The position numbers were made by a program, and so were the translations under genes. A DNA stretch of 38,874 nt from a virus (Duplodnaviria > Heunggongvirae > Uroviricota > Caudoviricetes): IMG/VR virus record IMGVR_UViG_643692022_000007. One strand, given 5' to 3'. Numbering within the stretch: position 1 is the first letter of the stretch; each line of letters opens with the position of its first letter. The notes beneath the pieces are model-generated. The model made no database searches and was not told where the DNA came from. It saw nothing but the letters and a program-made list of their open reading frames with translations. This document shows, one piece after another, positions 1 to 38,874 of this stretch.

Positions 1-1950
1 ATGAAATCTGTGAAATATAGACCTGATATTGACGGTTTGCGCACATTGGCCGTGCTGATGGTTATCTTGTACCATATTGGTGTACAAAAAATAAGCGGCG
101 GTTTTATAGGTGTTGATGTTTTTTTTGTTATTTCTGGATATCTCATCACTGGAATCATATATCCTAAATTACAAGACGGGACCTTTAGCTATGAAGACTT
201 TTATCTGCGAAGGATAAAAAGAATTTACCCAACTCTACTATTAGTAGTTGCAGTGACATTCATTGCATCATATTTCTTCATGATGCAAACAGATTTTAAA
301 GAATTCATAAATAGTGCTCTTGCATCGTTGCTTTCATTAAGCAATTTCTTTTTCATGTTGAACACTGGTGGTTACTTTGACCAGTCTACAGACAATCTCC
401 CGCTTTTACACACATGGTCATTATCTGTTGAAGAACAGTTTTACATTCTTTGGCCGATAATATTAACCATAGCATTTAAATTTAAGAAGGGAACAGTTAT
501 ATTCATAGTTTCCCTTTTGTTATCCATTGGGTATTCTCAATATCTAACATTCACTAACCCTTCATTTTCTTACTACATGATACCATCTAGAGCTTTCGAG
601 TTGTTAATTGGTGGTATGTGCTCAATTTATCTAAAAAATACATCCCCTACAATCAAGATCAGATCTTTACTTGCATCGTTAGGTGCAACAATTATTATTG
701 CCTCATCATTAATACTGTCAAAGAATTCAAACTTCCCTGGATTGAATGCGCTACCAGTATGTCTTGGAACTGCAATGATAATAATTGCTGGTAATGGCAA
801 TATTTATCCATCAGTTAACAAAATCCTAAGTCTTAAGCCGATTGTTTACATAGGAAAAATATCCTATGCTGCTTACTTATGGCATTGGCCATTAATTGCT
901 TTTTATAATTATAGAGGCATTCCTTTAACACCGTTAAATCAATTAATCATTATCATTATCACACTATTTTTATCAAGCGTAACATTTCATTTCATCGAAA
1001 ATAAGACCAGATATCTGAATTTTTCATTTCAAAAAACAGTCCTGCTATTTTTCGTTTTACCTGTCATTGCGTTTATAGGAATCACCATTACTTCATATAA
1101 AACAGATGGGTTCGCTTACCGATTCAAAGGTTACATCGATGAACTGAGTGATGAAAATGATCCTAGTAAAATAAGAAGCAATTGCCATACAAACTATTAT
1201 AAAAACAATTGGGATATCAAAAGAATAATCCCAGAGTGTAATATTGGTGACACATCAAGACCTGTTGATGGATATCTATGGGGAGATTCATTTGGAAATG
1301 CAAGCGCAGGGTTCTTTGACTCTTATGGGAAGGCTAACGGGCTTAACTTTCAAGAAAGAACAATAAGCTGGACCCCACCTATACCCGCAACCTCCTTTGG
1401 TCTCCCTAACTTTAAAAATGAATATAAAACCAGCACAGCAAACTTTACTTCTTGGATATTCAATGAATCTCTAAGATATAAGTACGTTGTATTATCTGCA
1501 GACTGGAGGCAATATGACAAATGTTCTCGTGATGAAATCACTGGTATACCTCATGAATGTGCTCTGTTTGATTCTAATGGTAACAACATCACCAGAGACT
1601 ATAGAAATAGAGTTGAATCCATGATTAAAGAATACATCAATCACGGCGTGAATGTAATAATCTTTAACTCTGTTAATGGCATTGATTTTAATAAAATAAA
1701 ATCAGGGAAAATAAGTGGAAAAGACATTTCCACAAAAGAATACATGAAAAAAGAGGTTGTAGGGAGTGATGAATTTATTCATTATCTTGTTAAAAAATAC
1801 CCACAAATTACTTATATTGATCCTAATAATATTCTCTGCAAAAATGGTTTATGCACAGGTCAGATTAATGGCAAAATAATTTATAGAGACGGTGGCCATT
1901 TAAACTGGTCTGGTTCAAAGGAACTTGGAAAACTTTACGTTAAAGAGTAA
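1..1950 (+). CDS. Membrane O-acyltransferase (acyltransferase-3 family with C-terminal SGNH-like extension); likely O-antigen acetyltransferase, lysogenic-conversion moron
   Basis: 649-aa ORF starting at base 1. N-terminus MKSVKYRPDIDGLRTLAVLMVILYHIG plus many hydrophobic helices, typical of OafA/Oac-type enzymes. Very AT-rich; lies distal to and convergent with the tailspike gene. Confidence 0.75.
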   Translation: MKSVKYRPDIDGLRTLAVLMVILYHIGVQKISGGFIGVDVFFVISGYLITGIIYPKLQDGTFSYEDFYLRRIKRIYPTLLLVVAVTFIASYFFMMQTDFKEFINSALASLLSLSNFFFMLNTGGYFDQSTDNLPLLHTWSLSVEEQFYILWPIILTIAFKFKKGTVIFIVSLLLSIGYSQYLTFTNPSFSYYMIPSRAFELLIGGMCSIYLKNTSPTIKIRSLLASLGATIIIASSLILSKNSNFPGLNALPVCLGTAMIIIAGNGNIYPSVNKILSLKPIVYIGKISYAAYLWHWPLIAFYNYRGIPLTPLNQLIIIIITLFLSSVTFHFIENKTRYLNFSFQKTVLLFFVLPVIAFIGITITSYKTDGFAYRFKGYIDELSDENDPSKIRSNCHTNYYKNNWDIKRIIPECNIGDTSRPVDGYLWGDSFGNASAGFFDSYGKANGLNFQERTISWTPPIPATSFGLPNFKNEYKTSTANFTSWIFNESLRYKYVVLSADWRQYDKCSRDEITGIPHECALFDSNGNNITRDYRNRVESMIKEYINHGVNVIIFNSVNGIDFNKIKSGKISGKDISTKEYMKKEVVGSDEFIHYLVKKYPQITYIDPNNILCKNGLCTGQINGKIIYRDGGHLNWSGSKELGKLYVKE

Positions 1951-1957
1951 TCATAGA

Positions 1958-1982
1958 AAAGGCGCCGTTAAACGGCGCCTTA
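1958..1982. terminator. Bidirectional rho-independent terminator between the convergent acyltransferase and tailspike genes
   Basis: Perfect hairpin AGGCGCCGTT-taa-ACGGCGCCT flanked by AAAA on one side and TTATTT on the other, between stops at 1950 and 1989. Confidence 0.8.
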
Positions 1983-1988
1983 TTTATA

Positions 1989-4427
1989 TCAAACATTAAG
2001 AGTTTGAATTATATCAGTATTACCTTTATTGTCGACTGGATAGTTACATGATAAAGTTGAATTTATAGTCAAGTTTTCACCAAACCAAAATTTATTTGAT
2101 GTCGATACTGATGAGGACCCAACCCCATCAATTTTTAAACACAACAGAGCATTTATGAAATTATTCCTAACACATCTAATTGTCTTATAGTGAGACAACC
2201 ACGATTGTTCCCCATCGTCTCTAAATAATGTAGCAACACTCTGAGAGATAAATGATTGTGAGGTAATTGTGTTGCAAGTTAACTCCATAATACTATTGGG
2301 TGAACCAAGTGATATACCTGATGGTAAACTAGCAATAACATTACCACCCCTTAGTATATTTCTATTTACTCGAAGTATCTTTGGAGTATAACCGCTTGCG
2401 CTTAAATCAAGAAAAAATGATGAGACAGTACCTAACTGATTACCTGATATTTCTATAACGCAATCAGAAGAACATTTAACATTGAATCTATTATATGTAC
2501 CAGTGAAATTGTTATTTGTTAATGATACTTTTTGATACCCACCTCCAGAGTTACTCCACATAGCTCCAAAAAATGGCGTAGATGGCAAAGATGATGACCA
2601 TCTAAAGTCATTTCCATCAATAAATAGCTCCTTACTATAACTACCAAAACTTAAAGAGCAATTTCTTATTTCATTATCATGAATGAATACACGCTCAAAA
2701 TTACTAACATGTAAGTTGGCGGTTCCTGATGTTAGTAACCTACCCATAATATTATTAGTAAGACGCAGGACTGAATTTGAAATTTCATCTTGATCTACGC
2801 CAATTATCATTCCAGTGCTTGTGATATTAATAATATTGTTATCTATCTTCCAGTCTGAGTTTGTAATATGCGTATACAAAGTTAAAAATGACGGCGCGGA
2901 AAAATAATTGTCCGATATGGATACATTATAAGAATTCATAATGTAATCATTATTTCCAGATATTCCTAAAAGAAGGATTCTATCCTTTGAACGGACGGTA
3001 TTACCTGTAATTTCTATACTATGAGCCCATCCTGTGTCAAACCACTCAGTCCCCCTGTTGGTGTATACCATCATCCAATAGCCACTAGTTGTAGCAGTAT
3101 TTCCAGATACTGTTATTTGCCCCCATGACTGTATAGCATATTCAGATCCAACCATACCATGCCCCGTATCGAATGCCATGCATCCATCAATACAATCAAA
3201 CGTATTGCCGGTAACATCATATCTGTTAAACCCAAATCGACCTTTAACTGCACCATTTCCACGAGTATTTATTCTATTTCTGAAAGTATTGCCGGTTACT
3301 GTAATATCACCAATTAATATACCATTTCCTTGATTGGCAAATGCTTGACCAGCACAGTACACAGCATGGTCATACCATCCAAGAAATGAGTTTCCAGAAA
3401 CACGCAAATTCCGCGCATTCCCTGCTATACAACTGCCAGGAGCATCTTTAAAAACCATATCAAAAACGACCAGTCCTGACGTTTTTTTGTCATGGTTATA
3501 ATATGTCTCACCAGCAACTGGAATATTACCATCAGGACCATGTATATAAGGAGACGTACCACCTGGTTCGATATCACCATAATAAGTTTGGTCTGGAATT
3601 CCTGTAGTGCTGCTGGTTCCCGATGCCGCAACTTCAATTGAACGTGCATTACCATCAATTTGTAACCCATGCACCGACTGAGCACCTACAGCACCACTCA
3701 GGAATCGGAATAATTTACGGGTATCTCTTGCCGGATCAATCTCGGTCGTAGAACCTTCAACAAAGTATGTGCGATACCGGCGAGTAATAGTTGCTGAACC
3801 ATCGCCCCATACTGAACGAACATATGACCATACATTAACAGCCGAATCAAAACAGTATATTCCAGTTGGGAAGTATACGGAGCATTTAAGATTATGCGCC
3901 TCATCCATGACCATCTGAACTTTAGGCTGATGGTTTATTGAAAGGTCACCAGATGCCAAAGCAGCCAGCTCTGCTTCGTTCATATATTTTGTAGCCAGAA
4001 TACTTGGTGTCTTCTCTACATATTCATCAAGTGTTCCATATCGGGTGTTTACAAGAGAACCATTGCCATTAGCTAATTCAAGGCGCAACTGGTCAGGATC
4101 GTATTTCAGTACATTAGGATAATAGAACTGCTGTGCCCCGTACGCATCATAAACAGCCATAGAATGGCCTTGCACAGTTACGAACTTGGCAATCTGTCCG
4201 TTATATACCGGATATCCAGCGGCGTTAATGATGATTGGTTGCGATACAGGAACGTGAGAACCGTCTTCGTTTTCCACATAAACCTGAATCTGGTTTTCAG
4301 GATTTACAGGGTCAGTGTCAATTTTACCGATATAAATTTTGCCATTGGCAACCGCTTTAAAAGAACGCGCCATAGTGAAAAGTTGCGAAGGCATCGATAC
4401 GATCACATTGGCTGTAATGTCTGTCAT
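1989..4427 (-). CDS. gp9: Tailspike protein: P22-type N-terminal head-binding domain fused to a divergent beta-helix receptor-binding domain
   Basis: 812 aa. The first ~110 residues ([58 protein letters not shown]...) closely match the remembered P22 tailspike N-terminus. The rest has repeated xTGNTx motifs typical of a right-handed beta-helix. The 3' two-thirds of the gene is AT-rich. Confidence 0.9.
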
Positions 4428-4484
4428 TTAATTTGCTCCAGATACAATGAATCGCCGCAGCGTGGCCACGGTGAAATTTGGGCA

Positions 4485-4509
4485 TAAAAAAACCCAGCCG
4501 AAGCTGGGT
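4485..4509 (-). terminator. Rho-independent terminator between gp16 and the tailspike gene
   Basis: Minus-strand hairpin ACCCAGC-TTCG-GCTGGGT followed by a T-run (plus strand shows the A-run then acccagccgaagctgggt), in the 132-bp gap. Confidence 0.65.
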
Positions 4510-4559
4510 CGTTGCGTTGGTTATCTGTCAGTAGTTATGTACTTAGTTAATTATTTATT

Positions 4560-6404
4560 CTATTGTTCTGCTGTAATTTGGCTTGAAAGTATAGGGCGTA
4601 TCGCATTTGCAGCATTATTTAGCGCTCTTTCATAGGCTGGTGTTCCTGCTTTGGTGTTAGCCAAACGAAGAAGCATATTCCGTGCGGCTTTGGACTCATA
4701 CAAGCGCATCATTGCACCGAAACCAGCCTCAAGCCCCATTGATACGCCAAGAGTTGCCGTTGCGCCAATCGTTCTTATCCGGTTGGCTTGCGATTGCCCT
4801 GTCTGAGTTACTACATTTGCGGTGTCTGACCTTGCTGTTTGCTGTAGAACTTCATGAAGAGCATCAAGCTCTTTCATGTGCTTTCCAGAAAAAATAGTGT
4901 TGTAAATTTCACCACCTGACTGAGATTTCAGCTTATTAACTTCCGTGATGAACTTGGCTGGAGAGTCACCGGCCTTTTCCGCTATTTTGCTGACGTAAGC
5001 TGCACGCATAGCATCTTTCCCCTTATCATCCAATGCGATCCAGATTCGTTTCACGTCAGATGGTTTTCTGCTTAATACAACGGTATTTATAAGTTCAGGG
5101 CTGGCTTCACTACTTGCCTTATTGAGCTTGTTAGCAATGTTTTTATTAAGCACCTTATTATAAACGTTTGCATAATCGGAATTTGCTTTAAGGTATTTTG
5201 CTGCGTCTGAAGCACCGAGGTTTTTAGCAACTGCGTTACGAAGGTCTTTTGACATTGCATTCTCTACCATATTGGTAGCTGCTTTTGCCTGGTTGGGGAA
5301 GACCATAGCATCTCCCTGAACATTAGATCTAAATGCCGTTCTGTGCTGACGCAGGAGATCAAACGTAACATCCAAATCAGTTGCAGGGTTTGCTAATTCT
5401 TCACGTAGGTTACGCAAGGATGTAAGCAGGCTTTGATTGGCAGACGTCCCAAGCCGTTCCTGTCTTGCGATCGCTGTATTCAGAGCATTCATAGTGTTTG
5501 TGGTATCAACTGCGGCATTACCCATTTTATTGGTGACGTCATTGATAACTGCGCCAGCAGAATCCTTCCGTCCCCTTAACGTGGTGGTCAGAGATTTCAC
5601 CACATCATCAGGGTTGTACTCACCAAAACGGTCAAAATAATTACTTACCAACTTACTACGCGTTGCATATTGCTCTGCCCTTTTACTGCCAGTTCCAAGA
5701 ATGGCCCCCTCAGCATCCTGAGTAAGACCACGAGTGAATGCATTTTTCGGTGGGATGACATCAGATGTCATAGGTGTCACGCCCATCGATTCTGATGTGG
5801 CAATTTTTTTCGCCACTTCTGGCGCAATATCGCCTTTTATAGCCGTTATTCCACGCCCTATTCCCTTTGCTGCTGCGGAAAGAACACCCTGAGCGGCAAG
5901 GTTAACTCCGGCATTTCTTGCTGCATTTTGTGCGAAATCGCCTTTCTGATTTGCGGCCTCTGCCAGTGATCCAATAGCCATGCTTCCTGCCGTTCCAACT
6001 CCTGGAACTAAATACCCACCAATTGTTTCACCTGCTTGTGCGTAGGGGTCTGTCGGTCTGTCTACTGGACGATAAACATCATCCAATACTTTTGGCCCAC
6101 CAAGCCCCTGACTGATTGCATTAATCAGACTTGCGCCACCCTGCAATACGTCAAATGGTATGTTTACCAGACCACGACCAGCCTGTTCTGCAATTTGCCC
6201 TGCACTTTGACCACCAGTGAGCCAATCGCCAGCTTGTTGCATCAATGATGGTTCTTCCTGTGTTGGTGCATTATTGGCCTGATTAACTGTTTGTTGCTGA
6301 ACAGCCTGACCAGCAAAATACTCATCAATGGCGGTGCCAATATCTTCGGTGCTCGTACCATCAGGAAAGGTAAATGTCTTACCGTTTGCAGTTACTTTCA
6401 TCAT
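4560..6404 (-). CDS. gp16: Ejection (internal virion) protein, P22 gp16-like
   Basis: 614 aa (P22 gp16 is about 609), last gene of the gp14-gp7-gp20-gp16 block; Gly/Ala-rich N-terminal region. Confidence 0.8.
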
Positions 6405-7813
6405 TCCACCGTAAATTGAATGCCTGATTTTGAGGTATATGATCCAACCTGATTCCGTGGTTCTCCTGAAGGTGTCGAATCTTGTGCTGGCGCTGCGTCA
6501 GTATTCATTGACATATACCGCTTAACGGCACTCCCCAATGATTCACCTTTTTTAACATCCAACCCCAATATCTGACCGCCATTACGCGATTGTCCAGGGT
6601 TGCCATTCGCGCTCATCCACTCGGCTTTAAACTCATTAAACTGCGCGTTTCGTCGCTCAAGGTTTGCCATTGCATCAAGCCATCTTGCGACCGTCTCAGG
6701 GTTATCCATGTCAGTTGGCGCACCCTGTCGAACGATCTCAACGTCTTTATCCGTTGCTGGGCCGGGAGGTAGGAATTTAAGAACCTGACTGTTAACAAGG
6801 GCATTTTGGCGAATGCGCAAATCACGCAATGTTGTATCGCTTCCGGTAAGTTTTGCGAACATGTTCTGTGCGTTACCGAACAAACCTGTCGTTGGTTTTT
6901 CTGCTCTGAACTGTTGAGCAAGCGCACTCATAGAATTGGCTGAGTTTGATGATGCTGTAGCATTGTTTACAGCCGTCTCGATGCCTTTTTCCATGTTTAC
7001 TGACAGCTTAGGTGCTTCGCTAATCAACTGCTGAGCCTTTTCCTGCGCTTGCTGCATCTTAAACCCGAACTCTTGCTGATCCAGAGCCAAGCGCTGTGCT
7101 GCGATATTGTGCCCAGTCATTGCTGACTGATAGGAAAGGTTTTGCCCTCTCGCCTGAAGTGCTTCTCCAGCCTGATTGCTGCGGATTGTCTCTGCCAGCC
7201 TGCCTCGGTCAATCTCACGACCAACCATCTTGTCCTGAACATTGAAGTAATCAATCGGACCAAGAGCAGCCATCCCAAGGTGATCAACAAACTCACCAAA
7301 TCCTGAAGGGTTCTGCTGATACATCTGAGCAACGCTGTTAGGGTCAACACCGACGCGAGTCAGTTCCTTGGCGTTGTTTTGCAGCCATGATTGCATCGCT
7401 TCTGGAGATGATGACGCAAGGCGAGCGCCAGCCGCTAATGTGCCGATAGAACTGCGCTGGTCTTCGTCAGCCCACTTCATGCCTGACTGAATCTTCTCTA
7501 ATTGACCAGGATATTTGGTCATCAGATCTCGCACCTGCTGTCGATCACCTGACTGGATGGCTGCCGCATATTCTTTTTGGAATGCAGCATCCGCTTCCTG
7601 TTGCTTTGCGGCTTTATATGTTTGAGCGACACTACCCAGCCCCTGCAACGCCTGAAGGCCGATGTTATTACGTCCTGAACGCTCCATCTCGTTATTCTGT
7701 CGAATGTATGCAAGCGTGGCGTCTGCATCACTTGCTCTTGGAGCGTTGGAGTTCATGCCGCCTAACCCGGCAAGAAGCGCGCCTGTATTACCAGCCTGTT
7801 GCCATGTAGCCAA
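6401..7813 (-). CDS. gp20: Ejection protein, P22 gp20-like
   Basis: 470 aa (P22 gp20 is about 471); position between the gp7-like and gp16-like genes; 4-nt overlap with gp16. Confidence 0.8.
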
Positions 7814-7825
7814 GAGACACCTCCA

Positions 7826-8479
7826 TTAAAAAAGTGAACCAAGAAGACCGACGCCGGCACCAATTGCTGTACCCCAACCAGGCATGATTGCAGTACCTGC
7901 AGCTGCACCTGCCGCCGCTCCACCCAAGGCGCTCTGAAATCCTGATGGTTTATTCGCATTAGCCGCAGATGCTGCCGCCTGCTGTTGATACAATTGGCTG
8001 ACGTTGTTAGCGTAGTTCTGCCCAGCGTTTGCCTGACCTGTAAGAGCACCAAGGCCAATGTTTGCCAGATTGTTGTAGTTGTTCATCTGACCTGACAGCC
8101 AGTTTTGACCGAGTGTAGGTGCGATTGCAGCTAACTGGTTTCCTGTTGCTGTAGAGCCTAATCCACCAGTTGCCTCTGCTGCTGCCAGACTCTGGTAACG
8201 CGCCTGACCAGCAAGGTCTTTGTACTGCTGGGAGTTGTAATACTGGTTAAGCGCCTGACCTTGCCCCTGAAGAGAGGAAAGATTTTGCAACTGTGATACG
8301 TACTGCTGAGCGAGTGGTGTGAACGGTGCAAGGTTCTGCATGTTCGTTTGCCACATTTCACGCTGCAGTTCGATGCCCTTTTCAGTTGCGCGTGCCTGGG
8401 CTTTTGAACCGCCATCACTGCCACCTTTGCAGTAAACAGTTTTGCTGAGGTGCTTATTGGCAATCTGGAAAATTAACAT
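7826..8479 (-). CDS. gp7: Ejection protein, P22 gp7-like
   Basis: 217 aa, Gln/Ala/Gly-rich with a hydrophobic Gly-rich C-terminus; synteny with P22 gp7. Assigned mainly by position and size. Confidence 0.6.
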   Translation of the reverse strand: MLIFQIANKHLSKTVYCKGGSDGGSKAQARATEKGIELQREMWQTNMQNLAPFTPLAQQYVSQLQNLSSLQGQGQALNQYYNSQQYKDLAGQARYQSLAAAEATGGLGSTATGNQLAAIAPTLGQNWLSGQMNNYNNLANIGLGALTGQANAGQNYANNVSQLYQQQAAASAANANKPSGFQSALGGAAAGAAAGTAIMPGWGTAIGAGVGLLGSLF

Positions 8480-8936
8480 TCTTTAGCTCCTCGTATTTTG
8501 AGCGCGGTAACTGATAAATCGTGATGCCTACAGGCTTTCCATTGCTGGTATAAGCATCATCAAGGTGACCAACACGGGTAGCGCCAAGCAAACGGATAAT
8601 TGCCCGTCCGTATTTGGTGGTGTCAGGAACCATGGTGATGCTGTTAAGGAATGGTGAGTTTTCGAGAAGCCATTTGCAGAATAATCGATGACCTTGCAGT
8701 GCATATTCACCACGGAATCCGGGGTCGTACACCGCATGGCATTCAACAACGCTATGCCAGAAGTTACGCACTTCATGAACGCCAGCCAGCACTAATCCTT
8801 CGTAGATGCCGAGGTATACCGCATCAGGCTTGATGTAGTATTTATCTCCACTGTCTACGATATTTCCCGTGTTTGCCGGGTTGTTGAGGAATTCTGCAAG
8901 CTTCACCGGATTATCGATGAGCTTTATTTCCATCAC
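8454..8936 (-). CDS. Virion assembly/ejection-associated protein in the P22 gp14 position
   Basis: 160 aa between the tail needle and gp7-like genes; assigned by synteny only. Confidence 0.45.
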
Positions 8937-9781
8937 TGCTCCGCAATGATTTTGATGGTTGTGGCAGTAAACGCCGCACCATTTGACTGAATGGTTAACG
9001 TGCTGCCATTTGTAGCAAGAAAGCCGTCTTTATCCACGCTGAAGAACGTAGCTAACAAGATGTTATCGGTTGTTGTCGCCGAGTTGCGACTGCTTACCAG
9101 AGTGTCAGGAACAGAGCCGGAAAATGTTAGCTGCATTGACCTGTTGGCGGTTCCGCTGGGCCACGTCCCGACAATCGACAGCTTGAAGAACAAGGTTTTG
9201 TTCTCGTTGAACACAACCATCTTGTTGTTAACGGTGTCGAAGAATGGTGCCAACGTGCCGGATGACGGCGTGAGCGTTTTCAGCAGGCTAACAAGGTTGG
9301 TCGGCGCTGTCGGGATGGTTACAGATACGCCAGAGTAAACAACTTCTGACTTCTTGCGCGTAGTGGCATACTCAAGAGCATCGATGCGCGTTTCATGGTC
9401 TGAAAGCGTGTTTTGAATGGCGACAACTTCATCCGTCAGATAATCAATATCGTTTTCTGCTGTCGTTAATCGTGAATCAAGTCCGACTATCGCCGCTTCT
9501 GCGTTAGTAATCCTTGTTTCGTGGTCCTGAATCTTCGCTTCAGCTGATGCCAGTCGAATTTCGTGATCAACCAGAATCACATCCTGCTCATCGTTCCTGA
9601 CCTGTGCATCATAAGCGCCTTGTCCGGCCTCGTTGGCCTTGTTCGCCACATTACCAACATCAGCACCCTGTGCAATAACGTAAAGCAGATACGACTGCGA
9701 GAAGATATTGCGTGGAAGGATTGATGTATCGAGCCGCGTCGCCTGAACAATAACAGGTGTATTGAGATTCGAATCCGCCAT
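8933..9781 (-). CDS. gp26: Tail needle protein (P22 gp26 family) with an extended C-terminal domain
   Basis: 282 aa. N-terminal ~140 residues ([43 protein letters not shown]...NDEQDV) match the remembered P22 gp26 coiled-coil region. The C-terminal ~140 aa is a different, longer domain. Confidence 0.85.
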
Positions 9782-11199
9782 TACTCAATCCTTATCTGAG
9801 CACCAGACAGAGTGACAGGTGACTTCGTGATAACGCGCAATTTGAAGCCAATGTTTTTCCTGATGCGCCCTACTTTCTTCCACAAAACGCGTTTGTCGTA
9901 AACGAACGGTTCATTCTGCTCAATCATCTGCTCACGCCCGTAATTGATGCCGTCAGTGGTTGCAGACAGAAACAGGCGGTCAGCGTACTGCGCAACACCC
10001 GTCGATGATTCCACCTCCAGATCAAAGCATCTGGCGTTATCTGCTTTGAAGAGTGGAGTAAACAGCAGGTGTTCTTGCTGTAGCCCATACTGGCTGCTGA
10101 TGTCGAATTGCAATTTCCCGGTCACGGACTCCAGCTTATCGCCGCACGTTATCTGATTGCCTTCGTAAATGAAGTCGATAGCGCGGTACACATCGTCATA
10201 CAGGCCTGTTTTCAGCACACACCATTGCGGACCATTGGCGCTTGAAGATGCGTCGTACACCAGAACATGGCGCGGAAGATGGATAATCAGCAGTTCATGA
10301 GCATCAAACCGCAACGATTCCATCACGCCATCAGCCAGTTCATCAGCAGTGTAGGAGCGTAGTATTTTCTCAATGCTCGCGCTGGCGATTGGTGATACCT
10401 GACCGGAGCCGATGATATACACAGACGGCGCACCTGTTGCCGGATTGCTGATAAACGCATAGGAATCAGCAAACGGCGTTTTGCAGTAAGTTCCGGCAAT
10501 GCCTTTCTGCACCATCAGTGATGGCTGTGCGACATACAAAGCGGCACCAACGGTGGTTGCACCAGTCAGGGAGAAATATTCAATCGTCGATGAACCAAAG
10601 CAGACGATGAAGTCTCGCCATGTACCTATGCCGATGATGCCATCAGGCTGAGATTCTGCGCGATATTGTGCGCTGTATCGGTCAGGGTGTGATTCGTCTT
10701 CAAGGTCAGTGATAAACCATGAATCAGTACCGTCTTTTGACCACGCATAACGCCCACGTAAGCGCGTAATGTCACGAACTGAACCTAACTCGTACTGTGT
10801 GAATCCGCTGTCTGTAGGCCAGTTTGAGACGGTTTTAACCGTACCATCATAGCGATACTCGACCAGTTGACCATTAACGCCTACAGCCTGAGATGTTCGA
10901 CCATGCGCCATTGATACGCGGCCACTTCCGGCGACGTCACCGACTTCGCTTTCGCCTTTGTAGAGCTTGCCGCCACACACACGATAAACAGCACTCTGCG
11001 CCATGTTGTACTCGACGCCGCGAGATACACCGTTCACATCAGAACGTTTGGCAATGCCCGGGAATGAGCGAAGATATCCGCTGCTGTTGAGGATTTCTTT
11101 GGGGGTTGCCAGCATATTCACTGGCAGATAGTCGATATAGTCGGCGTTTCGGAAGTCTTTGCCGACACCTTTCATAAGCGGAAGTTGCTGAATCGGCAT
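9781..11199 (-). CDS. gp10: Tail hub/adaptor protein, P22 gp10-like
   Basis: 472 aa, the same length as P22 gp10; lies between the gp4-like and needle genes. Confidence 0.8.
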
Positions 11200-11677
11200 T
11201 TATTCGCTCCCGTCATCGCAATGTTCCTTCCGGTGGAAGTAATTCCAACCGTTCCACTTCGCCAACTGGTTACCACTACCAACAGGCATACGGTTTGGAT
11301 AACCGGACTTACATTTAGCGGCTTTTGCTCTGTCCATTGCAGACAGTTTGACGAGTCTCTCTTTCCCGTATCTGGCAGTGGTTATAAGTTTTGCAGACGC
11401 TTCCAGCGCATAATCCGGAGCAATGCGGCAGGCAAGGTTGAAAATGACGGCATTGATAGCGTTATTTGATAAACCGTGTTCATCGCCAGGATCTGGAGCG
11501 ACATCTGCATCAGCGAAAATGTAGCCAACGTTGATACCTGGTGACGCATCACCGCCAAGCCACTCAGCCATCATCATTTCAAGGTCGTTGACGCCATCTT
11601 CCATGGACTGCGGTTCGACATCGGTTAACGTGGCATTTGATGCCACACCGAGCTTACGTAATGCCGCAAGAACTAAA

Positions 11678-11700
<23 letters not shown>
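11200..11700 (-). CDS. gp4: Tail adaptor protein, P22 gp4-like (start taken at an internal ATG downstream of the repeat)
   Basis: From [33 protein letters not shown]... the product is 166 aa, matching remembered P22 gp4 in sequence and length. The longer track ORF (to 11811) adds an (SQ)n leader that is probably another frame of the repeat, not part of gp4. Confidence 0.8.
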
Positions 11701-11950
<250 letters not shown>

Positions 11951-11962
11951 GCTTGTCTCCAG

Positions 11963-11988
11963 ATAAAAAAGGGAGCCGAAGCTCCCTC
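11963..11988 (-). terminator. Rho-independent terminator or attenuator just downstream of the coat gene
   Basis: Minus-strand hairpin GGGAGC-TTCG-GCTCCC followed by TTTTTT, between the coat stop (11995) and the next start (11950). Confidence 0.7.
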
Positions 11989-11994
11989 TGGTTA

Positions 11995-13290
11995 TCACGC
12001 GGTCTGGTTAGGCAGACCAACACCAATTGCCTCTGGTCGTACAGCACATGCTGAATACCACACAGCAATACGGCACTTACCAGACAGAGTGTTGATATCA
12101 CCCTGCGTTGCGAAGATGCCGTTAACACCAATACCAGGAATGCTGAAGGAAGAAGTTTTCATGCCAGCAAACAGTTCATGAGTTACCGGGATCGGCTGAG
12201 ACAGCAGACGGATTGAGTCATCAGCCCAGAACACGTTAGCGGTGGTTGTTGCCACGTTCAGAACATTTACCGGAGTGGTATCAGCAAGAGAGGTGTTTAC
12301 GTTAGCGTAAGCCTTCTCTTCTTTTGTCAGTGACGCGTCATCCAGTGCAATCGGTTTCGGCGTGATTTCGAGGTGAGTACCATCGATCACACGGGTGATT
12401 GAGAAAGTAGCATCATCAGTCAGCACGTTCTTCGCCATCTGAGACAGGAATTTCACACCAGTGAAGCTGATTTTGTCGCCGCGCTTAAATCCGGTGGTGG
12501 AGGATACGGTCACCGTTGCAACACGGTTGTCGACGTTCTCTTTGTTACCATCGGTATCAAGGGTGTATGCCTGCGGCTTAAACTTCTGCGCACCAGAAAC
12601 AGTTACACCAGTAGCGGTTGACTTGGTAACTGCCGGAAGTTTCGGTGAGCGAAGAATTTCATCAAAGCCAGCAATCTGACGCTGAATAGTACCGTTGCGA
12701 TACGCTTCTTCAGGAACGCGACCGAAGATGTCACCATCTACCAGGTTGCGGCCTGCTTTGCGGTAATCGTCAGGGTTCAGGAAGTAACTGATGCCCATAT
12801 CGCGGTTTAGCTCACGGGAGAACATCAGGCGCTCTGCATCAGACACAAAATCCCAGCCAGACAGGCCAGTAGATGGACCAATTGCGCGGGTATCGTGAAC
12901 AACAAGTGAGCCCATTTCGGTTGCCTGTTTGGCAATTGCTGACTCAATGTTATTCGCCAGTTTTTTGGCGGATGCCTGGATGCGGCGACGGTAAGAACGC
13001 TCATCACACAGGTCATCTGCACGAAGCTCGAAGAAATCGTTATCCGGATCGCCCATGTTGCATTTTACGGAGAGTTCCAGAATCCCGGTTGCGTTGCCAG
13101 TTAAATCCCAGCCAGTCTGAGTTGGCGCTTCCTGCTCAACAGGCATCCACACGGTGTTGCTTGAACGTTGCATGGATTCTGCCGGAGGGGTGTATTTTGT
13201 CACTTTGGACGCCATTGGCGTCAGGTTCTGGACGGTTTCGATGATTTCATCCAGAGCATACGTGACCAGTTGACCTTCATTTAATGCCAT
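11995..13290 (-). CDS. gp5: Major capsid (coat) protein, P22 gp5 family
   Basis: 431 aa; close match along the whole length to remembered P22 coat protein (MALNEGQ...[12 protein letters not shown]...RDMGISYF...GLPNQTA). Confidence 0.95.
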
Positions 13291-14201
13291 TATCGAATTC
13301 CTTTATTCAGTTGCGCCTTGAGCTTACGGTACGTCTCTACATCCCCTTTGTTTGCTGCCGCTTCCATCTGCTTTTCAATCGCAGAGATATTTGCAGCAAC
13401 AGCGTGTCCCTGAATGGGTTCATCAGGTAACGGGGCTTCTGAAACAGGTTTGGCTCGAGGCTTTAGAGTTAAACGTTCTGACAGTCGAGTGAGTTCAATC
13501 AGCGCGGATTGCCCGTCCATCGCCAGCAACTGGCGTGTTTTCTCAGGATTAGCACCAAGGTGATACATGAGAGCGGCGGATTTCTCAGGGAAGAGGCGCA
13601 TGATGTCGGCACCGACTGCTGGCGGCACCAGTTGCATGAATGCATCCTCTTTCTCCTGATAGTCAGGGATATTGAGCTTTTCCGCTGCGTCGTAGTGCTT
13701 ACGGGCTGCCTCGACGTATTGCGCTGATTGCTGGGTGAACTCCTGAGTTTTGCGACCCTGCTCGGCGACAGCCTGGCTTCGTGCGTCCATAGCCTTGATC
13801 TGCCATTCACTGTTTGCCTGCTGGAAGGCAGCCAGTGCGCGGCTCTGGTCATAGTCGTACTTAGCCAGTGCGTCTTCGGAAAGATAATCGTTAGGGTCTG
13901 GTTGTTTTGGTAACTCAGGGTTCACCCGCAGGTGCTCCGGCAACTCTCCACGCTTAACCGCTTCCATCTGCTGCTCAAGCTCACGCTGGCGTTTGCGTTC
14001 GATGCGGCGACGGGCAAATTCAGCATTAGTTGCCGGGTCTTGTTTTGGTTTCTCATCGTCTTTCAGGACAATCTCGAAGCCTTCTTCCTGACCTGCGTTG
14101 TCGTTGGCATTATCGACAACTAAGCCATCAGCAGATGCCGCTGCATGATTGCCGGGCAGGGTTAATTCTTCAGAAGCCTGAATGTCGGTGGTTTGGTCCA
14201 T
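13290..14201 (-). CDS. gp8: Scaffolding protein, P22 gp8 family
   Basis: 303 aa, the same length as P22 gp8 and a close match ([50 protein letters not shown]...). Confidence 0.9.
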
Positions 14202-14214
14202 GATTAACTCTCTC

Positions 14215-16380
14215 TTATTGAGGTGTCTCGGCTACTCCGCCGGAGGGGATTTGAACTTGACGCATAAGATTCGCGAAATCCATGCGTTGTGAATGAGTCT
14301 GGTCTGCATCTTTAAGAAGCAGCTCAGCGTTAGCACGAGCGTCCTTGCTGCGCTGTTGCTGGAATTGACCTACGAGCTTGAGGTACTCACGCAGTTCTGC
14401 CTGCTTGTCGAGGTCCATATTGTTGAAGATTTCTGCAATCTTCGCGGCGTTGAGTTGGTTTTGGGCTTCAACCTTGGCGGCTTCAACCTGAATCTGCGCC
14501 TGTTGGTTCTCTGCCTTGAGCAATTCAGCCTGACCTTGCAGAAGGATGCCCTGCGCCTGAATTTGCTCTGCTGATGGCTGCTGCGGCTGCTGTTGAGCCT
14601 GCTGTACCATCTCCATCTCTTCAGGTGTTTCTGGTTTCTTCAGCCCCATCATCACCAGTTGCTTGTTCGCGTACTCTCGCATCATCTCGACGCCTTTACC
14701 GTCAAGCAGCGTGAAGTATTGCAGCATCAGCATCTGGAACTCTGGAGTACCTTGCGGAACCTTGGTTAGCAACTCCTGAATCTCTGCGCGGTTCTGTTCC
14801 TTCATACTCTGGAAGGATGGCCCAACGTCTGTATAGCACTCATATCGACCGCGAATGTCGTTGAGTGTGACCACATTGCCAGACTGGTAATCGACAACTT
14901 GCGCATAGAGTTGAACGTCTTTCTCGCTTCCATCTTCAAGTGTCAGCGTTACATGACGAGGAACGTCATAAATATCGTTTACCATTGAGGCATAAATCTC
15001 GCCATCACGTCGCATTGCGGTAGCCAGGTTATCCTGAAACACGTATGTCTCAAGGTCTGCCCGCATGTTCAGTTGATTGACGGTATCGAAAGCGACCTGA
15101 GAGTTTGCTGCCTGCGCATCAACGCCAAGACTAGCCACCTCTTTCACTGCGTTGGTGGCAGCCTCAAGCATGTAAGCGTTGGCTTGCGGCACTTCAGGGT
15201 TTTCCATGTAGGAGATTGGACCAATCGGCAGGTCGTTACCGTTTTCATCGGTCCTGTTCTGCAGATAGTACGGATAGTCATCATTTCCACCGTACATGTA
15301 TTCGTAGCCTTCGATTTGCTCAGGGAAGAAGGTAGGTTTCTTCTTCGGTGAACGAGCAACAATATCGGCGTTGAACGACATGATCATGTTACGAAGGCGC
15401 TGACCGTCTTTCGTCAGCCTTACCACTCCTTCGTAGCACTCCTTGTCACCAGCGAATGACCATTCGCCATACACTGGAACGATTGGAATATGCTCTCCGG
15501 CTATCTTCTCGCGGTCTTTCAGTATCTGCGTGCAGGTGATGATCGACTTATACACACGCCGACGCTTGACCTTACGCTCTGCTACCTTAATGAATCCACG
15601 ATTAGCCAGGTCGTCGATGACGTCTTTGATATCCTGCTGGTAATAGCTGACCGGCTCACCTGTCAGCGGGTCGCGGTAGATAAAGACTTTCTCTTTCTTC
15701 TCTTCTACCTCGTAATACTCAGCGACGTAGACGACATCATTCGATATCCAAGGGAACAGCCATGTATCGTTCGGATTCTGGAAAGATGGCAAGGTATCCG
15801 GATCAATACCGTAATCCTCTGCAAACTCTTTCCAGCCATTGCGTGACAAAGCGTTAATCACCGTGCAATGCTTAGCGTCGCTCTTATCCATCTGCTTGCT
15901 GTTGGCGTCCCATATGACGTGTGAGCAGGCTTCATGGATTGGCAGGCGTCGAATTACCTGATTGTTACTTGTTGGATCGTTGTCTTCGTACTGCGTGACC
16001 AGACGCCATGCACCAACGCCGGACTCTATCTGCTCACGAACGCCAACGTTAACGGCAATTTTTGCCGTGTTATGGCGCATATCAGTACGATACATCCCCA
16101 TCAGCACATCGGCAGCATCAGGATTAGCGCCGTCTTTTGGTCTGAAGAGAACGTCGATAGGGTTCCGGCGCATCTCTGCGACCAGTTTCCTGACCACCGG
16201 GCGAACAACATCGAATTGTCCGCGATATTGCAGGGTCGTGTAGTTTGATAGCCAGTCATCCCATTGCGACACTCGGCTAAAATACAGGTCATTTGTCGCC
16301 TCGGTTCTGGCTTCATCGCTCGCCATCCAGTCTGCGTCAAACTTACACAGAATGGAATTGAGTCTGTTTTCATCGGCCAT
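14215..16380 (-). CDS. gp1: Portal protein, P22 gp1 family
   Basis: 721 aa (P22 portal is about 725) with a long Gln/Ala-rich C-terminal helical region; lies between TerL and scaffold. Confidence 0.9.
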
Positions 16381-17880
16381 TTAAGTTCTCCGTGCGATGG
16401 GCCTGATTGGGGCTGGTATCTTTTTCTCTTTTGGTTTTTTGATGTCGCGCATCATTTTGGCGAAGCGGCGCATCATGTATGCATAGCGAACGGCGGAGAG
16501 AACGTCATCGTTAAGCTTGACGATTTTCCCGTTTTCATCACGGTGATAGAGGCGGAACTCCTCAAAGAATGGCTCACAGGTGTTGAATACTTTGAAGCGA
16601 CCATCGAGCATCATGTCGCGCAATTCAGTGATGCCAGGCTCCACCGCGTTACCGCCATCAGGCCATGTCGCATGCTCCTGCAACATCATAAAACCAGCAT
16701 CTGCATACTGCCCTTTGAGCTGCTCACCGCCGCCCTTCTCGTGCTGATTTCCGTCATGAGGCCATGCTGTTGGCACTTTATGCGCCCATGATTTAACAGC
16801 TCCCCATGCCTGAACGGCTGTTTTTTCTTTCGCCTTCCACACGCGTGAAACGTAGATTGTGTCTGCGTCCTTATCCCACCAAAGCTGAACCTGCGCCTGT
16901 GGGTGATCCCATCCGAAATCCATCCCGCCAATTACGTAGAAGTGATCAGGACACTCGAACGGCTGGCACTTAATCGTCTCTTCCGGTATCTGGAAGATTC
17001 GACCGCTACCCATCGTAGGAATACCGCGAGCACGAGCCTCTCTCTCATGCTCGGGATAGGATGCGATGATTTGCTCTTTCTGCTCGTCGGTGTAGTGCTC
17101 AGCGTCGTAGATGGTCATGTTGACCACTTTCTGCGACTTGCTTGGATTCTTCAGGAACTTGGTAACAACGTCAGACATCCCCATCAGCGGGGTAAACGTC
17201 AGAATTGAGAATTGCCCGTATTTGTTGGTACGGGTAAGACCTTCGCCATAAATGCTGTATGGTGGTTCTTCGTCAAACCACACGCCGTGGATTGTGTCAC
17301 CCTGCCAGCGAGCACGGCCTTGCGAGTATGGCTTGAAGTAGCAGATTGAAATGCCATCTTCAACGCCATCAGCCGTGTGATGCTTAACCAGAAGATGATC
17401 AACAAGGTTCGGAAAGAAAGGAGACTTCTTCCAGCTAATGATGTCTTCTTTCGGTATGGAACCGTAGCCAGGCTCATCATTCTCTTCAATACGACCGCAC
17501 AGGATGCGTTGAGTCGTTTTGGTTACAGTCTCGTTTGTCTCGCCACCAATCCAGAAGACAACAGGCTCATAAAAACGCTTACCTTTCCACTCACCGCCAT
17601 ATTTACCATCAGCAGGATAGCCTTTTGTGCCCGGATAACGCCCTGTAAGGTGAAACGCTACTTCAGCAGCACCAGTAAATGACTTACCAAGCTGGTTACC
17701 AGCCATAAAACAGCGCTCTGGATAGTCATGCCCGGCGTCGATGAACTCACGCTGTTTGCTGTATGGCGTAAATTCATATAGCAGGTGTGTGTTCCGGTAG
17801 TTCTCTTCTTCTTCGAGTAGCTCGAGCAATTCGATTTGCTCTTCGTCGCTCAGGTTATCAAGAATCGCGTCCAGTTCCAC
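16381..17880 (-). CDS. gp2: Terminase large subunit, P22 gp2 family
   Basis: 499 aa, the same length as P22 gp2; directly downstream of terS and overlapping it. Confidence 0.9.
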
Positions 17881-18352
17881 GGTTGAATAGCTCCTTGATA
17901 CGAGAGCGTCGCTTATCGCGATCTCCCTTATCAGGTGTCACGTCTTCAACTTGCGACTGCTCTTTGAGGCCCAAATCACGGGCGATGATGTTAGCGTTGA
18001 GAAGGTCAGCGGCTGCGCCAGAGAATTTCTGGTCGTAGATGACCTGCTCTGCTCGCGTAACGACTTCAGATAAATCTTCTCGCAGGCGATATGTGCGCCA
18101 TGTTTCAAGCGTCACATCAATGAACAGAGTGAGGCCTGTAATAGTCATCGCTCGCATCTTGGCGATAGGCTCTTGTATCACTTCACCCTGATACGAGAAC
18201 GCCTTCATCTCCCATAGCGGGTTAGCTTCTACCCACTCGAAGTATTCACAACAAGCAGCCCACAGCGCCTCAGGCGATTCGAATTTAGGATTTCGCCCAT
18301 GACTACTGCGGGCCTCCCAAAATCGGTTGCCCTTTGGTGCTGCCATATTCAT
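17858..18352 (-). CDS. gp3: Terminase small subunit, P22 gp3 family
   Basis: 164 aa, near-identical to remembered P22 gp3 ([50 protein letters not shown]...); contains the pac sequence. Confidence 0.9.
18058..18079 (-). other. pac: pac site (P22-type headful packaging recognition sequence) inside terS
   Basis: Minus-strand sequence GAAGATTTATCTGAAGTCGTTA, encoding EDLSEVV of TerS; matches the remembered P22 pac consensus. Confidence 0.75.
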
Positions 18353-18369
18353 CTCACTTAGCTGTTATT

Positions 18370-18549
18370 TCAGGCTGAGGACTCTTTCGCGCCTTCAATC
18401 AATGACTGCTTCAGCAATTCAAGTGTGCCAATCGCCTCGCATAAACTGATTTCACCATCGTAATCATGGATGACGCTTTCCAGCCTCTCGTATAGCTCTT
18501 GAGTAATTGGGAATTTCTTCTCCTTACCCAAATTGATTACGCGGCTCAC
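18370..18549 (-). CDS. Possible small protein (about 59 aa, GTG start) between ORF80 and terS
   Basis: Hand-translated open frame VSRVINLGKEKKFPITQELYERLESVIHDYDGEISLCEAIGTLELLKQSLIEGAKESSA with GGAG about 6 nt upstream of GTG. Below the 60-aa track cutoff. Confidence 0.25.
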   Translation of the reverse strand: MSRVINLGKEKKFPITQELYERLESVIHDYDGEISLCEAIGTLELLKQSLIEGAKESSA

Positions 18550-18550
18550 A

Positions 18551-18793
18551 TCATGCTCCGGTAGTGAACAGGTCTAACGCTTCCTTCGATTTACGCACCG
18601 CTTCAAATGTGCGGATCGTGATATCCGAATTAGCGCCGCCTGACTGGAAGTGAATTTTGAATAGCTCAAGCTTCAGTTCGTCAGTGCCAATGAACTGAAA
18701 TGCTTCTTCTGCGGCTGCGTTCTGGTTCATGACCAGTTTGTAAATCTCTAACTGGAATTTCTGTTCTTCAGTCATGGGAATAATCTCTGCCAT
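18551..18793 (-). CDS. Hypothetical protein in the P22 orf80 position
   Basis: 80-aa ORF with GGAG before the ATG, between rha and terS; no domain recognised. Confidence 0.5.
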   Translation of the reverse strand: MAEIIPMTEEQKFQLEIYKLVMNQNAAAEEAFQFIGTDELKLELFKIHFQSGGANSDITIRTFEAVRKSKEALDLFTTGA

Positions 18794-19145
18794 TGTTGGC
18801 TCCGTTTATCCGTTAAAAGGGATATCAGTTAAGTTATCCCGTGTAGGGTATAAGCCATTGTCGAGACCATTCATTGAATGGCCTCTGCAATAACCGATGT
18901 CTTTCCATCAGTCCGCCACCACAAAGAATCTTTTTTGCCATAAGGCAGGAGGTTCATCTTTCAGTGGCTGCCAGTGTTATTTCCCCACTTACTGGCTTGG
19001 GTTGTGTCGCTGTACTTCCGTAACTGGTGGTGCACAGATTTAGTTAAATCTGTTCTCGCCTGAACTATCTTTTACATACCCGGATTGTGGGGATGTAAAT
19101 CACGGTTTCATTATCAAGCCCACCCGTAGATGGGCTTTGGAATGG

Positions 19146-19664
19146 TCACTTTGGCAGTCCGGGGATCGATATTTGCGCCTGCTGCTCAAGCCTTTCGATT
19201 CTTGCTATGAGTTGCGGTTTTTTGATCCTGCCCCAGCGGTTCAGCAAGCGTCCTGACATACTGGCAACATCCTTTTCCTTCATGAACTCCAGCATTAACT
19301 CGTTGTGCTCTCTTTGGTATGAGTGAGCCATCTCCATCAGCCTGTCACGCATCCAATTAAATGCTTTGATAAACGCCTCTTTGATGGCGGCAGCTTTTTT
19401 GCCGGTAAACGACATGATGATGTACATCGCACCGTCTTTGGAAATTTCATATTCAACATACTGATTACCCTTGTGTTCATAGGTAACCCGCGAAAAGTTG
19501 CTGGTTAGAAATTCATCCGAACAGTCTAGCTTTTCGATTTTCTGAATGATGTGGTGATGCTGCTTGTCGAAGTAAGCTGCTACCTTGCGGGAGGTTGTGA
19601 TCACGCGATCACCAGAAACAACCACCATGTCCCGGAAATCGAGATTAGCCAATTGATGATTCAT
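19146..19664 (-). CDS. rha: Rha-family phage regulatory protein
   Basis: From the internal ATG the product MNHQLANLDFRDMVVVSGDRVITTSRKVAAYFDKQHHHIIQKIEKL... is about 172 aa and looks like Rha. The longer track ORF (to 19907) is probably upstream read-through. Confidence 0.65.
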   Translation of the reverse strand: MNHQLANLDFRDMVVVSGDRVITTSRKVAAYFDKQHHHIIQKIEKLDCSDEFLTSNFSRVTYEHKGNQYVEYEISKDGAMYIIMSFTGKKAAAIKEAFIKAFNWMRDRLMEMAHSYQREHNELMLEFMKEKDVASMSGRLLNRWGRIKKPQLIARIERLEQQAQISIPGLPK

Positions 19665-19804
19665 AGCGTCTTTACCTTTTAGAAAGTGAGCCTGTCTCAC
19701 AGAAAAGCCGCCCGAGAGAGGTCGCCACCTATAACGGCATTTCTCAGGCTCGCTTACTGAAAGGCTCTCGTTAATATGCGCGTGAGATGCGCTGTGAAAT
19801 TCAG

Positions 19805-19832
19805 ATATAAAAAAGCCCCGCGAATGCGAGGC
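19805..19832 (-). terminator. Rho-independent terminator downstream of the lysis cassette
   Basis: Minus-strand hairpin GCCTCGC-attc-GCGGGGC (one mismatch) followed by TTTTTTATATCTG. Confidence 0.6.
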
Positions 19833-20006
19833 TAAATCCTGGTGTTTGTGATGACTGGCTCTTATCTCAACGCAGCCCCTTACCGCGCGCCATATGCTTA
19901 ACTTCAAGCATCAGCAATGAGATGTTTAATCTGGATTCACTCCAGAAGTGATCACCACCCTGTCTACAGAGCCAGATGTGAAGGATGATGAGTAAAATTA
20001 TCGCTA

Positions 20007-20474
20007 TCATCGAAGGCATTGCGTCCTGATGTATTCCTGAAGCGTTCTCAGTGCTGTTTGGTCGCGGATAATTCCGTCCCGGACACCGAGAACGTTTCGT
20101 CCAGCAACTGGAGAGAGTTCGACGGTGGCATCATTGCCCATGCCGGAGGTGCGGGAGGTTTCGGTTGAGGCTGGCACTTGACACTTTCCTTTGACGAGCA
20201 CCCTGCCACCATTATCAAGCTTGCGCCGAAGAGCATCATTTTCAGCTTTCGCATCAGCTAACTCCTTCGTGTATTTAGCATCGAGTGCATCAGCAGAACG
20301 CTGGCGCTGCTGCATGTCAGCGATGGTGGCGGTCGCCTGCTTCAGCTCACTGACTTTTTTATCACGCTGTTCTTTATAGGTAATGGCGTTATCACGGTAA
20401 TGATTAACCGCCCATGACAGACAGACGATGATGCAGATAACCAGAGCGGAGATAATCGCGGTTACTCTGCTCAT
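20007..20474 (-). CDS. Rz: Rz i-spanin
   Basis: [34 protein letters not shown]... matches remembered lambda Rz; N-terminal TM helix plus coiled coil; ATGA overlap with the endolysin stop. Confidence 0.85.
20048..20254 (-). CDS. Rz1: Rz1 o-spanin lipoprotein, embedded in the +1 frame of Rz
   Basis: [21 protein letters not shown]... has a signal peptide and lipobox (VAGC) followed by a Pro-rich segment ([11 protein letters not shown]), like lambda Rz1. Confidence 0.75.
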
Positions 20475-20974
20475 TGTTGCCCCCACAAACAGACTTCACG
20501 CTCAATCTCACGGCGAGTCATCAGCCCTTTCCATTGCTTACCGCCAGCGTATGTCCAGCGCCGTAGCTGATCACATGCGCCTTTGATATCACCCTGGTTT
20601 ATTTTGCGAAGAAGCGTCGATGTTCTGAAATTGCCAGCACCCACGTTGTAGACGAACGAGTAAAGAGCGCCGCGCGTTGTTTCCGGTATATCGACTTTGA
20701 TGTACGGGTTAATTTGTCTGGCGACCGTGGCAAGGTCTTTATTCAGGAGGGCTTTGCATTCTGCTTCGGTATACGTTTTACCGAGCATGATGTCTTTTCC
20801 GGTGTGTCCGTGACATACAGTCCATACACCAACAATATCTTTGTATGGTATGTAGCTAACACCTTCCAAACCATCGTTACCACTTGGTCCAGTGATTAAC
20901 ACAGATGCTATAGCAATAGCCCCGCCACTTATCGCCGCTATTACGCTATTTCGTAGTGCCGGTGACATTGCCAT
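20471..20974 (-). CDS. R: SAR-type endolysin (phage 21 R-like lysozyme)
   Basis: 167 aa; Gly/Ala-rich weakly hydrophobic N-terminus ([19 protein letters not shown]), then a lysozyme domain matching remembered phage 21 R. Confidence 0.85.
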
Positions 20975-21149
20975 TCAATCTGTCCTCGCGCTCTTTGCGC
21001 TTGTAGTACCAGTTGATGCCAAATGTGCCGACAGTACAAAGAATACCAATGATGACAGCCCAGTCATTCAGGGAGAGAATGCCACCCATCGCAGTCAGTC
21101 CTCCGAAGCTGTAACTGAACCATTCTCTGATTTTGTCCATACGGTACAT
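20946..21149 (-). CDS. S: Class II holin (pinholin-like) with dual-start motif
   Basis: 67 aa with two predicted TM helices and a charged C-terminus (KRKEREDR); N-terminal MYRMDKI has two Met separated by a basic residue; lies directly upstream of the SAR endolysin. Confidence 0.7.
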
Positions 21150-21155
21150 GCTCTA

Positions 21156-21171
21156 CCCCTTCATTGAGGGG
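21156..21171 (-). promoter_or_regulatory. Stem-loop just upstream of the holin start, analogous to the lambda sdi structure
   Basis: Minus-strand CCCCTCAATGAAGGGG hairpin a few nt before the holin ATG, where lambda has CCCCTTATTGGGGG. Confidence 0.5.
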
Positions 21172-21547
21172 ATTTGCTCTATTTAATTAGGAATAAGGTC
21201 GATTACTGATAGAACAAATCCAGGCTACTGTGTTTAGTAATCAGATTTGTTCGTGACCGATATGCACGGGCAAAACGGCAGGAGGTTGTTAGCGCAACCT
21301 CTTGCCACCCGCTTTCACGAAGGTCATGTGTAGAAGGCCGCAGCGTAACTATCACTGATGAATTCAGGATAGCCAGTGGCTACGGCTCAGTTTGGGTTGT
21401 GCTGTTGCTGGGCGGCGATGACGCCTGTACGCATTTGTTGATCCGGTTCTGCTTCCGGTATTCGCTTAATTCAGCACAACGGAAAGAGCACTCGGTGCAT
21501 TTAAGCCAAGCCCCATAAGGGAGAATGCTCTTACCTGTTGTGCAGAT

Positions 21548-21742
21548 ATAAAAAATCCCGAAACCGTTATGCAGGCTCTAACTATTACCTGCGAACTGTT
21601 TCGGGATTGCATTTTGCAGACCTCTCTGCCTGCGATGGTTGGAGTTCCAGACGATACGTCGAAGTGACCAACTAGGCGGAATCGGTAGTAAGCGCCGCCT
21701 CTTTTCATCTCACTACCACAACGAGCGAATTAACCCATCGTT
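21548..21742 (-). ncRNA. 6S-type short pR' transcript ending at tR'
   Basis: Region matches remembered lambda pR'-tR' sequence; terminator hairpin AATCCCGAAAC(A/C)GTT...AACGGTTTCGGGATT plus T-run at about 21549-21607. Confidence 0.7.
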
Positions 21743-21780
21743 GAGTCAAATTTACCCAATTTTATTCAATAAGTCAATAT
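21743..21780 (-). promoter_or_regulatory. Late promoter pR' with overlapping qut site
   Basis: Minus-strand TTGACTTATTGAATAAAATTGGGTAAATTTGACTCAACG, matching remembered lambda pR' (-35 TTGACT, -10 TAAATT), directly downstream of Q. Confidence 0.75.
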
Positions 21781-21819
21781 CATGCCGTTAATATGTTGCC
21801 ATCCGTGGCAATCATGCTG

Positions 21820-22443
21820 CTAACGTGTGACCGCGTTCAAAATGTTGTCTGCGATTGACTCTTCCTTGTGGCATTGCACCACCAGAGCGTCATACAGCGG
21901 CTTAACAGTGCGTGACCAGGTGGGTTGGGTAAGGTTTGGGATTAGCATCGTCACAGCGCGATATGCTGCGCTTGCTGGCATCCTTGAATAGCCGACGCCT
22001 TTGCATCTTCCGCACTCTTTCTCGACAACTCTCCCCCACTGCTCTGTTTTTGCTATATCAACCGCGCGGCCTGTACCGTGGCAATCTCTGCATCTTGCGC
22101 CCGGCGTGGCGGCACTACGGCAATAATCCGCATAAGCGAATGTTGCGAGCACTTGCAGTACCTTTGCCTTAGTATTTCCTTCAAGCTTTGCCACACCACG
22201 GTATTTCCCCGATACCTTGTGTGCAAATTGCATCAGATAGTTGATAGCCTTTTGTTTGTCGTTCTGGCTGAGTTCGTGCTTACCGCAGAATGCAGTCATA
22301 CCGAATCCGGCTTGTGATTGCGCCATCCCCATAGCAGCCATCACATCAGTACCGGAAAGAGAGTCAGAAGCCGTGGCCCGTGGTGAGTCGCTCATCATCG
22401 GGCTTTTTGGCGAATGAAATTTAGCTACGCTTTCGAGTCTCAT
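21820..22443 (-). CDS. Q: Late-gene antiterminator Q (lambda-type)
   Basis: 207 aa, essentially identical to remembered lambda Q ([49 protein letters not shown]...). Confidence 0.95.
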
Positions 22444-23105
22444 GCGCCTTCTCCCTGTACCTGAATCAATGTGAGGTTTCCGCAGAACACTGCGCCGGTA
22501 TCGATATACATCTGGTTGGCAAACTTGAGTGGTTTCACTGCTGGCGTATGACCAAAGATGAACGTGTCCGCGCCTTTGATTTCTTTCACGACCCCGTCTT
22601 GTGAGTTGCTGATTCGTTCGCGGTTCCAGATTACCTGCTGATGATCAACTGGCTTTCCAAACTCGTATTCGTCACAAGGATAATCGGCGTGGCAGATGAC
22701 ATATTTTTTACCTTTGCTCACCAGTTCAATGATTAACGGAAGTTCATCTGCTTTATGGGCAAGAGCTTTAGCCAGAATTTCTTTGTCGTAATCGAGATTA
22801 AAGAACCAGCCACCGCCATTAAACAGCCAGTGATTGACGTTTCCACGCTCTGATAAGCCATCAATCATCATTTGCTCATGGTTTCCACGTACAGCTTGGA
22901 ACCAGGGGAATGTGATTAATTCCAGACATTCGACGTTCTCTGTACCGCGATCGACCAAATCGCCAACCGAGATAAGCAGGTCTTTTTTGGTGTCGAATCC
23001 TATCGTCTCCAGTTTTTTCATCAGGTTCGTGTAGCATCCGTGCAGATCGCCAACTACCCAAATATTTCGGTATTTGCTGCCATCAATTCTTTCGTAATAG
23101 CGCAT
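22440..23105 (-). CDS. ninI: Ser/Thr protein phosphatase (lambda NinI / PPase)
   Basis: From [29 protein letters not shown]...GNHE the product is about 221 aa and matches the remembered lambda phosphatase. Confidence 0.9.
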
Positions 23106-23289
23106 CTCTTTCACTCCATCCGCGATGAACCATAAGAACGTCGTTGACGATGGCGTGCATTTTCCCGTCTTTATCATCAACGTATTTTCTTACCGTGCCG
23201 CGACTACATTTCAGTCTGCGTGCCACTTCTGTCTGGTTTCCGTATGCTTCAACGAGCATGTCTGGAATGGTTTTTACTGAGAACGTCAT
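23083..23289 (-). CDS. ninH: NinH
   Basis: 68 aa, matching remembered lambda NinH ([37 protein letters not shown]...). Confidence 0.85.
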
Positions 23290-23897
23290 GCGGCCTCACT
23301 TCTGCTATTTCGCAGGTCTTTGAGTTTCTGTTGGTACTCTGCCTTGATCGCCTTGCACTCTTCGATAGTCCAGCGATGGCGGTTATGGTTTGATTCGATT
23401 TCGTCTACTGCTTCCTGCCCGATGCGATTAATCAGTTCGACGCGATACGGAACGAGATTTCCGCTTTTGTGCTGGTTGCACACCACGCATTGCTTGTGAA
23501 TATTGCGTTCATCAAATCGGAGTTGAGGCGCCGCAGCAGTTGTCCGGTAATGCCCGGCATCCCACTGAGCAGACGTGAGCGTTCCGCACGAGATACATGG
23601 TAAGTCGCGGTCTCTTTCTCTGATGAAGGCGTTTACGGCTTGTTGGGCTTGTTTAATCCAGTAACTGCGGGGCTTTAAGGCGAGTTTTCGAATCTTAAGT
23701 TTATCTTTCTGTTTCTGCTCCTCTCGTCGTCGTTTCTTCTCTGCTGCCTTTTCCGCTTTTTCGCGTTCTTTACTTCGTCGTTCGAGTGCTATCTTGGTTC
23801 CACACTCTGGAGAGCACCACCACTGATTAGCGAATGCAGGGTGAAACCATTCCCGGCATTCATCGTTTTTACATCGTCTTCGCGCTGGTTTAGCCAT
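23286..23897 (-). CDS. ninG: NinG (Rap recombination endonuclease)
   Basis: 203 aa, matching remembered lambda NinG ([41 protein letters not shown]...). Confidence 0.85.
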
Positions 23898-24282
23898 GAC
23901 GTCTCCCCCATTTCTCTTGGCATCTCCTCAACCACACTCGCATATTTTGGCTGGTAATATCGGTATGCTCTCCGCTGTATTCCTTTTGTGAGTGCTTGCA
24001 TCTCACATAAACAAATACGGCAAGCAATGGATATGCGAATAACAAAATAAATAACAGAGCTGTAGCAACAGATACTTTCACAAAAAATGCAGGCAACTCT
24101 CTGACCTGATAGTCTGGAAAATCCAAGAATTCATCGATTATGTTGTTAGCAACATTGGTAGTTGCAATACATGCGACTGACAGACAATCAAAATAATTAA
24201 AGTCATATCCAGCCGCAGCAGCCCATGTTGGATTGTCTTGAAAATGTTTAAACGTTATTTGTCCGTATCGGCTAATCACCAT
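23890..24282 (-). CDS. Hypothetical membrane protein inserted between ninF and ninG
   Basis: 130-aa ORF with one strongly hydrophobic helix ([19 protein letters not shown]); overlaps the ninF stop and ninG start; AT-richer than flanks. No such gene in the lambda or P22 nin regions as I remember them. Confidence 0.45.
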
Positions 24283-24451
24283 CGTCTTCTTCCTCGTACA
24301 TTGAGCTATTCGGATCGCTCATCAGTTCTGCACAGCAGTGCTCACACACGTGAACTTCCAGCACATGCAGCTTCTGACCGCAGTTATCGCACGTTAAAGC
24401 TCGCTCGACGCTTTCTTTCTGGTATTGAAGGGATTGGGATGGGCTAAGCAT
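24272..24451 (-). CDS. ninF: NinF
   Basis: Hand-translated 59-aa [62 protein letters not shown], matching remembered lambda NinF. Below the track cutoff. Confidence 0.7.
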   Translation of the reverse strand: MLSPSQSLQYQKESVERALTCDNCGQKLHVLEVHVCEHCCAELMSDPNSSMYEEEDDGD

Positions 24452-24834
24452 TATTGGATTCTCCGCATCATGAGAAAGACAATCATGGCGGCACGGAGTG
24501 GATTGTCATATGCGACACCAACATTCGGTCCGGCATCATCAAACAAGTCCCTTGCGTTGTCTGTAGCGCACGGCATTGAGGGATTGTCTAAAATTATGCT
24601 GATGTTGTTTTCAGTGATAATCGGCCATGCGTCTGCTGGGTTTGCGCATGGGTTAAAGGATCCGCGCTCAACTTCTACTTCAACTGCGTCTCCGTTTACA
24701 ATGTCTCCCTCAAATGAGATAAACACCATCGCGCCATTCTCACCTTCTTTGTAATCCGGTGATCCGTTATGAATGGCTTCGAATACTGCCACGTTAATTT
24801 CAAAATCACTTAACTGTGAATAATCCATTGTCAT
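24451..24834 (-). CDS. Hypothetical acidic protein between ninE and ninF (the P22 ninX position)
   Basis: Start [28 protein letters not shown]... overlaps the ninE stop (ATGA); product about 127 aa; function unknown. Confidence 0.5.
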
Positions 24835-25007
24835 TTCCTCGCACGATGTCTTAGCCACCGGATATCCCACAGGTGAGCCGTGTAGTTGAATGTTTTTACG
24901 TCAGATTCTTTTGGGATTGGCTTGCGTTTATTTCTGGAGCGTTTCGTTGGAAGGTATTTGCAGTTTTCGCAGATGATGTCGGTGATACTTCGTCGCTGTC
25001 GTCTCAT
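24831..25007 (-). CDS. ninE: NinE
   Basis: Hand-translated 58-aa [61 protein letters not shown], matching remembered lambda NinE; ATGA overlaps on both sides. Confidence 0.7.
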
Positions 25008-25420
25008 TCGTACCTCCTGTCGGTAAATCTGACACCATGACCAATAGCCCAGGCTGTTGTGTACTCGATAAGACTTGCCATACGCTTCACACTCATCTGC
25101 GCGCTGCTTTCGCGAATGTTGACGTATTCGCCTTCAAGCCCGGGAAAAACATCAGCTTCCTGTTTTGTTGCCACTGCATGACCGCTAATCAACAAAACCT
25201 TCCATTGTTCCGGTTTTAACCATTTGCCGCACCATTGAACCTGACGAGCGATATCCGCCAGCATCGCGTGAAATTTTGCGTTCTGGTCAAGGTTGCGCTT
25301 GTAGTCAGTAATGCGGATGGTAACTGGCTTGTCTTTATCGAGTGGTGTTGCGAGGATGGCGTTGATTGCGGCTTGCTGTTGTTGTTTACCACGGAGGAAG
25401 ATTGTTTGCTTCATCGTCAC
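25004..25420 (-). CDS. ninB: NinB-like (Orf family recombination mediator)
   Basis: 138 aa; the segment [35 protein letters not shown] resembles remembered lambda NinB (RSLDQNRKLWACLGDVSRQVEWHGRWL). Confidence 0.6.
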
Positions 25421-25713
25421 TCCTTCACTTTGACTCCAGCAGCGCGGATGTTTTCCTCATAAGCATCCATTCCATCACCGAAGCCATTGGAATAATCAAC
25501 AGTAAACCCTTTGGCTAAGGCTTCTCTGCTGTCGATAAACTTTGGCGCGGTTATTTCAATAGCTGCTCGCGATGCCTGCCATGCCTCCCATGCAATCTCA
25601 ACCTTGATGTGCATAATCTTCATCACGTCACTTGAAACGTGATATTTGTTTTTAAACCATTCTTCAAACTGCTTTCTTGATTCGTCCATATCAATCCCCG
25701 TTAGTCGTTTCAC
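25417..25713 (-). CDS. Hypothetical protein (start uncertain)
   Basis: 98-aa ORF, translationally coupled to ninB; no domain recognised. Confidence 0.4.
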   Translation of the reverse strand: MKRLTGIDMDESRKQFEEWFKNKYHVSSDVMKIMHIKVEIAWEAWQASRAAIEITAPKFIDSREALAKGFTVDYSNGFGDGMDAYEENIRAAGVKVKE

Positions 25714-25912
25714 TCACGAATCTGACAAAACCAGCCATGTTAATTTGCATGAGTTTTTTCAACACCTTGTCTCTTCGACTACGTTTTTGTTTTGGCCTGT
25801 GGTTGAATCTTTCACAAACTGGAAGGCTTGATGATTTCCAGTACCTATTTCGCCTTGCTCCATCTTCCGCCATATCAGCATGAATAAGGTCTGCGAGTGT
25901 GCTCATATTCAT
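25691..25912 (-). CDS. Hypothetical basic protein
   Basis: 73-aa ORF in the operon between helicase and nin genes. Confidence 0.35.
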   Translation of the reverse strand: MNMSTLADLIHADMAEDGARRNRYWKSSSLPVCERFNHRPKQKRSRRDKVLKKLMQINMAGFVRFVSETTNGD

Positions 25913-25920
25913 CTCTCCAG

Positions 25921-26103
25921 TTACATTGGTTTTGTAATGTTGCTAGTCATCGTTCGAATAACAAAATGCGTAAGTAACCTTGCTTTCCACATGTAAATCT
26001 CTTCAAGGCGAGATAAATCTACGAATACCGGACCTTTGTAATCTGGTCTCGATGCCCTTATGTATGAGCTAATAGTTTGTGCATCTTGCTCGTCAAGATT
26101 CAT
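25921..26103 (-). CDS. Hypothetical protein
   Basis: 60-aa ORF in the same operon. Confidence 0.3.
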   Translation of the reverse strand: MNLDEQDAQTISSYIRASRPDYKGPVFVDLSRLEEIYMWKARLLTHFVIRTMTSNITKPM

Positions 26104-26296
26104 GACTTCCCTCTCTAACAGACTTCAGATTATTCCACTCCGTTACCGCACTGCGATAATTCGCGGCCGCCACAGCAGCGTGGTTAGCGCAGTAGATTTG
26201 GCACCCGTTCTCCATGTCGAATATTGTCGGTGATTTTCCGCATTTACATTTTTTGGCACGCGGTGCGTCTGAACACATTCCGTTAACGGTGTCCAT
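26093..26296 (-). CDS. Hypothetical Cys-rich small protein
   Basis: 67 aa with CKCG...C...C spacing suggestive of a small metal-binding fold; first ORF after the terminator below the helicase gene. Confidence 0.4.
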   Translation of the reverse strand: MDTVNGMCSDAPRAKKCKCGKSPTIFDMENGCQIYCANHAAVAAANYRSAVTEWNNLKSVREGSHES

Positions 26297-26321
26297 CAGG
26301 ATCCCCCTCGTTCTTAATCCA

Positions 26322-26350
26322 ATAAAAAAGGGCTACTGTGTAAATAGCCC
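26322..26350 (-). terminator. Rho-independent terminator between the replication and nin modules (tR2-like position)
   Basis: Minus-strand hairpin GGGCTA-tttacacag-TAGCCC followed by TTTTTTATTGG. Confidence 0.7.
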
Positions 26351-26377
26351 CTGTTATTAGCTCAGTGATGTAGATGG

Positions 26378-27754
26378 TCATACGTCAGCCCCTTGTGCAT
26401 ATCGTCTGCCACGTGCACCGGGTGCATTTGATGTTGTGCAAATCTGTCTGGCTTCATCCTGGTCACATGCAACAAAGTGTCCGTTGCAGAACTGCTGGTA
26501 AACCGTACCAAGCGAGCCAAAACGGTTTTTCGTCACGATGATTTCAGCAAATGGCGCGGCGCTACTGTTCTCGTCATATACAGCTTCCCGATAGAGCATG
26601 ATGATTGAGTCTGCGTCCTGTTCAATGCTTCCTGAATCACGCAAATCTGCGTTTGTCGGGCGTTTGTTTGGTCGCTTCTCAACATCGCGCGAAAGCTGAC
26701 TTAGGGAGATAACAGGCGTTTTCAGGTCTTTCGCCATCGCCTTCAGGCTTCCGGAGATGTGAGCAATTGCGAGGTCGTTGCGATCTGCTTTCGGCTTCTC
26801 AATCAGGCCAAGATAATCCGCCATGATGAGTGACAGGTTTGGATTTTCCTGTTTATGCCGTTCTGCGATTGAGCGTATTTCTTCGACCGATAACCGCGAG
26901 GCATCGACTACCCATACATCCAAATCCGCAAGCTGACTCATGCCGTTAGCAACACGTGCCCAGCCCTCGTCATCCATCGATGCAGGATTTCGCAGTACGC
27001 TAACCGACATCCTCCCGGCGTTGGCAATGCTTCGTTCTGCAATCTGCAATGCGCTCATTTCCATCGAGAAAATCAACACTCCTCGCCGGACGTCAGAACC
27101 AGGAATAACGCGGCTTGCAACGCCTTCGGCAATCTTCAGCGCCAGCTCGGTTTTACCCATACCAGGACGAGCAGCGATTATCACCAGGTCTTCCGCGTTC
27201 ATCCCTCCGGTGATGGCATCAAGTTCTTCGATTCCGGTCTTCAGGGTATCGGACTCTTCTCCGTTCCTCAGACGCCTGTCAAGCGTGTCAGTGTAGTCAG
27301 TGATGATTTCACCCAACCGTACAGGTTTAACCTCGTCACGGGGCTTTCTGATGGCTGAGAGACGCTTTACAAGTTCATCCATCGCCTGACTCGATGCGTC
27401 GATGGTTCCGCTCTGAATTGGTTCACGCATTTCATCCATGATTTCCAGCACCAGACGGCGGTGATAGTTATCCGCGACCATTCCGGCATATCCCTTCAGG
27501 TTTGCGGCACTCGGGCAGTTTTTGCTGGTCATCAGGATTGACGTGAAATGCTCCTCTCCGCACGCCTCGGCAACCATCAGCGCGTCGATTAGGTTTCTGT
27601 TTCGCGCCTGCTTGCGGATAACCTCGAAGGCTTTCCGGTAGAGCGGAATTGAAAACGCTTCCGGCTCAAGCGTTGCCAGAACGTCACTGGCAGTTGGTGT
27701 TAATCCACCAATCAGCAGGCCACCGATAACGCTCGCTTCGATATCCTGTTTCAT
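26378..27754 (-). CDS. Replicative DNA helicase, DnaB family (P22 gene 12-like)
   Basis: 458 aa with a Walker A motif ([12 protein letters not shown]) and DnaB-like architecture; directly downstream of the O-like gene. Confidence 0.9.
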
Positions 27755-28698
27755 GCAATCCCCCTGTCTGCAAACTTCCCTTCACGAACTCCCGTTAACG
27801 AATCTTCTCTCAGCAGGTAATCAAAATCGGCCGTCCAGCCAGTGTCGTTGTCTCCGAAGTAAAACGGCTTGGCCTGATGTACAAACGCCCTGACATACGC
27901 TCTGAAACCGTCCACGTTTGGCGTTTTCAGTTGCGGGATGATTTTCTTCAGGCGGCGTTTGCGTTTCTCGTTGACCGCAACAGCGTGTGGCAGTCTGTCA
28001 CCGACTTCGGTGTTGTAGGCGTTCAGGAAGGATTCGTAGTCGATTCGTTCTGCCTTGCGACGTTCAGGTTTAACCTTCCCATCACCTCCCCCATTGGGGG
28101 GTAGGGGGGTATTATTTATATTCTTGTTAATACCTTCTTGTTCATGATGTGCGGTTGTTTGTGCGGCTTCATGTGCGCTTTCATGTGCGGCATGTACTCT
28201 GAAAGCCGCGCCATTGCTGGCTTCGTCATGTGCGTCATCATGTGCGGTTGTTTGTGCGGCTTCATGTGCGGGTGAATTGTTCATTTTTTGAGCGTATTCA
28301 TGGTAATTTGTGACGGTGATCACACGACCTTTTTGCTTCTCTCCATCAATGGAGATCATCCCCTCTTTCACAAAAACCTGAAGCATCCGCTCAACCTGAT
28401 CACGGCTTGCCGGCTTGCCATGCCTGTCGCATAACTGAAGACCTAAATCAGCTGCTGTCACAACCAGTTGACCGGGTTGCAGATGCCATTCATGACCTTT
28501 GAAATTCGCTTTGTATGGCTTTCTGGCGGCATTCAGGAGAAGGTTTTCCCACAGGGTGCGAAGATAAACATCTTTCGCCCATGACTGTTTCAGAATGCTC
28601 CGGTACAACGGAATGTAACCAGTTTTCTGGTTCTCCATCCTGTTGCTCCTGCGCTCGTGTGCGGCGCTGAAATCGTAGATTTTTGCTGTATTGCTCAT
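27751..28698 (-). CDS. Replication initiation protein (lambda O / P22 gene 18 analogue) containing the origin iterons
   Basis: 315 aa; N-terminus [10 protein letters not shown] resembles lambda O (MTNTAKILNF); internal repeated peptide [10 protein letters not shown] arises from DNA iterons within the gene. Confidence 0.8.
28140..28280. repeat. ori: Candidate replication origin: array of direct repeats (iterons) with adjacent G-run/AT-rich segment
   Basis: Roughly 36-bp unit catgatgtgcggttgtttgtgcggcttcatgtgcg present twice (about 28141 and 28239); six or more copies of tcatgtgcg-like core; followed at about 28083-28140 by gggggg runs and AT-rich sequence. Confidence 0.65.
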
Positions 28699-28700
28699 AA

Positions 28701-28973
28701 CTACCTGCCTTGACGAAAGACCTTAAGAACATCGTTAAACTGACTTACGGATATGTCTTCTTTGAGCAGCTTTTCCAGAAATGCGTTTGGAATGAACGTA
28801 TATCCCTCCTCTTTTGGTAGAGACGGGAGCAACGCCCTTGCCTCAGCCTTCAGAAGCTCAGTTCTGGCAACTTTCACAAAAGAGATTTGAGTTCTTTCAT
28901 CAATGGAACGAAGGAAGCGCAAACGCTTAACTTCTTTGTGTGTATCAGGTGGATTAAAGCCTTTGTTTCGCAT
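28701..28973 (-). CDS. Hypothetical protein between cII and the initiator gene
   Basis: About 90 aa from MRNKGFNPPDTHKEVKRLRFLRS..., GAGGT about 7 nt upstream of the ATG; no equivalent in lambda. Confidence 0.4.
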   Translation of the reverse strand: MRNKGFNPPDTHKEVKRLRFLRSIDERTQISFVKVARTELLKAEARALLPSLPKEEGYTFIPNAFLEKLLKEDISVSQFNDVLKVFRQGR

Positions 28974-29048
28974 ATAATTACCTCGTTGGATGTTGTTAAA
29001 ATTCCATTTGTATTTGATCAGAACGCTCGGTTGCCGCCGGGCGTTTTT
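28972..29048 (+). ncRNA. oop: OOP-like antisense RNA overlapping the 3' end of cII
   Basis: Plus-strand GATCAGAACGCTCGGTTGCCGCCGGGCGTTTTTTATTGGTGAG matches the remembered 3' end and terminator of lambda OOP RNA, antisense to cII. The 5' end is inferred. Confidence 0.6.
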
Positions 29049-29292
29049 TATTGGTGAGTCCATCAAGCGCATACTTAAAAGCCCTGCTAATCGGACTGAT
29101 GTCTGATGCCATTCCAAAAGCACACAGGACCGAAGCAATAAACCTCCAGTCCGTTCTGCTTATCTTCGATTCATGACAGCCAATCATCTTTGCCAGACCG
29201 CGCTGGGTAAGCGTTGACAGGTTGATGAGTAAATCTGTTTCTGCGCGATCAACGTCACGCTGTGATAGTTTGCTGTAACTTGTTTGTTCCAT
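28996..29292 (-). CDS. cII: CII transcriptional activator
   Basis: 98 aa; C-terminus TNKKRPAATERSDQIQMEF matches lambda CII almost exactly; N-terminal HTH region diverged. Confidence 0.85.
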   Translation of the reverse strand: MEQTSYSKLSQRDVDRAETDLLINLSTLTQRGLAKMIGCHESKISRTDWRFIASVLCAFGMASDISPISRAFKYALDGLTNKKRPAATERSDQIQMEF

Positions 29293-29356
29293 TTCTTACT
29301 ATTTCCATAGGTAAATAATCACTAATACTCATCTTTCGATGAGTGCTTAATTAGTT

Positions 29357-29391
29357 ACCGCGTTGTCGGCGGTGCAGATTGATAAAGAGCG
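29357..29391 (-). promoter_or_regulatory. nutR: nutR (boxA plus boxB) between cro and cII
   Basis: Minus-strand boxA CGCTCTTTA and boxB hairpin ACCGCCGACAACGCGGT, which resembles P22-type boxB. Confidence 0.65.
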
Positions 29392-29398
29392 GTGTTAC

Positions 29399-29626
29399 TT
29401 ATGCAGCCAGAAGGTTCTTTTTACTTATTTCAAGCATTTCGCTTGCTTGATATTTGCCACCAGAAATCTCTTCGATTTTTGAGGCGTATTTCGTTTTCCC
29501 AAAAAACTCAGTCTTAGGGAGGAAGCCGTTTTTGAGCCACTTATAGACAGCCCTTTCGCTAACTCCACAAGCCTTCGCAACTTCAGGTATGCCGACACCT
29601 TTAATCGGCTCATCAAGATTTTGCAT
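29399..29626 (-). CDS. cro: Cro-like repressor (HTH)
   Basis: First gene rightward of the divergent operator region; from MQNLDEPIKGVGIPEVAKACGVSERAVYKWLKNGFLPK... about 75 aa with a clear HTH. Confidence 0.7.
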   Translation of the reverse strand: MQNLDEPIKGVGIPEVAKACGVSERAVYKWLKNGFLPKTEFFGKTKYASKIEEISGGKYQASEMLEISKKNLLAA

Positions 29627-29704
29627 AGGAATGTCCTTTTTCGTACTTTCAGTACGCATTATGATTGAACTGAAAGTTTTTGCAAGTGCTTTAGTATCGT
29701 ACTC
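29627..29704. promoter_or_regulatory. Divergent OR / pR / pRM control region with repeated operator-like motifs
   Basis: 78-bp gap between divergent cro and cI. Contains palindrome CGTACTTTCAGTACG, a related inverted copy AACTGAAAGTT, and another CGTACT abutting the cI ATG. No SD before cI, consistent with a leaderless transcript. Confidence 0.65.
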
Positions 29705-30412
29705 ATGGTTCAGAATGAAAAAGTGCGCAAAGAATTCGCCCAGCGGCTAGCGCAAGCCTGTAAAGAAGCTGGTCTTGATGAACATGGTAGGGGAATGGCT
29801 ATAGCCCGTGCCCTTTCTCTTTCGTCCAAAGGCGTTAGCAAATGGTTTAATGCTGAGTCTTTACCGCGTCAGGAAAAAATGAATGCGCTTGCGAAATTTC
29901 TAAACGTTGATGTTGTTTGGCTTCAGCACGGCACTTCCTTAAATGGAGCGAATGATGAAGATACTCTTTCATTTGTTGGCAAATTAAAAAAAGGGTTAGT
30001 GCGCGTGGTTGGTGAGGCAATTCTTGGTGTTGATGGTGCCATCGAGATGACCGAAGAACGCGATGGGTGGCTCAAGATTTATAGCGATGATCCAGATGCC
30101 TTTGGCCTTCGTGTAAAAGGAGATAGCATGTGGCCTAGAATAAAATCAGGAGAATATGTACTCATTGAGCCTAACACCAAAGTATTCCCTGGTGATGAGG
30201 TGTTTGTCAGAACCATCGAAGGACACAACATGATCAAGATTCTTGGCTATGACAGAGATGGAGAATACCAATTTACAAGCATCAACCAGGACCACAGGCC
30301 AATAACGTTGCCTTATCATCAAGTAGCAAAAGTGGAGTATGTGGCTGGTATTCTGAAGCAATCTCGCCATCTGGATGACATCGAGGCAAGGGAATGGCTG
30401 AGAGATTCCTGA
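29705..30412 (+). CDS. cI: CI-type repressor (N-terminal HTH, C-terminal S24/LexA-like autopeptidase)
   Basis: 235 aa; HTH-like N-terminus; C-terminal domain with GDSM serine motif (VKGDSMWPRI) and downstream Lys, as in LexA/CI self-cleaving repressors. Confidence 0.9.
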   Translation: MVQNEKVRKEFAQRLAQACKEAGLDEHGRGMAIARALSLSSKGVSKWFNAESLPRQEKMNALAKFLNVDVVWLQHGTSLNGANDEDTLSFVGKLKKGLVRVVGEAILGVDGAIEMTEERDGWLKIYSDDPDAFGLRVKGDSMWPRIKSGEYVLIEPNTKVFPGDEVFVRTIEGHNMIKILGYDRDGEYQFTSINQDHRPITLPYHQVAKVEYVAGILKQSRHLDDIEAREWLRDS

Positions 30413-30518
30413 CATCAAAGTCATAGAGTGAGTTTTCTAGTTAGAAATAGTGGTCAATGGGTACGCTTAGGTAAACCGTTTAAACATAATAAACAAGCCA
30501 TATAAGATGAAATAAATC

Positions 30519-30896
30519 ATGAGCGATAAAGAGTTTAAAGTACTTAATTTTGATGATTTTGCTCATTATTTGAGCACATTGAACGGCGAACAAATTTGTC
30601 CAATGTGTATGGAAGAGTCATGGACGCTTTTCACCCCAAACAAGCTTCCTCCAGAAGACGAGGATAGGTATGTAATAAGTTCTATCCCAGGATCACTTAT
30701 TTCAAGTAAAAAACCTGAAAAATCAAATCTCTTCTTCAGAAGTTACAACAACGATGTCCTCCTGATGCAATGCAGAAATTGTGGATACATGGCATTTTTT
30801 AATTATAAAAAAGTCCAAGAAAACCTTGAATCAGGGGATTATATAAAAAAAGAAGATATAGATATGGTGGATGAAAATGACAAATCAGAAGACTGA
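30519..30896 (+). CDS. Hypothetical small zinc-ribbon-like protein (immunity-region moron, gene A)
   Basis: 125 aa; two CxxC pairs (CPMC at about residue 27, CRNC at about 85); acidic C-terminal tail; strongly AT-rich; first gene downstream of cI on the same strand. Confidence 0.6.
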   Translation: MSDKEFKVLNFDDFAHYLSTLNGEQICPMCMEESWTLFTPNKLPPEDEDRYVISSIPGSLISSKKPEKSNLFFRSYNNDVLLMQCRNCGYMAFFNYKKVQENLESGDYIKKEDIDMVDENDKSED

Positions 30897-31356
30897 TTTC
30901 TTCCGTCCAATGGAGTATGATAATAACTATGAGCAATTTGGTGTTATAGAAGCACACAGGAATGGTCGTTCTACTCCGTCATATCAGCCAGGCACCATTG
31001 GTAAGGATATCCCGGTTATTATTGCGCATAAGTTAAGCGATCAACCAGCAGGGGGTGAGCCACAGATGAGCGTAAAATCACTGTCACGTTGGGAGTTTTG
31101 GCTAGGGATTTTCACTGCCATTATTGGGATATTTTCCATTGTTGTAGGAGCAACGTGGACAATTTCTAATAATATCAATGATAAGATTAATGCATCAAGA
31201 CAAGAGCTAACCGGGAACATCCAATCCAGTCGAGCAGAAATCACGGCAAGAATTGACAGGCTCGAAGATAAGATGGAGTCTAATTTCAAAGAAACATCAT
31301 CGAATCTGTTCAAAATACAGGCAATTCTAGAAGCAAAATCCGACAAAGAAAAATAA
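30871..31356 (+). CDS. Hypothetical single-pass membrane protein with C-terminal coiled coil (immunity-region moron, gene B)
   Basis: 161 aa; MKM N-terminus; one TM helix (WEFWLGIFTAIIGIFSIVVGATW); heptad-like C-terminus; overlaps gene A by 26 nt; followed by a terminator. Confidence 0.6.
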   Translation: MKMTNQKTDFFRPMEYDNNYEQFGVIEAHRNGRSTPSYQPGTIGKDIPVIIAHKLSDQPAGGEPQMSVKSLSRWEFWLGIFTAIIGIFSIVVGATWTISNNINDKINASRQELTGNIQSSRAEITARIDRLEDKMESNFKETSSNLFKIQAILEAKSDKEK

Positions 31357-31363
31357 GAAAGTC

Positions 31364-31388
31364 CGGCCTCAGCGCCGGGTTTTCTTTG
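31364..31388 (+). terminator. Rho-independent terminator after the moron pair
   Basis: Hairpin CCGGC-ctcagc-GCCGG followed by GTTTTCTTTG, right after the gene B stop. Confidence 0.6.
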
Positions 31389-31539
31389 CCTTACGATCCC
31401 CACACCTAATAACACCTTAACCAATTGTATTTATTGAAAAATTGATAGATACAACTTGCTAAACCACGCAATTCTGATCCCTGCAGCATAACCTTCATCC
31501 GCAACATTTACAAAAATAAATTTCCTTATATATCAAAAT

Positions 31540-31660
31540 CATATTTCGTATAGTTAATAAATCACAAACAATTCGTACCAATAGTTCTTGATAATATCGA
31601 ACTATTGGTTCATTATTATCGCCATCAGCAGGACGCTGGTAGCCAAACGGAACAGATTGG
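31540..31660 (+). promoter_or_regulatory. Candidate OL / pL region upstream of nutL and N
   Basis: AT-rich gap containing an 11-bp perfect inverted repeat ACCAATAGTTC(n11)GAACTATTGGT and CGTAC motifs shared with OR; GATAAT and TATAGT -10-like hexamers. Exact promoter not resolved. Confidence 0.4.
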
Positions 31661-31663
31661 CAG

Positions 31664-31697
31664 GCTCTTTAACTTCGATGGGGCGCTGACAAAGCGC
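31664..31697 (+). promoter_or_regulatory. nutL: nutL (boxA plus boxB)
   Basis: boxA-like GCTCTTTAAC followed 10 nt later by boxB hairpin GCGCTGACAAAGCGC (P22-type), about 120 nt upstream of N. Confidence 0.75.
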
Positions 31698-31816
31698 AAA
31701 CAGATACCAAACGAGATGGGTTTGGCGGTGATGTGAATTGCAGCTGCAACGACAGCAACCAGAAGATCAGCATCTGGCGCATCACCACCAAAGCCATTTC
31801 ACATGAGGAAAATATC

Positions 31817-32158
31817 ATGACGGTAATCGTGTACGGGAAATCAACATTCGCAGGAAATGCCAAAACTCGCCGTCATGAGCGGCGCAGAAAGCTGGCTATC
31901 GAGCGTGATGCCATCTGCAACATCATCGATTCGATCTTCAGTACAGACAGTGAGGAACCTGTTCAGGAAGCCCCGAGAAAGCGTTTAAGCCTTTCTGAAA
32001 AAGCAATATCACTCGGAAGCCTTCGCTGCAAGAAGTCAGAAGAAGTCGAGCGTAAACAGAATCGTATTTACTACCGCAAGCCACGCAGTGAAATGGGTGT
32101 GACTTGTTCAGGTCGCCAGAAGCAACGCGGAAAATCAATTCCAGCTTATTACGATTGA
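31817..32158 (+). CDS. N: Antitermination protein N
   Basis: From MTVIVYGKSTFAGNAKTRRHERRRKLAIERD... (arginine-rich motif) to a C-terminus ...VTCSGRQKQRGKSIPAYYD resembling lambda N (ITCSGRQKIKGKSIPLI); GAGGAA before the ATG. Confidence 0.85.
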   Translation: MTVIVYGKSTFAGNAKTRRHERRRKLAIERDAICNIIDSIFSTDSEEPVQEAPRKRLSLSEKAISLGSLRCKKSEEVERKQNRIYYRKPRSEMGVTCSGRQKQRGKSIPAYYD

Positions 32159-32166
32159 GGTGAGAT

Positions 32167-32304
32167 ATGCTCAAGAAAGTCAAACGCCGACTTTACAAAG
32201 AAGGTAGATATTCATGCCAGTTGCCAAAATGCGACACAACAAAATGGAGTGTCGATGATTGGTGTAACTGGATAGATAGATACGGAACTTGGTGGGATAA
32301 ATAA
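32167..32304 (+). CDS. Hypothetical small Cys/Trp-rich protein (45 aa)
   Basis: Hand-translated MLKKVKRRLYKEGRYSCQLPKCDTTKWSVDDWCNWIDRYGTWWDK; strong SD GAGGTGAGAT immediately before the ATG, right after the N stop. Confidence 0.35.
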   Translation: MLKKVKRRLYKEGRYSCQLPKCDTTKWSVDDWCNWIDRYGTWWDK

Positions 32305-32428
32305 CAGGTAACTTAAGCGTATTTACTTTCGCAGCAAACAACTTATTTGAGGTGAGATATGGAAGAAGAATTTGAAGAGTTCGAAGAGCATCCTCAGGAT
32401 GTGATGGAACAATACCAGGACTATCCGT

Positions 32429-32629
32429 ATGACTACGACTATTGATAAAAATCAATGGTGTGGACAATTCAAGCGATGCAATGGATGCAAGCTGCAATCG
32501 GAATGCATGGTTAAGCCTGAAGAAATGTTTCCTGTAATGGAAGATGGGAAATATGTCGATAAATGGGCAATACGAACGACGGCAATGATTGCCAGAGAAC
32601 TTGGTAAACAGAATAACAAGGCTGCCTGA
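32429..32629 (+). CDS. Hypothetical small Cys-containing protein (start uncertain)
   Basis: 66-aa track ORF MTTTIDKNQWCGQFKRCNGCKLQSEC...; overlaps an upstream 28-aa acidic ORF that has the better SD. Confidence 0.3.
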   Translation: MTTTIDKNQWCGQFKRCNGCKLQSECMVKPEEMFPVMEDGKYVDKWAIRTTAMIARELGKQNNKAA

Positions 32630-32669
32630 TGGTGGCCTTTATTTTTGGCATAAACAACAGAATAAATAC

Positions 32670-32709
32670 TGCTCCGTGTATTCATTCCAACGAGTGAATA
32701 CACGGAGCA
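32670..32709. repeat. 15-bp perfect inverted repeat (strong hairpin)
   Basis: TGCTCCGTGTATTCA-(10 nt)-TGAATACACGGAGCA, between the small-ORF cluster and the coiled-coil gene. Confidence 0.85.
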
Positions 32710-32798
32710 ATGTCGCTCGTAACTAAACAGGAGCCGACTTGTTCTGATTATTGGAAATCTTCTTTGCCCTCCAGTGTGGGGGCTTTTTTGATGGAGGA

Positions 32799-33770
32799 TA
32801 TATGAGTGAAGTAACAGATTTAGTTGTTATTGAAAAAGCAAATGCAATGATTGTATTTCAGTCTGCTGACCAGATTGAAGAAATTCTCCAAAAGGTTGAA
32901 CGTGAAGTTATGTCCTTTGTGCCTGATATCACAACGGCAAAGGGCAGAAAGGAGATCGCTTCTCTGGCGTATAAAGTTGCGCAGACGAAAACATATCTCG
33001 ATGGTCTTGGCAAAGACCTTGTTGCTGAACTGAAGGAAATTCCAAAGCTAATTGATGCCAACCGCAAGACAGTGCGCGATCGCCTTGATGAACTGAAAGC
33101 CAAGGCACGCCAGCCTCTTACTGATTATGAGGAAGAACAGGCGCGAATTAAAGCCGAAGAAGAAGCTAAGGCAGCAGCTGAAGCTCTCGCAAAGCAAATT
33201 GAGTCTGACCATGAAATAGCGATTTTGATGGATCGCGAATTTGACCGCCAAAGAGAAGAGGCAAGACTCAAAGCGGAGCAGGAAAAGCGAGAGCATGAAG
33301 AACGCTTAAAAAGAGAAGCTGAAGAGAAAGCCAGAGCAGAAGCCGAAGCAAAGGCAAAAGCCGAAATTGAAGCAGCAGCAAGACGAGAAGCAGAGGCTAA
33401 GGCCGCAGCGGAACGTGCAGAGCGTGAACGCATTGAAGCCGAGCAACGAGCACAGCGCGAAGCAAAAGAGGCAGCAGAACGAGCTGAAAGAGAAAAGCAT
33501 GCGGCAATTGAAGCAGAACGCCGAAAAGCACAGGAGGAGGCTGAACGAATCCGGCTCGAGGCTGAAGCAAAAGAGCAAGCCAGAATAGCAGAAGAAAAAA
33601 GAATCAAGGACGAAGAAGAGCGTAGAGCAAAGGATAAAGCTCACCGGAAAGAAGTAAATAACAAAATACTTGCTGACCTTATCAAGGTTGGCGCATCAGA
33701 AGATGTTGCTAAAAATATCATAACAGCCATCGTAAAAGGCGAAGTATTCGCAACAAAAATAACCTACTAA
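32799..33770 (+). CDS. Hypothetical highly charged coiled-coil protein with Ala/Glu/Lys/Arg repeats
   Basis: From MSEVTDLVVIEKANAMIVFQ..., about 323 aa; central ~200 aa low-complexity (AEAEAKAKAEIEAAARREAEAKAAAERAERERIEAE...); globular ends. Confidence 0.6.
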   Translation, partial: YMSEVTDLVVIEKANAMIVFQSADQIEEILQKVEREVMSFVPDITTAKGRKEIASLAYKVAQTKTYLDGLGKDLVAELKEIPKLIDANRKTVRDRLDELKAKARQPLTDYEEEQARIKAEEEAKAAAEALAKQIESDHEIAILMDREFDRQREEARLKAEQEKREHEERLKREAEEKARAEAEAKAKAEIEAAARREAEAKAAAERAERERIEAEQRAQREAKEAAERAEREKHAAIEAERRKAQEEAERIRLEAEAKEQARIAEEKRIKDEEERRAKDKAHRKEVNNKILADLIKVGASEDVAKNIITAIVKGEVFATKITY

Positions 33771-33793
33771 TAAACCAACATAAGGAACCACCC

Positions 33794-33925
33794 ATGATTT
33801 ACGCAATCGCGGGAGGCGCTCGCATGGGTGCCTTCCAACTAAATGAATCTTTACTTGAACGAATCACCCGTAAATTACGTGACGGATGGAAAAGAGTTGA
33901 GGTCTTATTATGCGCAATGAAATAG
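33794..33925 (+). CDS. cIII: CIII-like protein (FtsH inhibitor)
   Basis: Hand-translated 43 aa MIYAIAGGARMGAFQLNESLLERITRKLRDGWKRVEVLLCAMK; core matches lambda CIII (MQYAIAGW...ESLLERITRKLRDGWKRL); AAGGAA SD. Confidence 0.75.
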   Translation: MIYAIAGGARMGAFQLNESLLERITRKLRDGWKRVEVLLCAMK

Positions 33926-34062
33926 CCATCAATCACCAGATACTTCGTGCAGCACAGAACAAAGCAGTAATAGCCAGATTTATTGGTGATTCCAAAATGT
34001 GGCTTGAAGCAAATAAAGCGATGAAATCAGCTATCAACCTTCCGTGGTATCGCAGGAAATGA
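33910..34062 (+). CDS. kil: Kil-like protein
   Basis: Hand-translated 50 aa MRNEIAINHQILRAAQNKAVIARFIGDSKMWLEANKAMKSAINLPWYRRK; resembles lambda Kil (..IATFIGDEKMFREA..); overlaps the cIII stop. Confidence 0.55.
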   Translation: MRNEIAINHQILRAAQNKAVIARFIGDSKMWLEANKAMKSAINLPWYRRK

Positions 34063-34229
34063 GTTTTACAGATAACTGGTCAGACGAAGAATTCATTCGT
34101 CAGATGAAAGAATTAATCGGTAACGAAGGAGATATTCATGTCACTTGCAACCACAGTGAAGGAGAGCAAGTTACAGAGACGCATGTACACGCAGCAGGCG
34201 TTAATGTATCGCCAGAAGGGAGATCGTGA
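34059..34229 (+). CDS. Hypothetical small protein (P22 arf position)
   Basis: About 56 aa from MSFTDNWSDEEFIRQMKELIGNEGD...; ATGA overlap with kil; upstream of erf. Confidence 0.35.
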   Translation: MSFTDNWSDEEFIRQMKELIGNEGDIHVTCNHSEGEQVTETHVHAAGVNVSPEGRS

Positions 34230-34318
34230 AGGTGTTCGCGTATTTTTAAATGCGGCAAAGACTGAAGTATTAAATCAGCGTTATTTCCTTGGGCCATGTC
34301 CATTCTGAGAACAATCAT

Positions 34319-34924
34319 ATGAGCAAAGAATTTTACGCAAGACTGGCAGCTATTCAGGAGAATCTGAACGCGCCAAAGAATCAGTACAACTCATTCGGCA
34401 AATATAAATACAGAAGCTGCGAAGACATTCTTGAAGGCGTTAAGCCGTTACTGAATGGCCTGTTTTTATCAATCAGCGATGAAGTTGTGTTGATTGGTGA
34501 TCGGTATTACGTGAAAGCCACGGCAACTATTACCGATGGCGAAAACAGTCATACGGCAACCGCTCTTGCACGAGAGGAAGAAAGCAAGAAAGGAATGGAT
34601 TCTGCACAAGTTACGGGAGCTACAAGCTCTTATGCACGCAAGTATTGCCTCAATGGTTTGTTCGGCATTGATGATGCGAAAGATGCAGATACAGACGAGC
34701 ATAAACATCAGCAGAACGCAGCAGCAAAGCAATCAAAACCATCACCTACACCTGAACAGGTTCTAAAAGCATTCACTGACGCAGCATTGCAGAAAAACAC
34801 CGTAGAAGAGCTTAAACAGGCGTTCGCCAAAGCGTGGAAGATGCTCGAAGGCACACCGGAGCAGCACAAAGCGCAGGACGTTTACAACATCAGACGAGGC
34901 GAATTAGAAGGAGCGGCTGCTTAA
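34319..34924 (+). CDS. erf: Erf single-strand annealing recombination protein
   Basis: From MSKEFYARLAAIQENLNAPKNQYNSFGKYKYRSCEDILEGVKPLLNGLFLSISDEVVLIGDRYYVKATATITDGENSH..., a close match to remembered P22 Erf. Confidence 0.9.
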   Translation: MSKEFYARLAAIQENLNAPKNQYNSFGKYKYRSCEDILEGVKPLLNGLFLSISDEVVLIGDRYYVKATATITDGENSHTATALAREEESKKGMDSAQVTGATSSYARKYCLNGLFGIDDAKDADTDEHKHQQNAAAKQSKPSPTPEQVLKAFTDAALQKNTVEELKQAFAKAWKMLEGTPEQHKAQDVYNIRRGELEGAAA

Positions 34925-35307
34925 TGGCACATTCGATTACTGTAAGACTAAACAAGCCCGCAAGAGAGTTTCAGACCGGGGAAAATATCGGATTCAACAT
35001 CCGTGCTGGCGTTCAGTATTACGATCGCCAGACAAAAAAGAAAGAATGGACAAACTACAGCGCCGTTGTATTTGCCAAGCCGGGAGCGCAAGCGGATTAC
35101 TACCGTAGTGTTCTTGTTGAAGGTGGCATTGTTGAAATTACCGGAGAAAACATCAGGGTTGATGTTTATCAGGGGCAAAATGGTCAATCAATCAATCTTG
35201 AATTACTGAATGCAAAGATTGGATTTGCAACTTCAGGAAACAGCCAACAGCAGCAAAGTAGCAATCATCAAAATCATCCTGAATACGACGATTCAATTCC
35301 CTTCTAG
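34924..35307 (+). CDS. SSB-like protein with C-terminal DDSIPF tail
   Basis: 127 aa from MAHSITVRLNKPAREFQTGENIGFNIRAGVQYYDRQ...; Gln-rich linker then ...PEYDDSIPF, resembling the bacterial SSB tail DDDIPF; TAATG overlap with erf. Confidence 0.5.
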   Translation: MAHSITVRLNKPAREFQTGENIGFNIRAGVQYYDRQTKKKEWTNYSAVVFAKPGAQADYYRSVLVEGGIVEITGENIRVDVYQGQNGQSINLELLNAKIGFATSGNSQQQQSSNHQNHPEYDDSIPF

Positions 35308-35330
35308 ATTTGCAAAACAAGGATTCCATT

Positions 35331-35627
35331 ATGCCAGCGCCTCTGTATGGTGCGGATGACCCGCGCCGCTGTTCCGGCAATTCCGTATCGGAGGTGCTGG
35401 ATAAATTCAGGAAAAACTACGACCGGATAATGTCGCTACCGCAGGAAACGAAAGAGGAAAAGGAATTTCGCCATTGTATATGGCTTGCAGAGAAAGAAGA
35501 ACGCGAGCGGATTTACCAGACATCAATCCGACCATTCCGCAAAGCCACATATACCCACTTCCCTGAATATATCGACCCGCGCCTGCGTAATTACCGCTCA
35601 CGCTATGGCGCTATCAGTAATGACTGA
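35331..35627 (+). CDS. Hypothetical protein, possibly Abc2-like anti-RecBCD factor
   Basis: About 98 aa from MPAPLYGADDPRRCSGNSVSEVLDKFRKNYDRIMSLPQETKEEKEFRHCIWLAEKEERERIYQ...; position after erf matches P22 abc genes. Identity rests on weak recall. Confidence 0.35.
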   Translation: MPAPLYGADDPRRCSGNSVSEVLDKFRKNYDRIMSLPQETKEEKEFRHCIWLAEKEERERIYQTSIRPFRKATYTHFPEYIDPRLRNYRSRYGAISND

Positions 35628-35638
35628 GGAATTAACAA

Positions 35639-35928
35639 TGAAAACAATGAAGCTAAACATCGACCTCGGAAAATACGTTATTACCGGAACCAAACACGAC
35701 CTGATTCTTAGCGAAAGAGGAATTATCAAAGAAGGCGAGAATGCAGGGAAAGAAACGCTCAGTCGTATCGGTTATTACAGCAAGTTTGAGCATCTGGTTA
35801 AAGAGTTATGCAACCGTGAAATCCTGTTATCTCAGGCGCAGACGCTACAGGATATTCAGCAGCATATCGAGACTTTAGGTGTGTCACTTAGCATGGCTAT
35901 TGACCAGTTCGTGGAGAGTAAATCATGA
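35639..35928 (+). CDS. Hypothetical protein
   Basis: About 96 aa from [28 protein letters not shown]...; GAGGAA SD. Confidence 0.4.
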
Positions 35929-36092
35929 GAGGACTTGCATACAATCCCGGCATTCTTCCGGCAGAAATGATTATTCGCCAACGCGTAAAGCCAATGCCAT
36001 CGAGAGAGGAATTGCTTAAGAGAAATTCTTTTCCATCAGTGAATCAAAACAAATATCTGAATGCGATGTGGCGCAAAGGAGGCAACCAGTGA
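35925..36092 (+). CDS. Hypothetical small protein (55 aa)
   Basis: Hand-translated [55 protein letters not shown]; ATGA overlap with the upstream stop. Confidence 0.3.
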
Positions 36093-36358
36093 GTGAGTCA
36101 AAATGCCAAATTAATGGCAATAAGATAGAACCGTGCGCGGTGTTGGCAAAATCTCTCGAATATGGAAATCCAACATTCAAGAGTAAAGGCATATTTATCC
36201 CGGAGCGTGTGAACATAAACACCGGCGAGTCAGGCATAGATATTGCTCAAATTCACTCGGGGAAATATATCGGTCGTGGCGTTGCAATGTGCTTTTGCCC
36301 GTTCTGTGGTGAAAGTTTGAAAACGTGGGAAGCGGAGGCAGCCAGTGAGCAAAATTGA
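36089..36358 (+). CDS. Hypothetical protein with C-terminal CxCxxC motif (GTG start)
   Basis: AGGAGG then GTG; product [22 protein letters not shown]...[28 protein letters not shown]; GTGA overlap with the upstream stop. Confidence 0.4.
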
Positions 36359-36899
36359 CCATCAGGCACTGCGTGAGGTGGCGGAACGTGCAATTCCAGC
36401 AATGGAACGCCTGTTAATGTTGCCAGCTGATGATGATTTGTTAAGTGAACAGGAACTTAAAGATTACGGTGTGGATATTGATGCGCTCAATGCCTTCAAA
36501 TTTCTGACCGGACCAGAAACCGTGCTGGCGCTGCTGGATGAACTGGAAAGGAACCAGCAATACATCAAATCCCGCGACCAGGAGAACGAGGATATTGCGC
36601 TAACGGTAGGGAAACTGCGTGTTGAGCTGGAAGCAACAGAGAACAACCTCATTGATAGTGAATGCCATGTTGCTGAACTAGAAGAAGCACTACGCGACAA
36701 GCAGGCGTTACTTGAAGCCTCAGAAAAGCGCATAGCAGAACTGGAAGCACGGGAGGTTGTACTGCCGCGTGCGCACGATGTTCACCCATTAGGGCCGCAG
36801 TCGGCGAAAATTTTTTGTGAGTTTCACCGGAGTATCGTGAACAGATGCTCCGATGAGATTCGCAAGGTTGGCGTCAAAGTCAGCATCAAGGGGAATTAG
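36345..36899 (+). CDS. Ead/Ea22-like coiled-coil protein
   Basis: 184 aa; [33 protein letters not shown]... with a central coiled-coil heptad region; assigned by general resemblance to lambdoid early-region Ead/Ea22-type proteins. Confidence 0.45.
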   Translation: MSKIDHQALREVAERAIPAMERLLMLPADDDLLSEQELKDYGVDIDALNAFKFLTGPETVLALLDELERNQQYIKSRDQENEDIALTVGKLRVELEATENNLIDSECHVAELEEALRDKQALLEASEKRIAELEAREVVLPRAHDVHPLGPQSAKIFCEFHRSIVNRCSDEIRKVGVKVSIKGN

Positions 36900-36903
36900 G
36901 GAT

Positions 36904-37560
36904 ATGGCTGAACTAACCAAAGAATGGCTGAAGCAAACTATCGCTGAATACGAAGCCAATCGTGATGAATTACCGTTTGGACTGGATACCAACAGTGCCA
37001 TTGAGCTTCAGGCGTTCAAGTTGGCGCTGGCATCGCTGGAAGCAGAACCAGTTGCTTATATTTTCAAACATCCGGCTGGAAAATTATTCTGGGCTTTAAC
37101 GGATGAAAGCAATAAAGATCAATCGGACGTTATTCCTGTTTATGCCGCCCCTCCAGTGCCAGTAGTACCTGCTGCATTACCTGAGAACGACGATGAGGAC
37201 GGGCATGACATTGATTATCTTGAGCCATCTGAAGTTTACTCGCTTGGGCGAACAGCTGGCTGGAACGCCTGCCGTGCTGCCATGCTTCATGGTGCCGAAC
37301 CTGTAAGCCAAACTTACAAGTTGAACGAGCTATCTGGCAACTCTCCGGTAACTCCTGATGGTTGGATAAGCTGTAGTAAGCGAATGCCGGAGAAATACGA
37401 TTTCGATATCTGGGTATTCTCTCTATCCAGAGGTGTTCTTGACGGGCTACAGTGGGATGGCTCGATGTTTACTGATGATGAATATCAGTTCGTTATTCAT
37501 GACGCCACGCATTGGATGAGAAAAGCATATCCAGCAGCACCACAGCAGGAGGTCGAATGA
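36904..37560 (+). CDS. Hypothetical protein
   Basis: About 218 aa from MAELTKEWLKQTIAEYEANRDELPFGLD...; Trp/Asp-rich C-terminal domain (KYDFDIWVF...WDGSMFTDDEYQF). Confidence 0.45.
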   Translation: MAELTKEWLKQTIAEYEANRDELPFGLDTNSAIELQAFKLALASLEAEPVAYIFKHPAGKLFWALTDESNKDQSDVIPVYAAPPVPVVPAALPENDDEDGHDIDYLEPSEVYSLGRTAGWNACRAAMLHGAEPVSQTYKLNELSGNSPVTPDGWISCSKRMPEKYDFDIWVFSLSRGVLDGLQWDGSMFTDDEYQFVIHDATHWMRKAYPAAPQQEVE

Positions 37561-37832
37561 GCAGGGTGAACGGGAGCAAGCCGCCTAAGTACATGCCGGT
37601 AATGAACTCCGCCAAGCCAGTAAAGCTAACCTATGAGCAAGTAATGGCGCTTCCGTTGATGTCGGATGTTTATGTAAGGATGAATGACGGTAAAATTTTG
37701 AATGGTAAGCTCGCTTCGCACTCAGATTATCTCGTCGGATGTCCGGTAGTCGACATAGGTGAATCGAGGAGCATTGGAATTGGATACGAGGGGGAAATTA
37801 TCGCAGCAGCACCGAAGCAGGAGGTGAAGTGA
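37557..37832 (+). CDS. Hypothetical protein
   Basis: About 91 aa from MSRVNGSKPPKYMPVMNSAKPVKLTYEQVMALPLMSDVYVRMNDGK...; ATGA overlap with the upstream stop. Confidence 0.4.
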   Translation: MSRVNGSKPPKYMPVMNSAKPVKLTYEQVMALPLMSDVYVRMNDGKILNGKLASHSDYLVGCPVVDIGESRSIGIGYEGEIIAAAPKQEVK

Positions 37833-38116
37833 TGTACTCCTTCGCGAAATATACGGTTATTGACTGGATAGCATTCCTTCAGGTTTTGCTCATCTGGTTT
37901 TATATGGCTTACAGGAGTGGACAGTGGATTGTCAGTGTAGCCTGTAGCAAGGGATGGCGTTGGTGGAACCGAAAGAATAAAAAAGCACTGGCATTGGATT
38001 CGTTTTACGAAGCATTCAATCTTAACAGCCTTCAGCCTGGTTCTGTCATTGTAGTCACCACTAAAAGCGGCATGACGATACAAATTCACAAGCCAAAGGA
38101 GGAAGGTCGTGGCTAA
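37829..38116 (+). CDS. Hypothetical small membrane protein
   Basis: 95 aa with one hydrophobic helix (IDWIAFLQVLLIWFYMAY); overlaps the upstream stop. Confidence 0.4.
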   Translation: MMYSFAKYTVIDWIAFLQVLLIWFYMAYRSGQWIVSVACSKGWRWWNRKNKKALALDSFYEAFNLNSLQPGSVIVVTTKSGMTIQIHKPKEEGRG

Positions 38117-38390
38117 CCTGCAACTTGCCGTTAAAGGTGAATACTTCGATGCCATGATTCGTGGAGAGAAAACGGAAGAGTATCGCCTGTGTAATGACTA
38201 CTGGAATAAGCGAATTATGTTCCGGGAGTATGACCGCCTGATTATCACAAAGGGATATCCGAAGCGCGACGACTTCAGTCGCAGAATTGACGTCCCGTAT
38301 GAAGGGTATGAAATCAAGACAATCACACACCCCCACTTCGGCGATAAACCGGTAAAGGTGTTCGCGGTAAAGGTGAATATTGATGGCTAA
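38109..38390 (+). CDS. Hypothetical protein, possibly ASCH/PUA-like small beta-barrel
   Basis: 93 aa MANLQLAVKGEYFDAMIRGEKTEEYRLCNDYW...; pattern resembles ASCH-type domains seen in phage early regions. Confidence 0.35.
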   Translation: MANLQLAVKGEYFDAMIRGEKTEEYRLCNDYWNKRIMFREYDRLIITKGYPKRDDFSRRIDVPYEGYEIKTITHPHFGDKPVKVFAVKVNIDG

Positions 38391-38484
38391 ATCAGCAGCA
38401 GAACGCAACTAACAAACCTCGCACCGTCGAGGTTTTCTTTTATCTTAACTCGCTACGGCGAGTTTTGTTTTATGGAGATGATAA

Positions 38485-38652
38485 ATGCACTTCCGAGTCA
38501 CAGGTGAATGGAATGGAGAGCCATTCGACAGGGTTATCGAAGCAGAGAACATCAACGACTGCTATGACCACTGGATGATATGGGCGCAGATAGCACATGC
38601 AGACGTAACCAATATTCGAATTGAAGAACTGAAAGAACACCAAGCCGCCTGA
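38485..38652 (+). CDS. Hypothetical small protein (55 aa)
   Basis: Hand-translated MHFRVTGEWNGEPFDRVIEAENINDCYDHWMIWAQIAHADVTNIRIEELKEHQAA; GGAGATGA SD; stop lies inside the following terminator stem. Confidence 0.3.
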   Translation: MHFRVTGEWNGEPFDRVIEAENINDCYDHWMIWAQIAHADVTNIRIEELKEHQAA

Positions 38653-38667
38653 TGGCGGTTTCTTTTT
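38644..38667 (+). terminator. Rho-independent terminator upstream of the excisionase-like gene
   Basis: Hairpin CCGCC-tgat-GGCGG followed by TTTCTTTTTG. Confidence 0.7.
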
Positions 38668-38682
38668 GCCTGGAGAATTAAG

Positions 38683-38874
38683 ATGACCGATACCAGCCTG
38701 ATTCCTGAGAAAGAAGTGATGAACAAGCTCGGTGTTTCATCACGTCAGACAATCTGGAACTATACCAAACGGCACGGATTTCCGAAGCCAGTCAGAACCC
38801 ACCCCAAATCATACCTTCGTGAAGCTGTTGAAGGGTGGATTCTTAACGGTGGCGTTAATCAGAAATGCTCCTGA
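38683..38874 (+). CDS. Excisionase-like small DNA-binding protein (Xis/AlpA-type)
   Basis: 63 aa; MTDTSLIPEKEVMNKLGVSSRQTIWNYTKRHGFPKPV... is typical of small winged-helix excisionases; last gene of the early-left operon, where xis precedes int. Confidence 0.5.
   Translation: MTDTSLIPEKEVMNKLGVSSRQTIWNYTKRHGFPKPVRTHPKSYLREAVEGWILNGGVNQKCS

Follow-up and report, generated by a model that had tools for sequence, protein, structure and literature searches.

The DNA downstream of the antitermination gene N in the viral genome analysed here (38,874 nt, hereafter the window) raises the question of why one 15-nt string, TTGAGGTGAGATATG, should occur twice at a distance of 192 nt, each time closing with the ATG of one small ORF. 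The original prediction had placed the string at about 32154 and 32346 and had noted a strong Shine-Dalgarno (SD) sequence directly before each ATG. Exact matches are found at 32155-32169 and 32347-32361, both on the plus strand and each shifted by one base from the predicted coordinate. They are the only two exact copies in the window, and a search of its 38,874 nt for further copies with two or fewer mismatches (0.12 expected in shuffles) returned none. A repeat of this length is not in itself unusual, as about 0.7 exact direct pairs of 15-mers are expected anywhere in a window of such size. What sets the pair apart from chance is only its spacing of 192 nt, together with the fact that both copies close on the start codon of an adjacent ORF; by our own arithmetic, the chance of two copies at this distance is 38874 x 200 / 4^15, or about 0.007. 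The features of the region that bear on the question are listed below in order of position.

31588..31616, plus strand: pL-like sigma-70 promoter, TTGATA-17-CATTAT, from a consensus scan.
31683..31697, plus strand: nutL boxB-like hairpin GCGCTGACAAAGCGC, read from the sequence.
31817..32158, plus strand: antitermination gene N, 113 aa (Pfam N_peptide, 1.4e-25; phrog_271, 9.5e-45).
32155..32169, plus strand: junction copy 1, with the N stop TGA at 32156-32158, the SD sequence GAGGTGA at 32157-32163 and an ATG at 32167-32169.
32167..32304, plus strand: 45-aa gene, Sf6 gene 36, Pfam DUF5484 / phrog_1871 (from PF17583, PHROG and the Sf6 annotation).
32310..32346, plus strand: degenerate, internally deleted relic of the 3′ end of a phage-21-type N, from alignment to N sequences.
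32347..32361, plus strand: junction copy 2, with a vestigial N stop, the SD sequence GAGGTGA and the ATG of orf28.
32359..32445, plus strand: orf28, MEEEFEEFEEHPQDVMEQYQDYPYDYDY, which is lambda orf28 / lambdap47, phrog_16060 (identical peptide in lambda).
32429..32629, plus strand: ral, restriction alleviation, 66 aa (PF11058, 1.6e-48).
32430..32466, plus strand: predicted hairpin over the ral initiation region, from folds, with the orf28 stop (32443-32445) in its 5′ arm.
32618..32800, plus strand: right-hand conserved block, from a terminator scan and alignment to the Sf6 bsq4/tL2A annotation.
32618-32649, plus strand: terminator overlapping the ral stop, from the terminator scan.
32766-32790, plus strand: tL2A-like terminator, from the terminator scan and alignment to Sf6 tL2A.

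The promoter lies upstream of nutL and N, as it does in the annotated layouts of Sf6 and phage 21, and the hairpin at 31683..31697 is one that we take to be a P22-type boxB. Promoter and terminator scans found neither kind of signal inside 32100-32460, and the stretch from N to ral would be read as one transcript. Two antisense ORFs in the region (32180-32497 and 31938-32183) were considered as genes; neither has a credible PHROG family, and both were treated as spurious.

The N protein ends in ...GRQKQRGKSIPAYYD*, an end termed N(i)-type here, and its TGA stop codon forms bases 2-4 of copy 1. The stop is embedded in the downstream SD sequence and precedes the ATG at 32167 by 8 nt, which is the arrangement of stop and SD found in translationally coupled gene pairs. 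Pairing of the junction SD with the anti-SD sequence amounts to -11.5 kcal/mol, a value in the top 0.8% of the 1566 ATGs of the window and better than that of all 46 long-ORF starts, in agreement with the strength predicted for it. Each junction copy would thus be a very strong ribosome-binding site, and ribosomes that end N translation at copy 1 would halt so close to the next ATG that translation of the 45-aa gene may be coupled to that of N.

Copy 2 is also associated with N sequence. The 24 nt at 32310-32333 are 79% identical to an internal segment of N (32055-32078), and positions 32334-32361 align to the final codons of N in phage 21, where the protein ends in ...GSKPLI*. Together these segments make up a relic of about 50 nt, including copy 2, that lies downstream of the 45-aa gene; the same relic is found upstream of orf28 in lambda and P22. 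In phages 21, HK544, and CUS-3, N itself ends in ...GSKPLI* and its TGA lies inside a single junction right before orf28, representing the intact form of this end, N(ii). Since copy 1 holds the N stop and copy 2 lies within an N relic, both copies are junctions of an N end, an SD sequence, and an ATG. With a live N end to the left of the 45-aa gene and a relic N end to its right, the duplication consists of two homologous N 3′ ends, and a de novo duplication of the 15-mer is accordingly disfavoured. The junction occurs twice because N is separated from the orf28-ral pair by a one-gene cassette, the 45-aa gene. The 15-mer is thus likely to be a conserved gene-boundary joint in the pL operon of lambdoid phages, composed of the N stop, an extended SD sequence, and the next ATG, that is reiterated by the 45-aa cassette.

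The exact identity of the two copies is a separate matter. Copy 1 reads TTGAGGTGAGCCATG in all 62 of the IMG/VR relatives that have the 45-aa gene after the same N end, and in the closest E. coli prophage as well. Copy 2 is polymorphic among relatives, reading GAGATATG or GATATATG, and the core conserved in both copies is TTGAGGTGA(G/T)..ATG. The two copies match at 12-13 of 15 positions in relatives, and the 15/15 state is private to this window; among the 128 E. coli genomes with the full arrangement (5426 genomes searched), none reaches an identity of at least 99%. The private state, in which the CC of copy 1 has become AT, most likely arose from a short conversion by copy 2 or from two point changes.

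The ORFs that follow the two copies are both already-annotated phage genes rather than new ones. The first had been described as encoding a 45-aa Cys/Trp-rich peptide, and the product of 32167-32304 does contain 3 Cys and 5 Trp. Its Cys residues are not conserved in the DUF5484 family, of which the conserved residues G13, Y15, P20, T24, W27, W32, I36, D37, G40, and W42 are present here. The protein scores 46.7 bits against PF17583 (cutoff 27; E = 2.6e-12), above the gathering threshold, and 1.4e-22 against phrog_1871. A word-indexed protein search gave near-identical proteins only, and the family became visible by exhaustive search, with 55 representative clusters. An AlphaFold2 model of the protein (pLDDT 93.8) has structural matches only to uncharacterised T4-like phage proteins.

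The second ORF fits its earlier description as extremely acidic, with 12 acidic and 0 basic residues among its 28, and as overlapping the 66-aa ORF, here by 17 nt. It matches phrog_16060 (7.1e-19) over 28/28 residues; a search of Pfam gave no match at E <= 1, and so does not place the peptide in the Ocr or ArdA sequence families. The pattern of substitution indicates that the peptide is under coding constraint, as 21 of the 29 variant sites outside the ral overlap fall at third codon positions (p = 2e-5) and the frame is intact in about 185 of 188 copies. The 66-aa ORF is Ral, with 162.5 bits against PF11058 (cutoff 25) across residues 1-66/66, and orf28 lies upstream of ral in 99/99 copies. 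In the closest prophage, the PGAP annotation includes neither the 45-aa gene nor orf28. The literature searched gives no function for orf28 or DUF5484; the product of lambda orf28 is entered as hypothetical and non-essential (PMC10695390).

The position of orf28 suggests one role that it may have. The SD energy of ral is -4.0 kcal/mol, as against -11.5 kcal/mol for orf28, and the orf28 stop lies 14 nt after the ral ATG, within the predicted hairpin over the ral start. This hairpin is predicted at -13 kcal/mol here and at -15 to -19 kcal/mol in phages of the P22 group, in which the base-pairing takes in the AUG. The sequence is doubly coding, and a covariation test gave 1 compensatory pair, with values as high as those observed in 28-77 of 500 shuffles, which is not significant. 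Copy 2 would load ribosomes onto orf28, and translation of orf28 would enter and open the hairpin over the weak-SD start of ral, so that Ral synthesis is probably driven by orf28 translation. As judged from this layout, orf28 probably acts as a ribosome loader for ral, and the locus points to the long-neglected orf28 of lambda as a control on Ral synthesis. A distant Ral homologue in phage GZMU_E2010 (64% identity) has its own SD sequence and is found without orf28, implying that Ral does not intrinsically need orf28 and ruling out an obligatory partnership between the two.

How general the junction is can be seen among relatives. In about 250 distinct related contexts, drawn from IMG/VR and GenBank sets of mostly close relatives so that the number of contexts does not equal the number of independent events, the junction joins four upstream types to 11 unrelated first genes. 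The upstream types are the N(i) end, the intact N(ii) end, the relic after the 45-aa gene, and other sequences. The N(i) end with its junction precedes six different genes, and the copy-2-type junction precedes nine among IMG/VR contigs. The same downstream genes are found both with and without the 45-aa cassette. Salmonella phage ST160 provides an empty site, with the N end of the window, one junction, and orf28, and no 45-aa gene between them; BLAST matches to phages of this type start exactly at 32347. Sf6 has three copies of the junction, in the order N, junction, gene 36, junction, orf28, ral, junction, gene 34. Five of the 11 first genes begin with ATGGAA (p of about 1e-4 if GAA is taken to occupy the second codon with a probability of 5%).

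The slot also has a conserved right border. Part of the right-hand block is homologous to 'bsq4' of Sf6, and in HF4s, mEpX1, and Bas106 this bsq4/terminator block is likewise found behind unrelated cassette genes. Three cassette genes end in ...KAA* within the shared terminator stem. The suggestion that the duplicated string could be a module-junction linker is upheld by the four upstream contexts and 11 downstream genes, by the empty site in ST160, and by the three copies in Sf6, and the arrangement is ordinary phage mosaicism and not a new element.

A published model of phage mosaicism holds that homologous recombination takes place at short conserved boundary sequences (PMC3233612), and lambda Red promotes recombination between diverged sequences (PMC2327257). 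The combinatorial pattern suggests that the joint may serve as a short shared homology which, together with the bsq4/terminator block, would permit exchange of the first genes of the pL operon. Unequal crossing-over at the joint would stack first genes one behind the other, and stacked genes could later be deleted.

Several other readings of the repeat have to be weighed against a gene-boundary joint. Two unrelated small genes could each have evolved a near-consensus SD sequence at optimal spacing, given that function dictates 10 of the 15 bases (those of GAGGTGA and ATG), that about 0.7 exact 15-mer pairs are expected by chance in the window, and that exact identity is absent from relatives. 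Such convergence is very unlikely, however, as the similarity extends beyond the SD sequence to the CTTATT before both copies and to the N-like 24 nt upstream of copy 2, copy 2 is literally the N end in phages 21, HK544, and CUS-3, and GAGGTGA, which occurs only five times in the window, belongs to a junction common to 11 unrelated genes. The 192-nt unit between direct repeats, the exact empty site in ST160, and the independence of cassette presence from the downstream gene could alternatively describe a small mobile insertion, with the 15-mers as its target-site duplication. This reading was dropped and is given hardly any credence: a search for inverted repeats came up empty at the ends of the cassette, and there is no transposase or integrase in or beside the unit. 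Moreover, the copies of nearly all relatives differ at 2-3 of 15 positions and do so in the same way, the CC spacer being linked to the 45-aa gene, and on its right the unit is flanked by a longer, degenerate remnant of N instead of a clean duplication. Every occurrence so far lies behind an N 3′ end or an N relic, and in mEpX1 the 45-aa gene travels with about 100 nt of the N 3′ end, which points to recombination between phage genomes. A short sequence that is repeated and conserved within one transcript might also regulate the pL transcript, either as a binding site or as an RNA element (an sRNA target, part of a riboswitch, or a pause site, for instance). The likelihood of this is minimal, and the reading was dropped because local RNA folds at the two copies are no more stable than shuffles (z = 0.25 and 0.05); a scan of 31300-33000 on both strands with the covariance models of Rfam 15 gave no match at E <= 1, and both downstream ORFs are independently supported as genes, whereas the antisense ORFs have no family.

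The remaining alternatives concern how the boundaries came to be shared, and each is unlikely though less remote. Random illegitimate recombination, with selection then retaining joints that leave genes and ribosome-binding sites intact, is the standard alternative model of phage mosaicism (PMC3233612), and under it the junction would have been kept as a good ribosome-binding site overlapping the N end, with no role in targeting. The internal deletion in the relic and an internal deletion in ral between short repeats are illegitimate or microhomology events at this very locus, and if such joints later spread through homology in the flanks, N to the left and bsq4 to the right, a similar combinatorial pattern could result. 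We nonetheless consider it improbable that selection alone accounts for the locus, as the 11 unrelated genes have the same 15-30 nt including the spacer and not merely the SD sequence, five share the ATGGAA start, and three share the ...KAA* end in the terminator stem. Random joints would yield heterogeneous intergenic sequences, and the observed pattern is the one expected from short-homology crossovers. A stronger version of homology-targeted exchange is equally speculative. It supposes that the N-stop/SD junction and the bsq4/terminator block form a dedicated, recombinase-independent cassette site at the front of the lambdoid pL operon (an 'integron without integrase'), where relaxed recombination of the Red type on 15-30 nt swaps, stacks, and deletes early accessory genes, probably with anti-defence functions, and that the conserved acidic-aromatic peptide Orf28 is an anti-restriction partner or decoy beyond its part as the ral leader; we regard this as doubtful. 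Pfam and PHROG scans of nine alternative cassette genes returned 'unknown function' for all of them, which leaves an anti-defence hotspot in the slot conjectural.

Taking the 15-mer as a gene-boundary joint, the locus offers a sequence-level example for the debate over whether mosaicism reflects homology-targeted exchange at short boundaries or selection-filtered random joints. One joint made of an N end and a ribosome-binding site, found with 11 genes in four contexts and in up to three copies, makes the question testable by simple phage crosses. The first position after N, beside ral, is a hotspot of early-expressed accessory genes and a sensible place to search for anti-defence functions. 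With regard to annotation, two real small genes are routinely missed at this locus.

Parts of the arrangement have counterparts in known systems. Translational coupling through overlap of stop and start, or through unfolding by an upstream ORF, is found in the MS2 coat-replicase, trp, and gal operon pairs. The likeness to these coupled pairs lies in the N stop within the downstream SD sequence and in the end of orf28 within the hairpin that covers the ral start. A pure coupling leader, however, would not need constraint on its peptide, whereas the orf28 peptide has such constraint, and coupling at this locus is suggested by sequence features. The DNA-mimic anti-restriction proteins Ocr and ArdA resemble orf28 in that the peptide is very acidic and is encoded beside an anti-restriction gene, but they are folded, DNA-shaped dimers, for which a peptide of 28 aa with no family match is too short. 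The earlier suggestion that the acidic peptide could mimic DNA or act as an inhibitor stays conjectural. The closest parallel for the orf28-ral pair is lambda itself, which has exactly the peptide and the Ral of the window, with the same 17-nt overlap and a similar upstream SD sequence; in lambda, N is followed by sieB and then by the relic with orf28, and the junction reads TTTAAGGTGATATATG, whereas in the window orf28 follows the 45-aa gene. For the 45-aa gene the closest parallel is Sf6 gene 36, which encodes a 98% identical protein in the same place after N and belongs to DUF5484 (T4 55.4-like small proteins); the spacer of copy 1 is CC in Sf6 and AT in this window.

With regard to the junction as a whole, the nearest relatives are the lambdoid boundary sequences, annotated as bsq in the records of Sf6 and CUS-3, which are likewise short conserved sequences at gene boundaries with unrelated flanking genes. 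The linker idea is said to be that of Susskind and Botstein, and such boundary sequences were reportedly described as recombination foci by Clark et al. 2001 in work on HK620. It is proposed that homologous recombination concentrates at the bsq and thereby reshuffles modules; a role of this kind for the junction is suggested by the combinatorial pattern and the ATGGAA and KAA* ends. The right border of the slot is itself an annotated bsq4, but the junction is not among the annotated bsq, as in the Sf6 and CUS-3 records bsq5 precedes N and bsq4 follows the slot. It is also much shorter than a bsq (about 15-30 nt), doubles as N stop and ribosome-binding site, and can stand two to three times within a single genome. 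Integron gene-cassette arrays share with the slot a promoter-proximal position in which single promoterless genes with the same short header are stacked and exchanged. Integrons, however, use an integrase, attI, and attC, whereas exchange at the junction slot would proceed without these, through general or Red-type recombination, and the likeness is one of analogy only.

Two exact copies of the 15-nt string TTGAGGTGAGATATG are present in the window, both on the plus strand (32155-32169 and 32347-32361), and allowing up to two mismatches adds no third. Each copy finishes on the start codon (ATG) of a small ORF, bearing out the original observation of a 15-nt initiation cassette duplicated before two tiny ORFs. 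Repetition alone is unremarkable, as approximately 0.7 direct 15-mer pairs are expected by chance in 38.9 kb. Two 15-mers lying 192 nt apart and both falling on start codons are nonetheless a non-chance pattern, and the GAGGTGA heptamer within the string is found at only five places in the entire window. The TGA stop codon of the antiterminator gene N (32156-32158) makes up bases 2-4 of the first copy. The genes concerned are:

31817-32158: antiterminator N (Pfam N_peptide, 1.4e-25; phrog_271)
32167-32304: 45-aa ORF, gene 36 of phage Sf6 (Pfam DUF5484; score 46.7 bits, cutoff 27)
32359-32445: 28-aa, very acidic ORF, orf28 of lambda (peptide identical to that of lambda; phrog_16060)
32429-32629: 66-aa ORF, Ral, the restriction-alleviation protein of lambda (PF11058, 1.6e-48)

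The window is that of a P22/Sf6-like lambdoid phage. The 45-aa gene and orf28, whose 3′-end overlaps the start of ral by 17 nt, have both been annotated before without an assigned function; orf28 is annotated in lambda (J02459, 34271-34357) and was classed as a non-essential hypothetical protein in a CRISPRi survey of that phage (PMC10695390). An exhaustive search placed the 45-aa protein in a family of 55 representative clusters with members of 40-60 aa, in which the conserved residues are G13, Y15, P20, T24, W27, W32, I36, D37, G40 and W42; cysteines are not among them. In the prophage of E. coli 2824 (locus L306, 601-1109) PGAP calls N and Ral and omits the 45-aa gene and orf28, and Ral in this strain is a 59-aa form with a premature stop. 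The N gene of the window is itself mosaic: the 5′ part, with a P22-type arginine-rich motif, matches Stx1 phages, phiKp_30 and lambda variants; from about 32000 onward the gene resembles N7 (a phage-21-type N), and its final ~90 nt (starting near 32070) correspond to Sf6.

Other repeats were observed in the window. A hexamer tandem repeat of TCTGGC (11748-11805, ~9-10 units) is read on the minus strand as (SQ)10, which opens a 203-aa ORF (11811..11200), and in another frame as (EP)9, close to the C-terminal end of a 106-aa ORF (11998..11678); these ORFs overlap each other across the repeat. An exact 31-nt direct repeat, ATGTGCGGTTGTTTGTGCGGCTTCATGTGCG, lies at 28147-28177 and 28240-28270, 93 nt apart, in a region rich in CATGTGCG motifs.

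The origin of the second copy is indicated by phages 21, HK544 and CUS-3, which are without the 45-aa gene; their N ends in ...GSKPLI*, with its TGA within a single junction, cttaTTTGAGGTGATATATG, that leads directly into orf28. In the window, 32310-32333 is 79% identical to the N-internal segment 32055-32078, and 32334-32361 can be aligned to the final codons of N in phage 21 together with the junction. These alignments show that a phage-21-type N end persists as a degenerate, internally deleted relic 3′ of the 45-aa gene. In lambda and P22, where sieB lies between N and orf28, a similar internally deleted N relic precedes orf28. Because the N stop lies in copy 1 and the relic abuts copy 2, both copies are homologous joints of N end, Shine-Dalgarno (SD) sequence and ATG, of which copy 1 is the live end of N and copy 2 is vestigial.

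Salmonella phage ST160 has the window-type N end (...QKQRGKSIPAYYD*), then one junction, then orf28, and is the exact ‘empty site’ of the 192-nt unit; BLAST matches to ST160-type phages start exactly where copy 2 does, at 32347. An IMG/VR scan with two N-end/junction patterns was pooled with 80 loci from the Ral search and GenBank loci, giving ~250 distinct contexts. Upstream of the junction there are four kinds of sequence (the window-type N end, the intact phage-21-type N end, the relic after the 45-aa gene, and other), and downstream 11 unrelated first genes, namely the 45-aa gene, orf28 and nine PHROG families annotated ‘unknown function’. The suggestion that the duplication is a module-junction linker is therefore both supported and sharpened. 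The same genes recur downstream with and without the 45-aa cassette ahead of them. Sf6 has three junctions, in the order N-J-gene 36-J-orf28-ral-J-gene 34 (upstream of CDS starts 1596, 1858 and 2117), and the third, TGCTTATTACAATCAAGGTGATATATG, includes a degenerate 3′-end relic of the window-type N; the counterpart of gene 34 in HF4s directly follows N. In mEpX1 a different N and a Nun-like gene precede the 45-aa gene, which has ~100 nt of N 3′-end travelling with it; in Bas106 the 45-aa ORF has been fused by a small deletion with the relic and terminates in ...SKPLI*, as phage 21 N does.

At the right border, one terminator-containing block, corresponding to Sf6 ‘bsq4; boundary sequence’ and tL2A, follows unrelated cassette genes. 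Ral and a MEFHES-class gene both end ...KAA*, their stop codons lying in the stem of the common terminator, AAGGCTGCCTGATGGTGGCCTT (32612-32649 in the window and equivalent positions in related loci), and an unrelated third gene, of the MEALVV family, ends on a close stem variant, AAGGCCGAATAGTCGGCCTT; the near-identical 3′-ends of unrelated cassette proteins arise because the stop codon sits in this stem. At the left border, the first codons are ATGGAA in 5 of the 11 genes (chance ~1e-4 at an assumed 5% frequency).

Shared sequence that runs some codons into the genes would be the trace expected of crossovers in short shared sequences. Such crossovers, and random joints followed by selection, are both standard models (PMC3233612), and lambda Red is reported to recombine diverged sequences efficiently (PMC2327257). 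The serious rival, which concerns the evolutionary mechanism only, is that the joints were illegitimate and the junction was kept merely as an N end and a good ribosome-binding site. We consider this unlikely, as random joints filtered by selection alone are harder to fit to shared sequence extending into genes. Convergence of two SD sequences is contradicted by the flanking N homology and the comparative data. A transposon-type target duplication was rejected, there being no inverted repeats and no recombinase, a right flank that is an N relic, and copies that differ consistently at 2-3 positions in relatives; no support was found for an RNA regulatory element.

The exact 15/15 identity of the two copies is private to the window phage. 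Among IMG/VR contigs in which the 45-aa gene follows a window-type N end, copy 1 is TTGAGGTGAGCCATG in 62 of 62. In the closest E. coli prophage, copy 1 likewise has CC and copy 2 reads GATATATG (12/15 identity). The full arrangement is present in 128 of 5426 complete E. coli genomes, none at 99% identity to the window. The AT spacer is elsewhere tied to genes after copy 2 or directly after N, and the simplest account of the change from CC to AT in the window is a short gene conversion templated by copy 2, or else a pair of point mutations. What is conserved is TTGAGGTGA(G/T)..ATG in an N-end context, rather than a perfect 15-mer.

A scan of 32100-32460 found no promoter-like or terminator-like sites, and the next terminators lie at 32618-32649 and 32766-32790; a single pL transcript therefore probably carries N, the 45-aa gene, orf28 and ral. 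The strong SD predicted at both ATGs was confirmed, with the junction pairing to the 16S 3′-end at -11.5 kcal/mol (top 0.8% of 1566 window ATGs, and better than all 46 long-ORF starts); the SD of ral itself reaches -4.0 kcal/mol. At copy 1, a ribosome terminating on N would stop 8 nt ahead of the next ATG, a geometry suited to translational coupling, and copy 2 would load ribosomes onto orf28. A predicted hairpin (32430-32466, -13 kcal/mol) covers the ral initiation region with the orf28 stop in its 5′ arm, and in the P22 group the predicted hairpin is stronger (-15 to -19 kcal/mol) and includes the AUG among its paired bases; its covariation, one compensatory pair within doubly coding sequence, is not significant. 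Translation of orf28 would open the hairpin and bring ribosomes beside the ral start. All 99 ral copies examined are preceded by orf28. A distant Ral with 64% identity is equipped with an SD of its own and lacks orf28, which makes the pairing a trait of the lambda/P22 lineage.

The orf28 frame is intact in ~185 of 188 copies from E. coli and Salmonella phages. Within the 70 nt that do not overlap ral, 21 variants fall at third codon positions, against 5 at first and 3 at second positions (p = 2e-5), and third-position replacements are chiefly Glu/Asp swaps, a pattern indicating that the peptide is under selection beyond the needs of a pure leader ORF. In about ten distinct contexts orf28 is intact while ral is internally deleted; a recurrent deletion of ~110 nt lies between short GG(A/G)CAAT repeats (IMG/VR loci L106, L112, L161, L181, L205, L214, L240, L248 and L259) and, read from the DNA, appears to leave an 18-aa stump. 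No Pfam family was found for the 28-aa peptide, which is far below the size of Ocr or ArdA family members; in its acidic-aromatic pattern the peptide is reminiscent of SSB-type acidic tails.

The reiteration of the joint and its eleven-gene repertoire appear to have no earlier mention in the literature searched, and none of the annotated bsq elements corresponds to the N-stop/ribosome-binding-site joint. The genes themselves have been described before, and lambdoid boundary sequences are an established class to which the phenomenon belongs.

Follow-up and report, generated by a model that had tools for sequence, protein, structure and literature searches.

In the early transcripts of phage T7, RNase III sites of the R1.1 type are nicked in the 3' arm of a hairpin beside an internal mismatch, with a stem-loop left on the upstream RNA and a 5' monophosphate on the downstream one. 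The sib/tI retroregulator and the N-leader RNase III site of lambda are hairpins of pL transcripts at which RNase III cleavage governs the stability of a neighbouring message. Small RNAs that derive from 3'-UTRs or are embedded in operons are commonly released by RNase E. Within the dicBF operon of the Qin prophage, the sRNA DicF is cut from a polycistronic transcript by host endonucleases, as far as the review citing the original work describes it (Faubladier et al. 1990, cited in PMC12197685).

The described system closest to the locus studied here is the lambda sRNA LPR1, renamed PreS, which is located between ral and ea10 and has its 3' end at tL2a (Silverman et al., bioRxiv 10.1101/2024.10.31.621285). 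Northern blots gave a band of ~88 nt and a stronger, processed band of ~68 nt; the RNA is bound by Hfq and made in the lytic cycle only, being absent in lysogens and seen within 10 minutes after inactivation of cI857, and it activates translation of dnaN while repressing alaS (bioRxiv 10.1101/2024.10.31.621285). Hfq binding, lytic expression and dnaN regulation were shown for lambda only. The start of LPR1 is placed at GAGCAATGTCG by two primers, namely P969, used for the full deletion, whose homology arm ends ...GAGTGAATACACG, and P1103, used for the T7 template, from which the RNA begins at GAGCAATGTCGCTCG; the numbering of the alaS pairing as 42–56 from +1 (Fig. S3E of the same preprint) is consistent with this primer-defined start. 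The words "hairpin" and "stem" have no use in the text of the preprint, which does not discuss the origin of the 5' end, and on that subject we found nothing further in a later review (PMC12197685) and nothing in a literature search on tL2/tL2a, processing sites of pL, RNase III in pL transcripts and sRNAs of the ea10/ral region.

The stretch of DNA analysed here (the window, 38,874 nucleotides) is a mosaic P22-like E. coli phage, and all ORFs around the hairpin under study lie on the + strand. The early-left region holds an N-like gene (31733–32158, +) with an arginine-rich motif of the P22 gp24 type; it contains GNAKTRRHERRRKLAIERD, which we take to be the arginine-rich motif of P22 gp24 (P22 N peptide), and the GTG start listed for this ORF is probably too far upstream. 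Two small ORFs separate it from the restriction alleviation gene ral (32429–32629, +), a 66-aa ORF identical to lambda Ral, the homologues of which in lambda, phage 21 and Sf6 are annotated ral or restriction inhibitor. A mosaic joint is apparent at this place, the P22-type N-like ORF being followed by a lambda/Sf6-like block running from ral to PreS. Further downstream, the terminator scan identified a homologue of the intrinsic terminator tL2a (32766–32789, +), with the stem GCCCTCC/GGGGGC at 32766–32783 and T6 at 32784–32789, and the Sf6 record labels this GC hairpin and its T-run "tL2A", "homology to phage lambda". The next early-left cistron is a coiled-coil gene resembling gene 33 of Sf6 (32802–33770, +), whose true start is the ATG at 32802. 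Altogether, the region 32560–32830 matches 340 phage records, among them lambda at 33911–34156.

The same scan reported a terminator-like hairpin with a T-rich tail over the stop codon of ral (32618–32648, +), which is kept in lambda and phage 21. It reads AAGGCTGCC-TGAT-GGTGGCCTT with the tail TATTTTTGG and is distinct both from tL2a and from the hairpin under study; in Sf6 a sister copy is found after the inserted gene 34. This element is unannotated in the lambda, phage 21 and Sf6 records examined.

Between ral and tL2a, TGCTCCGTGTATTCA (32670–32684) and TGAATACACGGAGCA (32695–32709) are perfect reverse complements over 15 bp with a spacer of 10 nt, and the repeat finder lets the stem grow inward via U.G, U-A and C-G to 18 pairs. 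The resulting stem-loop on the + strand consists of the 5' arm TGCTCCGTGTATTCATTC (32670–32687), the tetraloop CAAC (32688–32691) and the 3' arm GAGTGAATACACGGAGCA (32692–32709), which ends in GAGCA (32705–32709), the 5 nt with which the lambda-defined sRNA begins. A previous sequence-only reading of this DNA had reported a 15-bp perfect inverted repeat with a 10-nt loop, placed between the post-N small ORFs and the coiled-coil gene; the sequence confirms the repeat, although the stem can be extended to 18 pairs and the loop reduced to 4 nt, and it confirms the placement, after ral and ahead of the ATG at 32802. The span given at that time (32668–32711) covers the repeat itself and, on either side, two bases too many. 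We found no longer inverted repeat within 60 nt anywhere in the 38.9-kb window; in 40 first-order Markov simulations of the window the longest perfect arms measured 8–12, never more than 12, and an arm of at least 15 is expected analytically 6.5e-4 times in the window by chance. The 48-nt hairpin RNA of the + strand folds at -30.4 kcal/mol, with z = -10.4 against dinucleotide shuffles. The inverted repeat is thus real, non-random and, as the comparison of homologues below documents, under functional constraint as an RNA structure.

What the sequence-only reading lacked above all is the membership of this hairpin in a known sRNA locus. The segment 32705–32789 (85 nt, +) is identical to lambda LPR1 from +1 to +73 (32705–32777); the seed core at about 32740–32757 is intact, and it retains both the stretch removed in the lambda seed deletion and the alaS-pairing stretch, the latter at 32746–32760. 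The window therefore shows the features that mark a PreS/LPR1 locus, that is a position in the pL operon, an sRNA body with the seed and a GC-rich terminator with a poly-U end. Judged by its sequence, 32705–32789 is a PreS/LPR1 homologue, and the tL2a-type terminator is predicted to be its 3' end and Hfq module. The two loci are alike in lying between ral and the next pL gene and in the sRNA body, the seed, the homologous tL2a and an orthologous hairpin, while they differ in the downstream gene (ea10 in lambda, an Sf6 gp33-like gene in the window), in the terminator (GAGGGCGA-T6 in lambda versus GGGGGC-T6 in the window) and in the stem, which has an A.A mismatch and an extra U.G in lambda and is perfect in the window. 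Rfam returned 0 matches over the whole window at the gathering score, and a permissive scan of 32400–32900 gave chance-level hits only (E > 1). A 31-aa ORF running through the sRNA (32710–32805) is unlikely to be conserved coding sequence, its ATG being ATA or ATT in the P22-group homologues.

The published +1 of PreS, which may derive from read coverage together with the ~88-nt northern band and could be a few nucleotides off, maps to G32705, inside the 3' arm of the hairpin and 5 nt from the base of the stem. Likewise, in lambda the orthologous hairpin occupies 34007–34046 and the +1 falls in its 3' arm at 34011. G32705 belongs to a C-G pair that is invariant across the four stem types described below, with mismatches on either side in most variants. 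Since the lambda sRNA is made only after derepression of pL (within 10 minutes) and no promoter-like site is seen here, the sRNA would be excised from the pL transcript. A dedicated promoter overlapping the hairpin, with the PreS +1 as a transcription start, would agree with the defined +1 used in the literature; we consider it very unlikely, because the sequence has no sigma-70-like match, the -10 and -35 elements would have to be placed in the stem, where the sequence differs wholly between types, and the timing of LPR1 follows that of pL transcripts, with absence in lysogens and appearance within 10 minutes after cI857 inactivation.

We somewhat favour a model in which the hairpin is an RNA stem-loop of the pL transcript that flanks the PreS unit on its 5' side and defines or creates the 5' end of the sRNA by an RNase III-type cut. 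The unit would be ordered as hairpin, sRNA body with the seed, and tL2a, within a polycistronic transcript that would carry N, the small ORFs, ral, the hairpin, PreS, tL2a and the next gene; tL2a would supply the 3' end of PreS, and its 5' end would be set at G32705, in the lower 3' arm. There the hairpin would direct an endonucleolytic cut at 32704|32705, most likely by RNase III nicking the 3' arm in the style of the T7 early sites, with 11 bp and a 2-nt overhang separating the cut from the loop; a partner cut leaving a 2-nt 3' overhang would fall at 32676|32677. The product would be a PreS of ~85–88 nt with a 5' monophosphate, which would favour a step of RNase E trimming to the ~68-nt form, while the ral message would keep the stem-loop at its 3' end, where it would block exonucleases. 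Cleavage at the hairpin, RNase III as the enzyme and stabilisation of the upstream mRNA are each probable rather than observed. Of the options offered by the sequence-only reading, a processing site is the one we favour, with the published +1 inside the 3' arm and the structure kept across four unrelated sequences.

The analogy with T7 R1.1-type sites lies in an intercistronic hairpin of a polycistronic early phage transcript that has an internal mismatch by the putative scissile bond; here the hairpin is shorter (18 bp), only 5 bp lie below the putative cut, and the downstream product is an sRNA and not an mRNA. Like DicF, PreS would be a prophage-type sRNA from an operon transcript, bounded on one side by a terminator or an RNase III end; unlike in this locus, as far as the review covers DicF, RNase E makes its 5' end and RNase III or a terminator its 3' end, and the two share neither sequence similarity nor operon position. 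The lambda sib/tI and N-leader sites are unrelated in sequence to this hairpin, and sib destabilises the upstream int message, whereas the present hairpin should remain attached to the upstream RNA and free an sRNA.

According to a published rule for RNase III, the two pairs between the cut sites are highly paired and include at least one G-C, and the enzyme spans ~22 bp (PMC6212723). Both the window, with C-G and G-C between the putative cut sites, and lambda, with U.G and G-C, fit this rule; if the cut is made at the same place, the P22, S149 and ES18 types do not, their two pairs being C.U and U.G. The stem has 18 pairs in the lambda/window type and 16–17 with two mismatches in the other types, against the ~20–22 bp for RNase III. 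Stems shorter than about two helical turns can still be nicked by this enzyme.

The main rival to RNase III is a cut by RNase E at or just after the loose base of the stem. In its full form, which we regard as rather unlikely, the hairpin has no more than a passive part, as a structural insulator and a 3' stabiliser: RNase E cuts a single strand just 3' of the stem or in its loose base, and the hairpin only shields the upstream mRNA from 3' exonucleases and prevents mispairing of the sRNA with upstream sequence. The poor fit of P22-type stems to the RNase III rules speaks for it, as do the stem base, which in most variants is an island C-G between mismatches (A.A on one side, C.U or U.G on the other) and so partly open, and the upstream stop codon, which abuts the hairpin in many contexts as expected of a 3'-UTR cap. 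Operon-embedded sRNAs are also commonly released by RNase E, DicF being the example in the part of the review concerned with it (PMC12197685). By inspection, however, the +1 context CACG|GAGCAAUG is a poor match, and the base of the window stem, fully paired at -29.5 kcal/mol, would bury the site. The motif of RNase E sites against which this context was compared is RN|WUU.

Predicted folds suggest a further role for the GAGCA segment. In the precursor GAGCAA is held inside the big hairpin and GAAUAA (32660–32665) pairs with UUGUUC (32739–32744), while in the mature sRNA the 5' end GAGCAA (32705–32710) is predicted to pair with the same UUGUUC, just 5' of the seed. A structural switch around UUGUUC is possible on these models and would explain the invariance of GAGCA. 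RNAalifold on the sRNA body of lambda versus the P22 group gave a weak consensus with a covariation term of -0.8, on which we did not rely.

We gathered 143 loci using the 5' block of the sRNA as the anchor, so that the sample was not selected on the hairpin. The hairpin stands immediately upstream of the PreS 5' block in 143/143 loci, in 24 sequence variants that fold at -14.9 to -29.5 kcal/mol. In the phage collection the lambda-type hairpin was found in 309 records, the PreS body in 325 and the P22-type hairpin in 47. The upstream gene is ral in only about one third of the 143 loci and in the remaining loci its place is taken by a membrane protein like Sf6 gp34 or by other ORFs, at least 7 in number, with a stop codon that often abuts the stem (GAATAA|GC...); the downstream gene is variable too. 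In Sf6 a gene is inserted between ral and the hairpin, and the hairpin remains beside PreS. Because its linkage to PreS is constant while the upstream gene varies, the hairpin belongs to the sRNA unit and not to ral.

A seed scan of genome contigs added 21 matches, mostly lambda DNA contamination, and one useful variant (L143). The exact lambda sequence occurs in assemblies of Pseudomonas, Shewanella, Bradyrhizobium, Kitasatospora, Neobacillus, Leeuwenhoekiella and others (L124–L142), several of the contigs having low coverage and a length of ~48.4–48.5 kb, which looks like contamination with lambda DNA; "Campylobacter phage CJLB-4" (MW057783, 48,361 bp) matches as exactly as lambda does. Some of the "hosts" listed for PreS conservation may therefore be artefacts.

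The site just 5' of the invariant GAGCAAT-TCGCTCGTAAC is taken by any one of four unrelated stem types. Type A is that of lambda and the window; type B, GCACCTATAGCAGATT-TACG-AGTCTGCTATGTGAGC, is found in P22, L, SF10 and mEp043; type C, ...AATGACCA...TGGTCATT..., in S149, SE21 and epsilon34; and type D, ...AATGCGGA...TCCGCATT..., in ES18. They have only the base of the stem, GCAC.../...GAGC, in common, and each folds on its own to the same architecture of a loose base with an A.A mismatch, a perfect upper stem of ~10–14 bp and a loop of 3–5 nt. In a register-matched alignment of the four types, 88% of the cells are paired versus 67.9% in shuffles, 10/18 pairs show changes on both sides, and 46 cells are changed on both sides versus 18.5 in shuffles. 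The covariation score of 0.537 compares with 0.175 +/- 0.026 in shuffles (0/500 of which reach 0.537) and at most 0.162 with slid partners, with the limit that this between-type covariation rests on about three independent replacements. The register was set by a covariance model fitted to the structure, ungapped and with the loops as a constant linker, which somewhat favours structure; plain MAFFT alignments of the four types place the arms one column out of register, and the independent single-sequence folds agree with the register of the covariance model. Within the lambda type alone covariation is not significant, with 12/18 pairs invariant and shuffles matching the observed value.

The lambda type nevertheless varies at the two imperfect pairs of lambda (A.A and U.G): base changes on the 5' arm restore pairing in the window, and changes on the 3' arm do so in L143. 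The window has T at 32673 and C at 32675, where lambda has A and T, and these bases close the A.A mismatch and the U.G wobble of lambda; the all-paired stem reaches -29.5 kcal/mol as compared to -21.9 kcal/mol in lambda. Only one other locus of the 143 shares such a perfect stem with the window, the best match of the 48-nt query to a phage record being 46/48, and the stem is a rare derived variant. In every variant the RNA of the + strand, which is the sense of the pL transcript, folds better than that of the - strand (-21.9 versus -17.0 kcal/mol in lambda), and the major variants hold 1–2 G.U pairs in the + sense with no A.C pairs and none has G.U in the - sense. The hairpin is constrained as a + strand RNA structure, not as a sequence.

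These observations bear on a role at the DNA level, in which the repeat would bind a protein as a palindromic site, form a cruciform or serve as a "boundary sequence" that favours recombination and mosaic exchange. The Sf6 record marks the segment from the hairpin to tL2a as "bsq4; boundary sequence", and mosaic junctions do coincide with the hairpin's 5' edge or, in mEp043, with the +1 of the sRNA. We nevertheless regard such a role as highly improbable, as the four stem sequences lack a common recognition sequence, the wobble asymmetry points to RNA, and the sRNA explains the conservation of the block, beside which junctions are expected anyway. Half-sites are not conserved among the homologues, the eight central pairs being replaced on both sides between types. 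The protein-binding site put forward in the earlier reading is not supported: the types have no sequence in common in the upper stem, and the pairs that depart from Watson-Crick yet still form are G.U only in the + RNA.

That reading had also raised a terminator suppressed by N, while remarking that the hairpin has no clean T-run on the + strand and is not an obvious intrinsic terminator. The remark holds, the tail being AATGTCGCTCG and a U-tract being absent in the window and in every homologue; the suggestion finds no support, as no variant has a U-tract and the N-suppressible tL2a is separate, at 32766–32789. A terminator or pause hairpin on the + strand of the pL operon, subject to override by N antitermination, would suit a strong stem on the transcribed strand, within the region of the tL2 terminator cluster. 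It has little to recommend it otherwise: the stem is followed in all four types by the conserved tail GCAAU(A/G/U)UCGCUCGUAAC and not by a U-tract, the terminator scan did not call the hairpin, whose tail in the window is AAUGUCGCUCG, tL2a is a separate GC hairpin with a T-run 57 nt downstream, and efficient termination here would preclude the synthesis of PreS from pL. The earlier reading had overlooked this canonical intrinsic terminator 57 nt downstream of the hairpin. A terminator of an antisense, rightward transcript of the - strand, or a bidirectional one, we hold to be scarcely credible. The T-rich GTATTTATTCTGTTGTTTATG does follow the - strand hairpin in the window and in lambda, but the many loci with a different gene right next to the hairpin lack this flank, the neighbouring genes are all on the + strand with no promoter-like site on the - strand nearby, and folding of the - strand is weaker in all variants.

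We also observed a diverged PreS-like unit in P22-pbi (AF527608; L145 1509–1645), between orf87 and gene 17, with the predicted sRNA homologue on the complement strand at about 28736–28840 of AF527608, and such units recur in P22, L, S149, SF10, SE21, epsilon34 and ES18 (also L147–L152). They have their own type of hairpin, a conserved GAGCAATATCGCTCGTAAC block and their own terminator, and their seed-like stretch differs from that of lambda (GTTCTGGTTA(A)T...). The conservation search of the PreS preprint was made at >=92% identity (bioRxiv 10.1101/2024.10.31.621285), and the P22-group units were probably not counted in it. In mEp043 (L146 1201–1262), L027, L050, L065, L070 and L118 a P22-type hairpin is joined to an sRNA body of the lambda type, and in the mEp043-like loci similarity switches at or just after the +1 of the sRNA (GAGCAAT). 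From these sequences, the conserved stem base appears to act as a recombination joint between modules.

We tentatively extend the model to a wider family of operon-embedded phage sRNAs, lambda-, P22- and ES18-like, for which the hairpin could be an obligatory, sequence-independent "excision cassette", although we think it somewhat less likely than not. If this is true, cleavage within the GCAC/GAGC base, the conserved part of an otherwise exchangeable stem, releases a PreS-type sRNA and caps the upstream message, and the P22-group homologues with diverged seeds are an unrecognised, Salmonella-adapted branch of PreS.

The hairpin is most likely a processing and boundary element of the PreS locus. 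As an element it is not described in the searchable literature, while release of an operon-embedded sRNA from a structured site is of a familiar kind. PreS ranks with the earliest phage sRNAs for which reprogramming of an essential host function, that of the replication clamp DnaN, has been shown, and how it arises from the pL operon is undescribed; the hairpin gives a testable handle on its biogenesis and bears on the coupling of sRNA release to the fate of the upstream ral message. The P22-group units extend the PreS family to Salmonella phages, and in the annotation of lambdoid and P22-like genomes the block should be labelled as hairpin, PreS and tL2a, and not as a bare terminator or a "boundary sequence".

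Follow-up and report, generated by a model that had tools for sequence, protein, structure and literature searches.

The Rec modules of 325 lambdoid phages have been classified in a survey that recognized, with 27 phages, an 'HK75' functional type combining an anti-RecBCD protein, an SSB and an annealase with no nuclease (PMC12315714; Genome Res 2025). In the same survey, HK97 gp40 was named "SSB-1b" on its predicted fold only, and the annealase C-terminal domain as a shuffled partner-docking module was explicitly left unanalysed (PMC12315714). The action of P22 Abc2 on RecC of the RecBCD complex, with the resulting change in the Chi response, is established (PMC5928155, PMC9836394), and Pro68 of Abc2 is the residue seated in the host protein PpiB (PMC9836394). 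In HK620, the gene before abc2 was demonstrated to code for an SSB, and both the loading and the stimulation of the adjacent Sak4 annealase depend on the last six residues of this phage SSB, NDYPPF (PMC5928155; Hutinet et al. 2018), a stimulation that takes place without Abc2 (PMC5928155); this SSB is of the 'SSB-2' class, a sequence type apart from SSB-1b (PMC12315714). In phage lambda, the C-terminal domain of Red-beta binds the last ~9 residues of the host SSB (PMC11611040); lambda Exo is a further partner of this domain. A search of the literature found no paper with biochemistry on an SSB-1b protein.

Here we describe a locus related to these systems in a window of 38,874 nucleotides, by which we mean the whole stretch analysed (IMG/VR record IMGVR_UViG_643692022_000007; Caudoviricetes).

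Layout and affinities of the erf-ssb-abc2 locus

Positions 34319-35627 of the window carry three co-oriented ORFs on the + strand, and these are the three genes that a preliminary description had placed there. The first, erf (34319..34924, stop codon included; ATG 34319, TAA 34924), codes for an Erf-family single-strand annealing protein of 201 aa; the second, ssb (34924..35307; ATG 34924, TAG 35307), for a 127-aa protein of the SSB-1b type homologous to HK97 gp40; and the third, abc2 (35331..35627; ATG 35331, TGA 35627), for the 98-aa anti-RecBCD protein 2. The ATG of ssb and the TAA of erf share bases in a TAATG overlap, a translational coupling that would help the co-expression of Erf and the SSB, and no convincing internal promoter or terminator was found dividing erf-ssb-abc2. 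The surrounding early-left (pL) operon belongs to a mosaic E. coli phage or prophage that is P22-like (Lederbergvirus-type). On its 5' side the module is preceded by an N-like gene, a long coiled-coil ORF and the genes cIII and kil, and on its 3' side it is followed by ea-type genes and an excisionase-like ORF. The location of ssb, between erf and abc2 and 3' of cIII and kil, is that of a lambdoid Rec-module gene.

The closest described counterpart is the HK97 module erf-gp40-abc2, which has the same gene set and order and whose DNA is 95.3% identical to the window over 33908-35641. The SSB is 93% identical to HK97 gp40 over 127 aa (E 8e-80). The two loci differ in that the window has an extra P2-orf83-like gene after abc2 (35638-35928), which HK97 lacks, and an SSB with an intact tip, whereas in the HK97 reference gp40 a 1-nt insertion turns ...DDSIPF into ...DDSNPILI, with loss of the IPF tip. 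The module belongs to the HK97/HK75 type and is of an already described kind. Directly 5' of erf, a 56-aa ORF (34138..34308, + strand; phrog_1723, E 4.5e-34), which we treat as context only, holds the position of P22 arf and is also found in HK97 within the 95%-identical block 33908-35641; its candidacy as an Arf homologue was rejected, as it is without similarity to P22 Arf.

The P22 module, erf-abc1-abc2, likewise follows cIII and kil, and its Erf core and Abc2 are ~92% and 93% identical to those of the window; however, the slot held in P22 by the HTH-like abc1 is occupied in the window by the non-homologous ssb. In Sf6 the order is Rad52-type annealase, SSB-1, endonuclease, abc2, P2-orf83-like gene and DUF2737 gene. 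The downstream part of this module (abc2, the orf83-like gene and the DUF2737 gene) matches the window, and its annealase carries a C-terminal domain of the family seen in Erf and is followed by a gene for an SSB with an IPF tip; unlike in the window, the annealase core is of the Rad52/22 type, the SSB is canonical and E. coli-like (157 aa), and an endonuclease gene is present. The Sf6 endonuclease is annotated as having 14 contiguous residues of the E. coli SSB.

The third gene, earlier described as possibly Abc2-like, is a true abc2. Its product matches PF11043 over the full length of the profile (E 4e-62; 206.8 bits, cutoff 25), phrog_656 (E 8e-57) and the RecBCD-bound chain of PDB 8b1t (E 1e-56). 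The N-terminal helices used for RecC binding are kept, and a direct reading of the sequence shows that Pro68 is kept as well. Its 93% identity to P22 Abc2 suggests that it, too, targets RecC and changes how RecBCD responds to Chi.

Relatives of the SSB were recovered from 376 phage records and 337 IMG/VR stretches. Of 5426 complete E. coli genomes, 556, or about a tenth, contain 80% or more of the 1.3-kb module, and in all E. coli matches listed the RefSeq label of the middle gene is "hypothetical protein".

The 127-residue protein as a probable divergent SSB

Sequence searches with the 127-aa protein recovered no Pfam family at E<=1, PF00436 being missed, no NCBIfam family at E<=0.01, TIGR00621 being missed, no PADLOC match and, among PDB sequences, non-significant matches only (4dam, E 0.45); against phrog_44, the PHROG family of phage SSBs, the E-value was 8e-28. 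Structure prediction, the check for an OB fold that had been suggested for this protein, returned an AF2 model in which an OB domain precedes a disordered tail (residues 107-127). We accordingly divide the protein into a predicted OB-fold domain (aa 1-104; 34924..35235, + strand), a Q/S/N-rich disordered linker (aa 105-119; 35236..35280, + strand; pLDDT <50 from residue 107) and an acidic-hydrophobic tip, EYDDSIPF (aa 120-127; 35281..35304, + strand), that resembles the host SSB-Ct. The solved structures nearest to the model are bacterial SSB and PriB, pointing to an OB fold of the SSB/PriB type.

A family profile of 43 sequences was aligned by hhalign to the E. coli SSB with a probability of 88.5% and an E-value of 2.7e-6. 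This alignment pairs Y32, W42, F50 and Y82 of the window protein with W40, W54, F60 and W88, the ssDNA-stacking residues of the E. coli SSB, so that aromatics stand at all four positions; His55 of the E. coli protein pairs with Thr43. No member of the family departs from W42 or F50, and Y32 is close to invariant. The E. coli SSB, a homotetrameric OB-fold protein with the acidic tip DFDDDIPF, shares with the window SSB the OB fold, the four stacking aromatics, a disordered linker and a ...DD(S/D)IPF tip, but differs in its length of 178 aa as against 127 aa, with a window linker of 15 residues, and is at most 18% identical to it in structure-based alignments. Homologues of the window protein reach Vibrio phages at about 50% identity, and throughout the family the architecture of OB domain, linker and acidic tip is kept, even as the linker varies in length and sequence.

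The tail, which ends in ...NHPEYDDSIPF, had been likened to that of bacterial SSBs, and its conservation bears this out. The DDSIPF tail is not due to chance, as all but one of 57 distinct close homologues collected from loci (56 of 57) end in IPF; among 120 database homologues, 69 end in IPF and 17 more in PPF, APF or IPY. More distant members terminate in NEPPMDFDDDIPF (Edwardsiella phage GF-2) or NEPPADWDEDIPF (Vibrio phage K74), the former being the tail of the E. coli SSB itself. Pairwise dN/dS values of 0.08-0.21 (median 0.17) show that ssb is under purifying selection. The constraint is stronger on the tip than on the linker, and in the last eight codons 101.5 synonymous differences stand against 34.5 non-synonymous ones when the 89 non-independent pairs with the window gene are summed.

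As five lines of evidence agree, among them the phrog_44 match, the profile alignment, the architecture and the purifying selection, the middle protein is very probably a highly divergent bacterial-type SSB with a host-like docking tail. The comparison with P22 Abc1 gave no BLASTP alignment at E<=100, and P22 Abc1 itself has HTH / sigma-70 region 4 matches; the candidacy of the middle protein as a plain Abc1 orthologue is rejected on both the absence of an alignment and the OB fold predicted here as opposed to the HTH-like Abc1.

Since the viable phage HF4s has a frameshifted ssb copy of 94 aa, the database also holds truncated copies (P0086 and P0115) and HK97 has lost the tip, ssb is dispensable for plaque formation, and is helpful rather than essential. 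Such dispensability is expected where the host SSB can substitute.

The C-terminal domain of Erf and the unit exchanged relative to P22

Erf matches PF04404 over aa 5-143 (E 2e-44; 151.5 bits against a cutoff of 25) and phrog_155 (E 2e-57), and its nearest relative is HK97 Erf at 99% identity. The preliminary description had it closely matching P22 Erf. This holds for the N-terminal annealase core (about aa 1-120; 34319..34678, + strand), which is ~92% identical over the first 120 residues, but not for the protein as a whole: overall identity is 75%, becomes much lower past residue ~152 and amounts to no more than 39% over the last ~55 residues, whose P22 counterpart is a domain of another subtype. 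In the AF2 model of Erf (pLDDT 82.6), the C-terminal domain (aa 145-201; 34751..34921, + strand) is predicted as a three-helix bundle (helices 145-158, 162-175 and 181-199) behind a disordered linker (aa 126-141, pLDDT <50).

A blastn comparison of the window with P22 found similarity over 34319-34779 (79.5%) and 35328-35641 and none between. Hence, the unit exchanged relative to P22 is a cassette of Erf codons ~155-201 together with the whole SSB gene (34780..35327, + strand), replacing the P22 Erf C-terminus and abc1, and not the SSB gene alone. The reciprocal arrangement is seen in four Salmonella-type loci (L077, L079, L081 and L082), where a P22-type Erf core and a P22-type abc2 stand around an HK97-type C-terminal domain and SSB-1b.

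Sequence comparison indicates that the ~55-aa C-terminal domain is portable, since its homologues also end annealases of other types. A Sak4-like AAA_24 protein from Serratia has a C-terminus homologous to that of Erf (BLASTP E 3e-14, 44% identity), as do Rad52/22-type annealases (E 8e-8) in most abc1-bearing Salmonella loci, Sf6 and Yersinia prophages; the protein of a further locus (L215), with a core of no assigned family, ends in an Erf-type C-terminal domain as well (alignment A6). The gene after each observed annealase with this domain codes for SSB-1b, a canonical SSB or Abc1. These cross-family fusions came from the inspection of loci, not from domain searches: a word-indexed search with a 62-aa query of the domain recovered Erf fragments only, and an exhaustive phmmer search gave 17 matches with no further architectures, the query being short for a library of 1.8 billion proteins.

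The type of the C-terminal domain predicted the downstream gene with 0 discordant cases among 134 distinct pairs, in a table biased by the fetching of loci with abc1 or SSB-1b as bait. The strict rule that the domain subtype predicts the partner was dropped, as in Sf6 the domain is of the P22 type but the next gene codes for a canonical SSB. Given this bias and the contradiction from Sf6, a generic role for the domain, such as docking on the SSB tip, is favoured over a partner-specific one. The tail WSDEPPF is found downstream of two different domain subtypes, so that tight co-variation of the SSB tail with the C-terminal domain is not apparent, n being very small.

We tentatively raise the possibility that this three-helix domain is a portable adaptor, attached to no fewer than three kinds of unrelated annealase core (Erf, Rad52/22-type and Sak4-like AAA_24), that docks the annealase on the ...DDxIPF tip of an SSB, be it the phage SSB-1b or SSB-1 or that of the host, and that in lambdoid mosaics is exchanged with the downstream gene and not with the annealase core. 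In Red-beta, as in the window Erf, a flexible linker sets off a small helical domain at the C-terminus, but no sequence or significant structural likeness between the two domains was found, and Foldseek with the whole Erf model as query gave no PDB match at E<=1e-3. If the adaptor proposal is correct, the domain would be to Erf proteins what the C-terminal domain is to Red-beta, and would offer an easy means of redirecting annealases to new hosts. We regard the adaptor as a lead and not a finding.

A proposed mode of action and its competitors

The HK620 locus sak4-ssb(hkaK)-abc2 shares with the window both slot and logic, namely an annealase gene followed by one for a phage SSB whose tip is like SSB-Ct and then by abc2, and differs in that its annealase is the RecA-like Sak4 and not Erf. 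By analogy, the HK620 Sak4/SSB pair offers the best model for the working of the window module, and the earlier suggestion of a self-contained annealase with its own SSB fits both this pair (PMC5928155) and the SSB-1b class (PMC12315714). We consider it likely that the three genes constitute an early-left homologous-recombination module of the HK97/HK75 type in a P22-like temperate E. coli phage, providing an annealase, an SSB and an anti-RecBCD protein with no nuclease of its own, and that they act in successive steps from Abc2 through the SSB to Erf. Going by its similarity to the P22 protein, Abc2 on RecC would stop the normal Chi response and make the host RecBCD a resection motor that yields phage ssDNA. 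The fold model, profile alignment and architecture suggest that the OB domain of the SSB would coat this ssDNA, and that its Q-rich flexible linker would display the acidic ...DDSIPF tip in imitation of the peptide with which the host SSB docks its partners. Erf may then be brought to the SSB-coated ssDNA, as in the analogous cases of HK620 Sak4/SSB and Red-beta, and anneal it to complementary ssDNA, its recruitment most likely proceeding through the SSB tip and the three-helix C-terminal domain of Erf. Through its host-like tip, the phage SSB would in addition be able to contact host SSB-binding proteins.

This last property underlies the main rival to the module proposed above, in which the SSB is a mimic or competitor of the host SSB. 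Its tip would recruit host SSB clients, such as PriA, the chi subunit, RecQ, RecJ, RecO and ExoI, to phage ssDNA or lure them off the host SSB, with Erf not being the key partner. That the tip follows the host SSB tail, as in the GF-2 and K74 homologues, and is under stronger constraint than the linker is consistent with such a role, and the SSB residues in the Sf6 endonuclease suggest that tail-borrowing could be a general habit of phages. Nevertheless, we regard it as unlikely to be the principal function, for ssb recurs in tight linkage with annealase genes from three different families and is translationally coupled to erf, and the HK620 tail acts on the annealase itself (PMC5928155). The two roles, of mimic and of partner to Erf, are not mutually exclusive.

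Gene neighbourhoods bear on the further alternative of an SSB that serves primarily in replication, on the lagging strand of the phage, and that would have come to lie in the recombination module through mosaic history only. In Edwardsiella phage GF-2 and Vibrio phage K74 the gene directly before the SSB-1b homologue is Erf-like, and in Yersinia and Serratia prophages the homologues come after Rad52-type and Sak4-type annealase genes; the phage neighbours of ssb are always recombination genes, those for Erf, Rad52-type, Sak4-type and YqaJ proteins among them. The family members in Rheinheimera and Alteromonadaceae, on the other hand, have a chromosomal, non-phage-looking setting beside an MFS transporter gene, as a housekeeping ssb might, and this, together with the bacterial SSB-like architecture, would agree with a replicative function. 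However, the replication genes of the window (ORFs at 26378-28698) lie away from the module on the opposite strand, the phage copies always adjoin recombination genes, and viable phages tolerate the loss of ssb, all of which render such a function quite improbable for the window protein. In some Rheinheimera and Alteromonadaceae, the housekeeping SSB may itself be a protein of the SSB-1b type; as with the adaptor domain, we present these chromosomal genes of Rheinheimera as a lead rather than a finding.

Equally, the position between the annealase gene and abc2 is the same as that of P22 abc1, and HK620 hkaK was first annotated as abc1 on this very ground (PMC5928155), which might be taken to mean that the middle protein is a functional analogue of Abc1, that is, an accessory of Abc2 modulating RecBCD. 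We assign very little probability to this, as the two proteins are without sequence similarity and the predicted OB fold differs from the HTH / sigma-70 region 4 of Abc1, SSB-1b is also found in loci without detectable Abc2 (Vibrio K74, Serratia and Yersinia), and the HK620 SSB stimulates Sak4 in the absence of Abc2 (PMC5928155). Finally, the frameshifted tail of HK97 and the broken copies in HF4s, P0086 and P0115 might evoke a decaying or non-functional ORF merely carried between erf and abc2, a reading that is hardly credible and already contradicted by the conservation data, namely the dN/dS values, the intact frame, the near-invariant IPF ending of the close homologues, the full module in a tenth of the complete E. 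coli genomes and the retention of homologues out to Vibrio phages.

The computational evidence supports the interpretation of the locus given in the preliminary description, and the module is one that has already been sequenced, in HK97, and classified. The published picture of lambdoid Rec modules is unchanged, bar the lead on the annealase C-terminal domain as a shuffled docking module; what we add beyond the literature is the definition of the unit swapped relative to P22 and the occurrence of this domain on Rad52-type and Sak4-type annealases. The module is a compact (about 1.3 kb) natural cassette of annealase, SSB and anti-RecBCD protein that could be tried in recombineering. The middle gene, still a "hypothetical protein" to RefSeq across hundreds of genomes of E. 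coli, very probably codes for a phage SSB whose docking tail is like that of the host.

Damaged copies of the SSB-1b gene and of erf

Of 57 distinct close homologues, just one lacks the IPF tip of SSB-1b, the divergent 127-aa probable SSB encoded downstream of erf: gp40 of the HK97 reference (locus L003, 3787-4176). This gene has one additional C, reading GATTCCAAT as against GATTCAAT in the window (35281-35307), which shifts its final codons such that the protein ends in ...DDSNPILI rather than ...DDSIPF. Either a sequencing error or a mutation of laboratory or strain origin accounts for the additional C, and the gp40 sequence that carries it is the type sequence behind the 'SSB-1b' classification. 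In phage HF4s (L001, 3726-4121), a frameshift divides the SSB gene in two, leaving a 94-aa 'ssb protein' plus a 36-aa ORF. Given that HF4s was isolated as a viable phage with its SSB gene thus split, the gene appears to be dispensable for lytic growth. The database homologues P0086 and P0115 are likewise frameshifted or truncated.

Two prophages have damaged copies of erf: in one (L075, 3001-4672), a 224-aa ORF, which looks like an IS transposase, breaks the gene after codon ~148, and in the other (L232, 2247-2501) the Erf core is deleted. The fragment coding for the C-terminal domain, the SSB-1b gene and abc2 are all intact in both.

Annotation of the module and its operonic surroundings

In RefSeq E. 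coli genomes (e.g. NZ_CP054940.1, 2650433-2651741), the NCBI pipeline labels the SSB-1b gene 'hypothetical protein', while naming its neighbors 'ERF family protein' and 'phage anti-RecBCD protein'. NCBIfam and Pfam contain no model for either the SSB-1b family or the annealase C-terminal domain.

Downstream of abc2 in the window, and upstream of a DUF2737 gene (35925-36092), lies a plus-strand gene (35638-35928) coding for a 96-aa DUF5405 protein (E 1.9e-5; phrog_154, 'replication initiation protein'). Sf6 and HK446 possess a gene of this type at the same position, the Sf6 counterpart being annotated as P2 Orf83-like, whereas HK97 and P22 lack one there. Directly upstream of cIII and kil is a 339-aa ORF (32751-33770, plus strand) composed mostly of Glu/Ala/Lys/Arg repeats of a coiled-coil, TolA-like character; its HF4s homologue is annotated as resembling the phi80 Agt ('Gam antitoxin'). 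A simple scan of positions 31000-38874 recovered 22 terminator-like hairpins, where shuffled sequence gives an expectation of 7.8 +/- 2.8. Within the early-left operon, several of the 22 fall where genes end (32618, 32766, 38414 and 38642). Sites of this kind are what one would expect of an operon with N-mediated antitermination read-through.

SSBs and SSB-like proteins in other phages and in bacteria

In an IMG/VR contig (3300011952_000008; L083, 3001-3998), the C-terminal domain of Erf has diverged (62% identity), and the slot after erf that SSB-1b fills in the window holds a small canonical SSB of 128 aa (PF00436, E 3e-20), the tip of which, YDESIPF, is closer to that of SSB-1b than to the host DFDDDIPF. 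An endonuclease gene lies 3' of the SSB gene in Sf6 (L321, 1308-1787), and its product, per the record annotation, has 14 contiguous residues in common with E. coli SSB; it would be one more phage protein with borrowed SSB sequence.

SSB-1b homologues of 210-215 aa were also found in Rheinheimera and Alteromonadaceae genomes (L308-L314 and L319; e.g. L312, 3001-3642). These show ~52% identity to SSB-1b across the OB domain, carry a long, repetitive Pro/Gln-rich linker (for L312, with AYNQAPAQP repeats) and end in DFDDDIPF; they have no match to PF00436 and match TIGR00621 only at E 1e-3. No phage genes are visible around the L312 gene, whose neighbors encode an MFS transporter, a GGDEF protein and a CobW-type GTPase. 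In these bacteria, the SSB-1b homologue may serve as the housekeeping ssb.
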